This document shows positions 1-64,000 of a stretch of 64,000 bases of DNA, one piece after another; the first letter of the stretch is position 1, and every line of letters begins with the position of its first letter. This stretch comes from an uncultured Chloroflexia bacterium (lineage in GTDB: Bacteria > Chloroflexota > Limnocylindria > Limnocylindrales > CSP1-4). The stretch is from NCBI GenBank assembly GCA_963768655.1, contig CAVYIM010000003.1, positions 128,001-192,000 of the forward strand. The letters are read 5' to 3'. The notes beneath the pieces are model-generated. The model saw only the letters and a list, made by a program, of their open reading frames with translations, was not told where the DNA came from and searched no databases. Made by a program: the position numbers and the translations under genes.

Positions 1-1001
1 AAGTAGCGCTCGAAGGCGGCGAACGGACGTGTCCAGCAGAACATCGCCGGGAAGCCCTCGATTCGGAGGCCGGCTCTCAGCAGCGCGACCATGGCCCGGT
101 CGTTGGCGCCGGGCACCCACACGCTCGTGGCGCCACGCGGCTCGATGACCCTCATGAGATGACCGATGACGGGCGCGGTCAGGGTTTCGTCCAGGAGCGC
201 GACCGGCCCGAACCGCCCCACCTGGGACGAGTAGCCGTAGCCGAGTGGCTCACCGCTGCTGGTTCGGTACAGGAAGCCCGTGCGGCCCTGGAGCCGCAGG
301 AAGTCGTGGTCTGACTGGTGGGCGTAGCCGAGCACCTCGCGGTCGATGCCATCGATCGTCTGGCGCAGCTCGGCCTTGCCGGGAGCGGCCGGGTTGCGGT
401 GCGAGATCAGCTCGGGCGGCTCGAGAGCGATGGCCTCGATCCCTTCCGGCAGAGACGGCAGCACCGGCGGCGAGCCTGGCCGGCCGACGAGGTTGAAGAC
501 GGGCAGCCGGGCCACGATCCCCAGCTTGCTGTAGAGGGCGTTGGAGATCGGTTGGGCGCTGTCGGTGCACGTCGCCAGTACGCCCGGCCGGCGGCCGATG
601 GTCGGGCCGTCCCTCCAGTTGCCCGCCGCGTCGCCCGCGCCATCCGCCTCGGGGGCGGAAGGCAGAACCAGCGACAGCAGCGCCCGCCCTATGCCCCGAT
701 GCTGCTCCGCCGGCAGGACGTAGAGCTGCGAGAGGAACCACACGTGCTCGCGCTGCAGCCCGATCCCGAAACCCACGATCCGTTCGCTCGGGTCGCGCGG
801 CGAGGACTTCACCGCCACCCGAAAGTGGCCCGGGTCCGTGGCCAGGAGATGCTCGCCCAGGCGCATGGCCGGCTCCAGGACGGGTGGCGGCAGCGGCTGA
901 CCGAGGCGTGACATGTAGTCGTTCACGGAGGCGTGCCAGACCAGCGCACAATCGGCCAGCTCCTCGGGCCGCGGCGGACGGTAGGTGACTCCTTCCGTCA
1001 T
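1..1001 (-). CDS. GNAT-family N-acetyltransferase (3' end runs off the window)
   Basis: Not in the ORF track; translated by hand from ATG 1001 (ATGA overlap with the prfB stop): MTEGVTYRPPRPEELADC...WFLSQLYVLPAEQHRGIGRALL... QxxGxG acetyl-CoA motif A; frame open to the window edge. Confidence 0.8.
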   Translation of the reverse strand, partial: MTEGVTYRPPRPEELADCALVWHASVNDYMSRLGQPLPPPVLEPAMRLGEHLLATDPGHFRVAVKSSPRDPSERIVGFGIGLQREHVWFLSQLYVLPAEQHRGIGRALLSLVLPSAPEADGAGDAAGNWRDGPTIGRRPGVLATCTDSAQPISNALYSKLGIVARLPVFNLVGRPGSPPVLPSLPEGIEAIALEPPELISHRNPAAPGKAELRQTIDGIDREVLGYAHQSDHDFLRLQGRTGFLYRTSSGEPLGYGYSSQVGRFGPVALLDETLTAPVIGHLMRVIEPRGATSVWVPGANDRAMVALLRAGLRIEGFPAMFCWTRPFAAFERY

Positions 1002-2129
1002 CGATCGTCCGGCCCGGGCCGGCTGCCGGCGACGACGGCCCCGGTGGCCTCGCGTTCGAGCTCGGCCTGCATGAAGGTGTCCAGGTCGCCGTCGAGGACC
1101 GCCGCAGTGTTGCCCGTCTCCACCTCCGTCCGGTGGTCCTTGACCATCTGGTATGGGTGGAGGACGTAGCTCCTGATCTGGTTGCCCCAACCCGCCTCGA
1201 CGTGCTCCCCGCGAAGCTTGCGGATCTCGGCCTCGTGCTCCTCCACAGCCCGTTCCAGGAGTCGAGCCTGAAGGATCTTGGCGGCGGTGTCCTTGTTCTG
1301 CGTCTGGGAGCGTTCGTTCTGGCTCTGGGCGACGATGCCTGTGGGGACGTGGGTCAGACGCACGGCCGAGTCCGTCTTGTTGACGTGCTGGCCGCCGGCC
1401 CCGGTGGCGCGGAAGGTGTCGATGCGGATCTCGTCCCAGTTCAGTTCCACCTCGACGTCGCTCTCGACTTCCGGGAGCACCTCCACGAGGGCGAAGGTCG
1501 TGTGCCGCCGCTTCTGAGAATCGAAGGGGCTGATTCGGACCAGGCGGTGGACGCCGCGCTCGGCCTTGAGATAGCCGTAGGCGGCCCGCCCATCGACGGC
1601 CACGGTGACGCTCTTGATTCCGGTCTCCTCACCCTCGGTTTGATCGAAGATCTCGGTGGCGAAGCGATGGCGCTCGGCCCAGCGAAGGTACATCCGCAGC
1701 AGCATCTCGGCCCAATCGGTGGCTTCGGTGCCGCCCGCGCCCGCGCTGATAGTCAGCAGAGCATTGCGCTGGTCGTATTCGCCGCCGAAGAGCAGCTCAC
1801 GACGGGCCCGGCCGTAGTCCGCGGCCAGCTGCCGAGCCTCCGTGTCGACGTCGGCCAGGACGCTCTGGTCGTCTTCGTCCTGGGCCAGCTCGAGCAGCTC
1901 GATCGTGGAGCGGGCGCGCAATTCGAGGTTGCGCCAGAGCCCGAGCTCCTCGCGAAGACCCTCTGCTTCGCGCAGCACCTTCTTGGCCACGCGCTGGTCG
2001 TCCCAGAACCCGGGCTCGCCTACGGCAGCGTCCAGCGCGGCCAGACGGCCTTCCTTGCTGGAAAGGTCAAAGACGCCCCGAGGTCGCCTGGATCCTCTGG
2101 ACCAGGTCGCGGATCTCGGCCGGTTCCAC
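998..2129 (-). CDS. prfB: Peptide chain release factor 2 with programmed +1 frameshift
   Basis: SPF (RISPFD) and GGQ motifs. First segment GTG 2129 (VEPAEIRDLVQRIQATSGRL) ends in CTT TGA C at 2072-2066; the +1 frame continues DLSSKEGRL...FWDDQ into ORF 998..1990. Confidence 0.96.
2066..2081 (-). promoter_or_regulatory. RF2 autoregulatory +1 frameshift site
   Basis: Minus strand TCGGGG-CGT-CTT-TGA-C: internal SD-like GGGG 3 nt before the canonical CTTTGAC. Confidence 0.92.
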
Positions 2130-2353
2130 TAATACCGGCCTCGGGCGTCCTGGAGAAGGATCGGTCGGAGCTCGATGAGACGCAGCGCGCTCTTGCTCCG
2201 GGCGACTACGGGGTTCACGCAGGGGCAGTAGATGTTGTGTGGGCAGACACCGCAGTTCCCGTCGCAGTCGAGCGCGGCCGCATAACTGCAATTCCGGCAG
2301 TCGCGCTCGCAGGCGATGAGATCGATGAACGCCGCTTCCTCTGCCTGCTTCAA
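2129..2353 (-). CDS. Small Cys-rich protein (74 aa, 8 Cys, two CxxxCxxC plus CxC), putative metal/Fe-S binder
   Basis: GAGGAG RBS then TTG at 2353: MKQAEEAAFIDLIACERDCRNCSYAAALDCDGNCGVCPHNIYCPCVNP...; its TAG overlaps the prfB GTG (TAGTG). Confidence 0.7.
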   Translation of the reverse strand: MKQAEEAAFIDLIACERDCRNCSYAAALDCDGNCGVCPHNIYCPCVNPVVARSKSALRLIELRPILLQDARGRY

Positions 2354-2436
2354 CTCTCTCCTCGTTGTGTGACGGCACAACCCCTCAGGCCTCCCCGCGA
2401 CGGCCTGACGGGGACCGCAACGGGTATCTCGCGGCG

Positions 2437-2465
2437 AGTATACGGGCTCAATTCAGCGCAGCCAA
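2437..2465 (-). promoter_or_regulatory. Putative sigma70 promoter for the Cys-ORF/prfB/GNAT unit
   Basis: TTGGCT-N17-TATACT on the minus strand. Confidence 0.55.
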
Positions 2466-2612
2466 GAGGTCAATTCATCAGTTTGGCGAGAAATCACCGC
2501 ATAGTGCCGTCTGCCGCCCGGATTGGCTCGAGTTACCGCCTGAACAGGCAGCTGATGGCGGGGCGCGGAGTTGCTTCGGCAAGCCGGCGCCAGGCCCTCG
2601 ACGGAGCTCGGC

Positions 2613-3746
2613 CTAGTGTCCCGAGCCGCTGCAGGGTAATTGGTTGGCAGCTACGATTTGGCGATGCCGAACCATCCAGCGCCACCATTGGTCATCAGCG
2701 AGTCTGAACGAGCATCCCTACTGGCCCTGATACGAGCGGGTACGACCGAGCAACGACTCGCGATGCGGGCCCGGATCGTGCTTGCGGCAGCGGACGGCAT
2801 CGCGAACGAGCGGATAGCGGCCGAGATCGGGGTGAACCCGTTGACGGTGCGCGACTGGCGTGCTCGTTTCGAGGCCGACCGCATGGCCGGTCTGGCCGAT
2901 GCTCCACGCCCAGGCCGCGAACCCACCTATGACCGGGCCGCTCGGGACCGGGTCATCGCCTTCACCTTGGAGCCGCCGCCGTTCGGGACCAGCCACTGGA
3001 GTTCGCGAGCGATGGCTGCCCGGACAGGCATCAGTGTCACGACCATCCAGCGCATCTGGCGCGAGGCTGGTCTCAAGCCGCATCGGGTCGAGACGTTCAA
3101 GTTCAGCACCGATCCCGATCTTGTGGCCAAGGTCCGCGATGTCGTGGGGCTCTATCTCGCGCCGCCCGAGCGGGCTATCGTGCTGTCCGTTGACGAGAAG
3201 ACCCAGATCCAGGCTCTCGATCGAACGGCCCCGATGCTGCCCATGAAGCCCGGCCAGGTGGAGCGCCACACCCACGACTACAAACGGAACGGCACCACCC
3301 ACCTCTTTGCCGCTCTGGAAGTCGCCACCGGCAAGGTCACCACGCAGACCCGCACCCACCACACCGGCGCCGACTTCCTGGCCTTCCTGGCGCAGGTTGA
3401 GCGAGCCTATCCCGAGAAAGACCTCGCAGTCGTGCTCGACAACGTCAGCTCACACAAGACGCCAGACGTCGGAAAGTGGCTCGAGGCTCATCCGCGGGTG
3501 AGCTTCCATTTCACCCCGACCAGCGCGTCCTGGATGAACCAGATCGAGACCTGGTTCGGCATCCTGAGCCGTCAGGCCATCCGCCGTGGCAGCTTTCGCT
3601 CGGTCAAGGAACTCGTCGCGATGATCAACGGCTTCACGGCGCAATGGAACGAGGGTGCAACGCCCTTTCTCTGGGTCAAGACGGCCGACCAGATCCTGGC
3701 TAAGGCTGTGCGCAAGCCGTCAGCTATCGGCGAATTGGGACACTAG
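2613..3746. mobile_element. IS630-family insertion sequence
   Basis: Ends CTAGTGTCCC (2613) and GGGACACTAG (3746) are inverted copies with partial IR match further in; TA/CTAG target typical of IS630; contains a DDE transposase. Confidence 0.9.
2664..3746 (+). CDS. IS630-family transposase
   Basis: N-terminal HTHs (RARIVL, DAPRPGR, HWSSR), catalytic motifs VDEK, VLDNVSSHK and SWMNQIETWF. Confidence 0.93.
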   Translation: MPNHPAPPLVISESERASLLALIRAGTTEQRLAMRARIVLAAADGIANERIAAEIGVNPLTVRDWRARFEADRMAGLADAPRPGREPTYDRAARDRVIAFTLEPPPFGTSHWSSRAMAARTGISVTTIQRIWREAGLKPHRVETFKFSTDPDLVAKVRDVVGLYLAPPERAIVLSVDEKTQIQALDRTAPMLPMKPGQVERHTHDYKRNGTTHLFAALEVATGKVTTQTRTHHTGADFLAFLAQVERAYPEKDLAVVLDNVSSHKTPDVGKWLEAHPRVSFHFTPTSASWMNQIETWFGILSRQAIRRGSFRSVKELVAMINGFTAQWNEGATPFLWVKTADQILAKAVRKPSAIGELGH

Positions 3747-4455
3747 CTAGAAGCCGGGCTCGCCACGGCGTTCGGCGCGCCCGTCGGGGTCGCGTTGGCC
3801 GAAGGCGTCGACGCTGGCGCGCCGACCGAGGAGGCGGTCTGAGCGGACGGCGGGCCGGCTTCCAGGAACGCGTACTCGCCCAGAGCGCCCAGTTCGTGCA
3901 TGAGGGCGTCGAAGTGCATCGGCTCCTCGCTGTCGGCCGGGCTGGTCGTGGTTGGCGAGCCCCATCCCTCGATCCCTTGATCCGCGGCCAGGAGCAGGAC
4001 GCGCAACATGTGGGTACGGTCTGACACGAAGAGGGCGGTGTGGAGCCCGTGCTGGTCGAACAGGGCGCGGACGTTGCGGATGGACTCGAGGGTCGTGGCG
4101 CCGGTCGTCTCGGCCAGGATCGCGGAGGCGGGCACGCCCCTGGCTTCGGCGTAACTCCGCTCGGTGGCCGCCTCGGTGACGCGGTCGCCGGGCTGCTTGC
4201 CGCCCGTGACCACGAACCAGGGGGCGTAGCCCTGCTTGTACAGGTCGATCGCGTGATCGAGTCGCGCGGCGAGCACGGCCGAGGGGCGGCCGTTGTACTG
4301 GGCCGCACCTAGAACCACGATGGCGTCGACGGCGCGGCGGCTGTCCTGCTGGCCCACGTCCCAGATCCGGTAAGCGGTGTAGGCGGTCAGGCCGATGGCG
4401 CCGATGACGAAGGCCAGTGCCACGAGCGCCAGATCCCGCAGACGCGCTTTCCAGG

Positions 4456-4459
<4 letters not shown>
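3743..4459 (-). CDS. YdcF/SanA (DUF218) family membrane-anchored protein
   Basis: N-terminal TM, DAIVVLGAA, VTGG, TTLES, VSDRTHMLR. GTG start overlaps the secA stop. Confidence 0.85.
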
Positions 4460-7434
<2,975 letters not shown>

Positions 7435-7621
7435 TGGAGCTCACGATCGTTGGTGGCCCGCACGGCGGGCCTTGGGTCTGGGCGTCGGCCAGGGCTGGTG
7501 CGCCCCTCGTCGTCCGCCGACGGCAGCCACGCGGCAGTGCCGATGGCTGGGCGGAAAGTATAGGCCAGCGAGCCGGCGAGGCCGCTCCGCCTCTCTGCCT
7601 CGAGCGTCCCCCGCATCGTCA

Positions 7622-7726
7622 TTACCGCCAGAAGTGCGTCCCGTAGCCAATCAGCAGCAGGACGAAGGTCAGCCCGGCGAGGGCGGCCCAGAAGAGGACT
7701 GCGAGGCTCGTGGCCGTGGGGTTCAT
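7622..7726 (-). CDS. Small single-pass membrane protein (~34 aa)
   Basis: MNPTATSLAVLFWAALAGLTFVLLLIGYGTHFWR, co-oriented between prs and secA; start uncertain. Confidence 0.5.
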   Translation of the reverse strand: MNPTATSLAVLFWAALAGLTFVLLLIGYGTHFWR

Positions 7727-7916
7727 CTCCGTGTTGCGCAGCGGGGCTGCCCGCCAGCGGCGAGAGAGCAGACCCGCGCGCCAGTCACGGCCACTCTGCG
7801 GAGCGGGCCGCAGGCCACCCTGGCTGTCCGGACGATGCAACTGCAGAGTCATTGTTCCGCTGTCTCCTGTTTGCGCGATCGCGCGCGGCTGTCTGCGCGG
7901 CTCGGCATTCGGCCGT

Positions 7917-9028
7917 TCAGCGCCCTGACACGTCGACTGCCCGTGTGGGCCGTGCGAGGCCGGCTGGTTCGGCCGATCGGCCGTTGTCGCCTTCGCCCGG
8001 CGTGCGGTCGGTCTGGTTGTCGACGTCCCAGAGGAGCATCTCCTGGGTGAAGTGGACTTCGCTCGTGAACAGAGCGCCGACGGACTGGCCGCGGTGAATT
8101 CGGACGATCGCTTCGGCGATGAGCGGCGCCAGCGAGATGACTCTGATCTTGCCACCGCGCTTCTCCGGCGGGATCGGGATCGAGTCGGTTACGACAACCT
8201 CGCACAGCTGAGCCTGGTCGATGCGTTCTAGCGCTCCCTCCGACAACACGGCGTGGGTGGCGCAGGCGTACATCTCGGTCACGCCCTCACGCTCCAGGGC
8301 GTTGACGATCTGGATCAGCGTGCCGGCGGTGTCGATCTCGTCGTCGACGATGATGGCCCGCTTGCCACGCACGTCGCCGATGACGTTGAGGACCTCGGCC
8401 CTGTCCTGGTTGCCGATGCGGCGCTTCTCGACGATCGCCAGCGGCGCATCCATCAGTTCGGCGAAGGTGCGGGCGCGCTTGGCAAAGCCCAGGTCCGTGA
8501 CGACTACCAGGTTGTCGAGCTGCTTCTGGAGGAAGTGACCGGAGAGCAGGTGGACGGCGGTGAGCTCGTCCACCGGAATGTTGAAGAAGCCCTGGATCTG
8601 GCCCTGATGGAGGTCCACGGTCAGGAGGCGGTTTGCCCCGGCCACGGTGATCATGTCCGCGATCAGGCGAGCGGTGATGGGAACGCGCGGCTGGTCCTTC
8701 TTGTCAGAGCGGCCGTAGCCGTAGTACGGCACGACGGCGGTGATCCGACCGGCGCTGGCTCGCTTGAAGGCGTCGATCATGATGAGCAACTCCATGATCG
8801 ACTTGTTGACCGGGCGAGAGGTCGGCTGGATCAGGAAGACGTCCTTCTCGCGGGCGTTGTCGATGATCCGGACGAAGATGTTCTCGTTCGCGAATTCGAA
8901 GACTTCGGCTCGGCCCAGAACGATGTTCAGGTAGCGGCAGATGTTGCAGGCCAGCTCCGGGTTGGCGTTCCCGGTGTAGATGTCGTACTGGTCCGCGCCG
9001 ACCGCCGAACTGCGCAGTTCGCTGCCGC

Positions 9029-9032
<4 letters not shown>
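7917..9032 (-). CDS. prs: Ribose-phosphate pyrophosphokinase
   Basis: [42 protein letters not shown]. Confidence 0.96.
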
Positions 9033-11590
<2,558 letters not shown>

Positions 11591-11596
11591 GGTGCG

Positions 11597-12606
11597 CTAG
11601 TCCTCCGGGATGGCTTGGCTGGTCCGCGGCGCGGGAAGCGACCCGGAGCCGGCGGCGAGAAACGCGGCCGCGGTGGCGGCGGCGCGGGATGTGGCAGGGG
11701 CGCCGGGTCGGCGGCGGATGCCGTCCAGGCTGCTCCTCAGGGACGCGGCCGTTGCGGCGGGGAGCTTCGAGACGGAGTCGCGGATCACCCAGGCACGGTG
11801 GCCGTCGTCCGTTGCCCGCGCCGTTTCGGCCTCGGCTTCGAGGAAGCGAGTCGTGGCGGTAGGGTCCAGCTCGGCGAGGGTCCGCAATGCCCACGAAAGG
11901 GCCTTCTGGACGTCCGGCTCGGCATCGCCGATGGACTGACTCATGAGCGCGAGACCGCGCTCGACGACGATTGGGCCCCTGCCACCGGGGATGCCGCGGA
12001 CGTGGGGCAGCGTGGCTACGGTCGAGCCGACGAGGCGGCGCTCCCAGCGTGAAGGCGAATAGACCAGCTGGCCGAGCTCGGCCCAGCGGCGGGCGTCGAG
12101 CAGGATTCCCTCGCCGTACGGGTGGGCCAGCGTATCGACCGTGATCCACTCGTCCGCCTCGCCGGCCGCGCGGCGCAGGAGCTGCCACGCTCGCTCCGGG
12201 TCGGTGGGCAGCGCCCGTCCCAGATTCCCGATGCCGAACCAGCGGAGTTCGCGCAGGTCTTCGCGGAGCAGGCGGTCGATGACGTCGAGGAGGAGCGATG
12301 TCGACGTCTTGCGCGTGCCGCGCTTGAAGGCCTTTTGGGCGGCTTCGATGAGGGGCAGGCGAACGCCCAGCACGGGGCCGAGACCCGGAGCGATCGAACG
12401 CGAACCGTCCGCGTAGACGGGATCGGCGATTGTCTCGAAGCCCTGCTTCGCGGCGGCGACGAAGGCACCCGGGTCCTGGACGAGATCCGCCAACTCGTCG
12501 CCGAGAGCGGTGGCGCGGGCGATGTGCTCCACGACGAAGCGGTTGGAGGCGGCGGTGATGGCGGAGGTCGTGCCGGTCCTGGCGGCCGTGGCGGTGGCGG
12601 TGGGGC

Positions 12607-12610
<4 letters not shown>
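11597..12610 (-). CDS. DNA alkylation repair (AlkD-like HEAT-repeat) protein
   Basis: LGVRLP, WITVDTLA, SPSRWERR, VQKALSWALR resemble AlkD-family motifs. Confidence 0.75.
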
Positions 12611-16049
<3,439 letters not shown>

Positions 16050-16050
<1 letters not shown>

Positions 16051-16907
16051 CACGTGTCGCCTCCGCGGGAGGCACGGAGTTCCGCGTCGTCTTCACCGGC
16101 CACGCTGTCAGCAGCCCGGTGGGCGAGTTCCGCATGGACGGGCCGCCCATCGCGCGCCCGCATCTCCGCAGCGAGGGCGGCATAAGCCTCGGCGCCCTTG
16201 GAGTCGGGCCGGTATAGCGCGATCGGAAGGCCGTAGCTGGGCGCCTCCGAGAGGCGAACACTGCGCGGAATGATGGTGTCGAAGACCGTCGGCCCCAGGT
16301 ACTTGCGGACCTCGGCGTCGACCTCGGCAGACAGGTTCGTCCTTGGGTCGTACATGGTCAGCACGACGCCCTTGATCGCCAGGTCCGGATTGAGGTGATT
16401 CCTCACGAGGTTGATAGTCGCAATCAGCTGCGAAAGCCCCTCGAGCGCGTAGTACTCGCACTGGATCGGAATCACGACGGCGTCTGCGGCGGTCAGAGCG
16501 TTGACAGTCAGCAACCCCAATGACGGTGGACAATCCAGCACGATGTAGTCGTATGTGGAGACGAGCTCGGTGAGGATGCGGGCGAGACGGCGCTCGCGCT
16601 GAGGCAACGGCGCCAGTTCGACTTCCGCTCCGGCGAGGGATATCGACGAAGGCACGATCGAAAGGTTCGCGACGCTCGTCGAAACGACCAGGTCTGTGAC
16701 CCGGGCGTCTTCGATTATCGCCTCGTAGACGGAGTGCCCGATCTCGCCGCGATCCAACCCAAAGCCGCTTGTGGCATTGCCCTGGGGGTCAAGGTCGACT
16801 ACGAGAACGGAGTCTCCGGCGAGGGCCAGGTAAGTAGCCAGGTTGACTACTGTGGTGGTCTTGCCGACGCCACCCTTCTGGTTGGCGCAGGCGATGATCT
16901 GGCCCAC
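16050..16907 (-). CDS. parA: Chromosome partitioning ATPase ParA/Soj
   Basis: NQKGGVGKTT, DLDPQGNAT, DCPPSLG, QCEYYALEG. Confidence 0.95.
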
Positions 16908-16940
16908 TCAGGTCCCCATTTCGGTGGTCGGAATGCGTGA

Positions 16941-16949
16941 ATTCTAGCA
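16941..16949 (-). promoter_or_regulatory. Putative extended -10 promoter for the parA operon
   Basis: TGcTAGAAT ~35 nt upstream of the parA start. Confidence 0.5.
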
Positions 16950-17164
16950 TTTCGGGTCGGTTTCCGAATTCCGGAGAGCCATCCGACGCTGCGCGAGCAA
17001 GGCTCGCGTCCGAACCGGCGGCCCGTCGGCGCCAGTCGACACCATAGGTGTAGGGTCTTCGCCGGGCCTTACTTCGCGCTTCACTACGGTCGATCAGTGG
17101 GCCGCCCGAGTCATGTCGTCCGCCACGGGCGGCGCCCTCCGACCACGCAGCTTGTCCACCAGCG

Positions 17165-17180
17165 CGTTTCACGTGAAACA
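17165..17180. promoter_or_regulatory. parS centromere-like site
   Basis: CGTTTCACGTGAAACA, 15/16 match to the consensus TGTTTCACGTGAAACA, ~260 bp from parA. Confidence 0.9.
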
Positions 17181-17561
17181 GCTCCCAGCCGGGAGTCTCA
17201 GGTTTGGCCGTGGTGCGGCCAGTCCCGACCGAACTATCGACCCGTCGGCCGGGCCGCAGGGCGTGCCTTGCGGCTGGCCAGGTCCTCGTGGACGAACGGC
17301 GGGTTCGAGAGATGTCAGGGTCCGCCCAAGGCGCGGCTCGGTCTGGGGGGTGACAGTTCCCTCCCCGCCGGACGGACCCGTTCTGGTCTCGGTCGCCGGG
17401 AGGCCCTGACATGGAGCGTTGCCTTCGGACAACACGACGCCCGACGCCGACCCCGGCAAGGCCACTCCATGCTGCGACATTCCGCGAGATGAATCCCAGA
17501 CGATGCGACGTTCCCCGCGCCGGTCTCGCAAGGGGCTCGACCATGGCCCGCCCCGAGCCGT

Positions 17562-17590
17562 TTGTTCAGGATTGCCTTGCGGCCTATACT
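17562..17590 (+). promoter_or_regulatory. Putative sigma70 promoter for mreD-pbp2-rodA
   Basis: TTGTTC-N17-TATACT. Confidence 0.5.
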
Positions 17591-17661
17591 CCCCAGGTCA
17601 TTCCGCCACCCGGCCCTTGCTGGCCGGAGGGCCTCCCATGTAAACCCCAAGATAGGCCTCA

Positions 17662-18159
17662 ATGGGTCCCGTACTCGCCGCGGTCGGCGCTGCAATAGCG
17701 GCCCTAATGGAAGTGACGGTCGCCTCGCGGATCCACCTTGCCGACGCGCAACCTCAGATCGTCTTCGTGATCGCAGTCCTCCTCGCGCTTATCATCGGAT
17801 TCGAGGAGGGAATGGCGTGGGCATTCGTCGGCGGGCTCTTCGTCGATCTTCTCACTCTCCGACCGCTGGGCTCGACCGTCTTCGGTCTGCTGGTGGTCGT
17901 CGGCTTGGCTGCAGCAATCAACCCCATCCTGGTTCGTATTCGCTTCGCCAGCCCTCTGGTCGCAGTAATCGTGTTCACTCCGGTGTTCATCGTCCTTTCG
18001 ACCGTGACGGCCGGCCTGCTTCGGCCGCCGGCTCCCGCGCTGCGTCTCTCGTACCTGGCCGCGGCGACGCTGCTAAACGTCACGTTCGGAGCATTTGTCG
18101 CCCCTCTGTTCATGGCCGTCCGCAGGCGGTGGGAGCAGAAGGAGCGCCTCAGCTGGTGA
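17662..18159 (+). CDS. mreD: Rod shape-determining protein MreD
   Basis: 165-aa hydrophobic protein (GFEEGMAWAFVGGLFVDLL..PLG) directly upstream of pbp2. Confidence 0.82.
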   Translation: MGPVLAAVGAAIAALMEVTVASRIHLADAQPQIVFVIAVLLALIIGFEEGMAWAFVGGLFVDLLTLRPLGSTVFGLLVVVGLAAAINPILVRIRFASPLVAVIVFTPVFIVLSTVTAGLLRPPAPALRLSYLAAATLLNVTFGAFVAPLFMAVRRRWEQKERLSW

Positions 18160-18169
18160 GGAGGCGCCC

Positions 18170-20170
18170 GTGAGCGTCCGGATCGACAAACCGTCCGTCA
18201 CTTCCAAGAACGTCTATAAATTCGGCTCGTTCGCGCTGGCGATCGTCGTCGCAGTGGCTGCCCTGAGCGTGCGCATGTTCGACTTGCAGGTCATCCAGGG
18301 CCAGCAGAGCTACACGATTCCACAGGGGGGGTCGGCCGAGACGATCTCCGTGCCGGCCAGTCGCGGGTTGATCTTTGACGCGAACAACTACCCCCTGGTC
18401 CAGAACCTCCCGAACTTCGTCGTCCAGATCGTGCCCGGCCTGCTGCCGGTGGACCAGAAGCCCGTCGTCGTACGAAGGCTCGCCTCCCTGCTGAACATGG
18501 ATCCCGTCGCGATCGACCAGGCGCTCGACAGCTCGAACGGCTCCCTGTACGCCCCGGTCGAGATAGCAGGAAACGTCGATACGAACACTTCGCGAGTCAT
18601 CGCCGAGAACGGCGACCTCCTGCCGGGAGTGCAGGTCGTGTCTGAGCCGTTGCGCCAGTACACCGATGGGGACTACCCGACGCAGCTGCAACCGGGAACT
18701 ACCCGTCAGCCGCTCTTCAGCGACGTGCTGGGCTACACCGGCAAGATCTCGGGGCAGCTCAGCGCCGCCCAGAAGGCCGCCGGCTATTCGGAGGGCGACG
18801 TTACGGGGCTGGCTGGCCTGGAGCTCCAGTACGAAAGCCAGCTCCGCGGCACGCCCGGCAAGGAGACGGTCGCCCTCGACAGCAACGGCCAGATAATCCC
18901 GGGGTTGACGACGGCCGTAACGCCGCCCGTTCCCGGTGATTCGTTGACTCTGAGCATCAGCAGCAAGGAGCAGTACCTGGCCTACAACGCCCTCCTGTGG
19001 GGGCTCGAGGCCACCAAGGACAAGATGGGCGGCGTGATCATCGTCGAGAACCCGCAGAACGGCCAGATCCTGGCCATGGTCAGCCTGCCGAGCTACGACG
19101 ACAACGTCGTCCCTGCACAGCTAACCCAGGCCCAGTACCAGGCCATGCTCGACGACCCGGCAATGCCACTCGTCAACAAGGCCATCAGCGAGCAATACCC
19201 GCCCGGCTCGACGTACAAGCTGGTCACTGGGACGGCCGGGCTCCAGGGAGACCCGTTGACGGGTCAACCGCCGTCGATCACGGCTTCCACCCAGATCCTG
19301 TCGCAGCCATACATTCAGATCGGCGACGAGCGGTTCTATGAATGGAACCACGTGGGCTGGGGGCTCCTCACTATCATCACGGGTCTGGCAAACTCGAGCG
19401 ACACCTTCTTCTACCAGCTGACCCAGAAGATCGGCCTGCAGTCGCTGACCGACTGGGCGAAGCTGTACGGGTTCGGAGAGCCGACAGGGATAGATCTACC
19501 GAACGAAGTTGGCGGCATCGTGCCCGACAATGTGTGGAAGCAGGCTGCATACGGGCCCGGCAACACGATGTACCCGGGCGAGATCGTCCAGGCGGGCATC
19601 GGGCAAGGCTACGACGCCGCGACTCCACTGCAACTTCTGAACGCCTACTGTGCGCTGGCCAACGGCGGGAATCTGTGGCAGCCGACCGTGGTCAAGTCCA
19701 TCACGGCTCCGGACGGTACCGTGACGCCCGTGACGCCGACCCTGATCCGCAAGATCCCGGCGTCGGCGCAGACGCTGGAGACGATGCGCCAGGGGACGCG
19801 GGAGGTCGTGCTCATCCACCACACCTACAACCTGGTCGACCTCCCGATCATGGTCGCCGGCAAGACCGGCACCGCCGAGTTCGGCCAGATGGTAAACGGG
19901 AAACTGCCATACCACGAGTGGTTCGTTGGTTACACGCCGGGGAACCCCGTTACCGGCAGCTTCGACGGCACCGACTCCCAGCTGGCGGTGGTCGCTTTCC
20001 TGTACGGTGCGGACTCCTGGGGTGACGTCGCCACCGAGATCGTGAAGTACTACCTGTGGGAGCACTACGGCCTGCCGGGCAGCCCCCTCAACCAGAGCTA
20101 CCCCGGGCACGTGAACCTGTGGGCCTCCAAGATCACCAACAACTACAACCTCACTGCCAACAACCACTGA
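18170..20170 (+). CDS. mrdA: Penicillin-binding protein 2 (class B)
   Basis: GAGGAG RBS plus GTG; TM anchor, SRGLIFD, STYK, SSD, KTGT motifs. Confidence 0.9.
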   Translation: MSVRIDKPSVTSKNVYKFGSFALAIVVAVAALSVRMFDLQVIQGQQSYTIPQGGSAETISVPASRGLIFDANNYPLVQNLPNFVVQIVPGLLPVDQKPVVVRRLASLLNMDPVAIDQALDSSNGSLYAPVEIAGNVDTNTSRVIAENGDLLPGVQVVSEPLRQYTDGDYPTQLQPGTTRQPLFSDVLGYTGKISGQLSAAQKAAGYSEGDVTGLAGLELQYESQLRGTPGKETVALDSNGQIIPGLTTAVTPPVPGDSLTLSISSKEQYLAYNALLWGLEATKDKMGGVIIVENPQNGQILAMVSLPSYDDNVVPAQLTQAQYQAMLDDPAMPLVNKAISEQYPPGSTYKLVTGTAGLQGDPLTGQPPSITASTQILSQPYIQIGDERFYEWNHVGWGLLTIITGLANSSDTFFYQLTQKIGLQSLTDWAKLYGFGEPTGIDLPNEVGGIVPDNVWKQAAYGPGNTMYPGEIVQAGIGQGYDAATPLQLLNAYCALANGGNLWQPTVVKSITAPDGTVTPVTPTLIRKIPASAQTLETMRQGTREVVLIHHTYNLVDLPIMVAGKTGTAEFGQMVNGKLPYHEWFVGYTPGNPVTGSFDGTDSQLAVVAFLYGADSWGDVATEIVKYYLWEHYGLPGSPLNQSYPGHVNLWASKITNNYNLTANNH

Positions 20171-20186
20171 TCGACACGACCGATCC

Positions 20187-21341
20187 ATGAACATATTCCG
20201 CTCGGAGCCGATGAGGGTCCGGTCTTGGGCTCCCAGGGCCGCGTCGCTTACGTGGCGCCTCTACGACTTCCAGCTGACGACCTACGCGGTCCTGCTGCTG
20301 CTGTTCGGTCTCGCCATGGCCTACAGCAACAGTGTGGGGGCCACACACACGACCCTGTCGCCAGGCTCGCCCTTCGTCCGCTATTTGATGTGGTCCGTGA
20401 TCGCCATCGTGGTGTTCCTGATTGCCACGGTATTTGACTACAAGTGGCTCCGGACGTTCGCTTGGCCGATCTACTTCGTCAATGTGGCGCTGCTCATCGC
20501 ATCGCTGCGGTTCGGGCACAGCACGGGCAATGCCGGCACGTCGGCCCGATGGATCGAGATCGCCGGGTTCCAGCTCCAGTTCAGCGAGCTTGCCAAGATC
20601 CTGATGATCATCGTGTTCGCCGCATTTCTGGCCGGCCGTGGAGCGAAGGTGAAGTCGGTCTGGACGGTGATCGGGGCGATCATCATCCTGGTTCCGCCGT
20701 GGATCCTGGTCATGCTCCAGCCCGACCTCGGAACGTCGCTGGTGCTGGTTGGGACCCTGGCTGGCATGTTGTTCATGTCCGGCGTCAGCCTGCGCTGGCT
20801 CGGAACGCTGGCGGCCGCGGTCACGGCCGCCATACCGTTCGTCTGGCAGAGGCTCGTCCCGTACCAGCAGGCGCGCCTCCTGGCCTTGCTCAATCAGGGG
20901 CAGGACCCGCGGGGCAGTGGATACCAGCTGATCCAGGCCGAGACGGCGGTGAACGCGGGCGGCGCCTGGGGCAAGGGCCTCACCAACGGCACCGTGCCGC
21001 TGCCGGTGCAAACGACCGACTTCGTATGGGGCCTCCTGGCCGAGGAACTCGGGTTTGTGGGCGCGATGGTCGTCCTCGCGCTCTTCGTCGCCCTGATGTG
21101 GCGCCTGCTCGTCTGCTCGTGGCGATCGTCGGATCCGTTCGCCGTTCTCCTGGGTTGCGGTCTCGCGTCGATGATGCTGTTCCAAGTGTTCGTCAACGTC
21201 GGAATGGTGCTCGGCCTGATGCCGATCACTGGCATCCCGCTGCCCTTCATCACCTACGGAGGCGCGTCCCTGGTGAGCATCATGGGCGGGCTGGGGGTCC
21301 TGCAGAGCACCAACCTGAGACGCGAGCCGCCCGCCTGGTAG
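20187..21341 (+). CDS. rodA: SEDS family rod shape protein RodA
   Basis: QFSELAK, QPDLGT, TDF, PITGIPLPFITYGG; follows pbp2. Confidence 0.9.
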   Translation: MNIFRSEPMRVRSWAPRAASLTWRLYDFQLTTYAVLLLLFGLAMAYSNSVGATHTTLSPGSPFVRYLMWSVIAIVVFLIATVFDYKWLRTFAWPIYFVNVALLIASLRFGHSTGNAGTSARWIEIAGFQLQFSELAKILMIIVFAAFLAGRGAKVKSVWTVIGAIIILVPPWILVMLQPDLGTSLVLVGTLAGMLFMSGVSLRWLGTLAAAVTAAIPFVWQRLVPYQQARLLALLNQGQDPRGSGYQLIQAETAVNAGGAWGKGLTNGTVPLPVQTTDFVWGLLAEELGFVGAMVVLALFVALMWRLLVCSWRSSDPFAVLLGCGLASMMLFQVFVNVGMVLGLMPITGIPLPFITYGGASLVSIMGGLGVLQSTNLRREPPAW

Positions 21342-21514
21342 GCCCGCTGGCGGTAGCCAGGGCCAGGGCGCGATACGCACGACAGAGGGGATACGGCCCA
21401 CTCGAACGGCCGTTGCCGGACGCGACGGCCGCGCGTAGACTCGGCCACTCGACGCCGATCGCCCGAACTCCGTAGGTACGCCGGCCCAGTTCCCCGCCCC
21501 ACCCGCCACGAGCG

Positions 21515-23782
21515 ATGACCACAGTCCTGCCCACCGCCCCAATGCCGCCCCGTACGGATCAGAGCGGGCTGCAATACGCCCCTTCTCCGCTCCCGTCGCT
21601 TGCCCTGGAGCGGGCGCTGGGCCGCGTCCGCAAGCCCGGCCGCTACGCCGGCGGCGAGTGGAACTCCGTCCAGAAGGACTGGACCTCCGTTACGCTGAAG
21701 TGGTGCTTTGCCTATCCCGACTTGTACGAGATCGGGATGAGCAACCTCGGCCTGCGGATCCTCTACGAGATCCTCAACGACCGGCCCGATCGACTGGCCG
21801 AACGCTGCTTCGCGCCCGATGTCGACCTCCAGGCGGAGCTTCGATCGGCTCGGCTACCGCTCTGGAGCCTGGAGACCCGGCGGGCCCTGCGCGACTTCGA
21901 CGTCCTGGGCATAAGTCTCGGGTACGAGCTCACCTACACGAACCTGCTGGACATGCTCGACCTGGGCGGCGTTTCACTCACGGCCGGGGAGCGCACGGAG
22001 GCCGATCCGCTCGTGATCGCCGGCGGCTCGAGCGTGCTCAATCCCGAGCCCATCGCCGACTACTTGGACGCCGTTCTGCTGGGTGAGGGCGAGGAGGCCG
22101 TCCTGGAGATAAGCGACGCCCTGGAGCGAATCGGCTGGCCCCGCCGCCGCGAGTCCACCGGAGAGTGGCACCGGGGAGCGGCCCGTGCCGACGCCCTGAA
22201 GGTCCTCGCGCGCGTCCCCGGCGTGTACGTTCCGTCTCTGTATCGCCCCCACTACGACTCGGACGGAATCTTCGGCGGACTGGAGCCGCTCGCCGTTGAG
22301 GCGCCGCCGCAGATCACCGGCCGCATCGCCGCCGACTTCGAAACCGAAGTCCACGGCATTCGCCAGCTAGTGCCCAACATCGCCATCGTCTTCGACCGTG
22401 CTCAGCTGGAGGTGATGCGCGGCTGCACTCGCGGCTGCCGCTTCTGCCAGGCCGGAATCAACTACCGGCCGCTTCGGGAGCGCGCCCCTGACGTGGCGAT
22501 CGCGGCCGCCGGTGCGATCCTCGACGCGACCGGCTACGAGGAGATCGGCCTGACCAGCCTTTCGACCGCTGACTATACGTACGTGAACGAGGTGGCGACG
22601 ACCCTCCACCGTCTCCGCCCCGAGGCGACTGTCTCTCTGCCGAGCACGCGCGTGGATGCCTTCACCGTGGAGCTGGTCGACGCCATAGTCTCCAACGGCC
22701 GGCGCGGTGGGTTCACGTTCGCGCCGGAGGCCGGCAGCCAGCGGCTGCGGGACGGCATCAACAAAGGAGTGAGCGACGAGGAGATCGCCCGCTGCGCCGA
22801 GCTCGCTTTTCGGCGCGGCTGGAGTGCGCTCAAGCTCTACTTCATGATCGGGCTGCCGGGCGAGACGATGGACGACGTCCTGGCGATTGCCGACATCTGT
22901 CAGCGGGTTCTGCAGGTGGGCCGGCGGCATCACGGCGGCAAAGCCCAGGTGAAGGCGAACGTCTCCACCTTCGTGCCCAAGGTTGCGACGCCGTTCATGT
23001 GGTCCGGCCAGGACACGACAGCCGAGATCGAGGCCAAGGTTGCCGCTCTACGCAAGGCGATGCACGGTCGAGGTCTGGACCTGCGATGGAGCGACCCGCG
23101 GAGCTCGATCCTGGAGGCCGCGCTGGGGCGGGGCGATCGCCGGCTCAACGCCGTCGTCAGGCGGGCATGGCTCGCGGGGGCGAGATTCGACGCCTGGGAC
23201 GAGCACTTCAGCTACGACCGTTGGCTGGTGGCCTTCGAGGAGGAAGGTCTGGATCCGGCCTGGTATGCGCAGCGCGACATCCCGGTCGATGAACCGCTGC
23301 CGTGGGACCATCTCAGCTGCGGCGTAACGCGCGAATTCCTGGCTCGTGACTACCGCCGCGCTCTGTCAGGCAAGAACGCGGCTGACTGCCACTGGGGTCC
23401 GTGTTACAACTGTGGCGTGCCGGCGGCGACGGGATTCAGATGCCAGACCGGCGAGCAGGGCCCTCGGGCGCTGCTGGTGCGACCGGAGACCGTTGGGGTC
23501 GAGCCGGGCGACCGTGTCGTCGCCGCAACGAAGTCGGGCCGGTGGCGTTACGTCGGGCCGCCGGGCGATCCGCGGCGGCAGGGCGCGGTGGCCGGCTCGG
23601 CGGAATGCGGAGAAGGTGCGGCCGAACGCGGCGCCGGCGCGACCGACGGGTCGGCCCGGCCCGAGGCAGCGGCATCATCCTGGCCATACAACCTCATGGG
23701 GACCAAGGTGCAGTCGAAGAGCGCAGGACTCTCGGGTCTGGCGTCGCTGGTGGAGGCGGCCGGCGGCGAGTCCACGGGGTGA
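21515..23782 (+). CDS. TIGR03960-type B12-binding radical SAM protein
   Basis: KPGRYAGGEWN, YPDLYEIGMSN, GCTRGCRFC, FAPEAGSQRLR, C-terminal DC..PCYNCG. Confidence 0.9.
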   Translation: MTTVLPTAPMPPRTDQSGLQYAPSPLPSLALERALGRVRKPGRYAGGEWNSVQKDWTSVTLKWCFAYPDLYEIGMSNLGLRILYEILNDRPDRLAERCFAPDVDLQAELRSARLPLWSLETRRALRDFDVLGISLGYELTYTNLLDMLDLGGVSLTAGERTEADPLVIAGGSSVLNPEPIADYLDAVLLGEGEEAVLEISDALERIGWPRRRESTGEWHRGAARADALKVLARVPGVYVPSLYRPHYDSDGIFGGLEPLAVEAPPQITGRIAADFETEVHGIRQLVPNIAIVFDRAQLEVMRGCTRGCRFCQAGINYRPLRERAPDVAIAAAGAILDATGYEEIGLTSLSTADYTYVNEVATTLHRLRPEATVSLPSTRVDAFTVELVDAIVSNGRRGGFTFAPEAGSQRLRDGINKGVSDEEIARCAELAFRRGWSALKLYFMIGLPGETMDDVLAIADICQRVLQVGRRHHGGKAQVKANVSTFVPKVATPFMWSGQDTTAEIEAKVAALRKAMHGRGLDLRWSDPRSSILEAALGRGDRRLNAVVRRAWLAGARFDAWDEHFSYDRWLVAFEEEGLDPAWYAQRDIPVDEPLPWDHLSCGVTREFLARDYRRALSGKNAADCHWGPCYNCGVPAATGFRCQTGEQGPRALLVRPETVGVEPGDRVVAATKSGRWRYVGPPGDPRRQGAVAGSAECGEGAAERGAGATDGSARPEAAASSWPYNLMGTKVQSKSAGLSGLASLVEAAGGESTG

Positions 23783-25326
23783 ATCTCACAAGCCTCCAGT
23801 CGATGGCGACCGCCGCGACCACCGCTGTCAACGCCATCTCCGCCCCAGCCGCAGGCGCCGATACCGGCGCAACGACCCTCGAACTGATCCGCCTGTTCGT
23901 CCTTCTGGTCGGCGTCGCGGCGCTCGTCACCCTCCTGGCTCGCCGCATCAACCTGCCCTACACGGTGGCGCTCGTGGCTTTCGGGATAGTAGCCGGCGCC
24001 GTCTTCTCGCCGCTTCGAGTCGAGATCACGCCCCAGCTGGTGCTCGTCGTCTTGCTGCCGGCCCTGATCTTCGAGGCCTCGTACCAGATCGACTTCGGCA
24101 AGCTGCGCCCGTCCTTGCTGGGCGTCTCTCTGCTGGCCGGGCCCGGCGTTCTCGTGAGCGCCGGGCTCGTTGCCCTGTTCCTCCATCTGGGCGCCGGTCT
24201 GCCGCCGGACGAGGCATTCGTGGTCGGCGCGATGCTTGCCGCCACCGATCCGGCCGCAGTCATCGCCACGTTCAAGCGGCTCGCTTCGCCGCGGCGATTG
24301 TCTACGCTCGTCGAGGCGGAGAGCCTCTTCAACGACGGCACCGGCATCGTCGCCTTCACGATTGCGGTCAGCTTCGTGACCAGCTCCACCTCGCCCACGC
24401 CTCTGGACACGGGCCTGACCTTCGTGTCGGTCGTGGCCGTCAGCGCCGCGATCGGGGCGGTGACCGGCTGGGCGGCATCCCGGGTTCTTCCCAATGTCGG
24501 AGATCACCTGATCGAGATCAGCCTGTCCGTGGTGCTGGCCTATGGCACGTACCTGGCCGCAGACGCAGTCCACCAGTCCGGCGTGATAGCGACGTCCGTG
24601 GCGGGCATCGTCCTGGGCAATTACGGCCGGCGCCTCGGGCTCTCAGAGAGAACGGAAGAGGCGCTCGACACCGTCTGGGAGTTCGTCGCCTTCCTGGCCA
24701 CGGCGTTCGTTTTCCTGGTGGTCGGGTTCGCGATCTCGCTGCGGTCGCTGGCGGACGTGGCGGTCCCGATCGCCTGGGCCGTCGCGGCGACCTTCGCGGG
24801 CCGCGCGATCATCGTCTACGGTTTCCTGGGTCCGCTCCGGCTGATGCGGCGGCGGTCCACGAGCCGGCGAGCGACGGCCGAAGTGCCCGAGTCCGCGGAC
24901 GACCGCGGGCGAGACGAAGGCGATCTGCCGGTCGGCTGGCTGCACGTCATCTACTGGTCGGGCCTGCGCGGGGCAGTCTCCACCGCCCTCGCGCTCTCGC
25001 TTCCGGCGGACCTGCCGAACCGGTCGATGCTCCAGGGCATCACGTTCGGTGTCGTCCTCTTCACTCTGCTGACTCAGGCGACGACGGCTGAACTCGTCGT
25101 CGACCGCTGGGGCAAGAAGCCGTCACGTCCGCCGAAGCAGAAGCAGAAGTCGAAATCGAAGGCGCTTACTGCCGAACAGGCGGTCGAACCGACGGCCGAA
25201 GGTGCGGCCCGCGTCTCGGCGGTCGAACCGACGGCCGAACAGGCGGTCGAGCCGACGACGGGGCTGGCGGCCGAACCCGTCGAACCCTCGGCCGGGCGAG
25301 CCGCGTCCGGGCAGGCGGGCCGATGA
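23779..25326 (+). CDS. CPA1/NhaP-family Na+/H+ antiporter
   Basis: LLPALIFE, ATDPAAV, EAESLFNDG, WSGLRGAVS; GTG overlaps the previous stop. Confidence 0.9.
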   Translation: MNLTSLQSMATAATTAVNAISAPAAGADTGATTLELIRLFVLLVGVAALVTLLARRINLPYTVALVAFGIVAGAVFSPLRVEITPQLVLVVLLPALIFEASYQIDFGKLRPSLLGVSLLAGPGVLVSAGLVALFLHLGAGLPPDEAFVVGAMLAATDPAAVIATFKRLASPRRLSTLVEAESLFNDGTGIVAFTIAVSFVTSSTSPTPLDTGLTFVSVVAVSAAIGAVTGWAASRVLPNVGDHLIEISLSVVLAYGTYLAADAVHQSGVIATSVAGIVLGNYGRRLGLSERTEEALDTVWEFVAFLATAFVFLVVGFAISLRSLADVAVPIAWAVAATFAGRAIIVYGFLGPLRLMRRRSTSRRATAEVPESADDRGRDEGDLPVGWLHVIYWSGLRGAVSTALALSLPADLPNRSMLQGITFGVVLFTLLTQATTAELVVDRWGKKPSRPPKQKQKSKSKALTAEQAVEPTAEGAARVSAVEPTAEQAVEPTTGLAAEPVEPSAGRAASGQAGR

Positions 25327-26135
25327 GCGAGTCGAAGCAGCGCTGGCGGATCGTATTCGCCCGCGACGACGACGCTCGGTTCCTGTCGCATCTGGACGCT
25401 GTCCATCTATGGGAGCGTGCCTTCCGTCGCGGCGAGATCCCCGTCGCCACGAGCGAGGGCTTCAGCCCACGGCCCAGGCTCGTGTTCGCGGCACCGTTGC
25501 CTCTCGGGATGCTGGCCGAGCACGAGCTGGCCGACCTCTTCCTGGCGGAGCGGCTGACCGCGCCCGACCTCCGTGCCCGCCTCTCCGACGGGATGCCGCG
25601 CGGCTATCGCCTCATCGACCTCCGCGACGAGTGGGTCGGTGCGCCCGCTGTGGCAACGCGGCTGGTGGCTGCCGACTACCGCATGACCATGCTCGGCGTG
25701 GCGCCGGATCGGCTGGCGGACGCGGTCCGCGCCCTGCTGACCGCGGAGACGCTACGCCGCGAGAAGCGCCGCGAGAAGAAGGTCACCGCCTACGACCTCC
25801 GACCGCTCCTGATCGATCTGCGGGCTTGCCCTCCCGGCGCCTCGGGAGGGGCCGCGGACGCCCCGGCGGATGCTATTGACCTTCCGGCCGCCGGCCTATG
25901 GATGCGCCTCCGCCACACCCAGGATCTGGGCAGCGGTCGCGCCGACGAGGTTGCCGCCGCCGTCGCCAACGAGCTCGGCATGGCCACTCTCGCAGCGCCC
26001 GGGTCCGGCGAGGCCGAGGCTGGGGAAGAGGCCGCGACCGGCCAGTCGGTCGAGCCTTCGCCCGGGCGGGCAGTCCTCGAGATCGTCCGACCGGTTCGCG
26101 AACGCCTCTGGCTTTCCGACGAGCTGAGTGTCTAG
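25323..26135 (+). CDS. TIGR03936-type radical SAM-associated protein (DUF2344)
   Basis: RFLSHLD, ERAFRR, SEGFSPRPRL, PLPLG. Confidence 0.88.
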   Translation: MSESKQRWRIVFARDDDARFLSHLDAVHLWERAFRRGEIPVATSEGFSPRPRLVFAAPLPLGMLAEHELADLFLAERLTAPDLRARLSDGMPRGYRLIDLRDEWVGAPAVATRLVAADYRMTMLGVAPDRLADAVRALLTAETLRREKRREKKVTAYDLRPLLIDLRACPPGASGGAADAPADAIDLPAAGLWMRLRHTQDLGSGRADEVAAAVANELGMATLAAPGSGEAEAGEEAATGQSVEPSPGRAVLEIVRPVRERLWLSDELSV

Positions 26136-26224
26136 GTTCCTCTGGCGGCATCACCGGATCCGGTCGCGGCCGGCCGCGGAAGCGACGATGGCAGAAACGC
26201 CGTCCACATACGGCCTCGTTTCGT

Positions 26225-26253
26225 TTGACGCCGTCCGGGTTGGGCCGTAAACT
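26225..26253 (+). promoter_or_regulatory. Sigma70 promoter for rplU-rpmA
   Basis: TTGACG-N17-TAAACT. Confidence 0.7.
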
Positions 26254-26336
26254 CGCACTTCGCGCCCCGGCCCGTCCGAGGGCGTATTCGTGTCATGCAC
26301 CGTGGGCGGACGCCCCGTCAACCCTCCCGAGGACCC

Positions 26337-27041
26337 ATGTACGCAGTCATCGAGACCGGCGGCAAGCAGTACACAGTCGAGCTCGGAACCGAGCTCGAGG
26401 TCGAGCTGCTCGATGTCGAACCGGGCCAGGAGATCAACCTCGAGCGCGTCCTGCTGGTCGCGGACGGCGAGACGACGGCGGTCGGTCAGCCCGTTGTGGC
26501 GGACGCGGCAGTCAGCGCTCGCGTCCTGCGCCAGGACCGCGGCGTGAAGACGATTTCATTCAAGTATCGGCCCAAGGCCCGGCGACGCGTCAAGAAGGGA
26601 CATCGCCAGGAACTGACGGTGCTCAAGATCACCGACGTCCGGCTCGGCACCAAGAGCGCCGCGGCCGAAGCGAAGATCGAGCAGGAGAAGGCCGAGGCCG
26701 ACCGCGAGAAGGTCGTCAAGGCAGCGGCTCGCCAGGCGGCGGAGGACGCCGCCCTCGCCGAGAAGCTCAAGGCCCGCGACGCGGCCGCCGCGGCCGCCGC
26801 CCCCAAGAAGGAAGCCCGGGCCAAGGCAGCCCCCAAGGCTGCCGAGAAGGCCGCCGCCGAGAAGCCGGCTGCCAAGGCCGCCCCGAAGGCCGCCGCTCCT
26901 GAGAAGCCGGCTGCCAAGACCGCCCCGAAGGCCGCCACCCCCAAGGCCAAGACCGAGAAGACCGAGAAGACCGAGAAGACCGAGAAGGCGGACGCGGATG
27001 CCCCGGCCAAGCGCCCCGCCCGGACCAAGAAGGACGAATAG
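26337..27041 (+). CDS. rplU: 50S ribosomal protein L21 with long Lys/Ala-rich C-terminal extension
   Basis: [12 protein letters not shown]...KKGHRQELT, then ~130 aa of AKAAPK/KTE repeats. Confidence 0.95.
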
Positions 27042-27043
27042 AG

Positions 27044-27307
27044 ATGGCCCACAAGAAGGCAGGCTCGAGCTCGAAGAACGGCCGCGACAGCGTCGGCCAG
27101 CGCCTCGGCTGCAAGGCCGGCGACGGCCAGTTCGTGACCGCCGGGTCGATCATCGTCCGGCAGCGCGGCATGACTTTCAAGGCCGGATCCGGCGCGGGTC
27201 TGGCCCACGACTACAGCGTGTTTGCCACCGTGGACGGGACCGTGCATTACGAGCACGAGACTCGCACGAAGAAGCAAATCAGCGTCGAGGCCCTGGCGGG
27301 CGAGTAG
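27044..27307 (+). CDS. rpmA: 50S ribosomal protein L27
   Basis: [23 protein letters not shown]. Confidence 0.97.
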
Positions 27308-27398
27308 CCTGCGGGGTATGTCCCGCGGCCGGCTCCCGCCGGCCGCACATCGGACGACCACCGGCGGGAGACCGTTCGGAAGGCGCCCGGGAGAACAC

Positions 27399-27611
27399 AT
27401 GAAGCCGAAGATCCACCCGAAGTACCAGCAGGCGACCGTGCTCTGCGCCTCGTGCAAGACGACCTTCGAGGTCGGCTCCACCCGCAGCGAGCTGCGCGTC
27501 GACGTCTGCAACAGCTGCCACCCGTTCTTCACGGGCAAGCAGATGATCCTCGACACTGCCGGCCAGGTCGAGCGCTTCCAGCGCCGCCTCGAGCGCACTC
27601 AACGCGCTTAG
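27399..27611 (+). CDS. rpmE: 50S ribosomal protein L31 (Zn-binding, four-Cys type)
   Basis: MKPKIHPKY...CASC...VCNSCHPFFTGKQ. Confidence 0.96.
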   Translation: MKPKIHPKYQQATVLCASCKTTFEVGSTRSELRVDVCNSCHPFFTGKQMILDTAGQVERFQRRLERTQRA

Positions 27612-27738
27612 CCGGCGCGGGGCGCAGCGCTCGCCGCGCCGGTCGTATCTCCGCGTCCTCGGTCCGTCGCGACGCCGTCTGTCGGCAGATCCTCGGCCGG
27701 TGGTTGGGCCCCGCCGGCTGCTCCGCTAGACTTCGCTG

Positions 27739-28893
27739 ATGGCACGCTATCACTACGGCGGCCAGGCGCTGATCGAAGGCGTCCTGATGCGCGGCCGGCT
27801 TGCACTCGCGGTCGCGCTGCGGCACCCCGACGGCTCGATCGTCTGGGCCACCGAACGGCTGGACCTCGGTCTGCGCGCTCGGCGGGCGATGCGCCTGCCG
27901 TTCGTTCGCGGGCTGGTGGTCCTGTACGACACGCTCGTCACCGGGACGCGCTGGCTCGTGCGTTCCGCGACGCTCCAGGCATTGGCCGCTGAGGCGGCGG
28001 ACGCGGCAGCGAAGGGCAGTGGCGGCGCGGCAGCCGGCGCGGCCGGCACCATCCTGCACTCGGTTGTGCGGTTGCCCCTCGTCCCCATCGTTGGCGCCGC
28101 CTCGGACGATCTGAAGGGCGCGAGCTATACCGATCCGGACGCCACGCCGCCGGCGAAGGCGCCCGGGGCCGAAGAGGGCCTGGGCAAGGGCTACGCCGTC
28201 GCGGTCGGGGGCATGCTCGTGTTGGCGCTGGCCTTCGGCGTCGGGATCTTCTTCCTACTCCCCCTCTTCCTGGCTCAGGCGACCGTCGGTCGCGTGGATC
28301 AGGGCTTCGGGCTGCAGCTCTCCGAGGGCCTGATCCGGGTCGTCATCTTCGTCGGCTATCTGCTGCTCGTGGCGCGGGCGCCGGACGTTCGGCGTACGTT
28401 CCAGTACCACGGCGCCGAGCACATGTCGATCCACACCCTCGAAGCCGGGGATCCACTGACCGTCGCGGCGGCCCGCAAGTACCCGACCGCCCATCCGCGC
28501 TGCGGCACGGAGTTCCTGGTCGTCGTCTTGATCATCTCGATCCTGGCGTTCGCAGTCGTCGGCAAACTGCCGCCGGCGTGGCTGGTCGTCTCGCGCGTGC
28601 TCCTGATTCCCGTCATCGCCGCCGTCAGCTACGAGCTGCTGCAGTTCGGGGCGCGCCACCGAGGCCACGCCCTGGTGCGCTGGCTGTGGGCGCCGGGAAT
28701 CTGGGTCCAGATGATCACCACCAAGGCGCCGGTCGACGACATGATCGAGGTCGCTCTCGTCTCGCTCGAGCGCGCCCTCGTCGCGGACGGGAACGAGATC
28801 CCCGAAGGCAGCACCGTCCTCGCGTGCCGGCCGCTGTCCATGGCGGAGGCGACGAGCCCGGAGCCGCCGCGGACGGCGGGAGCGGCCTCGTGA
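27739..28893 (+). CDS. DUF1385 membrane protein
   Basis: YGGQALIEGVLMR, FQYHGAEH, HPRCGT. Confidence 0.88.
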   Translation: MARYHYGGQALIEGVLMRGRLALAVALRHPDGSIVWATERLDLGLRARRAMRLPFVRGLVVLYDTLVTGTRWLVRSATLQALAAEAADAAAKGSGGAAAGAAGTILHSVVRLPLVPIVGAASDDLKGASYTDPDATPPAKAPGAEEGLGKGYAVAVGGMLVLALAFGVGIFFLLPLFLAQATVGRVDQGFGLQLSEGLIRVVIFVGYLLLVARAPDVRRTFQYHGAEHMSIHTLEAGDPLTVAAARKYPTAHPRCGTEFLVVVLIISILAFAVVGKLPPAWLVVSRVLLIPVIAAVSYELLQFGARHRGHALVRWLWAPGIWVQMITTKAPVDDMIEVALVSLERALVADGNEIPEGSTVLACRPLSMAEATSPEPPRTAGAAS

Positions 28894-29972
28894 TCGACTC
28901 CAAGCTCGTCGAGATCGCGGCCCAGTACGACGCCATGAACGCCGAGCTGCTCCTGCCCGAGACGGCGGCCGATCCGGCCGCGCTCAAGCGCCTGGGCAAG
29001 GAGCTGGCCCAGATCGAGCCCGTCGTCACCGCCTGGCGCGAGCTCAGCGAGATCCGCAAGGAGCTCGCCGAGGCGATCGAGATGCGCGATTCGGGCGACG
29101 AGGAGATGCACGACTTGGCCCAGGACGAGGTCCGAAATCTGGAGGCGCGAGAGACGGAGCTGGTCGAGCGGCTCCGCGTGCTGCTGCTCCCGCGCGACCC
29201 CAACGACGAGAAGAGCGTGATCCTGGAAATTCGGGCCGGGACGGGCGGCGACGAGGCCAAGCTCTTCGCCGCGGAGCTGCTTCGGATGTATCTGCGCTAC
29301 GCCGAGCGCCACCGGATGCCGGCGGAGGTCCTGAACGCGGATGAGAACGGCATCGGCGGGATCGGCGAGGCCATCGTCGAAATCTCCTCGCGGGGCGCCT
29401 ACAGCCGGCTCAAGTTCGAGGCCGGCGTCCACCGCGTCCAGCGCATCCCGGTGACGGAGTCGAGCGGCCGCATCCACACCTCGACGGCGACGGTCGCGGT
29501 GATGCCTGAGGCCGAAGAGGTCGACATCGAGATCGACGAGAAGGACATCCGGGTCGACGTCTACCGCTCCACCGGCCACGGCGGGCAGTCGGTCAACACC
29601 ACCGACTCGGCAGTTCGGATCACCCACATGCCGAGCGGCCTCGTCGTCGCCATCCAGGACGAGAAGAGCCAGATCAAGAACAAGGCCAAGGCCATGGCCG
29701 TCCTGCGCAGCCGGCTGCTCGATCGCGAGCGGGCCAAGGCGGCCGCGACGGAGTCGGCGCTGAGGCGGAGCATGGTCGGCTCGGGCGAACGGTCCGAGAA
29801 GGTCCGGACCTACAACTTCCCGCAGGATCGCCTGACCGACCACCGCATCGGGCTCGACCTGCACAACCTGCCCGGGGTCATGGACGGCGACATCGACAGG
29901 CTGATCGACGCCCTGAGCAACACGTACCAGGCCGAGCTGCTCGCGTCGCTGGGCGAAGGGTCGAAGGGATGA
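28890..29972 (+). CDS. prfA: Peptide chain release factor 1
   Basis: PVT motif (RIPVTES), GGQSVNTT, RTYNFPQ. Confidence 0.96.
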   Translation: MIDSKLVEIAAQYDAMNAELLLPETAADPAALKRLGKELAQIEPVVTAWRELSEIRKELAEAIEMRDSGDEEMHDLAQDEVRNLEARETELVERLRVLLLPRDPNDEKSVILEIRAGTGGDEAKLFAAELLRMYLRYAERHRMPAEVLNADENGIGGIGEAIVEISSRGAYSRLKFEAGVHRVQRIPVTESSGRIHTSTATVAVMPEAEEVDIEIDEKDIRVDVYRSTGHGGQSVNTTDSAVRITHMPSGLVVAIQDEKSQIKNKAKAMAVLRSRLLDRERAKAAATESALRRSMVGSGERSEKVRTYNFPQDRLTDHRIGLDLHNLPGVMDGDIDRLIDALSNTYQAELLASLGEGSKG

Positions 29973-30041
29973 CGCGCCTGCTGCGGCCACGGCTCGAGTC
30001 GCGGGCACGGCCCGAGTCGCCGCGGTAGCGGCGGGGCCGAA

Positions 30042-31019
30042 ATGGCGACGCTGGGCGAGCTCCTGAATTCGGGCACGGCGCGGCTGCGCGGGGCCGGGTC
30101 GGAGAGCGCGCGCCTGGACGCCGAGCTGTTGCTGGGCTGGGCCGTCGGGGCCGAGCGCACGGCGCTTCTCGCCCATCCGGAGGCGCCGGTCGGGGCGGAT
30201 GCGGCGGCCACGTACGAAGGCGCGATCGTTCGGCGCGAGGCCGGGGAGCCCGTGGCCTACATCCGCGGCCTGAAGGAGTTCTACGGCCTGGCATTCGGCG
30301 TGGATCGGCGGGCCTTGATCCCGCGGCCGGAGACTGAGCTGCTGGTCGCCGAGGCCGAGCGGGAAGTGGCCTGGCGGCTGACGTCGGCGCCGCGGCCGGC
30401 CGGGACGCCCGATGTCCGGGTCGTGGACGTGGGTACGGGCAGCGGTGCGGTCGCGATCGCGCTGGCGACCCTGTTGCGGCGGAGGAGGATGCTGCCCGAG
30501 GTCTCGATCCTCGCGGTCGACTGCGAAGCCGATGCCATCGGCCTGGCGCGGGAGAATGCCGTCGCCCACGCCGTCGCCGACGAGGTCGAATTCCGGGAAG
30601 CCGACCTGCTGCCGGCCGCCGAACCGCCGTTCGATCTCGTCCTGGCCAACTTGCCCTACATTCCGTCGGCCGAGATCGAACGACTGCCGGTGGCCGCCTC
30701 GTTCGAGCCCCGGACGGCTCTCGACGGCGGGCCCGACGGGCTGGCGGTCATTCGACGTCTGCTGGCTGCGCTGCCTGCGGCGCTTGCCGCCACCGGCACC
30801 GCGCTGGTGGAGATCGGCTTCGACCAGGGGCTGGCTGTCGAGCACGCGGTCGCGGGGTTGCCGGGAGTCTGGACCTGTCGGATCCAGGCGGACCTTTCGG
30901 GACGACCTCGCCTGGCCAGCATCGAGCGGTCCGCCGTCCAATCGACCGCCGTTGACGCGGCCGGCGCGCGTTCGGCCGGTCCCGGCCCGACCGACCCGGG
31001 CCGTAGAGGAGCCCGCTGA
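30042..31019 (+). CDS. prmC: Release factor glutamine methyltransferase
   Basis: LIPRPETE, DVGTGSG, ANLPY. Confidence 0.93.
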   Translation: MATLGELLNSGTARLRGAGSESARLDAELLLGWAVGAERTALLAHPEAPVGADAAATYEGAIVRREAGEPVAYIRGLKEFYGLAFGVDRRALIPRPETELLVAEAEREVAWRLTSAPRPAGTPDVRVVDVGTGSGAVAIALATLLRRRRMLPEVSILAVDCEADAIGLARENAVAHAVADEVEFREADLLPAAEPPFDLVLANLPYIPSAEIERLPVAASFEPRTALDGGPDGLAVIRRLLAALPAALAATGTALVEIGFDQGLAVEHAVAGLPGVWTCRIQADLSGRPRLASIERSAVQSTAVDAAGARSAGPGPTDPGRRGAR

Positions 31020-31909
31020 TGCCCGAGTCCGCCCTGCCGATCCGCCTGATCGCCCTCGACATCGACGGCACACTCGTCGACGCGGATCTCGTCATCGGCG
31101 AACGCACTCTCGGCGCGATCGGCGAAGCGATGCGACGGGGCATCGCCGTCGCGCTCGTGACGGGCCGGATGGCCACCAGCGCCATGCCGTTCGCCGAGGC
31201 GCTCGGCCTCACCGGCCCCCTCGTGGCCCAGCAGGGCGCGCTGATTCGGGCCATGCCCGCGCCGGGCTCACGCGGCCTGGGCCGGCTGCTGCATCATCGC
31301 CCGCTCCGCCCCGAGGTCACGATGGAGATCGTGCGCTGGTGCTGCGAACGGGGCCTGGCGCCGCACTTCAATCACCTCGAATGGATGGTCGTCGCTTCGA
31401 ACGAGGAGCGCCTCGAGGAATACCGGCTCTTCGTGGGTGATCGGCTGCGCGTCGTGCCGGACATCATGGCCCGCGCTGCCCACCCGGTCACCAAGGTCGT
31501 CGCCATCGGCGAAGGGGAGCACTCGCTGGACGTCTTGGCCGAGGGGCGAGCCCAGTTCGAGGGGCGCGCGGAGGTGACGCTGAGCCATCCTCGCTTCCTG
31601 GAGTTCCTGGCGCCGGGCGTCTCGAAGGGTGCCGCGGTCGGGTGGCTGGCGCGACGCCTGCGCATCCCGCTCTCGCAGGCCATCGCGATCGGCGATCAGT
31701 ACAACGACCTGGAGATGATCGGCGAGGTCGGTTACGGGGTGGCGATGCCGAGCGCTCCGGCGGCCGTCCAGGCCGCGGCGCGGTTCGTGGCGCCGCCGGT
31801 CGCGAACGAAGGGGCGGCGCAGATGATCGAGCGGATCGCCCTGGACGGGTGGCGGGTGCCGATCGACGCCTCCCGGACGCGCCGCGTCGTCGAGGTGGAG
31901 CGGCGGTGA
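31019..31909 (+). CDS. Cof-type HAD-IIB phosphatase
   Basis: DIDGT, VTGR, SKG, GDQYND. Confidence 0.9.
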   Translation: MPESALPIRLIALDIDGTLVDADLVIGERTLGAIGEAMRRGIAVALVTGRMATSAMPFAEALGLTGPLVAQQGALIRAMPAPGSRGLGRLLHHRPLRPEVTMEIVRWCCERGLAPHFNHLEWMVVASNEERLEEYRLFVGDRLRVVPDIMARAAHPVTKVVAIGEGEHSLDVLAEGRAQFEGRAEVTLSHPRFLEFLAPGVSKGAAVGWLARRLRIPLSQAIAIGDQYNDLEMIGEVGYGVAMPSAPAAVQAAARFVAPPVANEGAAQMIERIALDGWRVPIDASRTRRVVEVERR

Positions 31910-32556
31910 CGGCGAGGCTGCTTCCCGACGATGGGGCCGGGCGTGCGGCCGCGATCGAGGTGCTGCGGACCGGAGGCCTGGTCGCCATGCCGACCGACAC
32001 GGTCTACGGCGTCGGCGTCTCGCTCGCGACGCCGGACGGCCTGCCGCGACTCTTCGCTGCCAAGGATCGTCCACTCGACCGGGCCGTCGTCCTGCTGGTG
32101 GCCGATGTCGATCAGGCGGCTTCGGTGGGCGTTCTCTCGCCGGCCGCTCGAGCGCTGGCCGAACGGTTCTGGCCAGGAGGCCTGACGCTCGTCCTGCCGC
32201 AAGCTCTCGGCGCCGGGCTGCCTTCGGCCCTCACGGCCGGCGCTTCGACCATTGGCGTTCGGATCCCCGACCACGAATCTCCCCGCACCCTGGCGCGTGC
32301 CCTCGGCCCGCTGCCGGTCACCTCGGCCAACCTGTCCGGCCATCTCGAGGCCCACGACGCTGCCGGAGTTTTCGCCGAGTTGGGAACCCGCATCGACCTG
32401 ATCCTCGACGGCGGCAGCGCCCGCGGCGGCGTCGCCTCGACGATCGTGGACTGCTCGGGTGACACGCTGCGGATCCTTCGGGTTGGCGCGATTGCCCCGG
32501 CCGTTCTGGTCGAGACGCTCACGGCCGCAGGCTTATCTCACGAATTCGAGCCGTGA
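31906..32556 (+). CDS. tsaC: Threonylcarbamoyl-AMP synthase (TsaC/YrdC-type)
   Basis: PTDTVYG, KDRP, FWPGGLT, TSANLSG, STIVD. Confidence 0.92.
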   Translation: MTARLLPDDGAGRAAAIEVLRTGGLVAMPTDTVYGVGVSLATPDGLPRLFAAKDRPLDRAVVLLVADVDQAASVGVLSPAARALAERFWPGGLTLVLPQALGAGLPSALTAGASTIGVRIPDHESPRTLARALGPLPVTSANLSGHLEAHDAAGVFAELGTRIDLILDGGSARGGVASTIVDCSGDTLRILRVGAIAPAVLVETLTAAGLSHEFEP

Positions 32557-32688
32557 TGGAAACGCCGGCGGCTGCCGAAGCGAGCCGCCGGCGCTGACCG
32601 GGGTCGGGAGGACGCCCGTGAGTTGGTGCGGAGTGGAAGGATTCCCTGACTGCGCCGGCCCTGGGAAGGGCGCGGTGTGTCGGCTGCT

Positions 32689-33477
32689 CTAGCTACCGGC
32701 GTAGGTTCCGGCGTGCGACTCCGTGGAGCCGGGCGTGGTGTCACCGGAGCATTCGTGCGCCGGGGCGAGAATGGGCAGCAGTGGCGTGCCGTTGTCGACG
32801 TCCGGAAGAACCGCGAGCGGTTGAGGGCTGCCAATGGGGCCTGGATTTGAGCCGCTGCTGGTGACGGTCGTGACATCGATGGAACACGGGTCTGACTTAC
32901 CGCCGCCTGGCGCTTTGGGCGTGCCGCTGGTCGCTTCCGGAAGCAGTTGCACCGGCTCAGGAGTGCCGGCAGCAGGGCCGGGGTTGAAAGGGCCCAGAAT
33001 GGTGCCGGGATTGGAGTCGATGTTGGTTCCGGCGTTGGTTCCGGCGCCGGTTCCTGCGTTACCGGCGTTGGTGCCTGTGCTCGGGCCCGACGGAGTGAAG
33101 CCGGGCGTGGTGTCACCGGAGCATTCGTGCGCCGGGGCGAGAATGGGCAGCAGTGGCGTGCCGTTGTCGACGTCCGGAAGAACCGCGAGCGGTTGAGGGC
33201 TGCCAATGGGGCCTGGATTTGAGCCGCTGCTGGTGACGGTCGTGACGGAACAGGGGTCAGACTGACTGCCGCTGGCTGCCTTGGACGTGCCGCTGGTCAA
33301 CGAGGCCAGTTCGGCTTGAGCGGCGGTCCTCGCGCCTCCAACGGGGTAGCCCTGAGGCTCCCGCGATGCGGCGACCGCGCCGGCTGTCCAAACGACGAGG
33401 GACGCGACAACGGCCGCGAGAATGATGGCGCCGACTGCCGGTCGTCGGAAGCGCTGCAGGTTGTCTAGCGAGTTCAT
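32689..33477 (-). CDS. Putative secreted protein with an internal duplication
   Basis: GGAGG RBS, signal-peptide-like N-terminus (RFRR + hydrophobic + AVA), two identical ~49-aa Pro/Gly/Ser/Thr-rich units. Confidence 0.7.
   Translation of the reverse strand: MNSLDNLQRFRRPAVGAIILAAVVASLVVWTAGAVAASREPQGYPVGGARTAAQAELASLTSGTSKAASGSQSDPCSVTTVTSSGSNPGPIGSPQPLAVLPDVDNGTPLLPILAPAHECSGDTTPGFTPSGPSTGTNAGNAGTGAGTNAGTNIDSNPGTILGPFNPGPAAGTPEPVQLLPEATSGTPKAPGGGKSDPCSIDVTTVTSSGSNPGPIGSPQPLAVLPDVDNGTPLLPILAPAHECSGDTTPGSTESHAGTYAGS
32727..33246. repeat. 148-bp perfect direct repeat (32727-32874 and 33099-33246)
   Basis: Base-by-base comparison shows identical copies inside the secreted-protein ORF. Confidence 0.92.
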
Positions 33478-33531
33478 CGAAACCCTCCGTGAAGTGTGTA
33501 GGTGGATGTGGTGTCATGCATGCGCCCGTTT

Positions 33532-33557
33532 GACGCCAGCCACTCCGCTTGGGTTCC
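33532..33557 (-). promoter_or_regulatory. Putative ECF-sigma promoter
   Basis: GGAACC-N16-CGTC(AAA) ~55 nt upstream of the ATG at 33477. Confidence 0.5.
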
Positions 33558-33800
33558 GCCAGCCGATTGAGCCCATCCGGCGGCGCCCGCCGTCGAGGTT
33601 CGGCCCGGGCGGCGGGGTCAAGATGTCGCGGCCCCAGATCGCAGTGGGTCCACCCCTGACGGACGCCGCCACGCCCGATCGGCGACAATAGGCCCGACGC
33701 CGGCCGCGGAGGCAAAGAGGAAGTCGGCGAGAGTCACGCGGCGGCGTTGACCCGATGGCGGCGGCGCGGAACGTCCGACCCGGAGCAGTAAGGAGCAACC

Positions 33801-35081
33801 ATGACGATCGCACGTCGAGAGGGGATCGCCTGGGCCCGGCTGGCCGACGTCGACCCCGAGCTGTGGGCGGCCATTCGCGGCGAGACCGATCGTCAGCGCT
33901 GGAAGATCGAGCTGATTGCCAGCGAGAACTACACCTTCGCGGCCGTGATGGAAGCTCAGGGCTCGCCGCTCACTAACAAGTACGCCGAGGGCCTCCCGGG
34001 CAAGCGCCATTACGGCGGCTGTGAGTTCGTCGACGTCGCCGAGCGCCTGGCCCAGGACCGTGCCCTGGCCCTCTTCCCCGGCGCGGAGCACGTCAACGTG
34101 CAGCCTCATTCCGGCGCCCAGGCCAACATGGCGGCATACCTCAGCGTCCTTCAGATCGGTGACCGGATCCTGGGCATGAACCTGGCCCATGGCGGGCACC
34201 TGACCCACGGCTCACCGGCCAACTTCAGCGGCAAGTGGTTCGAGGTCCACGCCTACGGCGTCGATCCGGTGACCGAGCAGATCGACTACGAGGCCCTGAA
34301 GAAACAGGCGGCCGAAGTCCGGCCCAAGCTGATCGTCGCCGGCGCCAGCGCCTACCCTCGAACCATCGACTTCGAGCGCATGGCGGCGATCGCCCACGGC
34401 GTCGACGCGCTGCTGATGGTCGACATGGCCCATATCGCCGGACTCATCGCGGCCGGCCTCCACCCGACGCCGTTCGGCCACGCGGACATCGTGACGACCA
34501 CAACTCACAAGACTCTCCGCGGCCCGCGCGGCGGCCTCATCTTCTGCCGCGAGGACCTGGGCAAGGCCGTCGATAGAAGCGTCTTCCCGGGTGTCCAGGG
34601 CGGCCCGCTGATGCACGTCATCGCCGCCAAGGCCGTCGCCCTCAAGCTCGCCGCCACGGACGAGTTTCGCGAAGATCAGCGCCAGACGATCGCCAATGCC
34701 AAGCTCCTGGCGGCTACTCTCACCGAGAAAGGCGCGCGCGTAGTCTCCGGCGGGACGGACAACCACCTCATGCTGGTCGACGTCACGCCGCTCGGCGTGA
34801 ACGGCAAGGAAGCCGAGCACCTCCTCGACGAGATCGGCATCACCGTCAACCGGAACTCCATCCCGTTCGACAAGAATCCACTCACGGTTGGCTCCGGCAT
34901 CCGCGTCGGCACGCCGGCCACCACCAGCCGCGGCTTCCGCGCGCCGGAGATGCGGCAGATCGGCGAGATCATCATCACCGCCATCGTCGCTCGGGACGAT
35001 CCGTCCGAGCAGGCCAAGCTTTCGGCCTTGGTCCATGACATGTGCGCCCGCTTCCCGGTACCTGGCCTGGCCGACGGCTGA
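33801..35081 (+). CDS. glyA: Serine hydroxymethyltransferase
   Basis: [26 protein letters not shown]. Confidence 0.97.
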
Positions 35082-35204
35082 GCCGGATCGCCGCGCCGGC
35101 CGAGACGGCAGGATCGCCGGGTGGCCCTTTTCGGCGGCGCTTTCGGGGGGTAAGCGTTGCCGCAAGTCGGCTGCTACACTCACGGCGCCCTGCCAGGGAG
35201 ACCG

Positions 35205-35441
35205 ATGAACGATGTCGGGAAGGCGTCTGCGTACGTCGCCCTTTTCTCCGAAATCGCGTTCGTACTGCTGATCGCAGTGCTGGCAGGGGTGCTCGGCGGC
35301 TACTGGCTCGACCAGCGCCTGGGCACCGTCCCAGTCTTCGCGCTCATCGGGTTCGCGCTCGGGTGCATCGGTGGAGCCGTCGCCTGTTGGCGGTTCCTCA
35401 CCCGGTTCCTGGCCCAAATGGATGAAGACGACAAGGAATGA
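35205..35441 (+). CDS. AtpZ/AtpI-family small membrane protein
   Basis: Two TMs with GYWLDQRLGT.P; first gene of the atp operon; extended -10 TGCTACACT at ~35172. Confidence 0.8.
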   Translation: MNDVGKASAYVALFSEIAFVLLIAVLAGVLGGYWLDQRLGTVPVFALIGFALGCIGGAVACWRFLTRFLAQMDEDDKE

Positions 35442-35481
35442 CGCGGCTCCATGGCGGGCCGCAGGCTAACGCGGAGCTAGA

Positions 35482-36564
35482 GTGACAAGCGATCCGGACC
35501 CGGCGCCTGCCATGATCGAGGAGAGCCTGGAACCGGCCACGCCGGCGCAGGCGGCGCCGCCGGCTGCGCCCAGGAAGCGGGCCCACGGGATCCCATTCAA
35601 GTTCTTGATTCCCGCGGTCATCGGCCTCGACATGCTGGCCGTCATCCTGGTGCCGCCTTTCCCCGAAGGCGGAACGCAGGGCCAGGCGTGCGGCTTCCCG
35701 TCGTGCTTCGTCCAGAGCGCGATCGAACTGCCGCCGCCCGCGATCGTGTTCGACCTCTCGCCCTCCACGGCGCCGTCGCCACTGCCCATGATCTACTTCC
35801 ACCCCAGCATCAGTTCCACGATCCTGACGATGTGGATCGTGATGGCGTTCATCCTGCTGCTGGCTTTCGTCGCGACGCGGGGCATGAAGCTGGTTCCGGG
35901 CCGGCTGCAGAACGCCGTCGAGTGGGCTTACGAGTTCGGACGGGACTTCGCGGTGGGGATCGGCGGTGAGGGTGCGGGCCGCTACTATCCGATCTTCGCC
36001 GCCTTTTTCGTGCTGATCCTGGTCTCGAACTGGAGCGGCCTTGTGCCGCCGATCGGCAAGATCCCACAGCTCCGGGCGCCGACCAGCGACGTCAACATAA
36101 CCATCGGCCTGGCGCTCACCTCTTTCGTGCTGTTCCAGGGTGAGGGTTTCCGGCGGCTGGGCGTGCGCGGCTATCTCGGCAAGTTCTTCCCGCTCGGCGA
36201 GTTCCGCCACGGAATCGGCGCGGGCGTGCTGGCGATGTACGTCGGCATCATCGAGCTCTTCCTGGAATTCGTGAAGCCGGTGACGCTGGCCATGCGACTC
36301 TTCGGCAACATCTACGGCGGCGAGGTCGCCCTGGCAGTCATCTCGGCCCTGACCCTGGCGATCATTCCCGTGGCCCTGTATGGGCTCGAGGCGCTCCTGA
36401 ACTTGATCCAGGCCCTCATCTTCTCCGTGCTGACCCTTATGTTCATCCTGATCGCCATCGAGGGCCACGAACCCGAAGAGCATCATCCGGCGGTAGCCGG
36501 CGCAACCGCACCAGACCACCAGGCGCCGGGAGGCGCCGATCAATCTCAGCCCGTGGCGGCCTGA
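35482..36564 (+). CDS. atpB: ATP synthase Fo subunit a
   Basis: PGRLQNAVE, APTSDVN, LAMRLFGNI, IQALIF. Confidence 0.95.
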   Translation: MTSDPDPAPAMIEESLEPATPAQAAPPAAPRKRAHGIPFKFLIPAVIGLDMLAVILVPPFPEGGTQGQACGFPSCFVQSAIELPPPAIVFDLSPSTAPSPLPMIYFHPSISSTILTMWIVMAFILLLAFVATRGMKLVPGRLQNAVEWAYEFGRDFAVGIGGEGAGRYYPIFAAFFVLILVSNWSGLVPPIGKIPQLRAPTSDVNITIGLALTSFVLFQGEGFRRLGVRGYLGKFFPLGEFRHGIGAGVLAMYVGIIELFLEFVKPVTLAMRLFGNIYGGEVALAVISALTLAIIPVALYGLEALLNLIQALIFSVLTLMFILIAIEGHEPEEHHPAVAGATAPDHQAPGGADQSQPVAA

Positions 36565-36617
36565 CCGCCAGCAATGCGACTGCCCGGCCGTCGGTCCGGG
36601 ACAAGGAGGACACCTTC

Positions 36618-36833
36618 ATGCTCGAGCACATCGGAGCCGGACTCGCAGCCATGGGCGTGATCGGCCCCGGCATCGGCATCGGCATCCTGGCCGGCATGTC
36701 CAGCAACGCCATCGGGCGCAACCCGGATGCAGCCGGCCAGATCCGCGGCCTGGCGATCATCCTCGCCGGCTTCGCCGAAGGCCTCGGCGTGCTGGCGATC
36801 GTGGTCGGCCTGCTGACCATCTTCATCAAGTAG
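36618..36833 (+). CDS. atpE: ATP synthase Fo subunit c (H+-type signature)
   Basis: GIGIG, GRNPD, FAEGL; no Q...E-S/T Na+ motif. Confidence 0.95.
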   Translation: MLEHIGAGLAAMGVIGPGIGIGILAGMSSNAIGRNPDAAGQIRGLAIILAGFAEGLGVLAIVVGLLTIFIK

Positions 36834-36857
36834 GGCCGAGGCCACGGAGCGAGTCGA

Positions 36858-37439
36858 GTGAACCCCCTGGCGACAGCCGTCGCGACAGCGGCCGCGACGG
36901 CCGCGGCTTCGACGACGACGGCGCCCGAAGCGCCCGGCCTGTCAATCAACTTCTTCTGGGTGATCGTCGCGGCGCTCAACTTCATCGTGTTCCTGGCCCT
37001 GATCTGGCGCTTCGGGTTCGATCCGATCGCCAACATCCTGGCCCAGCGCAAGACTCGCATCGACCAGGGGCTGGCCGACGCCCAGCAGGCTCGCAAGGAT
37101 CGCGATGGAGCTGCAGCCGATCGCGATCGGGTGATGGCCGATGCGCGGCGCGAGGCTCAGGCGCTCATCGTCGCGGCCCAGAAGTCCGCCGAGGAGCTCC
37201 GGGGAGCGGATATCGCCGCCACTCGCAAAGACCTGGACAGCATGCGTGAGCGGGCTCTAGCCGACATCCAGGCCGAGCGCGACCGCGCCCTCGCCGACCT
37301 TCGCTCCCAGGTCGCCGACCTGGCGCTCCTGGCGGCCGGCAAGGTCGTGGGCGAGACCATGACCGAGGCCCGCCAGCGACGCCTCGTCGAGGAGTTCCTC
37401 GCCGATCGCCCCGTGAACGGCGAGGGACGGACCAACTGA
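36858..37439 (+). CDS. atpF: ATP synthase Fo subunit b
   Basis: Single TM (NFIVFL) followed by a coiled coil. Confidence 0.93.
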
Positions 37440-37981
37440 TGCCGCATTCCGCCCCGGCCCGCCGCTACGCCCAGGCGCTCTTCGAGCTGGCCACGCGCGC
37501 CGGCAAGGTCGACGCCTGGCGGGCCGACATCGGCCTCGCGTGCGGGCTGGCGCAGGACGAGCGAGCAGTCCAGGCGATCGACAGCCCCGCCGTGCCGTTC
37601 CGCCAGCGCCGCAAGATCGTGGAGCAGATCCTGGTGACCCGTGTCTCCAGGCAGGTGCTGAACCTGTCGCTGCTCCTGGCCGAGCGAGGTCGCTTCTCGC
37701 TGATGCCGGCGGTCAGCGACGAGTACGACGATCTGGTTCGCCAGTCGCGCGGCATCGTCGGCGTAACCGTGAGCTCTCCAGGGCCCCTCTCCCAAGCCGA
37801 GCTGGCAATGGTCAAGGACCGAATCGAGCGGCTTGCCGGGGCGCGTGTGGAGATCTCCACCGAGACCAATCCGGCACTCATCGGCGGACTGTGCGTCATG
37901 ATCGGCGACCTCCAGATCGATGCCAGCGTGGCGAACCGCCTGGCGCGGCTTCGCCGCCAGCTGGTCCAGGGAATGAACTAG
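37439..37981 (+). CDS. atpH: ATP synthase F1 delta
   Basis: [21 protein letters not shown]. Confidence 0.93.
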
Positions 37982-38026
37982 AGTCGGGCACCGCCACGGC
38001 GGGCCCGCGGGCCGAACGGAGAAGGC

Positions 38027-39559
<1,533 letters not shown>

Positions 39560-39614
39560 GGCGAGGGCGGCGCAACCACAGGCGCAACCACAGTCACATC
39601 ACCGAACCTGGTAG

Positions 39615-41939
<2,325 letters not shown>

Positions 41940-42018
41940 CCGCGCACCTCGTGCTGGTCCGCCTCGGCACCGCGGGTCGACGCCACGGCCCGGCCGTGAC
42001 GAGTGAAGGAATGAAGTA

Positions 42019-42498
42019 GTGCCCCTCCACCTCGAGATCGTCACTCCTGAGAAACGGGCCTTCACCGGCGACGTGGACGAGGTTGTCGTGCCCGGCAGCG
42101 AGGGCGAGCTCGGCATCCTGCCCCACCACGCGCCGTTGATCTCGACCCTCGGTCAGGGCGTGCTGCGCCTCAAGAGCGGCGGGCGGGAGCAGGAGTTCGC
42201 GATCTTCGGCGGCTTCTTGCAAGTCCGGCCGGATCGCGTCGTCGTACTGGCAGAGACGGCCGACATGGACTCCGAGATCGATCTCGAACGCGCCGAGCGC
42301 GCCCGCCGCGAGGCAGAGCGCGTCATCGAAGGCGGCTTCGTGGAGCCGGCCGACCTGGCGGTCGCGCGGGCCGCTCTCCAGCGCGCGCTCATCCGAATCC
42401 GCGTCGCCGAGCGCGGGGAGCGCAGACCGCGAGGGCCGCACGAGGCGGCGCGCCGGCATGCGGAGGCGCATCGCGAGGAACCGCCGGGCGGCGAGTAG
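42019..42498 (+). CDS. atpC: ATP synthase F1 epsilon
   Basis: LEIVTPE, GELGILPHHAPLI. Confidence 0.95.
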   Translation: MPLHLEIVTPEKRAFTGDVDEVVVPGSEGELGILPHHAPLISTLGQGVLRLKSGGREQEFAIFGGFLQVRPDRVVVLAETADMDSEIDLERAERARREAERVIEGGFVEPADLAVARAALQRALIRIRVAERGERRPRGPHEAARRHAEAHREEPPGGE

Positions 42499-42500
42499 CG

Positions 42501-43832
42501 ATGGCCGACGCCCGCCCGTTCCACTGGGAGTTCAAGCCCGAGGAAGTCGACCGCGAGGTCTTCCGAATCGAGGGCGGCCGCCGCCTGGAAGGTTCGGTTT
42601 CGATCAGCGGCGCCAAGAACGCGGCGCTCAAGCTGATGGCCGCAGCCACGCTGACCGGGGAACGGTGCCGCTTCACCAACGTTCCCGAGATCGAGGACGT
42701 GCGAGTCCTGGCCGAAGTCCTGGCGGACATCGGCGTGACCGTCGATCATCCCGAGCCCAATGTCTACGAAGTCGCAAGCGGCGATGCCGAATGGCTGTTC
42801 GTGCCCCTCGAGGCGGCGGCCAAGATGCGGGCCAGCTTCATCCTGCTGGGCCCGCTGCTCACTCGCTTCGGGCGGGTCATCATCAGCAACCCGGGCGGGG
42901 ACCGGATCGGCCGCCGGCCCGTGAACCTGCACGTCGACGCGATGCGGGCCCTGGGCGCGGAAATCGAGTACCGCAACGGCTACTACTTCGCCAAAGCCCC
43001 GGGCCGGCTGCGCGGCGGCCGCGTGTCGTTTCCGCAGATCACCGTCATGGGCACCGAGAACGCCATCCTCGCCGCGACTCTCGCGGTCGGGCACACCGTC
43101 ATCGAGCCGGCCGCCCGGGAGCCGGAGATCGACGACCTGATCGCCTTCCTCGTCGACATGGGCGCCGAGGTCGAACGGACCGCGCCAAACCGCATCGAGA
43201 TCGAGGGCCGGCGCAGGCTGCGCGGCGCTCAGCACGCCGTCGTCTCCGACCGCATCGAAGCTGGGACCTTCGTCGTCGCGGCCGCCGTCACGCGCGGTCG
43301 AGTCACGCTCCGGAATGCCCCGTGCGGCCATTTCGACGCGCTCGTGGGAGTCATGTCGGAGATGGGCGTCTCGGTCAGCTGCGGCGCCGACACGGTGGAG
43401 GTGGACGCGACCGCCGCGGATCTTCGCCCGTTCAAGTGCGCCGACATCGAGACGCAGCCCTACCCCGGCCTGGCGACCGATCTTCAACCACCCACCTGCG
43501 TTCTGCTAACCCAGTCGGAAGGCGAGAGCCACGTCACCGAGACGATCTTCGAGGATCGCCTGGAGTGGCTCGGCGAGCTGCGCCGCATGGGCGCCCGGAT
43601 CGAGATCCCGGATCCGCATCACGCCACCATTCACGGCCCGACGCAGCTTCACGGCGTGGATGTCGAGATCGGCGATCTTCGAGCCGGCGCGTCCCTTATC
43701 CTGGCGGCTCTGGCTGCCGAGGGCGTGACCACGATTCGCGGCGCGCACCACGTACACCGCGGCTATGAGAAGATCGACACGAAATTCCTGGAGCTCGGCG
43801 CCAGGATCGAACGGCTTGCGGAAGGGACATAG
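42501..43832 (+). CDS. murA: UDP-N-acetylglucosamine 1-carboxyvinyltransferase
   Basis: SGAKNAAL, MRAS, PGGDRIGRRP, DRIEAGT, PYPGLATDLQ, DLRAGA. Confidence 0.95.
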   Translation: MADARPFHWEFKPEEVDREVFRIEGGRRLEGSVSISGAKNAALKLMAAATLTGERCRFTNVPEIEDVRVLAEVLADIGVTVDHPEPNVYEVASGDAEWLFVPLEAAAKMRASFILLGPLLTRFGRVIISNPGGDRIGRRPVNLHVDAMRALGAEIEYRNGYYFAKAPGRLRGGRVSFPQITVMGTENAILAATLAVGHTVIEPAAREPEIDDLIAFLVDMGAEVERTAPNRIEIEGRRRLRGAQHAVVSDRIEAGTFVVAAAVTRGRVTLRNAPCGHFDALVGVMSEMGVSVSCGADTVEVDATAADLRPFKCADIETQPYPGLATDLQPPTCVLLTQSEGESHVTETIFEDRLEWLGELRRMGARIEIPDPHHATIHGPTQLHGVDVEIGDLRAGASLILAALAAEGVTTIRGAHHVHRGYEKIDTKFLELGARIERLAEGT

Positions 43833-43841
43833 CGAAGCGGC

Positions 43842-44842
<1,001 letters not shown>

Positions 44843-44843
<1 letters not shown>

Positions 44844-45586
44844 TGGGCGGTCCCGAGGTACCCGCGGTGAACCCCGCACGGCGGGCGTTCATCGAACTGC
44901 ACTGTCACACGAGCGCCAGCTTCGACTCGCTGGCCGACCCCATGGCCGTGGCTCGGGCCGCGGCCAGGCGTGGCCTGACGCATCTGGCAGTCACGGACCA
45001 CGACCGCATCGATGCCGCCCTGCGCCTTCGCGACGCCGCTCCGCCCGAGTTGACGATCATCGTCGGCGAGGAGGTCAAGACGGCCGACGGCGACTTGATA
45101 GCGGTCTTCCTGCGTGAGGTCGTCCCGCCGGGCATGTCGGCCGTGGAGACGATCGCCGCGGTCCGGGAGCAGGGCGGCCTGGTGGGCGTCCCGCACCCAT
45201 TCGACGGCCGGCGCGGGTTCGGTCGAAAGAGCGGTGCAGAGCTCGAATCGATCGCCAATCTGGTCGACTGGGTGGAGGCCTACAACGCCCGCGTGATCGG
45301 TGGCTCGGCCAACGAGAAAGCGGCGCAGTTCGCCCACGAGCATGGGCTGCCGGGGGTCGGCGCATCGGACTCGCACACCGTCCTGGAGGTGGCCGTCACC
45401 TGCACCATCGTGACCGGCGATCCCGGAACTCCGGAGGGCCTGCGCGCGTCGTTGGCGGCAGTGGACTTCCTGCCGGGACGCGCGAGCTTCTACGTGCGCG
45501 CCTGGACGCCGCTTGCGAAGATGGTCCAGTCCATGAAGGGGAACGGCCGGCGCCGGGCCCAGGAAGTCAGGGGAGAAATCCGGTGA
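44843..45586 (+). CDS. PHP-domain phosphoesterase
   Basis: LHCHT, TDHD, PHPFD, SDSH. Confidence 0.87.
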
Positions 45587-46734
45587 CCAAGCCAGCAGAC
45601 CATCACCGCCACCCGATGGGCGAGCCGCTCGAGCAAGAAGCCGAGGCTCTGATCGATCCGGAGGCGGCGGTCGAGATCCCTCCGGCCGAGCAGATGTCGC
45701 TGCTGCGGCGTCTCCGGCAGCCCCGAACCATCCTGTCGATCGCGGTCCCGATCGTCGTCATCGTCATCGCCGTGGCCCTCAACTGGTCGCAGATGAGCCA
45801 GGTGCCGGGTGCGATCGGTGGCGCCGACCCGCGCCTCATCCTGGTCGCCTTCGTCATCTATTACATCGGGTTCCCGCTGCGGGGCTTCCGCTGGACGAGG
45901 CTCCTGCGCGGCGCCGGATACAAGGTCAAGACCAGCGATGCGACGGAGGTCCTGTTTCTCTCCTGGTTCGTAAACTGCATAGTCCCGGCCAAGCTCGGCG
46001 ACCTGTATCGAGCCTATCTGCTCAAGCAGAACAGCCCGGTGTCTGCCACACGGACGCTGGGCACGGTCTTCATGGAGCGCATCCTGGATCTGGTCGCCAT
46101 CGCCGCACTGGGCGTGGCCGCGGGGTACTTCAGGTTCCGCGGCAGCCTCAACGATCTCCCCGAGGGCGTGCGGGTGATCTTCGCCTTCGGTGTCGTGATA
46201 GTGGTGGCGCTGATCGTTGCGCTTGTCGCGATGCGCAGCTTCGGACGCCGGGTCATAGTCGTGCTGAGGGTGCCGGCTCGTGGCGTCGAGCTGTACGACC
46301 GGTTCGAGGAAGGGGTCTTCGGCTCAGTGGGGTTGCGCGGCCTGCCCGTCCTCGGTCTGCTGACCTTCATGATCTGGGCGACCGAGGCGCTGCGGTTGTA
46401 CTTCGTGGTCCGCTCGCTCGGATTCGCAGACGTGGATCTGGGTCTCTCCGGGGCCATGTTCGTGGCCCTAATCGGGTCACTGCTGACGGCCGTGCCTCTG
46501 TTCCCGGGAGGCCTCGGGCTGGTGGACCTGGGGATGCTCGGGGTGCTGAAGACGTTCTTCACCAAGAACTCGATACACGCGACCGCGATCGTCGTGGTCG
46601 ACCGGGCGATCTCCGTCTTCTCGATCGTCATCCTGGGCGGCATTGCATACGTGCTGTCCTCAAAGCCGAGGGGTGGAGGAATGACAGTCGAGGAGATCCC
46701 GCCCTCACTCGCGCCGATGCGGCCGCCGGCCTGA
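45583..46734 (+). CDS. Lysylphosphatidylglycerol synthase TM / flippase-like protein (UPF0104)
   Basis: RGFRW, NCIVPAKLGD..R, ERILD, PGGLG..D. Confidence 0.82.
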   Translation: MTKPADHHRHPMGEPLEQEAEALIDPEAAVEIPPAEQMSLLRRLRQPRTILSIAVPIVVIVIAVALNWSQMSQVPGAIGGADPRLILVAFVIYYIGFPLRGFRWTRLLRGAGYKVKTSDATEVLFLSWFVNCIVPAKLGDLYRAYLLKQNSPVSATRTLGTVFMERILDLVAIAALGVAAGYFRFRGSLNDLPEGVRVIFAFGVVIVVALIVALVAMRSFGRRVIVVLRVPARGVELYDRFEEGVFGSVGLRGLPVLGLLTFMIWATEALRLYFVVRSLGFADVDLGLSGAMFVALIGSLLTAVPLFPGGLGLVDLGMLGVLKTFFTKNSIHATAIVVVDRAISVFSIVILGGIAYVLSSKPRGGGMTVEEIPPSLAPMRPPA

Positions 46735-46972
46735 CTTTCGGCACCGTTCGGCGGCTCAAACTCGGGCCAGTGATACTGGTCGGCCGCTCGCGTCCGCCCG
46801 AATCCGGCCATATCTGCCCGAATCTGCCCGAACTGGACCTTACAGCTACCTTGCGGGGCAAACCGACAGTCGCTACACGTGCGGTACCAAAAGGTCATTC
46901 ACGCTTTGGCCGGCCGCTCCGATAGTTCCAGTATCCGGGTAGAATGCCCGCCTATCGGAGCCCACGAAGCGC

Positions 46973-47485
46973 ATGGCCGTACAGAACGGGCGAGGCTTCA
47001 ACGAGTGGCTGCGGGCCCAGCTCAAGGCGAAGAAGATGTCGCAGCGCCAGCTGGCCCAGCAATCCGGCGTTGACCATTCGACCATTTCCCGGCTGATCCG
47101 CGGCGACCGGATGCCGTCCCTGGGAACAGCCACGAAGCTGGCCCGCGGGCTGCGCGAGATCCGAGACGACTCCGATGCGCCGCAGTACCTGGGTGTCGTG
47201 ACCGGCGGAACCATCAATCCGACTGCTCGCGTCGAATACGCCCTCCGGGCCGACGACGTGCTCACGGAACCGCAGGTCCGCCAGATCATGGAGTACTACC
47301 TCGCGGTGCGGATGCGCCGCTTCGGCCGCGGCTACATCGGCATGCGGACAGAGGAACGCCCTATCGAGCCGCGCCGGCTCCTGGACGATCGTCGTGATAC
47401 GCCTGTCATGTCCGCGGTCGCCGGTCACGCAGCCCGGCCGATGGTCCGGCAGCTGCCTCCTCGCGCTCGCTCCGCCCGAGACTGA
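46973..47485 (+). CDS. XRE-family HTH transcriptional regulator
   Basis: MSQRQLAQQSGVDHSTISRLIRGDRMPS; TAGAAT -10 at ~46940. Confidence 0.87.
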   Translation: MAVQNGRGFNEWLRAQLKAKKMSQRQLAQQSGVDHSTISRLIRGDRMPSLGTATKLARGLREIRDDSDAPQYLGVVTGGTINPTARVEYALRADDVLTEPQVRQIMEYYLAVRMRRFGRGYIGMRTEERPIEPRRLLDDRRDTPVMSAVAGHAARPMVRQLPPRARSARD

Positions 47486-47617
47486 CCGGGCGATCGTCCC
47501 CGGCCGCCAATCGCCGGTGGCTGCGCGCCCGCGCCCAGACGCCGGGCGGCTCGACCCGGCCAGCAACAGCCGCTCGCGAGCCTCGAGCCCAGGCGCGCGG
47601 GCCTCAGGGCACAGGCC

Positions 47618-49330
47618 TCAGGGCACCCGCCGGTAGACGCTCAGGCTTCGGTTCGGGGCGGGCGAGAAACGCTCCACGAACTGCAGCCCCTGGCCCGCCG
47701 ACGCGCTACTGAGCCAGCGAGCCTCTATAGTCGGGTCGCCGCAGCCGCTCGTGACCCACTCCGAGTCGCACAGGACCACGACGGTGCCGGCGTCGCCGGG
47801 CGTGGCCAGCGTCGCCCCGTCGTAGCTCAGGGGGTAGCTATAGGCGGCGGCGCTCTTGAACGCGGGCAGGTTGATGAGCGCTATCGAGCCGCCCTGGGCA
47901 TCCGCCTCGAGCCGTTGCGCGGCGGCGTGGGCGGCCGGCCAGCCGCCGTCGGGGGAGGTGAGCGGCGGCCAGTGGCTGACACCGAGGACCGTCAACCCGG
48001 CGAGCATGCCGATCGCGAGCGATCGACCGAGCCACGCCCTCGAAGCGCGGGCCTCTCGCCATAGCCCGCCCACGACCAGTGCCGCGCCGATGATGACAAG
48101 TACATCGGCGACGGAGTGGTATTGCTCCTGGTCCACGGGCTCCACCTGCGAAATCTGTTTGAGGCACAGGCTGAGCACTAGGGCGATGACGAGCAGTGAT
48201 CCGCCGACGAAACGAACGCCTTCGCGCTCGTGGTCCGCAGCGTGGGCCGTGTCCTGTCCCCTCGCGAAGGAACCCGCCACCCGCCAGACCACACCTACGA
48301 CGACGGCGACGGCCGCGACGAAGGCAAGGGCAGCGCCCGGCCTGAAGTCGTCGAGCGGCCAGTACATCAGCGGCCAGACGACGATCCTCATGCTGCCAAA
48401 CGCAACCTCGGCCAGGGGACCGCCGGCAGGTGGGCTCGGCTGGTTGAAGGCCAGCATCGCCCTGGTCTCGGCAAAGTCGTGGCCCAGTTCGTACAGGATC
48501 AATGGCAACCACGTCAGGACGAACAGGCCGGCGCCGGCGAAGCCCCATGTGAGGAGGCGGCGCCTCTCCCCCGAAGGACCCCGCCGCAACGCCATTGCGA
48601 ACAGCGTGGCCATCGGGAGCACGAGCACAAGCCCCGTGAGGTGGGCCTGCGAGGCCAGGGCGGTGCCGGACGCGGCGACCAACCACCAGCGAGGCTGGTG
48701 CGTCCTCCACGCCTGCCAGGCGCCCAGGCAGGCCAGTGCGGTGCCCGTCTCGAGGAGGACGGGGTTCCACAAGAACGTGGAGTAGCCGATCAGGCTCGGC
48801 GACACGGCGGCCAGAAGTGCCGCGGCGAGTCCCGCGGCAGGACCGCCGATCGAACGCGCCGTCCACCAGACCAGAGGGACCACGGCAACGCCGAATAGCG
48901 CGACGGCAAAGACGAGAGCCGCGGGATTGCCGTTGCTGAGCCATGCGGCGGGGATCATGAGATCGTAGAAGAGAGCCCCGTGGTGGAACGCTCCTCCCGT
49001 GCTGTAGGCCATCGGCCCAAAGGTCGGCAGGCGGCCCGTCACGACCGCGTTCCAGATGGCAGCCATCTGCGTGCCCTGGTCCGAATCCCAGATGCCGCGA
49101 GCCGGCAGGTTCACGAGCCTGTCCGCCGCGGCCAGCAGGAAGATCGCGGCCAGGCAGGCCGCCTCGCGTTCGTTGGAGCCGATGCGGGCGCCGAAGCTTC
49201 GCGCCGGCGCAGCGAGGCCTCTCGATTCATCGAGTCGGGACTGGTCGCGTGGCTCCCGGGAATCAGCCGGCTCCGGCAAGTCCGGCGGAGCGGCACCCTT
49301 CATTTCTTGTTTGGCGTCTGCTGGTTTCAA
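47618..49330 (-). CDS. GT-C (ArnT/PMT-like) membrane glycosyltransferase
   Basis: RGIWDSDQG, HHGALFY, STFLWNP, multiple TMs. Confidence 0.75.
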   Translation of the reverse strand: MKPADAKQEMKGAAPPDLPEPADSREPRDQSRLDESRGLAAPARSFGARIGSNEREAACLAAIFLLAAADRLVNLPARGIWDSDQGTQMAAIWNAVVTGRLPTFGPMAYSTGGAFHHGALFYDLMIPAAWLSNGNPAALVFAVALFGVAVVPLVWWTARSIGGPAAGLAAALLAAVSPSLIGYSTFLWNPVLLETGTALACLGAWQAWRTHQPRWWLVAASGTALASQAHLTGLVLVLPMATLFAMALRRGPSGERRRLLTWGFAGAGLFVLTWLPLILYELGHDFAETRAMLAFNQPSPPAGGPLAEVAFGSMRIVVWPLMYWPLDDFRPGAALAFVAAVAVVVGVVWRVAGSFARGQDTAHAADHEREGVRFVGGSLLVIALVLSLCLKQISQVEPVDQEQYHSVADVLVIIGAALVVGGLWREARASRAWLGRSLAIGMLAGLTVLGVSHWPPLTSPDGGWPAAHAAAQRLEADAQGGSIALINLPAFKSAAAYSYPLSYDGATLATPGDAGTVVVLCDSEWVTSGCGDPTIEARWLSSASAGQGLQFVERFSPAPNRSLSVYRRVP

Positions 49331-49337
49331 GCCCCAC

Positions 49338-51002
49338 TCACTGCGACCGAAGATAGACGGTGATAATTCGGTCCGGAGCGGCCGCGAATCGATCCACCTG
49401 CGTCAGGCCGGGCGGCTGGGTGGCGAGCCATCCGGCCTCGGCCTGGCCGCCGCAGCCCTCCAGCCAGAAGGAATCGCATAGCACGACAACGACGCTGGCC
49501 CGGTCGACCTCTACCAGGGTAGTGCCATCGCGCGCCAGTGGGTAGGCGTAAGCATCGCTGCCCTTCTCCTCGAAGAGCGGGACGAGCGCCACCGGGGCAC
49601 CGCCGGAGATGCGTTCGATCCTCGTCGCCGCAGCCTGGGCGGCGGGCCAGCCCCCGTCCGGCGAGGTGAGCGGCGGCCAGTTCCCGACGTTCCAGGCGAC
49701 CAGACCTAGCAGGGCCAAGAGGGCGGCGCCACGGCCGATCTGCCTCGCCAGGCCGCCGCTTCCGGCCCGCCAGAGACCTCCCAGGACGAGCCCCGCAGCG
49801 ACGAGCACCAGCGGGTCGGCAACGACGTGGTACTGCTCCGTGGGCAGCTCCTGGAGCTGTGAGACTGCCTTGAGGCCAAGGCCGAGGGCGAGGATGAGGA
49901 GCACGAGCATCCCGCCGACGAAGCGGAGCCCCGCGAGCTCCTCGGTGGCGTCCCGCTCAGCCTTGCCTGCGGCGCGGTGCGGGGCATCCGCTGTCGCCCT
50001 GGCGGCCGAGGCCCGCGCGCCCGTCTTGACGATGCGCCAGACGAGCGCAATGGCCAGAGTGACGGCAACTGCCAGGGATGGCAGGAAAGCCGGCTTGAGA
50101 TTGACGAGCGGCCATCGGGTGAGAGGCCAGGCGAGGATCCGAATGGCGCTGAAGACGAGCCGGGTCAGCGGGTCGGCCACCGGCGTGGAATCCGGGCCGG
50201 TGAAGTAGCCGATGATGCCCCGTGTCTCGGCAAAGTCGTGGCTCAGCTCGCTCATGATCACCGGCAGGTACGAGAGCACCACCAGAGCCACTCCGGCTGC
50301 TCCCCAGGCCGTGACGCGACGCCGGCGGTCGCGCGCGCGCCGGAGATCGGCGAGGAAAGCGGCTGCCATCGGCACCACGATCACGCCGGCGGCAACGTGC
50401 GCCTGCATCGCCACGGCGCTGCCCGCGGCCGCCACCAGCCACCACTGTGGCCGCGCCGTGCGCCAGGCCTGCCAGGCGCCGAGGAACGCCACGGCCGCCC
50501 CCGGCTCGACGAGGGTCGGGTTCCAGATGAAAGTCGCGTAGCCGATCAGGCTGGCCGACACGGCTGCCAGGACGGCTGCCATCAAGCCGGCCACGGTTCC
50601 GCTGATCGAGCGGGCGATCCACCACACGATCGGGACGACGAGCAGACTCAGGAGCGCGATCTCCGCCACGACGAAGGTGGGGTCGCCGTTGCCCAGCCAC
50701 ACCGCCGGCAGCAGCAGGTCGTAGTACAGGGCTCCGTGGTGGAACGTGCCGCCGACGCTGATTGCCTGCGGCCCGAAGGTCGGCAGGCCCCCGCCGTTGA
50801 TCGCGTTCCGCAGCGCCAGCATCTCGGTGCCCTGGTCGGAATCCCAGCCGCCGCGCGCCGGCAGGTTGGCAAAGCGCGCTGCGGCGGCCACGACGAGGAT
50901 GGCGGCCAGGCAGCCGAGCTCGCGGACCTGCACCCCTAGGCGGGCGCTGACGCCGGCGACGCAGCGCGTGGGCAGGGACCTCAGACCGACGAGCCCGCTC
51001 AT
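49338..51002 (-). CDS. GT-C (ArnT/PMT-like) membrane glycosyltransferase, paralog of the adjacent gene
   Basis: RGGWDSDQG, HHGALYY, TFIWNP; shares WPPLTSPDGGWPAA; ATG 51002 overlaps the nfo stop. Confidence 0.75.
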   Translation of the reverse strand: MSGLVGLRSLPTRCVAGVSARLGVQVRELGCLAAILVVAAAARFANLPARGGWDSDQGTEMLALRNAINGGGLPTFGPQAISVGGTFHHGALYYDLLLPAVWLGNGDPTFVVAEIALLSLLVVPIVWWIARSISGTVAGLMAAVLAAVSASLIGYATFIWNPTLVEPGAAVAFLGAWQAWRTARPQWWLVAAAGSAVAMQAHVAAGVIVVPMAAAFLADLRRARDRRRRVTAWGAAGVALVVLSYLPVIMSELSHDFAETRGIIGYFTGPDSTPVADPLTRLVFSAIRILAWPLTRWPLVNLKPAFLPSLAVAVTLAIALVWRIVKTGARASAARATADAPHRAAGKAERDATEELAGLRFVGGMLVLLILALGLGLKAVSQLQELPTEQYHVVADPLVLVAAGLVLGGLWRAGSGGLARQIGRGAALLALLGLVAWNVGNWPPLTSPDGGWPAAQAAATRIERISGGAPVALVPLFEEKGSDAYAYPLARDGTTLVEVDRASVVVVLCDSFWLEGCGGQAEAGWLATQPPGLTQVDRFAAAPDRIITVYLRSQ

Positions 51003-52054
51003 CCTGTCTCCCGAGTTCCAGCTCGTCCCGGCGTCTCGGCCCCAGCCCCGGCCTGCGACGCGGCACCGGCCCCGGCGTTCGGCGCGTACGTGGCCTGCGG
51101 TGCGGCCCCGGGCCTGGTCATCCGTCTGGGCAGGGGAGCGGGCGTGAGCGGTCTGCCCGTGACGAGGTCGCCGACCCGGGCCATGTTGACCGCGTCGAAG
51201 CCCTCCTCCATGCCGGGCGTCTCCAGGTAGAAGGTCACATGGCCCAGGGCCGGATGGAGGAGCAGGTACGCCAGTCCCACCGGCCCGATCCGTCCATTGC
51301 CCAGATGTTCGTGCCGGTCGTGCCGGGATCCGAGGCTCGAGGAGGTGTCGTTGAGGTGGATCATCCACAGCCTGTCCAGCCCGATGAGGCGGTCGAAATC
51401 GGCCAGCACGCGATCTATGACCGCCGGATCGGCGATGTCGTAGCCGGCGCCCCACAGGTGAGCCGTGTCCAGGCAGAAACCGATGCGGCTATCGAGGCCC
51501 CGTGCGGTGGCGGTCTCCAACACCGCCGCCAGCTGTTCGACGCTGACCCCGATGCCGTCGCCGCCCCCGGATGAGTTCTCGACGACCACCAGCGGGGCGC
51601 CCGGGCCGTCCGGTGCCTCGGCCAGCGCGCGCGACAGGCCTTCGACCAGTCGCGCGATGCCCGCCTCCACGCCGGCGCCGCGATGGGAGCCGGCGTGGAC
51701 GTTGACGAAGCGGGCCCCATAGGCAGGGGCCTGAACGAGCTCGTGGCGCAGAACGTCGACGGAGCGGCCGAAGAGGATGTCGTCGGCCCCTGCCAGGTTC
51801 ACGAGGTAAGCGGCGTGGATCGCCAGCGGCCCGATGTCGAGCTCGGCCAGACGCCTGCGGAAAGCGGGTGCTTCGGGCGGTGGCTCGGTTCGCCGCCGCC
51901 ACGCCGTGGGGTTGTCGCTGAATATCTGCAGCGCCGAAGCGCCGATCTCGCCGGCTCGTTCAGCGACCTTCAGAAGGCCGGGCCCGATGGGCAGATGCGG
52001 CCCGGCCCGGCGCCCGCCGGGCAGCTCGACACGCCGGCTCGTCGTGGCCGTCAC
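50999..52054 (-). CDS. nfo: Endonuclease IV
   Basis: HAAYLVN, VVENSSG, CLDTAH, HLND, DRHEHLG, LETP; start approximate. Confidence 0.92.
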   Translation of the reverse strand: MTATTSRRVELPGGRRAGPHLPIGPGLLKVAERAGEIGASALQIFSDNPTAWRRRTEPPPEAPAFRRRLAELDIGPLAIHAAYLVNLAGADDILFGRSVDVLRHELVQAPAYGARFVNVHAGSHRGAGVEAGIARLVEGLSRALAEAPDGPGAPLVVVENSSGGGDGIGVSVEQLAAVLETATARGLDSRIGFCLDTAHLWGAGYDIADPAVIDRVLADFDRLIGLDRLWMIHLNDTSSSLGSRHDRHEHLGNGRIGPVGLAYLLLHPALGHVTFYLETPGMEEGFDAVNMARVGDLVTGRPLTPAPLPRRMTRPGAAPQATYAPNAGAGAASQAGAGAETPGRAGTRETG

Positions 52055-52094
52055 GACATCCTGCCCCTCGTGGCGCGATGGCGGTCGATGGTCG

Positions 52095-52730
52095 TCAGTC
52101 CACCTTGTGGCCGTTTCGACCGGGCGTGTACTGGCCGGCAATCACCGGCTCGATCATCCCGTAGTCGCCGCCGTTGCGCTTGTACATGACGCACAGCCGC
52201 TCCGTCTCGGCGTTGACGAAGAGAAAGAAGACGTGACCGAGCTCCTCCATCCTCGCGACTGCGTCCTCTTCGAACATCGGCTCGATGGCGAAGCGCTTGG
52301 TCTTGACGATGCGCGAGCGACGGGCCTCCTCCTCAGGTCCCTCGATCTCCGTGGCCGCTGCGGCCCTGCTTGAGAGTGCCGGCTCGCTATCGTCGACGAT
52401 CCGTTTGCCCCTTCCGGCAGTCGGTCGAGCCTTGCCCCTGGGCTTCTCGCGGAAGTCCACCGCCTGGCGCTCGATGCGGTCGATGACTGTGTCGAGGCAG
52501 GCCTGGTAGCTCGGTCCCGCGGCGTGGCTGCGCAGGGGCTGGCCGTCGACGACGAGGGTCACCTCCACGATCTGCGAGTCCGTGCTGCTGCGGTGCTGCT
52601 CGGTCGACAGCTCGACTACAGCTTCCGATCGATCGTCCAGGAATCGCTCCAGCCGGCGCATCTTGCGCTCGGCGTACTGCCTCACGGAATCCGGGACGTC
52701 GATGTTCTTGCCCTTGACGATCGTCCTCAC
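52095..52730 (-). CDS. hpf: Ribosome hibernation promoting factor (long HPF)
   Basis: IVKGKNIDV...YAERK; C-terminal KRFAIEPM...MEELGH.FFLF. Confidence 0.92.
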   Translation of the reverse strand: MRTIVKGKNIDVPDSVRQYAERKMRRLERFLDDRSEAVVELSTEQHRSSTDSQIVEVTLVVDGQPLRSHAAGPSYQACLDTVIDRIERQAVDFREKPRGKARPTAGRGKRIVDDSEPALSSRAAAATEIEGPEEEARRSRIVKTKRFAIEPMFEEDAVARMEELGHVFFLFVNAETERLCVMYKRNGGDYGMIEPVIAGQYTPGRNGHKVD

Positions 52731-52865
52731 GGCCTACCTCCGCAAAGCAATTGGCGCGTCCAGCCGACCTTCGGCCGACAACTGGCGCGCATCTCGTAGA
52801 GCCGCTACCACGCGGCCAGTATAGGAGCCGTTGCCGGCTCTCCGTCCCTGTCGTTCCCGGCGAAT

Positions 52866-53576
52866 TCAACGCTCTCGCGCCACCGTCAGAGCCGAAACCG
52901 CGACTGCCCCGGCGTCGTATAGCGCCTCGGCGCAGGCGACCAGAGTCGAGCCCGTGGTGACAACGTCGTCGATGAGAATCGGCCACCTGCCTTTCACCGC
53001 CGAACCCGTGCCGGCCCGCAGAGCGAAGGCCCCGCTGACGTTGTCCCGCCGAGCGCGGCGCCCCAGCTCGAACTGGGGAGTGGTGTGGCGCGTCCGCTCG
53101 AGGGGCGCCTGCCACGGAACGTGGAGTCGGTCCGAGGCGGCTGCCGCCAGCAGGAAGGCCTGATCGTAGCCGCGCCTCCTGGCCCGCTCCGCGTGCACCG
53201 GAACGGGGACGAGCATCTCCCCGCCGACGCCGACCGCTTCCCAACGCGTTGCCATTGCTGCCGCAAGCGGCGCGGCCAGTCGCCGCTCCCCGGAGTACTT
53301 GAGCCGGTGCAGCGCCATTCGGACCACCCCCGAGAAAGGCGCGCACCACTCCAGCTGCACCAGCGGCACCGGCATCGTCGCCGGTAGCCCGAGCGGGACG
53401 CCCGGGGGCAGCGCCAGGCGAACGTCCAGCGCGCGCCGACATCTGAGGCACAGCACCGTTCCCTCGGCCGCGCAGCCGGCGCAACTTGCCGGCAGCGCCA
53501 GATCGAGCAACGCTCCGCCCAGACGAGCCGCCCGCGCAACGCCGCCGATCCTGTTCGTCGCTGCCTGCGCTGCCAT
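52866..53576 (-). CDS. comF: ComF family competence protein
   Basis: CAGC...CLRC zinc finger, LKY, RRGYDQA, LIDDVVTTGST. Confidence 0.9.
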   Translation of the reverse strand: MAAQAATNRIGGVARAARLGGALLDLALPASCAGCAAEGTVLCLRCRRALDVRLALPPGVPLGLPATMPVPLVQLEWCAPFSGVVRMALHRLKYSGERRLAAPLAAAMATRWEAVGVGGEMLVPVPVHAERARRRGYDQAFLLAAAASDRLHVPWQAPLERTRHTTPQFELGRRARRDNVSGAFALRAGTGSAVKGRWPILIDDVVTTGSTLVACAEALYDAGAVAVSALTVARER

Positions 53577-53777
53577 GTCGGGAAGCTAGTCCCGGCCGCT
53601 TACTCGCCACGTACTTCGCGCTTATCCGCCGGGCGGGCGATGCCGGGGCAGCCGACGCACGCAAAGCCGGCGCCCGCAAGGCCGACGCCGGGGCGGACCC
53701 GGCCAGGTTCGACGTGGCCCCCGCGGTCGCCGAGGCCACTGGGGCCGCCGGGGCTACCGTGAAGTCGGTGCCAGTTT

Positions 53778-54164
53778 CTATCGTGGCTCGATCGCTATCT
53801 CGTCGCCCACGGCCGTCGCCGACTGGTCGATCGTTCCGGGCGGCAGCTCCAGGACTCCCTTCGCACCGCCGACGCGCCACACGACGCCGCGCCACGGCGG
53901 TACGGCTCGATGCAGCGATAGGACCCGGCGCGGCCCATCGCGCCTGTCCGCCGGCGGTGCAACGAAAACGACGTCGATCGCGAAACGCATGAACAGCATG
54001 TGGATGCCGTTTTCTCCCGGTAACCACAGTCCGTCTCCTCGCGGCAGCGACGAGCGACCCATGAGGCCCATGAACTTGGACCAGAAAGAGGAACCGTCCT
54101 CGAGCCGCTCGGCCAGCACGGTCCCCCGGCTGGTGTTGCGGGCCACCAGAAGCGGCCTGCTCAC
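53778..54164 (-). CDS. DUF192 family protein
   Basis: FMGLMGR, IHMLFMRFAIDVVF, VLELPPG. Confidence 0.85.
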   Translation of the reverse strand: MSRPLLVARNTSRGTVLAERLEDGSSFWSKFMGLMGRSSLPRGDGLWLPGENGIHMLFMRFAIDVVFVAPPADRRDGPRRVLSLHRAVPPWRGVVWRVGGAKGVLELPPGTIDQSATAVGDEIAIEPR

Positions 54165-54180
54165 CTGCCCGGAACCCCGC

Positions 54181-55135
54181 TCACCGGGTCGGGATGCCGC
54201 CGCCGGAGAAGGTCTTCACCAGCGAGATGATGGCCGGGCCGAGAATGACGACGAATAGCGACGGGAAGATGCAGCCGACAAGCGGGAACAGCATCTTGAT
54301 CGGCGCCTTGGCGGCCATCTCTTCGGCTCGCTGGCGGCGCTCGATTTCGGAGCTGCTCGGACTGAACCTGCAGCACCTTGGAGATCGAAACGCCCAGCGT
54401 CTCGGCCTGGATGATCGCGCCGATGAAGTTGGACAGGGGCTGGACGTTGGTCCGCGGAATCATGTCGCGCAGAGCCTCGCGCCGGGCCTTGCCCACGCGC
54501 ACCTCGGCCAGCGCCCGCCGGAACTCGTCGGTCAGTGGACCGGGCAGCTTCTCGACCACCTTGGCCAGCGCGGCGTCGAAGCCGAGACCGGCGCGCACGG
54601 AGATCGTCAGCAGGTCCAGCGTGTCCGGGATCATCTTGAGGATGACCTTCTGGCGAGCCTTGATCCTGCGGCCGAGCCAGAACTCGGGCGCAAGGTAGCC
54701 GATGAAGAAGCCGATGGCGCCGAACAAGACAGGCCGGGCCAGGTCGCCAGGCTTGGCGATCCCCCCGCCGGCCACGACGCCCAGCAACACGAACAGGACG
54801 ACGGCCGTGCCGATGCCCACCAGCATCTTCACGCCCATCCAGTCCGCCAGCCGCATGTCGCCCGGATTGCCTGCGAGCGCGAGTCTCTTCTCGGCCGTTT
54901 CGGACGACGAGGCGCTGCTCAGCCGCGACCCCGTCCGCGACAGTCGTGCGATGAGGGGGCGCAGGGTGCGTTCGGCGAAGGGCTGCTGGAGTTCGAGCTC
55001 TTCGAGATTGCGGGCCTGGATGTTGCCCAGCTGAGTCAGCCGGGCCTGGACCGGATCGACCGATCCGCCGCTGGCGAGAGCCACGAAGATCAGGAAGATC
55101 CCGAGGCCCGCCACGCCGGCAAGGACGTACACCAT
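54181..55135 (-). CDS. tadC: Tad pilus platform protein TadC, apparent frameshift near 54346
   Basis: PDTLDLL...AGLGFDAAL; removing one base at CGA A ATC restores [23 protein letters not shown], ending at TGA 54181. Confidence 0.87.
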
Positions 55136-55136
55136 G

Positions 55137-56144
55137 TCAGACCTCGATGCTGATGATGCTGCGGATGATCATGAACCCGATGAACATGTTGATCCCGGCA
55201 AGGCACAAGACGATCAGGCCCACCGGCAGATTGAAGATCCCCGGCGGATTCTCGAACATGGGCTGCATGAACTTGGGGGCAATGACGAACAGGACGCCCA
55301 CCAGGCCGATCGGCAGGAAGGCGACCAGGTAACCGGACATTCGCTGCTGCGCGGTCAGGGTCCTGATCTCGCCCTTGATCCTGACGCGCTCGCGGATGGT
55401 GAAGGCGATCGAATCCAGGATCTCGGCCAGGTTGCCGCCGACCTGGTGCTGGATCGTGATGGCCGTGGCCATCAGCTCGAGATCGTCCGAGCGCACGCGG
55501 CGGACCATGTTGTCGAGCGCGACGTCGAAGGCAAGGCCAAGGTTGACCTCGCGGACGACGCGTCCGAACTCGGTCGTGATCGGCGGCTGGGCCTCGCGCA
55601 CGACCATCTCGATGGCCTGCAGGAACGAGGAGCCCGCCCGCAGGGCGTTGGCGATCAGCGTGATCGTGTCGGGCAGCTGCTTGTTGAAGGCATTGAGGCG
55701 CGACGCGCGGCGGCGGCCCAGCCAGAAGCGCGGCAGCCAGGCGCCGATGGCGGCACCTATCAGGAGCCCCAACGGAGACGAAAGCGGCTGTAGAACGAGG
55801 CCCAGGAACAGGAACAGGAAGGGGATGCCCACGATGGACCCGATCCAGAGCGCGATGAACTCGCCCGGCTTGAGCTTGAGATCGGCGCGCGCGATGTCGC
55901 GGGCCAGGTTCGCGCCGAAGTCGCGCTGCTCCACGATCTTGTTCAGGCGGGCCAGGGCGACGCTCTGAGAAAGTACGTCGCCGATTCCGACGCCCGGCTG
56001 GACGGTCGTAGTGGTGGCCTCGGGCTTGCTCGCGGTATAGCGCTCGAGCCGGGCGCTGATTCCCGATCCGCGCCCGGAAGTCGCCAGACCGATGAACACG
56101 AGAATGATCCCCAAGCCCAGGATCAGCGCGACGATGACGACCAT
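55137..56144 (-). CDS. tadB: Tad pilus platform protein TadB
   Basis: QLPDTI...LRAG.S, GGNLAEILD, RTLTAQ. Confidence 0.9.
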   Translation of the reverse strand: MVVIVALILGLGIILVFIGLATSGRGSGISARLERYTASKPEATTTTVQPGVGIGDVLSQSVALARLNKIVEQRDFGANLARDIARADLKLKPGEFIALWIGSIVGIPFLFLFLGLVLQPLSSPLGLLIGAAIGAWLPRFWLGRRRASRLNAFNKQLPDTITLIANALRAGSSFLQAIEMVVREAQPPITTEFGRVVREVNLGLAFDVALDNMVRRVRSDDLELMATAITIQHQVGGNLAEILDSIAFTIRERVRIKGEIRTLTAQQRMSGYLVAFLPIGLVGVLFVIAPKFMQPMFENPPGIFNLPVGLIVLCLAGINMFIGFMIIRSIISIEV

Positions 56145-56168
56145 GGCGGCCTCCCTGCCTCCGTTTCT

Positions 56169-57566
56169 CTACGCGAAGCCGAACAGGCCGCGCGGCAGGT
56201 GAATGCCCATCACTTCGAACTTCTCGACGAACTTGGGCCGGATGCCGGTCGGGCGGAGGCGGCCCTGGATCTTGCCTTCGACGACGCCGGTCTGTTCCCA
56301 GACGAAGACGTCCTGCATGACGATGACGTCGCCCTCCATGCCCTGGACTTCGGTGATGTTCACGATCCTGCGGGTGCCGTCCTTCAGGCGGGATTGGTGG
56401 ACGATGAGATCCACGGCGGAGGAGACCTGCTCCCGAATGGCTCGCAGAGGCAGGTCGACGCCGGCCATGAGCACCATCGTCTCGAGTCGGGCGAGCATGT
56501 CGCGGGGGCTGTTGGCATGGCCGGTGGACATCGAGCCGTCGTGGCCGGTGTTCATGGCCTGGAGCATGTCCAGCGCCTCGCCGCCTCGGCACTCGCCGAC
56601 GATGATTCGATCGGGCCGCATTCGGAGGCAGTTGCGGACGAGCTCGCGGATCGGGATGGCGCCGCGGCCTTCGATGTTCGGTGGCCGCGACTCGAGGGTT
56701 ACCACGTGCTCCTGACGGAGCTGGAGTTCGGCCGCATCCTCGACGGTGATGATGCGCTCGTCGTTCGGGATGAACGACGAGAGCACGTTGAGGGTCGTCG
56801 TCTTGCCCGAACCGGTTCCACCTGACACGAAGATGTTCAGGCGCGCTTCCACGCAGGCGCGCAGGAAGTCGAACATCTCCGGTGTCGACGTGCCGAAGCG
56901 GATCAGGTCGTCGACGGTGAACGGCGAGGCGGAGAACTTTCGGACGGTGATCACGGGCCCGATCAGGGACAGCGGCGGGATGATGGCGTTGACGCGGGAG
57001 CCGTCCGTCAGGCGTGCGTCGACCATCGGACTCGACTCGTCGATGCGGCGGCCGATCGGGGCGATGATCCGATCGATGATGCGCATCACGTGGTCGTCGT
57101 TCTGGAAGACGACGTTGGTGAGCTCCAGCCGGCCGTTGCGCTCGATGTACACCTGGCGCGGCCCGTTGACCATGATTTCAGTCACGGTCTCGTCGCGGAG
57201 CAGCGGCTCCATTGGCCCGAGACCGATGATCTCGTCGGTGATCTGCTCGAGCATGCGAACACGCTCGGCGCGAGTGAGAGCCAGGCCCTCCTCGTCGATG
57301 ACCCGTCCGAAGATCTCCTCGATCTGGCGACGAACCTCGACCTGGTTGGCCAGGTCGAGCTTGGGGTCCAGATCCTGGATGACCCGCGACTGGATCCGGA
57401 ACTTGACTTCTCGCAGGGATTCCCGAACGGGAGCCTGACTGAGGAGTCGTTGGCCGGAGGGTGCGGCGGGAACTCCCGGAGTTCCGGGAGGTGCGGCCGG
57501 CCCGCCGCCTGGCGCGCCTGGCGCCACGCCCGGTCGAGCGCTCTCGATTCGCTTCAGAAGGGACAT
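56169..57566 (-). CDS. cpaF: Tad pilus ATPase CpaF/TadA
   Basis: [35 protein letters not shown]. Confidence 0.95.
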
Positions 57567-57594
57567 CGCCTACACCCCTTGCTCGCCCGAAGGG

Positions 57595-58824
57595 TCATCT
57601 CCATGCGAAGAGTGACTTGCCTTTTTGGGACGACTTGTGATCCGCTTCGCGAGGTTCTCGGTTGCTTGTGATGGCCGTTGCCAGACGAAGAACGTCCTGG
57701 GAGACCTGGGCCTCACGATTGCTGAGAACGAACGGTACTCCCCGGTTCAGCGCGTATACGACGGCGCGGCCGTCGCTGACGATGGTGTTGTCTACCTTCC
57801 GGCCGATCGAATGCTCGACATCGGCCACTCTGATCCCAAGCGTAGTGTCGGCCCGGTTCAGGACGAGCCGAATCTTGTCCTCGTAGCCGAGCTTCTCGGC
57901 CACCTCGAGAAAGAGCCTGATGTTCTTGATGCTGGTGATCTCCAGCGTCAGGACGGTCAGCACGATGTCCGCCACGTCAAGGATACCCAGCGTCGTATCG
58001 TTGAACCACGCTGCGCAATCGATGACCACAAGCTCGTAGCTCTGCCGCAAAGCCTCGACCACGCGCTTCACGCCCGTCGGCGTGATCACGTCCGCCATCT
58101 CCGGCGATGGCGGAGCCAGGATCACGTGTACGCCCGACGAGTGGGTGACCGTGTAGGTGCCGACCGCGTCGATGTCGCCGCCGGCGTCGAGGTCCGAGAC
58201 GAGCTCGAACATCGACTTGTCTTTGGGGTTGAGGTTCAGCAGGACGGCAACGTCGCCGAACTGGAACGAGCCGTCGACCAGGACGACCTTCTTGTTCAGC
58301 TCGGTGGCGGCGACGATGGCCAGGTTGACCGCGATGGTCGTCCGGCCGACGCCGCCCTTGGGGCTGAAGACGGCCACGACGGTGCCGAGTTCCCGCGACT
58401 CGGGGCTACGCGGAGGCGCGATCGCGACGACGCGTCCGGCCTTCTCCTTCTCGCGCGAGTAGAGCTGCCGAACCGACGCCGTCAGCTCATCGCTGCTGAA
58501 GGGTTTGACCAGGAACTCCCGAGCGCCGGCCAGCATCGAGCGGCGGAGATAGTCGGCCTCTCCCTGGACCGACATCATCACCACCGAGGCGCTCGGAACC
58601 TGCGAAGAGAGGCGTTCGGTCGCGGTGATGCCGTCCATATCGGGCATGTTGATGTCCATCAGGATCACGTCGGGCAGGAGTTGCGTCGCCTGCGCGATCG
58701 CCTCGGTTCCGGAGGACGCCGCGCCCACCACCTCGATGTCCGGTTCGAAGCCCAGGAGCTTGGCGAGGTGGTCGCGGGTTTCCGGGATGTCGTCGACGAT
58801 GAGGACCCTGATCCGGTCTGCCAT
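57595..58824 (-). CDS. cpaE: CpaE/TadZ-like receiver + MinD-type ATPase
   Basis: REC domain (VDD, LMDINMP, VKP) fused to SPKGGVGRTT. Confidence 0.88.
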   Translation of the reverse strand: MADRIRVLIVDDIPETRDHLAKLLGFEPDIEVVGAASSGTEAIAQATQLLPDVILMDINMPDMDGITATERLSSQVPSASVVMMSVQGEADYLRRSMLAGAREFLVKPFSSDELTASVRQLYSREKEKAGRVVAIAPPRSPESRELGTVVAVFSPKGGVGRTTIAVNLAIVAATELNKKVVLVDGSFQFGDVAVLLNLNPKDKSMFELVSDLDAGGDIDAVGTYTVTHSSGVHVILAPPSPEMADVITPTGVKRVVEALRQSYELVVIDCAAWFNDTTLGILDVADIVLTVLTLEITSIKNIRLFLEVAEKLGYEDKIRLVLNRADTTLGIRVADVEHSIGRKVDNTIVSDGRAVVYALNRGVPFVLSNREAQVSQDVLRLATAITSNREPREADHKSSQKGKSLFAWR

Positions 58825-58910
58825 TGAGTGTCTGTTACTCCAGCAAGTCGCGCGAGAGGCCGATTGCTCGGCCTCTCGCTATCGCATCAGCCGTTGTGCG
58901 GCGGTGCGCG

Positions 58911-59873
58911 TTACCAGGAGAGCTCTTTGGCCAGGTCGGCCGGGATCATCGCTCGCGGATCGGGCGGCAGGACGCCGTAGATCGTCACCAGCTGCTTCAG
59001 GGTGATCCCAGGAGTGGTGACGTCCGGGGCATTGTTGTCCTGATCTGAGCGCAGAGCCAGGCCGAGGGTGATGTAGTTCTGCGGGTCGAGCTTCTCTTCG
59101 CGCTGAGCCCACCGGATGATCTCGGCCTGGTCAGGCTTGACCTCGATCACCACGATCATGTGGGCGCCGGTGTTGGTTATCGTCTGGGCGGTTGCCTCAG
59201 GGACCGGCGTCGGCGAGGCTGCGGCGGCCGCGCCATTCTGGGCGGCTGTGGGCGGCGGGAGAAGCGTGGCCAGGATCTTGACATTCTGGATGACCGTCTT
59301 GGTGGTCACATCCTGCGTCCCGCTCAGCGTGACCTTGAACTTGTCGGTGGGCGTTCCGATGTAGTCCAGGCCGAGCTCATTGACCCAGACGGACAGGATG
59401 ATGTCCACGTGGTCGCCCGGCACCAGGAGCTCGCCGACGCCGTTGACTTGATCGACCTCCATGGAAACCGCGACGCTGCCGGGGTCGATGCCGGACGCGA
59501 GATCCTGGCCCGCGACGAACGTTCCGGGCTGCAGGAAGGACGTGTCGGCATAGAGGATGCTGCCCTTGGTGATGGTGCCGCCGGCAATCTTGCCGATCAC
59601 CTGGTCCGTCGTGGTGTACGTGTCTCCCTGGAGAGCGTCGCGGTCCGAAAGCGACATGGTTTCGGTGGTGACCATGTCCGACGTGATCTTGTCACCCAGC
59701 GCGATGTCCGTCGCGGCTATGACGACCGAGACCTGCGGCTCAGGTGTTGGGGTCGGTGTGCCTTTCGCCCCGCCGCCGGAGCTGCTGCCGCCGGCGACGA
59801 CGATCACCCCGACCATCGCAAGGACCGCGAGGAATACCCCAAATAGAATGAGGAGCCGATTCGAACGCTTCAC
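58911..59873 (-). CDS. cpaB: Flp pilus assembly protein CpaB/RcpC
   Basis: N-terminal TM, SAF-like VVIAATDI, PGDHVDII, QNVKILA. Confidence 0.87.
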   Translation of the reverse strand: MKRSNRLLILFGVFLAVLAMVGVIVVAGGSSSGGGAKGTPTPTPEPQVSVVIAATDIALGDKITSDMVTTETMSLSDRDALQGDTYTTTDQVIGKIAGGTITKGSILYADTSFLQPGTFVAGQDLASGIDPGSVAVSMEVDQVNGVGELLVPGDHVDIILSVWVNELGLDYIGTPTDKFKVTLSGTQDVTTKTVIQNVKILATLLPPPTAAQNGAAAAASPTPVPEATAQTITNTGAHMIVVIEVKPDQAEIIRWAQREEKLDPQNYITLGLALRSDQDNNAPDVTTPGITLKQLVTIYGVLPPDPRAMIPADLAKELSW

Positions 59874-59937
59874 AACGTCTCTCCCGAGGGCATGTGACAG
59901 GAGTCACCACAGTAGCCTTGCGGTGTACCTAAACGCG

Positions 59938-59946
59938 ACTATACCA
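59938..59946 (-). promoter_or_regulatory. Putative extended -10 promoter for cpaB-tad
   Basis: TGgTATAGT ~65 nt upstream of cpaB. Confidence 0.5.
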
Positions 59947-60034
59947 ATGGGCTAGGCCGGCTAGGAAGGTTTCTCCGCAATTACGCCGCCGATCGAGGGG
60001 ATTCGAGCGTGATCGGCGGCGTTCAGAGGGAACG

Positions 60035-60064
60035 AAAAAGGGCCGCGCCAGAGGCGCGGCCCTT
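60035..60064 (-). terminator. Intrinsic terminator after the flp pilin
   Basis: AAGGGCCGCGCC-TCT-GGCGCGGCCCTT hairpin with a T-run on the minus strand. Confidence 0.85.
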
Positions 60065-60084
60065 AGTTTGTCGCAGAGCAGCGG

Positions 60085-60225
60085 CTACAGGCTGTGGCCG
60101 ATGGTGCTGAGGATGGTGTCGATCTGGCCGCTCAGGAAGAGCAGAGCGGTGATCGCAAGGATCGCGATGAGCGCGAGGATCAGGGCGTACTCCGCAAGAC
60201 CCTGGCCCTTAGACCGGAGAAGCAT
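60085..60225 (-). CDS. flp: Flp family type IVb pilin (46 aa)
   Basis: Not in the ORF track. AGGAGG RBS; MLLRSKG|QGLAEYALILALIAILAITALLFLSGQIDTILSTIGHSL. Confidence 0.9.
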   Translation of the reverse strand: MLLRSKGQGLAEYALILALIAILAITALLFLSGQIDTILSTIGHSL

Positions 60226-60412
60226 CGATGGCCTCCTGATGAGAACGGCCTCCAATGAGAGGATGTCCAGTATTCTGAGAGCTGGGGATCGGCGGAGCCA
60301 CTAGCAAGATGGTAATGGGACCGGCCCGGAGTCCACCTCTCCGCACTGTTGCCGGCGCCCTCGAGCGCCCGTCCCGGCGCTGACGGGCAACGGGCTGTGG
60401 GCAACTCGCCCG

Positions 60413-60456
60413 GCCGATCCCGCGCCCCCGCCGAGCCGATCCCGCGCCCCCGCCGA
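60413..60456. repeat. 22-bp tandem repeat, 2 copies
   Basis: GCCGATCCCGCGCCCCCGCCGA twice, between the two pilin genes. Confidence 0.8.
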
Positions 60457-60466
60457 GCCCGCCAGC

Positions 60467-60643
60467 CTAGACGGCGGACGCGATCAGGCTCAGCAGCGAA
60501 GACAGCTCGTCGCCGAAGAAGAGCAGCGACCCGATGCACACGACGACCGCCAGAACGAGGATTAGCCCGTACTCGACGAGCCCCTGGCCGGCCTGGCTTG
60601 CGGCGCTCGGCCGCCGGAACCGGGCCGAGTGGTCGCGGGTCAC
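60467..60643 (-). CDS. Second Flp-like pilin (58 aa)
   Basis: Not in the ORF track. VTRDH...AG|QGLVEYGLILVLAVVVCIGSLLFFGDELSSLLSLIASAV; GTG overlaps the pseudo-kinase stop. Confidence 0.8.
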   Translation of the reverse strand: MTRDHSARFRRPSAASQAGQGLVEYGLILVLAVVVCIGSLLFFGDELSSLLSLIASAV

Positions 60644-61824
60644 CGAGTGGCCAGCACCAGCACGAGCTCACGGCCGTCGTCGACGAGCTCGGCTGCGACC
60701 CCGATGGTGTCGGCCCGCTGCTGAACCTCGCGCCACGTCGAGGCCGGAAGGGCGAGGACCTGGGATTGCCTCTTGGTGCTGCGCGCCGCGGCGGCGCCGG
60801 CGCGCTGCTCGTCGATCATAGCCCGCAGCGCCTCGGGAATCTCGCGGTCCCCGCCCTTGCCGCGCTTCTCCCCGTTGCCCGCCTCCTCCTCCGGTTCCTC
60901 CTCTTCAGCCGGCTCGGCACCTTCGCGGCGGGCGGCGACGTGAGCCTCGGTCTTGCTGTCTGACCACTCGATCTTGATCGAGATCAGGTCCGGGTGGCAG
61001 GAGAGGAACCCCGTGATCGTCTCGTCGATGATGCGAAAGAGCGCGCTCTCCACGTCCATCGGCAGGCGGCGGTCGGTCCCGTATGAGTCGAACTCGATCG
61101 GGACCTGCGAGCGCCGGCCGCGATCGCGGGCGACACGCCGCAGCGTGGGCACGAGTCCGAGATCATCGAGGACCATCGGCCGGACATCGAAGATGAACGT
61201 CTTGGTCGCGTCCAGGGTGTGCTGGACCATGCCGACCAGCTGACCGATCTCCGCCTTGGCCTGGGCAGGGTCGCGATCGAGCAGGCGCTCGACGATCTGC
61301 GCCTGGAGGACGATATTGGTCAGGCTCTGGGCCGGGCCGTCGTGCATGGCCCGGGCGATGTCCCGGCGAAGGTCCTCCTGCGCCGCCAGGACCAGACGCG
61401 ACACGGCCGGTGGGAGCGGCGTGCTCGTGTCCAGCTTGTCGGGTGTGTGTTGGGGCATCGCACCGCCCATCGAAGCGCGGTCGAGCTCCGAGCTGTAGCG
61501 GCGCAGGCTCTCTCGGAAGCGAGACAGGACCTTGAGCTTGCCTTCGAGAATGTCGACCTGCGCCTCCATGATGGCGGAGCGCCGGGTCAGGGCCATCAGC
61601 TGGTCGGTCTGCTGGGCGTCGTCGCTGTCGGGGTTGTAGCCGGCCGCGGTCTTGAGCTTGTCGGCGGACTGCGCGCGCTTCGTCTCGTGGCGTGAGGCCT
61701 CGGTTCGAGCCTGCTGGACGAGCAGCTCGATCTCGCCGATCTCCCGGGTCAGAAGATCGACCTCACGTCTCGCCCGCTCCGCGATCTCGAGCAGCGGCAG
61801 TGGGAGTGGCTCGGGGGCAGTCAC
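60640..61824 (-). CDS. DegS-like HisKA_3 protein with degenerate ATPase domain (pseudo-kinase)
   Basis: Coiled-coil N-terminus and intact ARAMHDGPAQ; N-box and G-boxes absent. Confidence 0.8.
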   Translation of the reverse strand: MTAPEPLPLPLLEIAERARREVDLLTREIGEIELLVQQARTEASRHETKRAQSADKLKTAAGYNPDSDDAQQTDQLMALTRRSAIMEAQVDILEGKLKVLSRFRESLRRYSSELDRASMGGAMPQHTPDKLDTSTPLPPAVSRLVLAAQEDLRRDIARAMHDGPAQSLTNIVLQAQIVERLLDRDPAQAKAEIGQLVGMVQHTLDATKTFIFDVRPMVLDDLGLVPTLRRVARDRGRRSQVPIEFDSYGTDRRLPMDVESALFRIIDETITGFLSCHPDLISIKIEWSDSKTEAHVAARREGAEPAEEEEPEEEAGNGEKRGKGGDREIPEALRAMIDEQRAGAAAARSTKRQSQVLALPASTWREVQQRADTIGVAAELVDDGRELVLVLATR

Positions 61825-61831
61825 CGGGGGA

Positions 61832-62575
61832 TCAGTCCTCCGGCATTCGGATCCAGCCCTGGCGCATGGCGTACACGACGGCCTGGGTTCGGTCGTTGAC
61901 GCTGAGCTTGCGCAGGATGCTGGACATGTGGTTCTTGACGGTCTGCTCGCTGATGGACAGGGCATAGGCCACCTGTTTGTTGGTCATGCCCTGAGCGATG
62001 TTGTCGAGTATCTCCACCTCACGAGGAGAGAGCGGGGCGAAGATCGGGGCGGCCTCCTGGCCGTAGATCGCCAGCTCGCGGAACTCCTTGAGAACCCGGC
62101 TGGCGACGGCCGGCTTGGCGAAGACCTTGTCGTTGATCAGATACTCGCCGGCCGCGACGCGGCGGATGATCGCGACGAGATCGTCCGGGGCGACGTCCTT
62201 GAGGATGAAGGCGGCAGCGCCTGCCTTGATGGCGTCGAAAAGGGCATCCTCGTCCTCGCTGACGGCCAGGACGATGATCCCCGCCGACGGCAGTTCGCGT
62301 TTGATCCGCTGGGTTGTCTCGATGCCGCCCGGGGCCGGCAGGGACAGGTCCATGAGGATGATGTCGGGCGAGAGTTGCACTGAGAGGTCGAAGGCGCCGC
62401 GAGTGTCGTCCGCCTCTCCGACGATGTCGAATCCGGGCTCCTTTTCCAGGATGTTGCGTACTCCCACCCGGAAGAGGGCATGGTCGTCGACGAGAAGGAT
62501 CGTCGTCTTCTCGCCGCTTCGTGCGGGCGTCCCCGGCCGTCGCCGATCCGGCCCGGTGTAATCCATCGAACTCAT
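61832..62575 (-). CDS. NarL/DegU-family response regulator
   Basis: VDDH, LMD, LKD; LuxR HTH LSPREVEIL...GMTNKQVA...TVKNH. Confidence 0.93.
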   Translation of the reverse strand: MSSMDYTGPDRRRPGTPARSGEKTTILLVDDHALFRVGVRNILEKEPGFDIVGEADDTRGAFDLSVQLSPDIILMDLSLPAPGGIETTQRIKRELPSAGIIVLAVSEDEDALFDAIKAGAAAFILKDVAPDDLVAIIRRVAAGEYLINDKVFAKPAVASRVLKEFRELAIYGQEAAPIFAPLSPREVEILDNIAQGMTNKQVAYALSISEQTVKNHMSSILRKLSVNDRTQAVVYAMRQGWIRMPED

Positions 62576-63684
62576 GCGCTCTCCTCTCCCACTGGAATCG
62601 ACAGCCAGACGACGGTCCCACCGCCCGGCCGCGACCGAACCTCGAATTGGGCACCGATGAGCTCTGCCCGCTCTCGCATGAACTGGAGCCCGAAGTTGCG
62701 ACGGCCTCGCGCTGCGACGGTACCGACGTCGAACCCCCGACCGTCGTCGCTGACCTCCAGAATCCAGTTCGATGCGTCGAGCTTAGTGGACACTACGGTA
62801 TGGCTCGAGCCGGCGTGCTTGCGGACGTTCTGCAGCGCCTCCTGGACAATTCGCAAAACGGCTGTCTGCTGGCTCGAGTTCAGCTGTTCGCCAGGCGCGC
62901 GCAGGTCGGTCGCGACCGTGGCGCCGGTCAGCGCGGCCATGCCCTCGACCGCGTCCATGATCGACCCGTCGAGGCCGAGCTCGTCCAGGAGCGGCGGTCG
63001 GAGCTGGCTGATGAAGGTTCGGACCTCGCCCAGCTCGCGGCGCAGCAACTCTCGCAGGAAGCGCAGCTCGTTGTGGGCGACGCGGGTGTCCTCGTCGAGC
63101 ACTCTCTCGATGTACTCGACCTGGAAGATGGCGTTGGACAGAGCCTGGGCCGGCCCGTCGTGGACTTCCTGGGCCAGGCGCGAACGCTCCGCCTCCTGGG
63201 CCTGGACGATGCGCATCTGCAGATCCGTGGGCAGGCCCGAGTTGGCGACTTCGGCCAGCAGGCTGGCGTCGCCGCGCTCGAGGAAGAGCCAGGCATTTTC
63301 CATGCTCCGGACCGAAAGCTCGAGCTTGGAGAGTTCCTGCTGGTGCTTGCCCAGGTCCCCGGTCTGGCGCTCGACGTCGGTACGCATCGTCTTCTGACGG
63401 GCATCCTCGGCGCCGGCTTCAGCCGCGGATGCCGCGTCGCCGTCCTCGGTCGCCAGGAACGGGGCGCGATCGGCGGCATCGACGAGGTCCCGCAGGCGGT
63501 GCCAGCGGGCGAGCGAGTCGCGGTAGGCCTCGCGGTATCGCTCCGTAACGGAGCGGAGGCTGTTGGCGCCGTAGCCCAGCGTGGACTTCGCTTCGGCGTA
63601 TAGCTCGTCGAAGCGCGGGTCACGCAATTCTGCGGCGCCGCGGGCAGCGTCCATATCGGCCTGAGTATACGGGGCGACCTCCAT
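62572..63684 (-). CDS. DegS-like cytoplasmic HisKA_3 sensor histidine kinase
   Basis: AQEVHDGPAQ, QEALQNVRKHA, DDGRGF, FGLQFMRERA, GGGT; no TM segment. Confidence 0.92.
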   Translation of the reverse strand: MEVAPYTQADMDAARGAAELRDPRFDELYAEAKSTLGYGANSLRSVTERYREAYRDSLARWHRLRDLVDAADRAPFLATEDGDAASAAEAGAEDARQKTMRTDVERQTGDLGKHQQELSKLELSVRSMENAWLFLERGDASLLAEVANSGLPTDLQMRIVQAQEAERSRLAQEVHDGPAQALSNAIFQVEYIERVLDEDTRVAHNELRFLRELLRRELGEVRTFISQLRPPLLDELGLDGSIMDAVEGMAALTGATVATDLRAPGEQLNSSQQTAVLRIVQEALQNVRKHAGSSHTVVSTKLDASNWILEVSDDGRGFDVGTVAARGRRNFGLQFMRERAELIGAQFEVRSRPGGGTVVWLSIPVGEESA

Positions 63685-64000
63685 CAACAGACGATCCGGA
63701 ATGCGCGTATTTGAAACAACGGAGAACCTCTCGGAGGGGAGTTACCCGAGTCGTCGGTCAGCTGAACCTCGCGGAAGCATTGTGTGCCCGGGCCGCCGCC
63801 GTCCAGGATCGCCGGCCACTCCCCGCCGTCGTCGGTTGGGATCACGACGAGCAGCTTCGACCCGAAACGGCGAGCCAGGGCCGAGACGGCCTGAGGCGAT
63901 TCCTCGGGCAGGGCCAGCGCGGTGACGTGCGCCGTCTCCGCCAGCCAGATCGGGTTGTCGGTGATGACCGGGGCATTGGCCGCCAGCGGGACGCCGGCGC
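63684..64000 (-). CDS. 3' end of an unidentified protein (truncated by the window)
   Basis: Open frame ...PVITDNPIWLAETAHVTALALPEE...IRAFRIVC*; its TGA overlaps the kinase ATG. Confidence 0.6.
   Translation of the reverse strand, partial: AGVPLAANAPVITDNPIWLAETAHVTALALPEESPQAVSALARRFGSKLLVVIPTDDGGEWPAILDGGGPGTQCFREVQLTDDSGNSPPRGSPLFQIRAFRIVC

What the first reader, a model, noticed from the sequence alone, without database searches (positions are those of the whole stretch)
2129..2353. Double-CxxxCxxC mini-protein translationally coupled to frameshift-regulated prfB
Seen: a 74-aa ORF with its own promoter and RBS, 8 Cys as CERDCRNC, CDGNCGVC and CPC, whose TAG overlaps the prfB GTG. I see no clear SD for prfB itself. 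Known: CxxxCxxC ligates [4Fe-4S] in radical SAM enzymes, and Cys-rich peptides (SCIFF/ranthipeptides) are radical SAM substrates; prfB usually follows secA directly. Inference: a metal/redox-binding protein or leader ORF that gates RF2 initiation, adding a control layer above the +1 frameshift. I do not recognise the family.
Basis: partly seen in the sequence, partly recalled or inferred. Interest (0 to 1): 0.7.

Follow-up and report, generated by a model that had tools for sequence, protein, structure and literature searches.

The report
Eight-cysteine mini-protein gene coupled to prfB
A real, very strongly conserved gene for a 74-residue protein with eight invariant cysteines sits directly in front of, and touching, the release-factor-2 gene in one class of soil and peat Chloroflexota; it belongs to no described family and its function is untested.

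Summary
On the minus strand, 2353..2129 encodes a 74-aa protein (TTG start, GAGGAG Shine-Dalgarno, 8 Cys). Its TAG shares one base with the GTG of a +1-frameshift prfB.

It is a real gene. dN/dS is 0.05-0.15 while synonymous sites are near saturation, and all 8 Cys are invariant in 44 aligned sequences.

No Pfam, NCBIfam or PDB sequence match was found. Only 59 clusters of 1.84 billion representatives match.

In every evaluable locus the gene lies immediately upstream of prfB, with the stop overlapping, abutting or at most 12 nt from the start. This held in 20/20, 33/33 and 78/80 loci; the other two of 80 run off their contigs. A conserved promoter precedes it.

The genome-reduced sister family keeps only an 18-codon vestige without the Cys core.

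The same Cys module is fused to ParB-like proteins elsewhere.

My reading is a new stand-alone metal-binding module made as the first cistron of a translationally coupled prfB operon. Metal binding, any RF2 link and any special gating are all untested.

The parts
2437..2465 (-). sigma-70-like promoter of the small gene (TTGGCT, 17 nt, TATACT)
   Evidence: Only promoter-like site in 1900..2700. In 21 aligned upstream regions from several genera, CTTGG is kept in 19 and TATACT in 20.
2358..2363 (-). Shine-Dalgarno GAGGAG of the small gene, 4 nt before the TTG
   Evidence: Read. A GAGG-type motif precedes the inferred start in all 41 family-f1 loci listed.
2129..2353 (-). small gene: 74 codons plus TAG (stop at 2131..2129)
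   Evidence: dN/dS 0.05-0.15. 433 close homologues. An MKQ start is shared by families f1 and f3, and MKE by f4.
2219..2311 (-). Cys-rich core, residues 15-45: C-x3-C-x2-C-x7-C-x3-C-x2-C-x5-C-x-C
   Evidence: All 8 Cys plus E16, L28 and P44 are invariant in 44 sequences. This part aligns to the N-terminus of a ParB-like protein (hhalign 92.4%, E 5.2e-7).
2139..2142 (-). GAGG, a possible Shine-Dalgarno of prfB inside the last codons of the small gene, 9 nt before the GTG
   Evidence: Read. GAGGCCG is present in 20 of 20 same-genus loci printed.
2067..2129 (-). prfB frame 0: GTG (2129..2127), 20 codons, then in-frame TGA (2069..2067)
   Evidence: The GTG shares G2129 with the TAG of the small gene.
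2066..2072 (-). +1 frameshift site CTT TGA C of prfB
   Evidence: Read. The same heptamer lies 59-62 nt after the small gene's stop in 78 of 80 loci; the other two end before it.
998..2068 (-). prfB +1 frame (356 codons plus stop), release factor 2
   Evidence: PCRF (1.3e-47) and RF-1 (2e-40) domains. Alignment A2.
3..1001 (-). GNAT acetyltransferase gene. Its ATG (1001..999) overlaps the prfB TGA (1000..998) as ATGA. The gene runs off the window.
   Evidence: Follows prfB in 76 of 80 loci. Not found after prfB in families f2, f3 and f4 within the flanks held.
2614..2623 (+). Left inverted end (CTAGTGTCCC) of an IS630-family insertion. Its right end is GGGACACTAG at about 3740..3749. The insertion sits about 150 nt upstream of the promoter and is specific to this genome.
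   Evidence: Pfam DDE_3 plus HTH domains in the enclosed ORF. Homology to relatives breaks at 2616 and resumes at 3803. No IS630 match in 80 related loci.
2640..3746 (+). IS630-family transposase ORF (368 aa) inside that insertion
   Evidence: PF13358 DDE_3 at 3.3e-23, plus several HTH domains.
3743..4498 (-). DUF218 (SanA/ElyC-like) gene, the usual upstream neighbour in this family
   Evidence: PF02698 at 4e-28. Weak SanA/ElyC matches. Upstream of the small gene in 72 of 80 loci.
4456..7434 (-). secA
   Evidence: Five SecA Pfam domains. Upstream in the same orientation in the related loci.

Best explanation
The ORF is a real gene for a 74-residue protein. It is the stand-alone form of a previously undescribed eight-cysteine module, confined to the Chloroflexota class Limnocylindria.

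Shown:
- Strong purifying selection over its whole length, with eight invariant Cys.
- Its own conserved promoter and Shine-Dalgarno.
- A fixed position as the cistron directly before frameshift-type prfB, with the stop overlapping, abutting or at most 12 nt from the prfB start.

Inferred:
- The cysteines hold two metal centres. These could be two Zn(Cys)4 sites, for example C19/C22/C34/C37 plus C15/C30/C43/C45, or Fe-S clusters. The stretch C30..C34-x2-C37-x5-C43 resembles the C..C-x2-C-x5-C pattern of WhiB- and AddB-type [4Fe-4S] sites; that comparison is recalled, not tested.
- Ribosomes finishing the small cistron re-initiate at the touching prfB start. RF2 output would then be tied to translation of the small gene, upstream of the unchanged +1 frameshift autoregulation.
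- The protein is a functional metal- or redox-dependent binding module rather than a mere leader. The same module is fused to ParB-like DNA-binding proteins elsewhere, so it is probably an interaction or sensor domain. Its partner (RF2, ribosome, nucleic acid) is unknown.
For: Gene reality:
- For the window gene against eight relatives, pN is 0.03-0.14, pS is 0.43-0.60 and w is 0.05-0.15. The mean over 630 pairs is pN 0.064 and pS 0.476.
- 433 homologues were found; the best 120 are 88-99% identical.
- The start was chosen in each locus as the start codon with a GAGG-type motif a few nt upstream. It lies 14-15 codons before the first Cys in 41 of 41 f1 loci. The products then begin MKQ, MKS or MR in f1, MKQ in f3 and MKE in f4.

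Cysteines:
- C15, C19, C22, C30, C34, C37, C43 and C45 are invariant in 24 and in 44 sequences, including the divergent P0170 and the ParB fusion P0178.

Linkage to prfB:
- TAGTG overlap in 20 of 20 same-genus loci.
- The small gene is followed by CTTTGAC in 33 of 33 further loci from families f1, f3 and f4. In f3 the prfB TTG lies 11 nt inside the small gene's end.
- CTTTGAC lies 59-62 nt after the stop in 78 of 80 named genomes; the other two contigs end first.

Promoter: conserved CTTGG(C/A)-N17-TATACT.

Taxonomic range:
- f1 23/23, f3 16/16, f4 2/2, f2 0/4. Only 4 weak hits (E 0.0016-0.009) occur in the rest of 401 phylum genomes.
- Record titles read Candidatus Limnocylindrales, Chloroflexi or Chloroflexota.
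- 59 of 1.84 billion representatives match.

Module character: hhalign gives 92.4% probability and E 5.2e-7 over 58 columns to the N-terminus of a ParB_N protein. P0178 has the same arrangement, with ParB_N at 1.9e-17.

Stop codon:
- UGA, the RF2-dependent stop, ends the small gene in only 7 of 80 loci, against 60% of 1369 long ORFs in this genome.
- In the 34 loci where stop and start do not overlap, my count is TAG 30, TGA 3, TAA 1.
Against: - No metal, binding or expression measurement exists.
- Both AlphaFold2 models are unusable (mean pLDDT 47.3 and 51.4), so no fold comparison could be made.
- Coupling geometry of this kind is ordinary in this genome, and prfB has its own GAGG, so independent initiation is possible.
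- A hairpin enclosing the junction is not better than shuffles. MFE is -31.2 against -27.8 +/- 3.4 kcal/mol, and 30 of 200 shuffles fold as well. It has no RNAalifold consensus in 99 sequences, and its pairing equals column shuffles (83.8% against 83.1%).
- The genome-reduced sister family (f2) lacks the Cys core altogether and still has a frameshift-type prfB. The protein is therefore dispensable for RF2 production.
- The stop-codon bias is counted over related genomes and is not an independent sample.
Confidence: 0.6

Rival explanations
1. The small protein acts directly on translation termination. It would be a lineage-specific partner of RF2: a chaperone, a regulator, or an ArfA/BrfA-like recruiter of RF2 to stalled ribosomes. 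On this view it is made in fixed proportion to RF2 because the two work together.
For: - The adjacency and coupling to prfB is invariant across three families.
- Small lineage-specific proteins that recruit RF2 are known: ArfA, and BrfA in Bacillus (PMC6881298; listing and start of abstract seen).
- This 88.6%-complete genome shows only two RF-1-domain genes, so no ArfB was found with that model.
- tmRNA lies about 5 kb beyond the window start on the same contig.
Against: - The gene has an ordinary stop codon, and the scan finds no terminator-like site in 1900..2700. ArfA and BrfA are made from non-stop mRNAs; this feature is recalled, and is stated for arfA in the abstract of PMC10107115 listed.
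- Net charge is about 0 (9 K+R, 9 D+E). The tail has 6 K+R against 2 D+E, so it is not the Lys-rich tail of ArfA.
- The sister family lost the Cys core but kept prfB.
- The homologous module occurs on ParB-like proteins that are unrelated to translation.
Confidence: 0.2
2. The protein is a redox- or metal-sensing regulator that works like a WhiB-type Fe-S protein or a zinc-based sensor. It would bind DNA, RNA polymerase or another protein, and merely share an operon with prfB.
For: - Eight invariant Cys include a C..C-x2-C-x5-C stretch.
- The module plus its following helix is fused N-terminally to ParB_N/HTH DNA-binding proteins in two other Chloroflexota.
- A weak hit aligns residues 32-66 with the C-terminal Cys cluster of a PD-(D/E)XK nuclease.
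Against: - No match to WhiB or any other Pfam model, even at E 10, in all 24 members scanned.
- No DNA-binding motif was recognised.
- The fixed position before prfB is then unexplained.
- The two ParB fusions are rare: only the query itself was found with the N-terminal region.
Confidence: 0.15
3. The ORF is a pure leader. Only the act of translating it matters, for loading ribosomes onto prfB, and the peptide has no function.
For: - In the genome-reduced family f2, 21 of 27 evaluable loci keep an 18-codon ORF of variable sequence (MKQQNPVVAFVRPSERPR, MSSESPVGAAVRLGEGAG and others). Its TGA overlaps the prfB start as GTGA or ATGA.
- The contact of stop and start is kept everywhere.
Against: - dN/dS is 0.05-0.15 over all 74 codons with near-saturated synonymous sites.
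- The eight Cys are invariant, and the module recurs fused to other proteins.
- In f2 the start codon is lost in 4 of 27 loci. An open 18-codon frame is also not unlikely by chance at 62% G+C.
Confidence: 0.03
4. The ORF is a precursor peptide of a radical-SAM-modified natural product (SCIFF- or ranthipeptide-like).
For: - It is Cys-rich, small and highly conserved, as SCIFF is (the SCIFF comparison is recalled).
- Family f3 has a Pro/Ser/Thr-rich N-terminal extension that could pass for a leader.
- One SPASM-domain gene exists in the genome.
Against: - No SCIFF or other NCBIfam or Pfam match.
- The neighbours in 80 loci are secA, DUF218, prfB and GNAT, with no maturase, protease or exporter among them.
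- The single SPASM gene lies about 124 kb away.
- No match to the SCIFF maturase model reaches its cut-off; the best is 18.9 bits against 425.
- Conservation extends over the whole length, including the tail.
Confidence: 0.02

Closest known systems
Translationally coupled operon junctions (overlapping stop/start, termination-reinitiation)
   Same: The stop of the upstream cistron overlaps or abuts the start of the downstream one: TAGTG here, and TGATG, TAATG, TAG|GTG or a 14-nt overlap in relatives.
   Different: The downstream gene is the autoregulated, +1-frameshifted prfB, and the partner is an undescribed Cys8 protein. UGA is rare as the upstream stop (7 of 80). I found no paper describing such a pair: searches returned one unrelated paper each.
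WhiB-like (Wbl) [4Fe-4S] proteins of Actinobacteria
   Same: Both are small cytoplasmic Cys-rich proteins. The stretch C30..C34-x2-C37-x5-C43 fits the Wbl pattern C-Xn-C-X2-C-X5-C (pattern recalled).
   Different: No Pfam WhiB match even at E 10. There are eight Cys, not four. The G[VI]WGG turn (recalled) is not in the sequence. The phylum is different.
Zinc-binding anti-sigma (ZAS) H-x3-C-x2-C sites and cross-braced two-zinc modules
   Same: C15-x3-C19-x2-C22 and C30-x3-C34-x2-C37 have the i, i+4, i+7 spacing of the ZAS motif (recalled). Two C-x2-C knuckles 11 residues apart could form a zinc-ribbon-like site.
   Different: No zf-HC2 or other zinc-finger model matches. No sigma factor gene lies next to it. 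No metal is known.
ArfA / BrfA, small RF2-recruiting rescue factors
   Same: About 70 residues, lineage-specific, and functionally tied to RF2 (PMC6881298; listing and start of abstract).
   Different: Normal stop codon, no terminator-like site found by the scan, near-neutral charge, Cys-rich, and constitutively coupled to prfB.
SCIFF / ranthipeptide precursors and radical SAM C-x3-C-x2-C
   Same: Cys-rich and highly conserved, with the same C-x3-C-x2-C spacing as the radical SAM cluster motif.
   Different: 74 aa cannot be a radical SAM enzyme. There is no model hit, no adjacent maturase and no SCIFF maturase over cut-off.
N-terminal Cys module of two ParB_N-domain proteins in other Chloroflexota (P0178; L177:310-1275)
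   Same: Homologous over the Cys core and the following helix (hmmsearch E 7.2e-4; hhalign 92.4%, E 5.2e-7). All eight Cys align.
   Different: In those proteins it is a domain of a 321-441-aa ParB-like protein, next to SSB-like genes. Here it is a free-standing protein beside prfB. The spacing of the first three Cys differs in L177 (C-x6-C-x2-C).

Membership tests
Radical SAM enzymes | Radical_SAM domain (PF04055) of some 200 or more residues that carries the C-x3-C-x2-C cluster loop | tested here: not met
   0 Pfam families at E up to 10 for the 74- and 83-aa forms and for all 24 members of A1. The protein has 74 residues.
SCIFF / ranthipeptide precursors | Match to the curated precursor model | tested here: not met
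   0 NCBIfam families at E up to 10.
SCIFF / ranthipeptide precursors | Adjacent radical SAM/SPASM maturase | tested here: not met
   The neighbours in 80 loci are secA, DUF218, prfB and GNAT. The only SPASM match in the genome is about 124 kb away. TIGR03974 scores at best 18.9 bits against a cut-off of 425.
WhiB-like proteins | Match to the Whib Pfam model | tested here: not met
   No Pfam match.
WhiB-like proteins | C-Xn-C-X2-C-X5-C cysteine pattern (recalled definition) | tested here: met
   C30, C34, C37 and C43 have this spacing. The spacing alone does not show a cluster.
WhiB-like proteins | Bound [4Fe-4S] cluster | not testable with these tools
   Needs purified protein.
2[4Fe-4S] clostridial-type ferredoxins | Two C-x2-C-x2-C-x3-C-P motifs, with a Fer4 Pfam match | tested here: not met
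   The spacing here is C-x3-C-x2-C. No Fer4 match.
ArfA/BrfA-type RF2-dependent rescue factors | Synthesis from a non-stop mRNA (hairpin or terminator inside the ORF) and a basic C-terminal tail (recalled definitions) | tested here: not met
   The ORF ends in TAG. The scan finds 0 terminator-like sites in 1900..2700. The whole protein has 9 K+R and 9 D+E, and the tail 6 against 2.
ArfA/BrfA-type RF2-dependent rescue factors | Binds RF2 on the ribosome | not testable with these tools
   Needs biochemistry.
Translationally coupled cistron pair | Stop of the upstream cistron overlapping or within a few nt of the downstream start, conserved among relatives | tested here: met
   TAGTG in the window. 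Same in 20/20, 33/33 and 78/80 loci, with overlap, abutment or at most 12 nt between them.
Translationally coupled cistron pair | Downstream translation depends on upstream translation | not testable with these tools
   Needs a reporter. A masking structure is not supported, and prfB has its own GAGG.
Frameshift-autoregulated prfB | CTT TGA C site about 20-25 codons into frame 0, with RF2 domains in the +1 frame | tested here: met
   Site at 2072..2066 after 20 codons. PCRF and RF-1 domains in the +1 frame.

The most novel reading that the evidence does not exclude
The Cys8 protein would be a dedicated, metal- or redox-sensitive component of translation termination in Limnocylindria, and its cistron a purpose-built loading ramp for RF2 synthesis.

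Its stop is almost always UAG or UAA (73 of 80 loci). Release at the ramp, and hence re-initiation on prfB, would then depend on RF1 and not on RF2. This would keep the RF2 frameshift feedback free of a self-defeating dependence on RF2.

The protein itself, made in fixed ratio to RF2, would bind RF2 or the ribosome and tune termination to the cell's metal or redox state.
Probability: 0.1. Interest if true: 0.75.

Novelty: new variant of a known kind. Interest (0 to 1): 0.45.

Why it matters
Limnocylindria are abundant, uncultured bacteria of soil, peat and fresh water. This gene is one of their most conserved small genes: 88-99% protein identity among the 120 best hits. Every source name seen for a member is "hypothetical protein".

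It defines a new eight-cysteine module with no Pfam, NCBIfam or PDB sequence match. The module also occurs fused to ParB-like proteins.

It is an operon partner of release factor 2 conserved across a whole class, and my searches found no description of such a pair. It is also a natural case in which an autoregulated frameshift gene is fed by an upstream cistron.

If the protein binds RF2 or the ribosome, it would be a new termination-linked metalloprotein. If not, it is still a clean new family for structural and metal-binding work, with a natural deletion series in the genome-reduced sister family.

Tried and rejected
- **Structure prediction.** Two AlphaFold2 runs on alignments of 24 and 44 sequences gave mean pLDDT 47.3 and 51.4. 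I ran no fold search, because matches to such models are meaningless.
- **Complex prediction.** RF2 (alignment A2) with the small protein (A1) and two Zn gave scores of 0.00 and 0.00 against a mark of 0.32. The verdict was 'no answer', and the partner's own fold was uncertain. This is no evidence either way.
- **ESM Atlas.** Only unnamed Chloroflexota clusters, its own family, at 0.91-0.93.
- **PDB sequence search with the profile.** Best E 0.43.
- **Rfam on 1900..2700.** Two chance-level matches far below gathering score.
- **Phage and plasmid collections.** No match in phages, and one E 0.8 match in plasmids.
- **RNA structure around the junction.** Tested three ways, it is not better than chance.
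- **Public runs.**
  - No run held more than 0.13 of the sampled words.
  - In one peat metatranscriptome, contigs of relatives cover 1903-2117, 2088-2228 (across the stop/start junction), 2208-2333 and 2304-2531.
  - These are contigs, DNA may be present in the library, and one piece extends beyond the predicted promoter. I do not count this as proof of transcription or of a 5' end.
- **Wider search from the ParB fusion.** The N-terminus of L177's protein found only itself.
- **Other weak phylum hits.** Those in L175, L178 and L179 do not carry the Cys pattern.
- **Paper searches.** They found nothing on this protein or on an ORF coupled to prfB. The Limnocylindria genome paper PMC13212565 has 0 occurrences of prfB, release factor or cysteine in its main text. 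Its supplements were not read.
- **Mistakes in my own calls.** translated the wrong frame and was not used. The script reports the first ORF that fits, not the longest. For L134 and L139 the 16-codon ORF MKSQYPVAVFVRSSAS, ending 3 nt before the prfB GTG, is my reading of the printed sequence.
Full report
**What is there**

The finding is on the minus strand. Read 5' to 3' on that strand, the region holds the following:
- a promoter-like site, TTGGCT-17-TATACT, at 2465..2437;
- a 5' leader of about 80 nt;
- GAGGAG at 2363..2358;
- a TTG at 2353;
- 74 codons ending in TAG at 2131..2129.

The product has Cys at residues 15, 19, 22, 30, 34, 37, 43 and 45.

The G of the TAG is the first base of a GTG (2129..2127). 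This GTG opens a 20-codon frame that ends in CTT TGA C (2072..2066). The +1 frame then runs to 998 and carries PCRF and RF-1 domains. This is a classical frameshift-regulated prfB.

The one correction is that a GAGG lies 9 nt before the prfB GTG, inside the last codons of the small ORF.

**Is it a gene?**

Yes.
- A word-indexed search found 433 homologues. The best 120 are 88-99% identical and none has a Pfam domain.
- Between the window gene and relatives from other genera, synonymous sites differ at 43-60% and non-synonymous sites at 3-14%. This gives w of 0.05-0.15. Over 630 pairs the mean pS is 0.476 and the mean pN is 0.064.
- I chose the start in each locus as the start codon with a GAGG-type motif a few nt upstream. 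In 41 of 41 loci of the window's family it lies 14-15 codons before the first Cys.
- The proteins then begin MKQ, MKS or MR in family f1, MKQ in f3 and MKE in f4.
- All eight Cys, with E16, L28 and P44, are invariant in 44 aligned sequences.

**Who has it, and where?**

In whole-genome searches it was found in:
- 23 of 24 other genomes of the genus;
- 23 of 23 genomes sampled from the family (f1);
- 16 of 16 and 2 of 2 genomes of two further families of the class (f3, f4);
- 0 of 16 and 0 of 4 genomes of the sister family with 1.0-1.4 Mb genomes (f2);
- the rest of 401 genomes of the phylum only as four weak matches (E 0.0016-0.009).

Their titles read Candidatus Limnocylindrales, Chloroflexi or Chloroflexota. 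A few bins are labelled otherwise.

A profile search of 1.84 billion cluster representatives found only 59.

That assignment is my inference.

**Linkage to prfB**

- In 20 of 20 same-genus loci the stop is TAG, overlapping GTG as in the window.
- In 33 of 33 further loci from f1, f3 and f4 the small gene is followed at once by the prfB frameshift site.
  - In f3 the prfB TTG start lies 11 nt inside the end of the small gene.
  - In f4 the start follows 0-10 nt after the stop.
- In 80 named genomes CTTTGAC lies 59-62 nt after the stop in 78. The other two contigs end 12 and 34 nt after it.

Synteny in those 80 loci is secA, DUF218 (72 of 80), the small gene, prfB (78 of 80) and GNAT (76 of 80). 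In f3 the order is secA, small gene, prfB, without DUF218 or GNAT in the flanks held.

Upstream regions of 21 loci from several genera share little apart from the Shine-Dalgarno and two promoter boxes: CTTGG in 19 of 21 and TATACT in 20 of 21. The gene therefore has its own promoter.

In the window alone, an IS630-family element (about 2614..3749) sits between DUF218 and that promoter.

**What it is not**

- No Pfam or NCBIfam model matches at E up to 10, for the window protein or for any of 24 members.
- The PDB sequence search gave nothing below E 0.43.
- The ESM Atlas returned only its own unnamed clusters.
- It cannot be a radical SAM enzyme at 74 residues.
- A SCIFF-like precursor is unlikely.
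  - No maturase lies beside it in 80 loci.
  - The single SPASM gene of the genome is about 124 kb away.
  - No SCIFF maturase reaches its cut-off.
- It lacks the hallmarks of ArfA/BrfA. It has a normal stop, the scan finds no terminator-like site, and its charge is near neutral.

**A relative in another setting**

One representative, P0178 (441 aa), carries the module at its N-terminus, followed by ParB_N and HTH_ParB domains.

One weak genome hit proved to be a 321-aa ParB_N protein whose first 69 residues align with residues 6-63 of the family. hhalign gives 92.4% probability and E 5.2e-7 over 58 columns. It lies beside SSB-like genes.

The eight-Cys unit with its following helix is therefore an autonomous module that can be attached to DNA-binding proteins.

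Another weak hit aligns residues 32-66 with the C-terminal Cys cluster of a PD-(D/E)XK nuclease. That kind of site, as I recall, holds a [4Fe-4S] cluster in AddB- and Cas4-type nucleases.

The stretch C30..C34-x2-C37-x5-C43 has that spacing. Equally, the two C-x2-C knuckles could make a zinc-ribbon-like site. The sequence cannot decide between zinc and Fe-S.

**The sister family**

In f2, secA is followed after 54-77 nt by prfB, which has the same frameshift site.

In 21 of 27 evaluable loci that spacer holds an 18-codon ORF from GTG to a TGA that overlaps the prfB start as GTGA or ATGA.
- Eight of these ORFs read MKQ(Q/H)xPVVA....
- This retains the MKQ start and the NPVVA that follows the Cys core in f1.
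- The Cys core therefore looks deleted.
- The peptide varies freely between sub-groups.

Of the other six evaluable loci, four have lost the GTG and two have a 16-codon form. Four of the 31 loci could not be parsed.

This shows that the protein is dispensable for RF2 synthesis. Whether the remnant is kept for coupling or is simply decaying cannot be told. An open 18-codon frame is not unlikely by chance, and the TGA is fixed by the first two prfB codons.

In ten genomes of other classes prfB has the frameshift site but no such ORF. The gene before it is secA in three loci, one I took for ftsY in two, and something else in the rest.

**Does it gate prfB?**

The geometry fits termination-reinitiation, and it is conserved. 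But such junctions are common here. Of 1369 long ORFs with coding-like composition, 173 end in ATGA and 148 in GTGA. prfB and the GNAT gene also overlap as ATGA. In addition, prfB has its own GAGG.

A nested stem-loop can be drawn with the stop and start in its loop. It is not better than chance.
- MFE is -31.2 against -27.8 +/- 3.4 kcal/mol for shuffles, z = -1.0.
- RNAalifold gives no consensus in 99 sequences.
- Pairing is 83.8% against 83.1% in column shuffles, with only a modest excess of covariation, which relatedness could explain.

One feature may be more than ordinary. The small gene ends in TAG in 69, TAA in 4 and TGA in 7 of 80 loci, while 60% of long ORFs in this genome end in TGA and 35% in TAG.
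- In the 34 loci where the stop does not overlap the start, so that the choice is free, I count TAG 30, TGA 3 and TAA 1.
- In f3 the stops are TAA in 8 and TAG in 2 of 10 loci.
- A stop that RF2 does not read would keep re-initiation on prfB independent of RF2 supply.
- The genomes are related, so this is a hint and not a test.

**Verdict**

It founds an undescribed, class-restricted family. It is almost certainly a metal-binding module, and it is expressed as the first cistron of a coupled operon with prfB.

That it adds a regulatory layer, or acts on RF2, is possible but unsupported.

Structure and complex predictions gave no usable answer. Public-run contigs give only a weak hint of RNA across the junction.

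Noticed in passing
window 2614..3749: An IS630-family element: a 368-aa DDE_3 transposase ORF (2640..3746, + strand) flanked by inverted ends CTAGTGTCCC and GGGACACTAG. It is inserted between the DUF218 gene and the promoter of the small gene. It is absent from all 80 related loci, and homology to relatives breaks at 2616 and resumes at 3803.
   Followed up: partly
L134-L164 (family f2), between secA and prfB: The genome-reduced sister family has lost DUF218, the Cys core and the downstream GNAT. In 21 of 27 evaluable loci it keeps an 18-codon ORF (MKQQNPVVAFVRPSERPR, MSSESPVGAAVRLGEGAG and variants) whose TGA overlaps the prfB start as GTGA or ATGA.
   Followed up: partly
window 998..1001: The prfB stop and the start of the next gene (a 333-aa GNAT acetyltransferase that runs off the window) overlap as ATGA. 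The operon is therefore small gene-prfB-GNAT, with both junctions overlapping. GNAT follows prfB in 76 of 80 f1 loci but was not found in the flanks of f2, f3 and f4 loci.
   Followed up: partly
L177:310-1275 (-) and protein P0178: Two ParB_N-domain proteins of other Chloroflexota carry the same eight-Cys module at their N-terminus. The L177 gene lies next to two SSB-like ORFs, which suggests a mobile or phage-derived region.
   Followed up: partly
L042-L047, L050-L053 (family f3): The f3 orthologues are 97-110 aa. A Pro/Ser/Thr-rich, length-variable insert follows the conserved MKQL(T/A) N-terminus, then a conserved VTRFRDP motif precedes the Cys core. The prfB TTG start lies inside the last four codons (LGRN) of the small gene.
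   Followed up: no
proteins P0151, P0162, P0122, P0123: Some database entries join the small protein to prfB frame 0 or to other frames. In P0151, for example, the stop is replaced and the reading continues into the RF2 leader. These may be assembly or gene-calling artefacts, or rare natural read-through fusions.
   Followed up: no
G000:C3:122850-123221 (about 5 kb before the window start): The tmRNA gene (127.9 bits) lies on the same strand a few kb downstream of prfB and GNAT. The genome shows only two RF-1-domain genes, so no ArfB-like gene was found with that model. The second RF-1-domain gene is at window 29514..29846 (+).
   Followed up: no
loci L084, L090, L110: Three contigs with the typical Limnocylindria secA-DUF218-small gene-prfB-GNAT arrangement sit in bins titled Patescibacteria group, Verrucomicrobiia and Methylomirabilota. 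These are probably mis-binned contigs.
   Followed up: no
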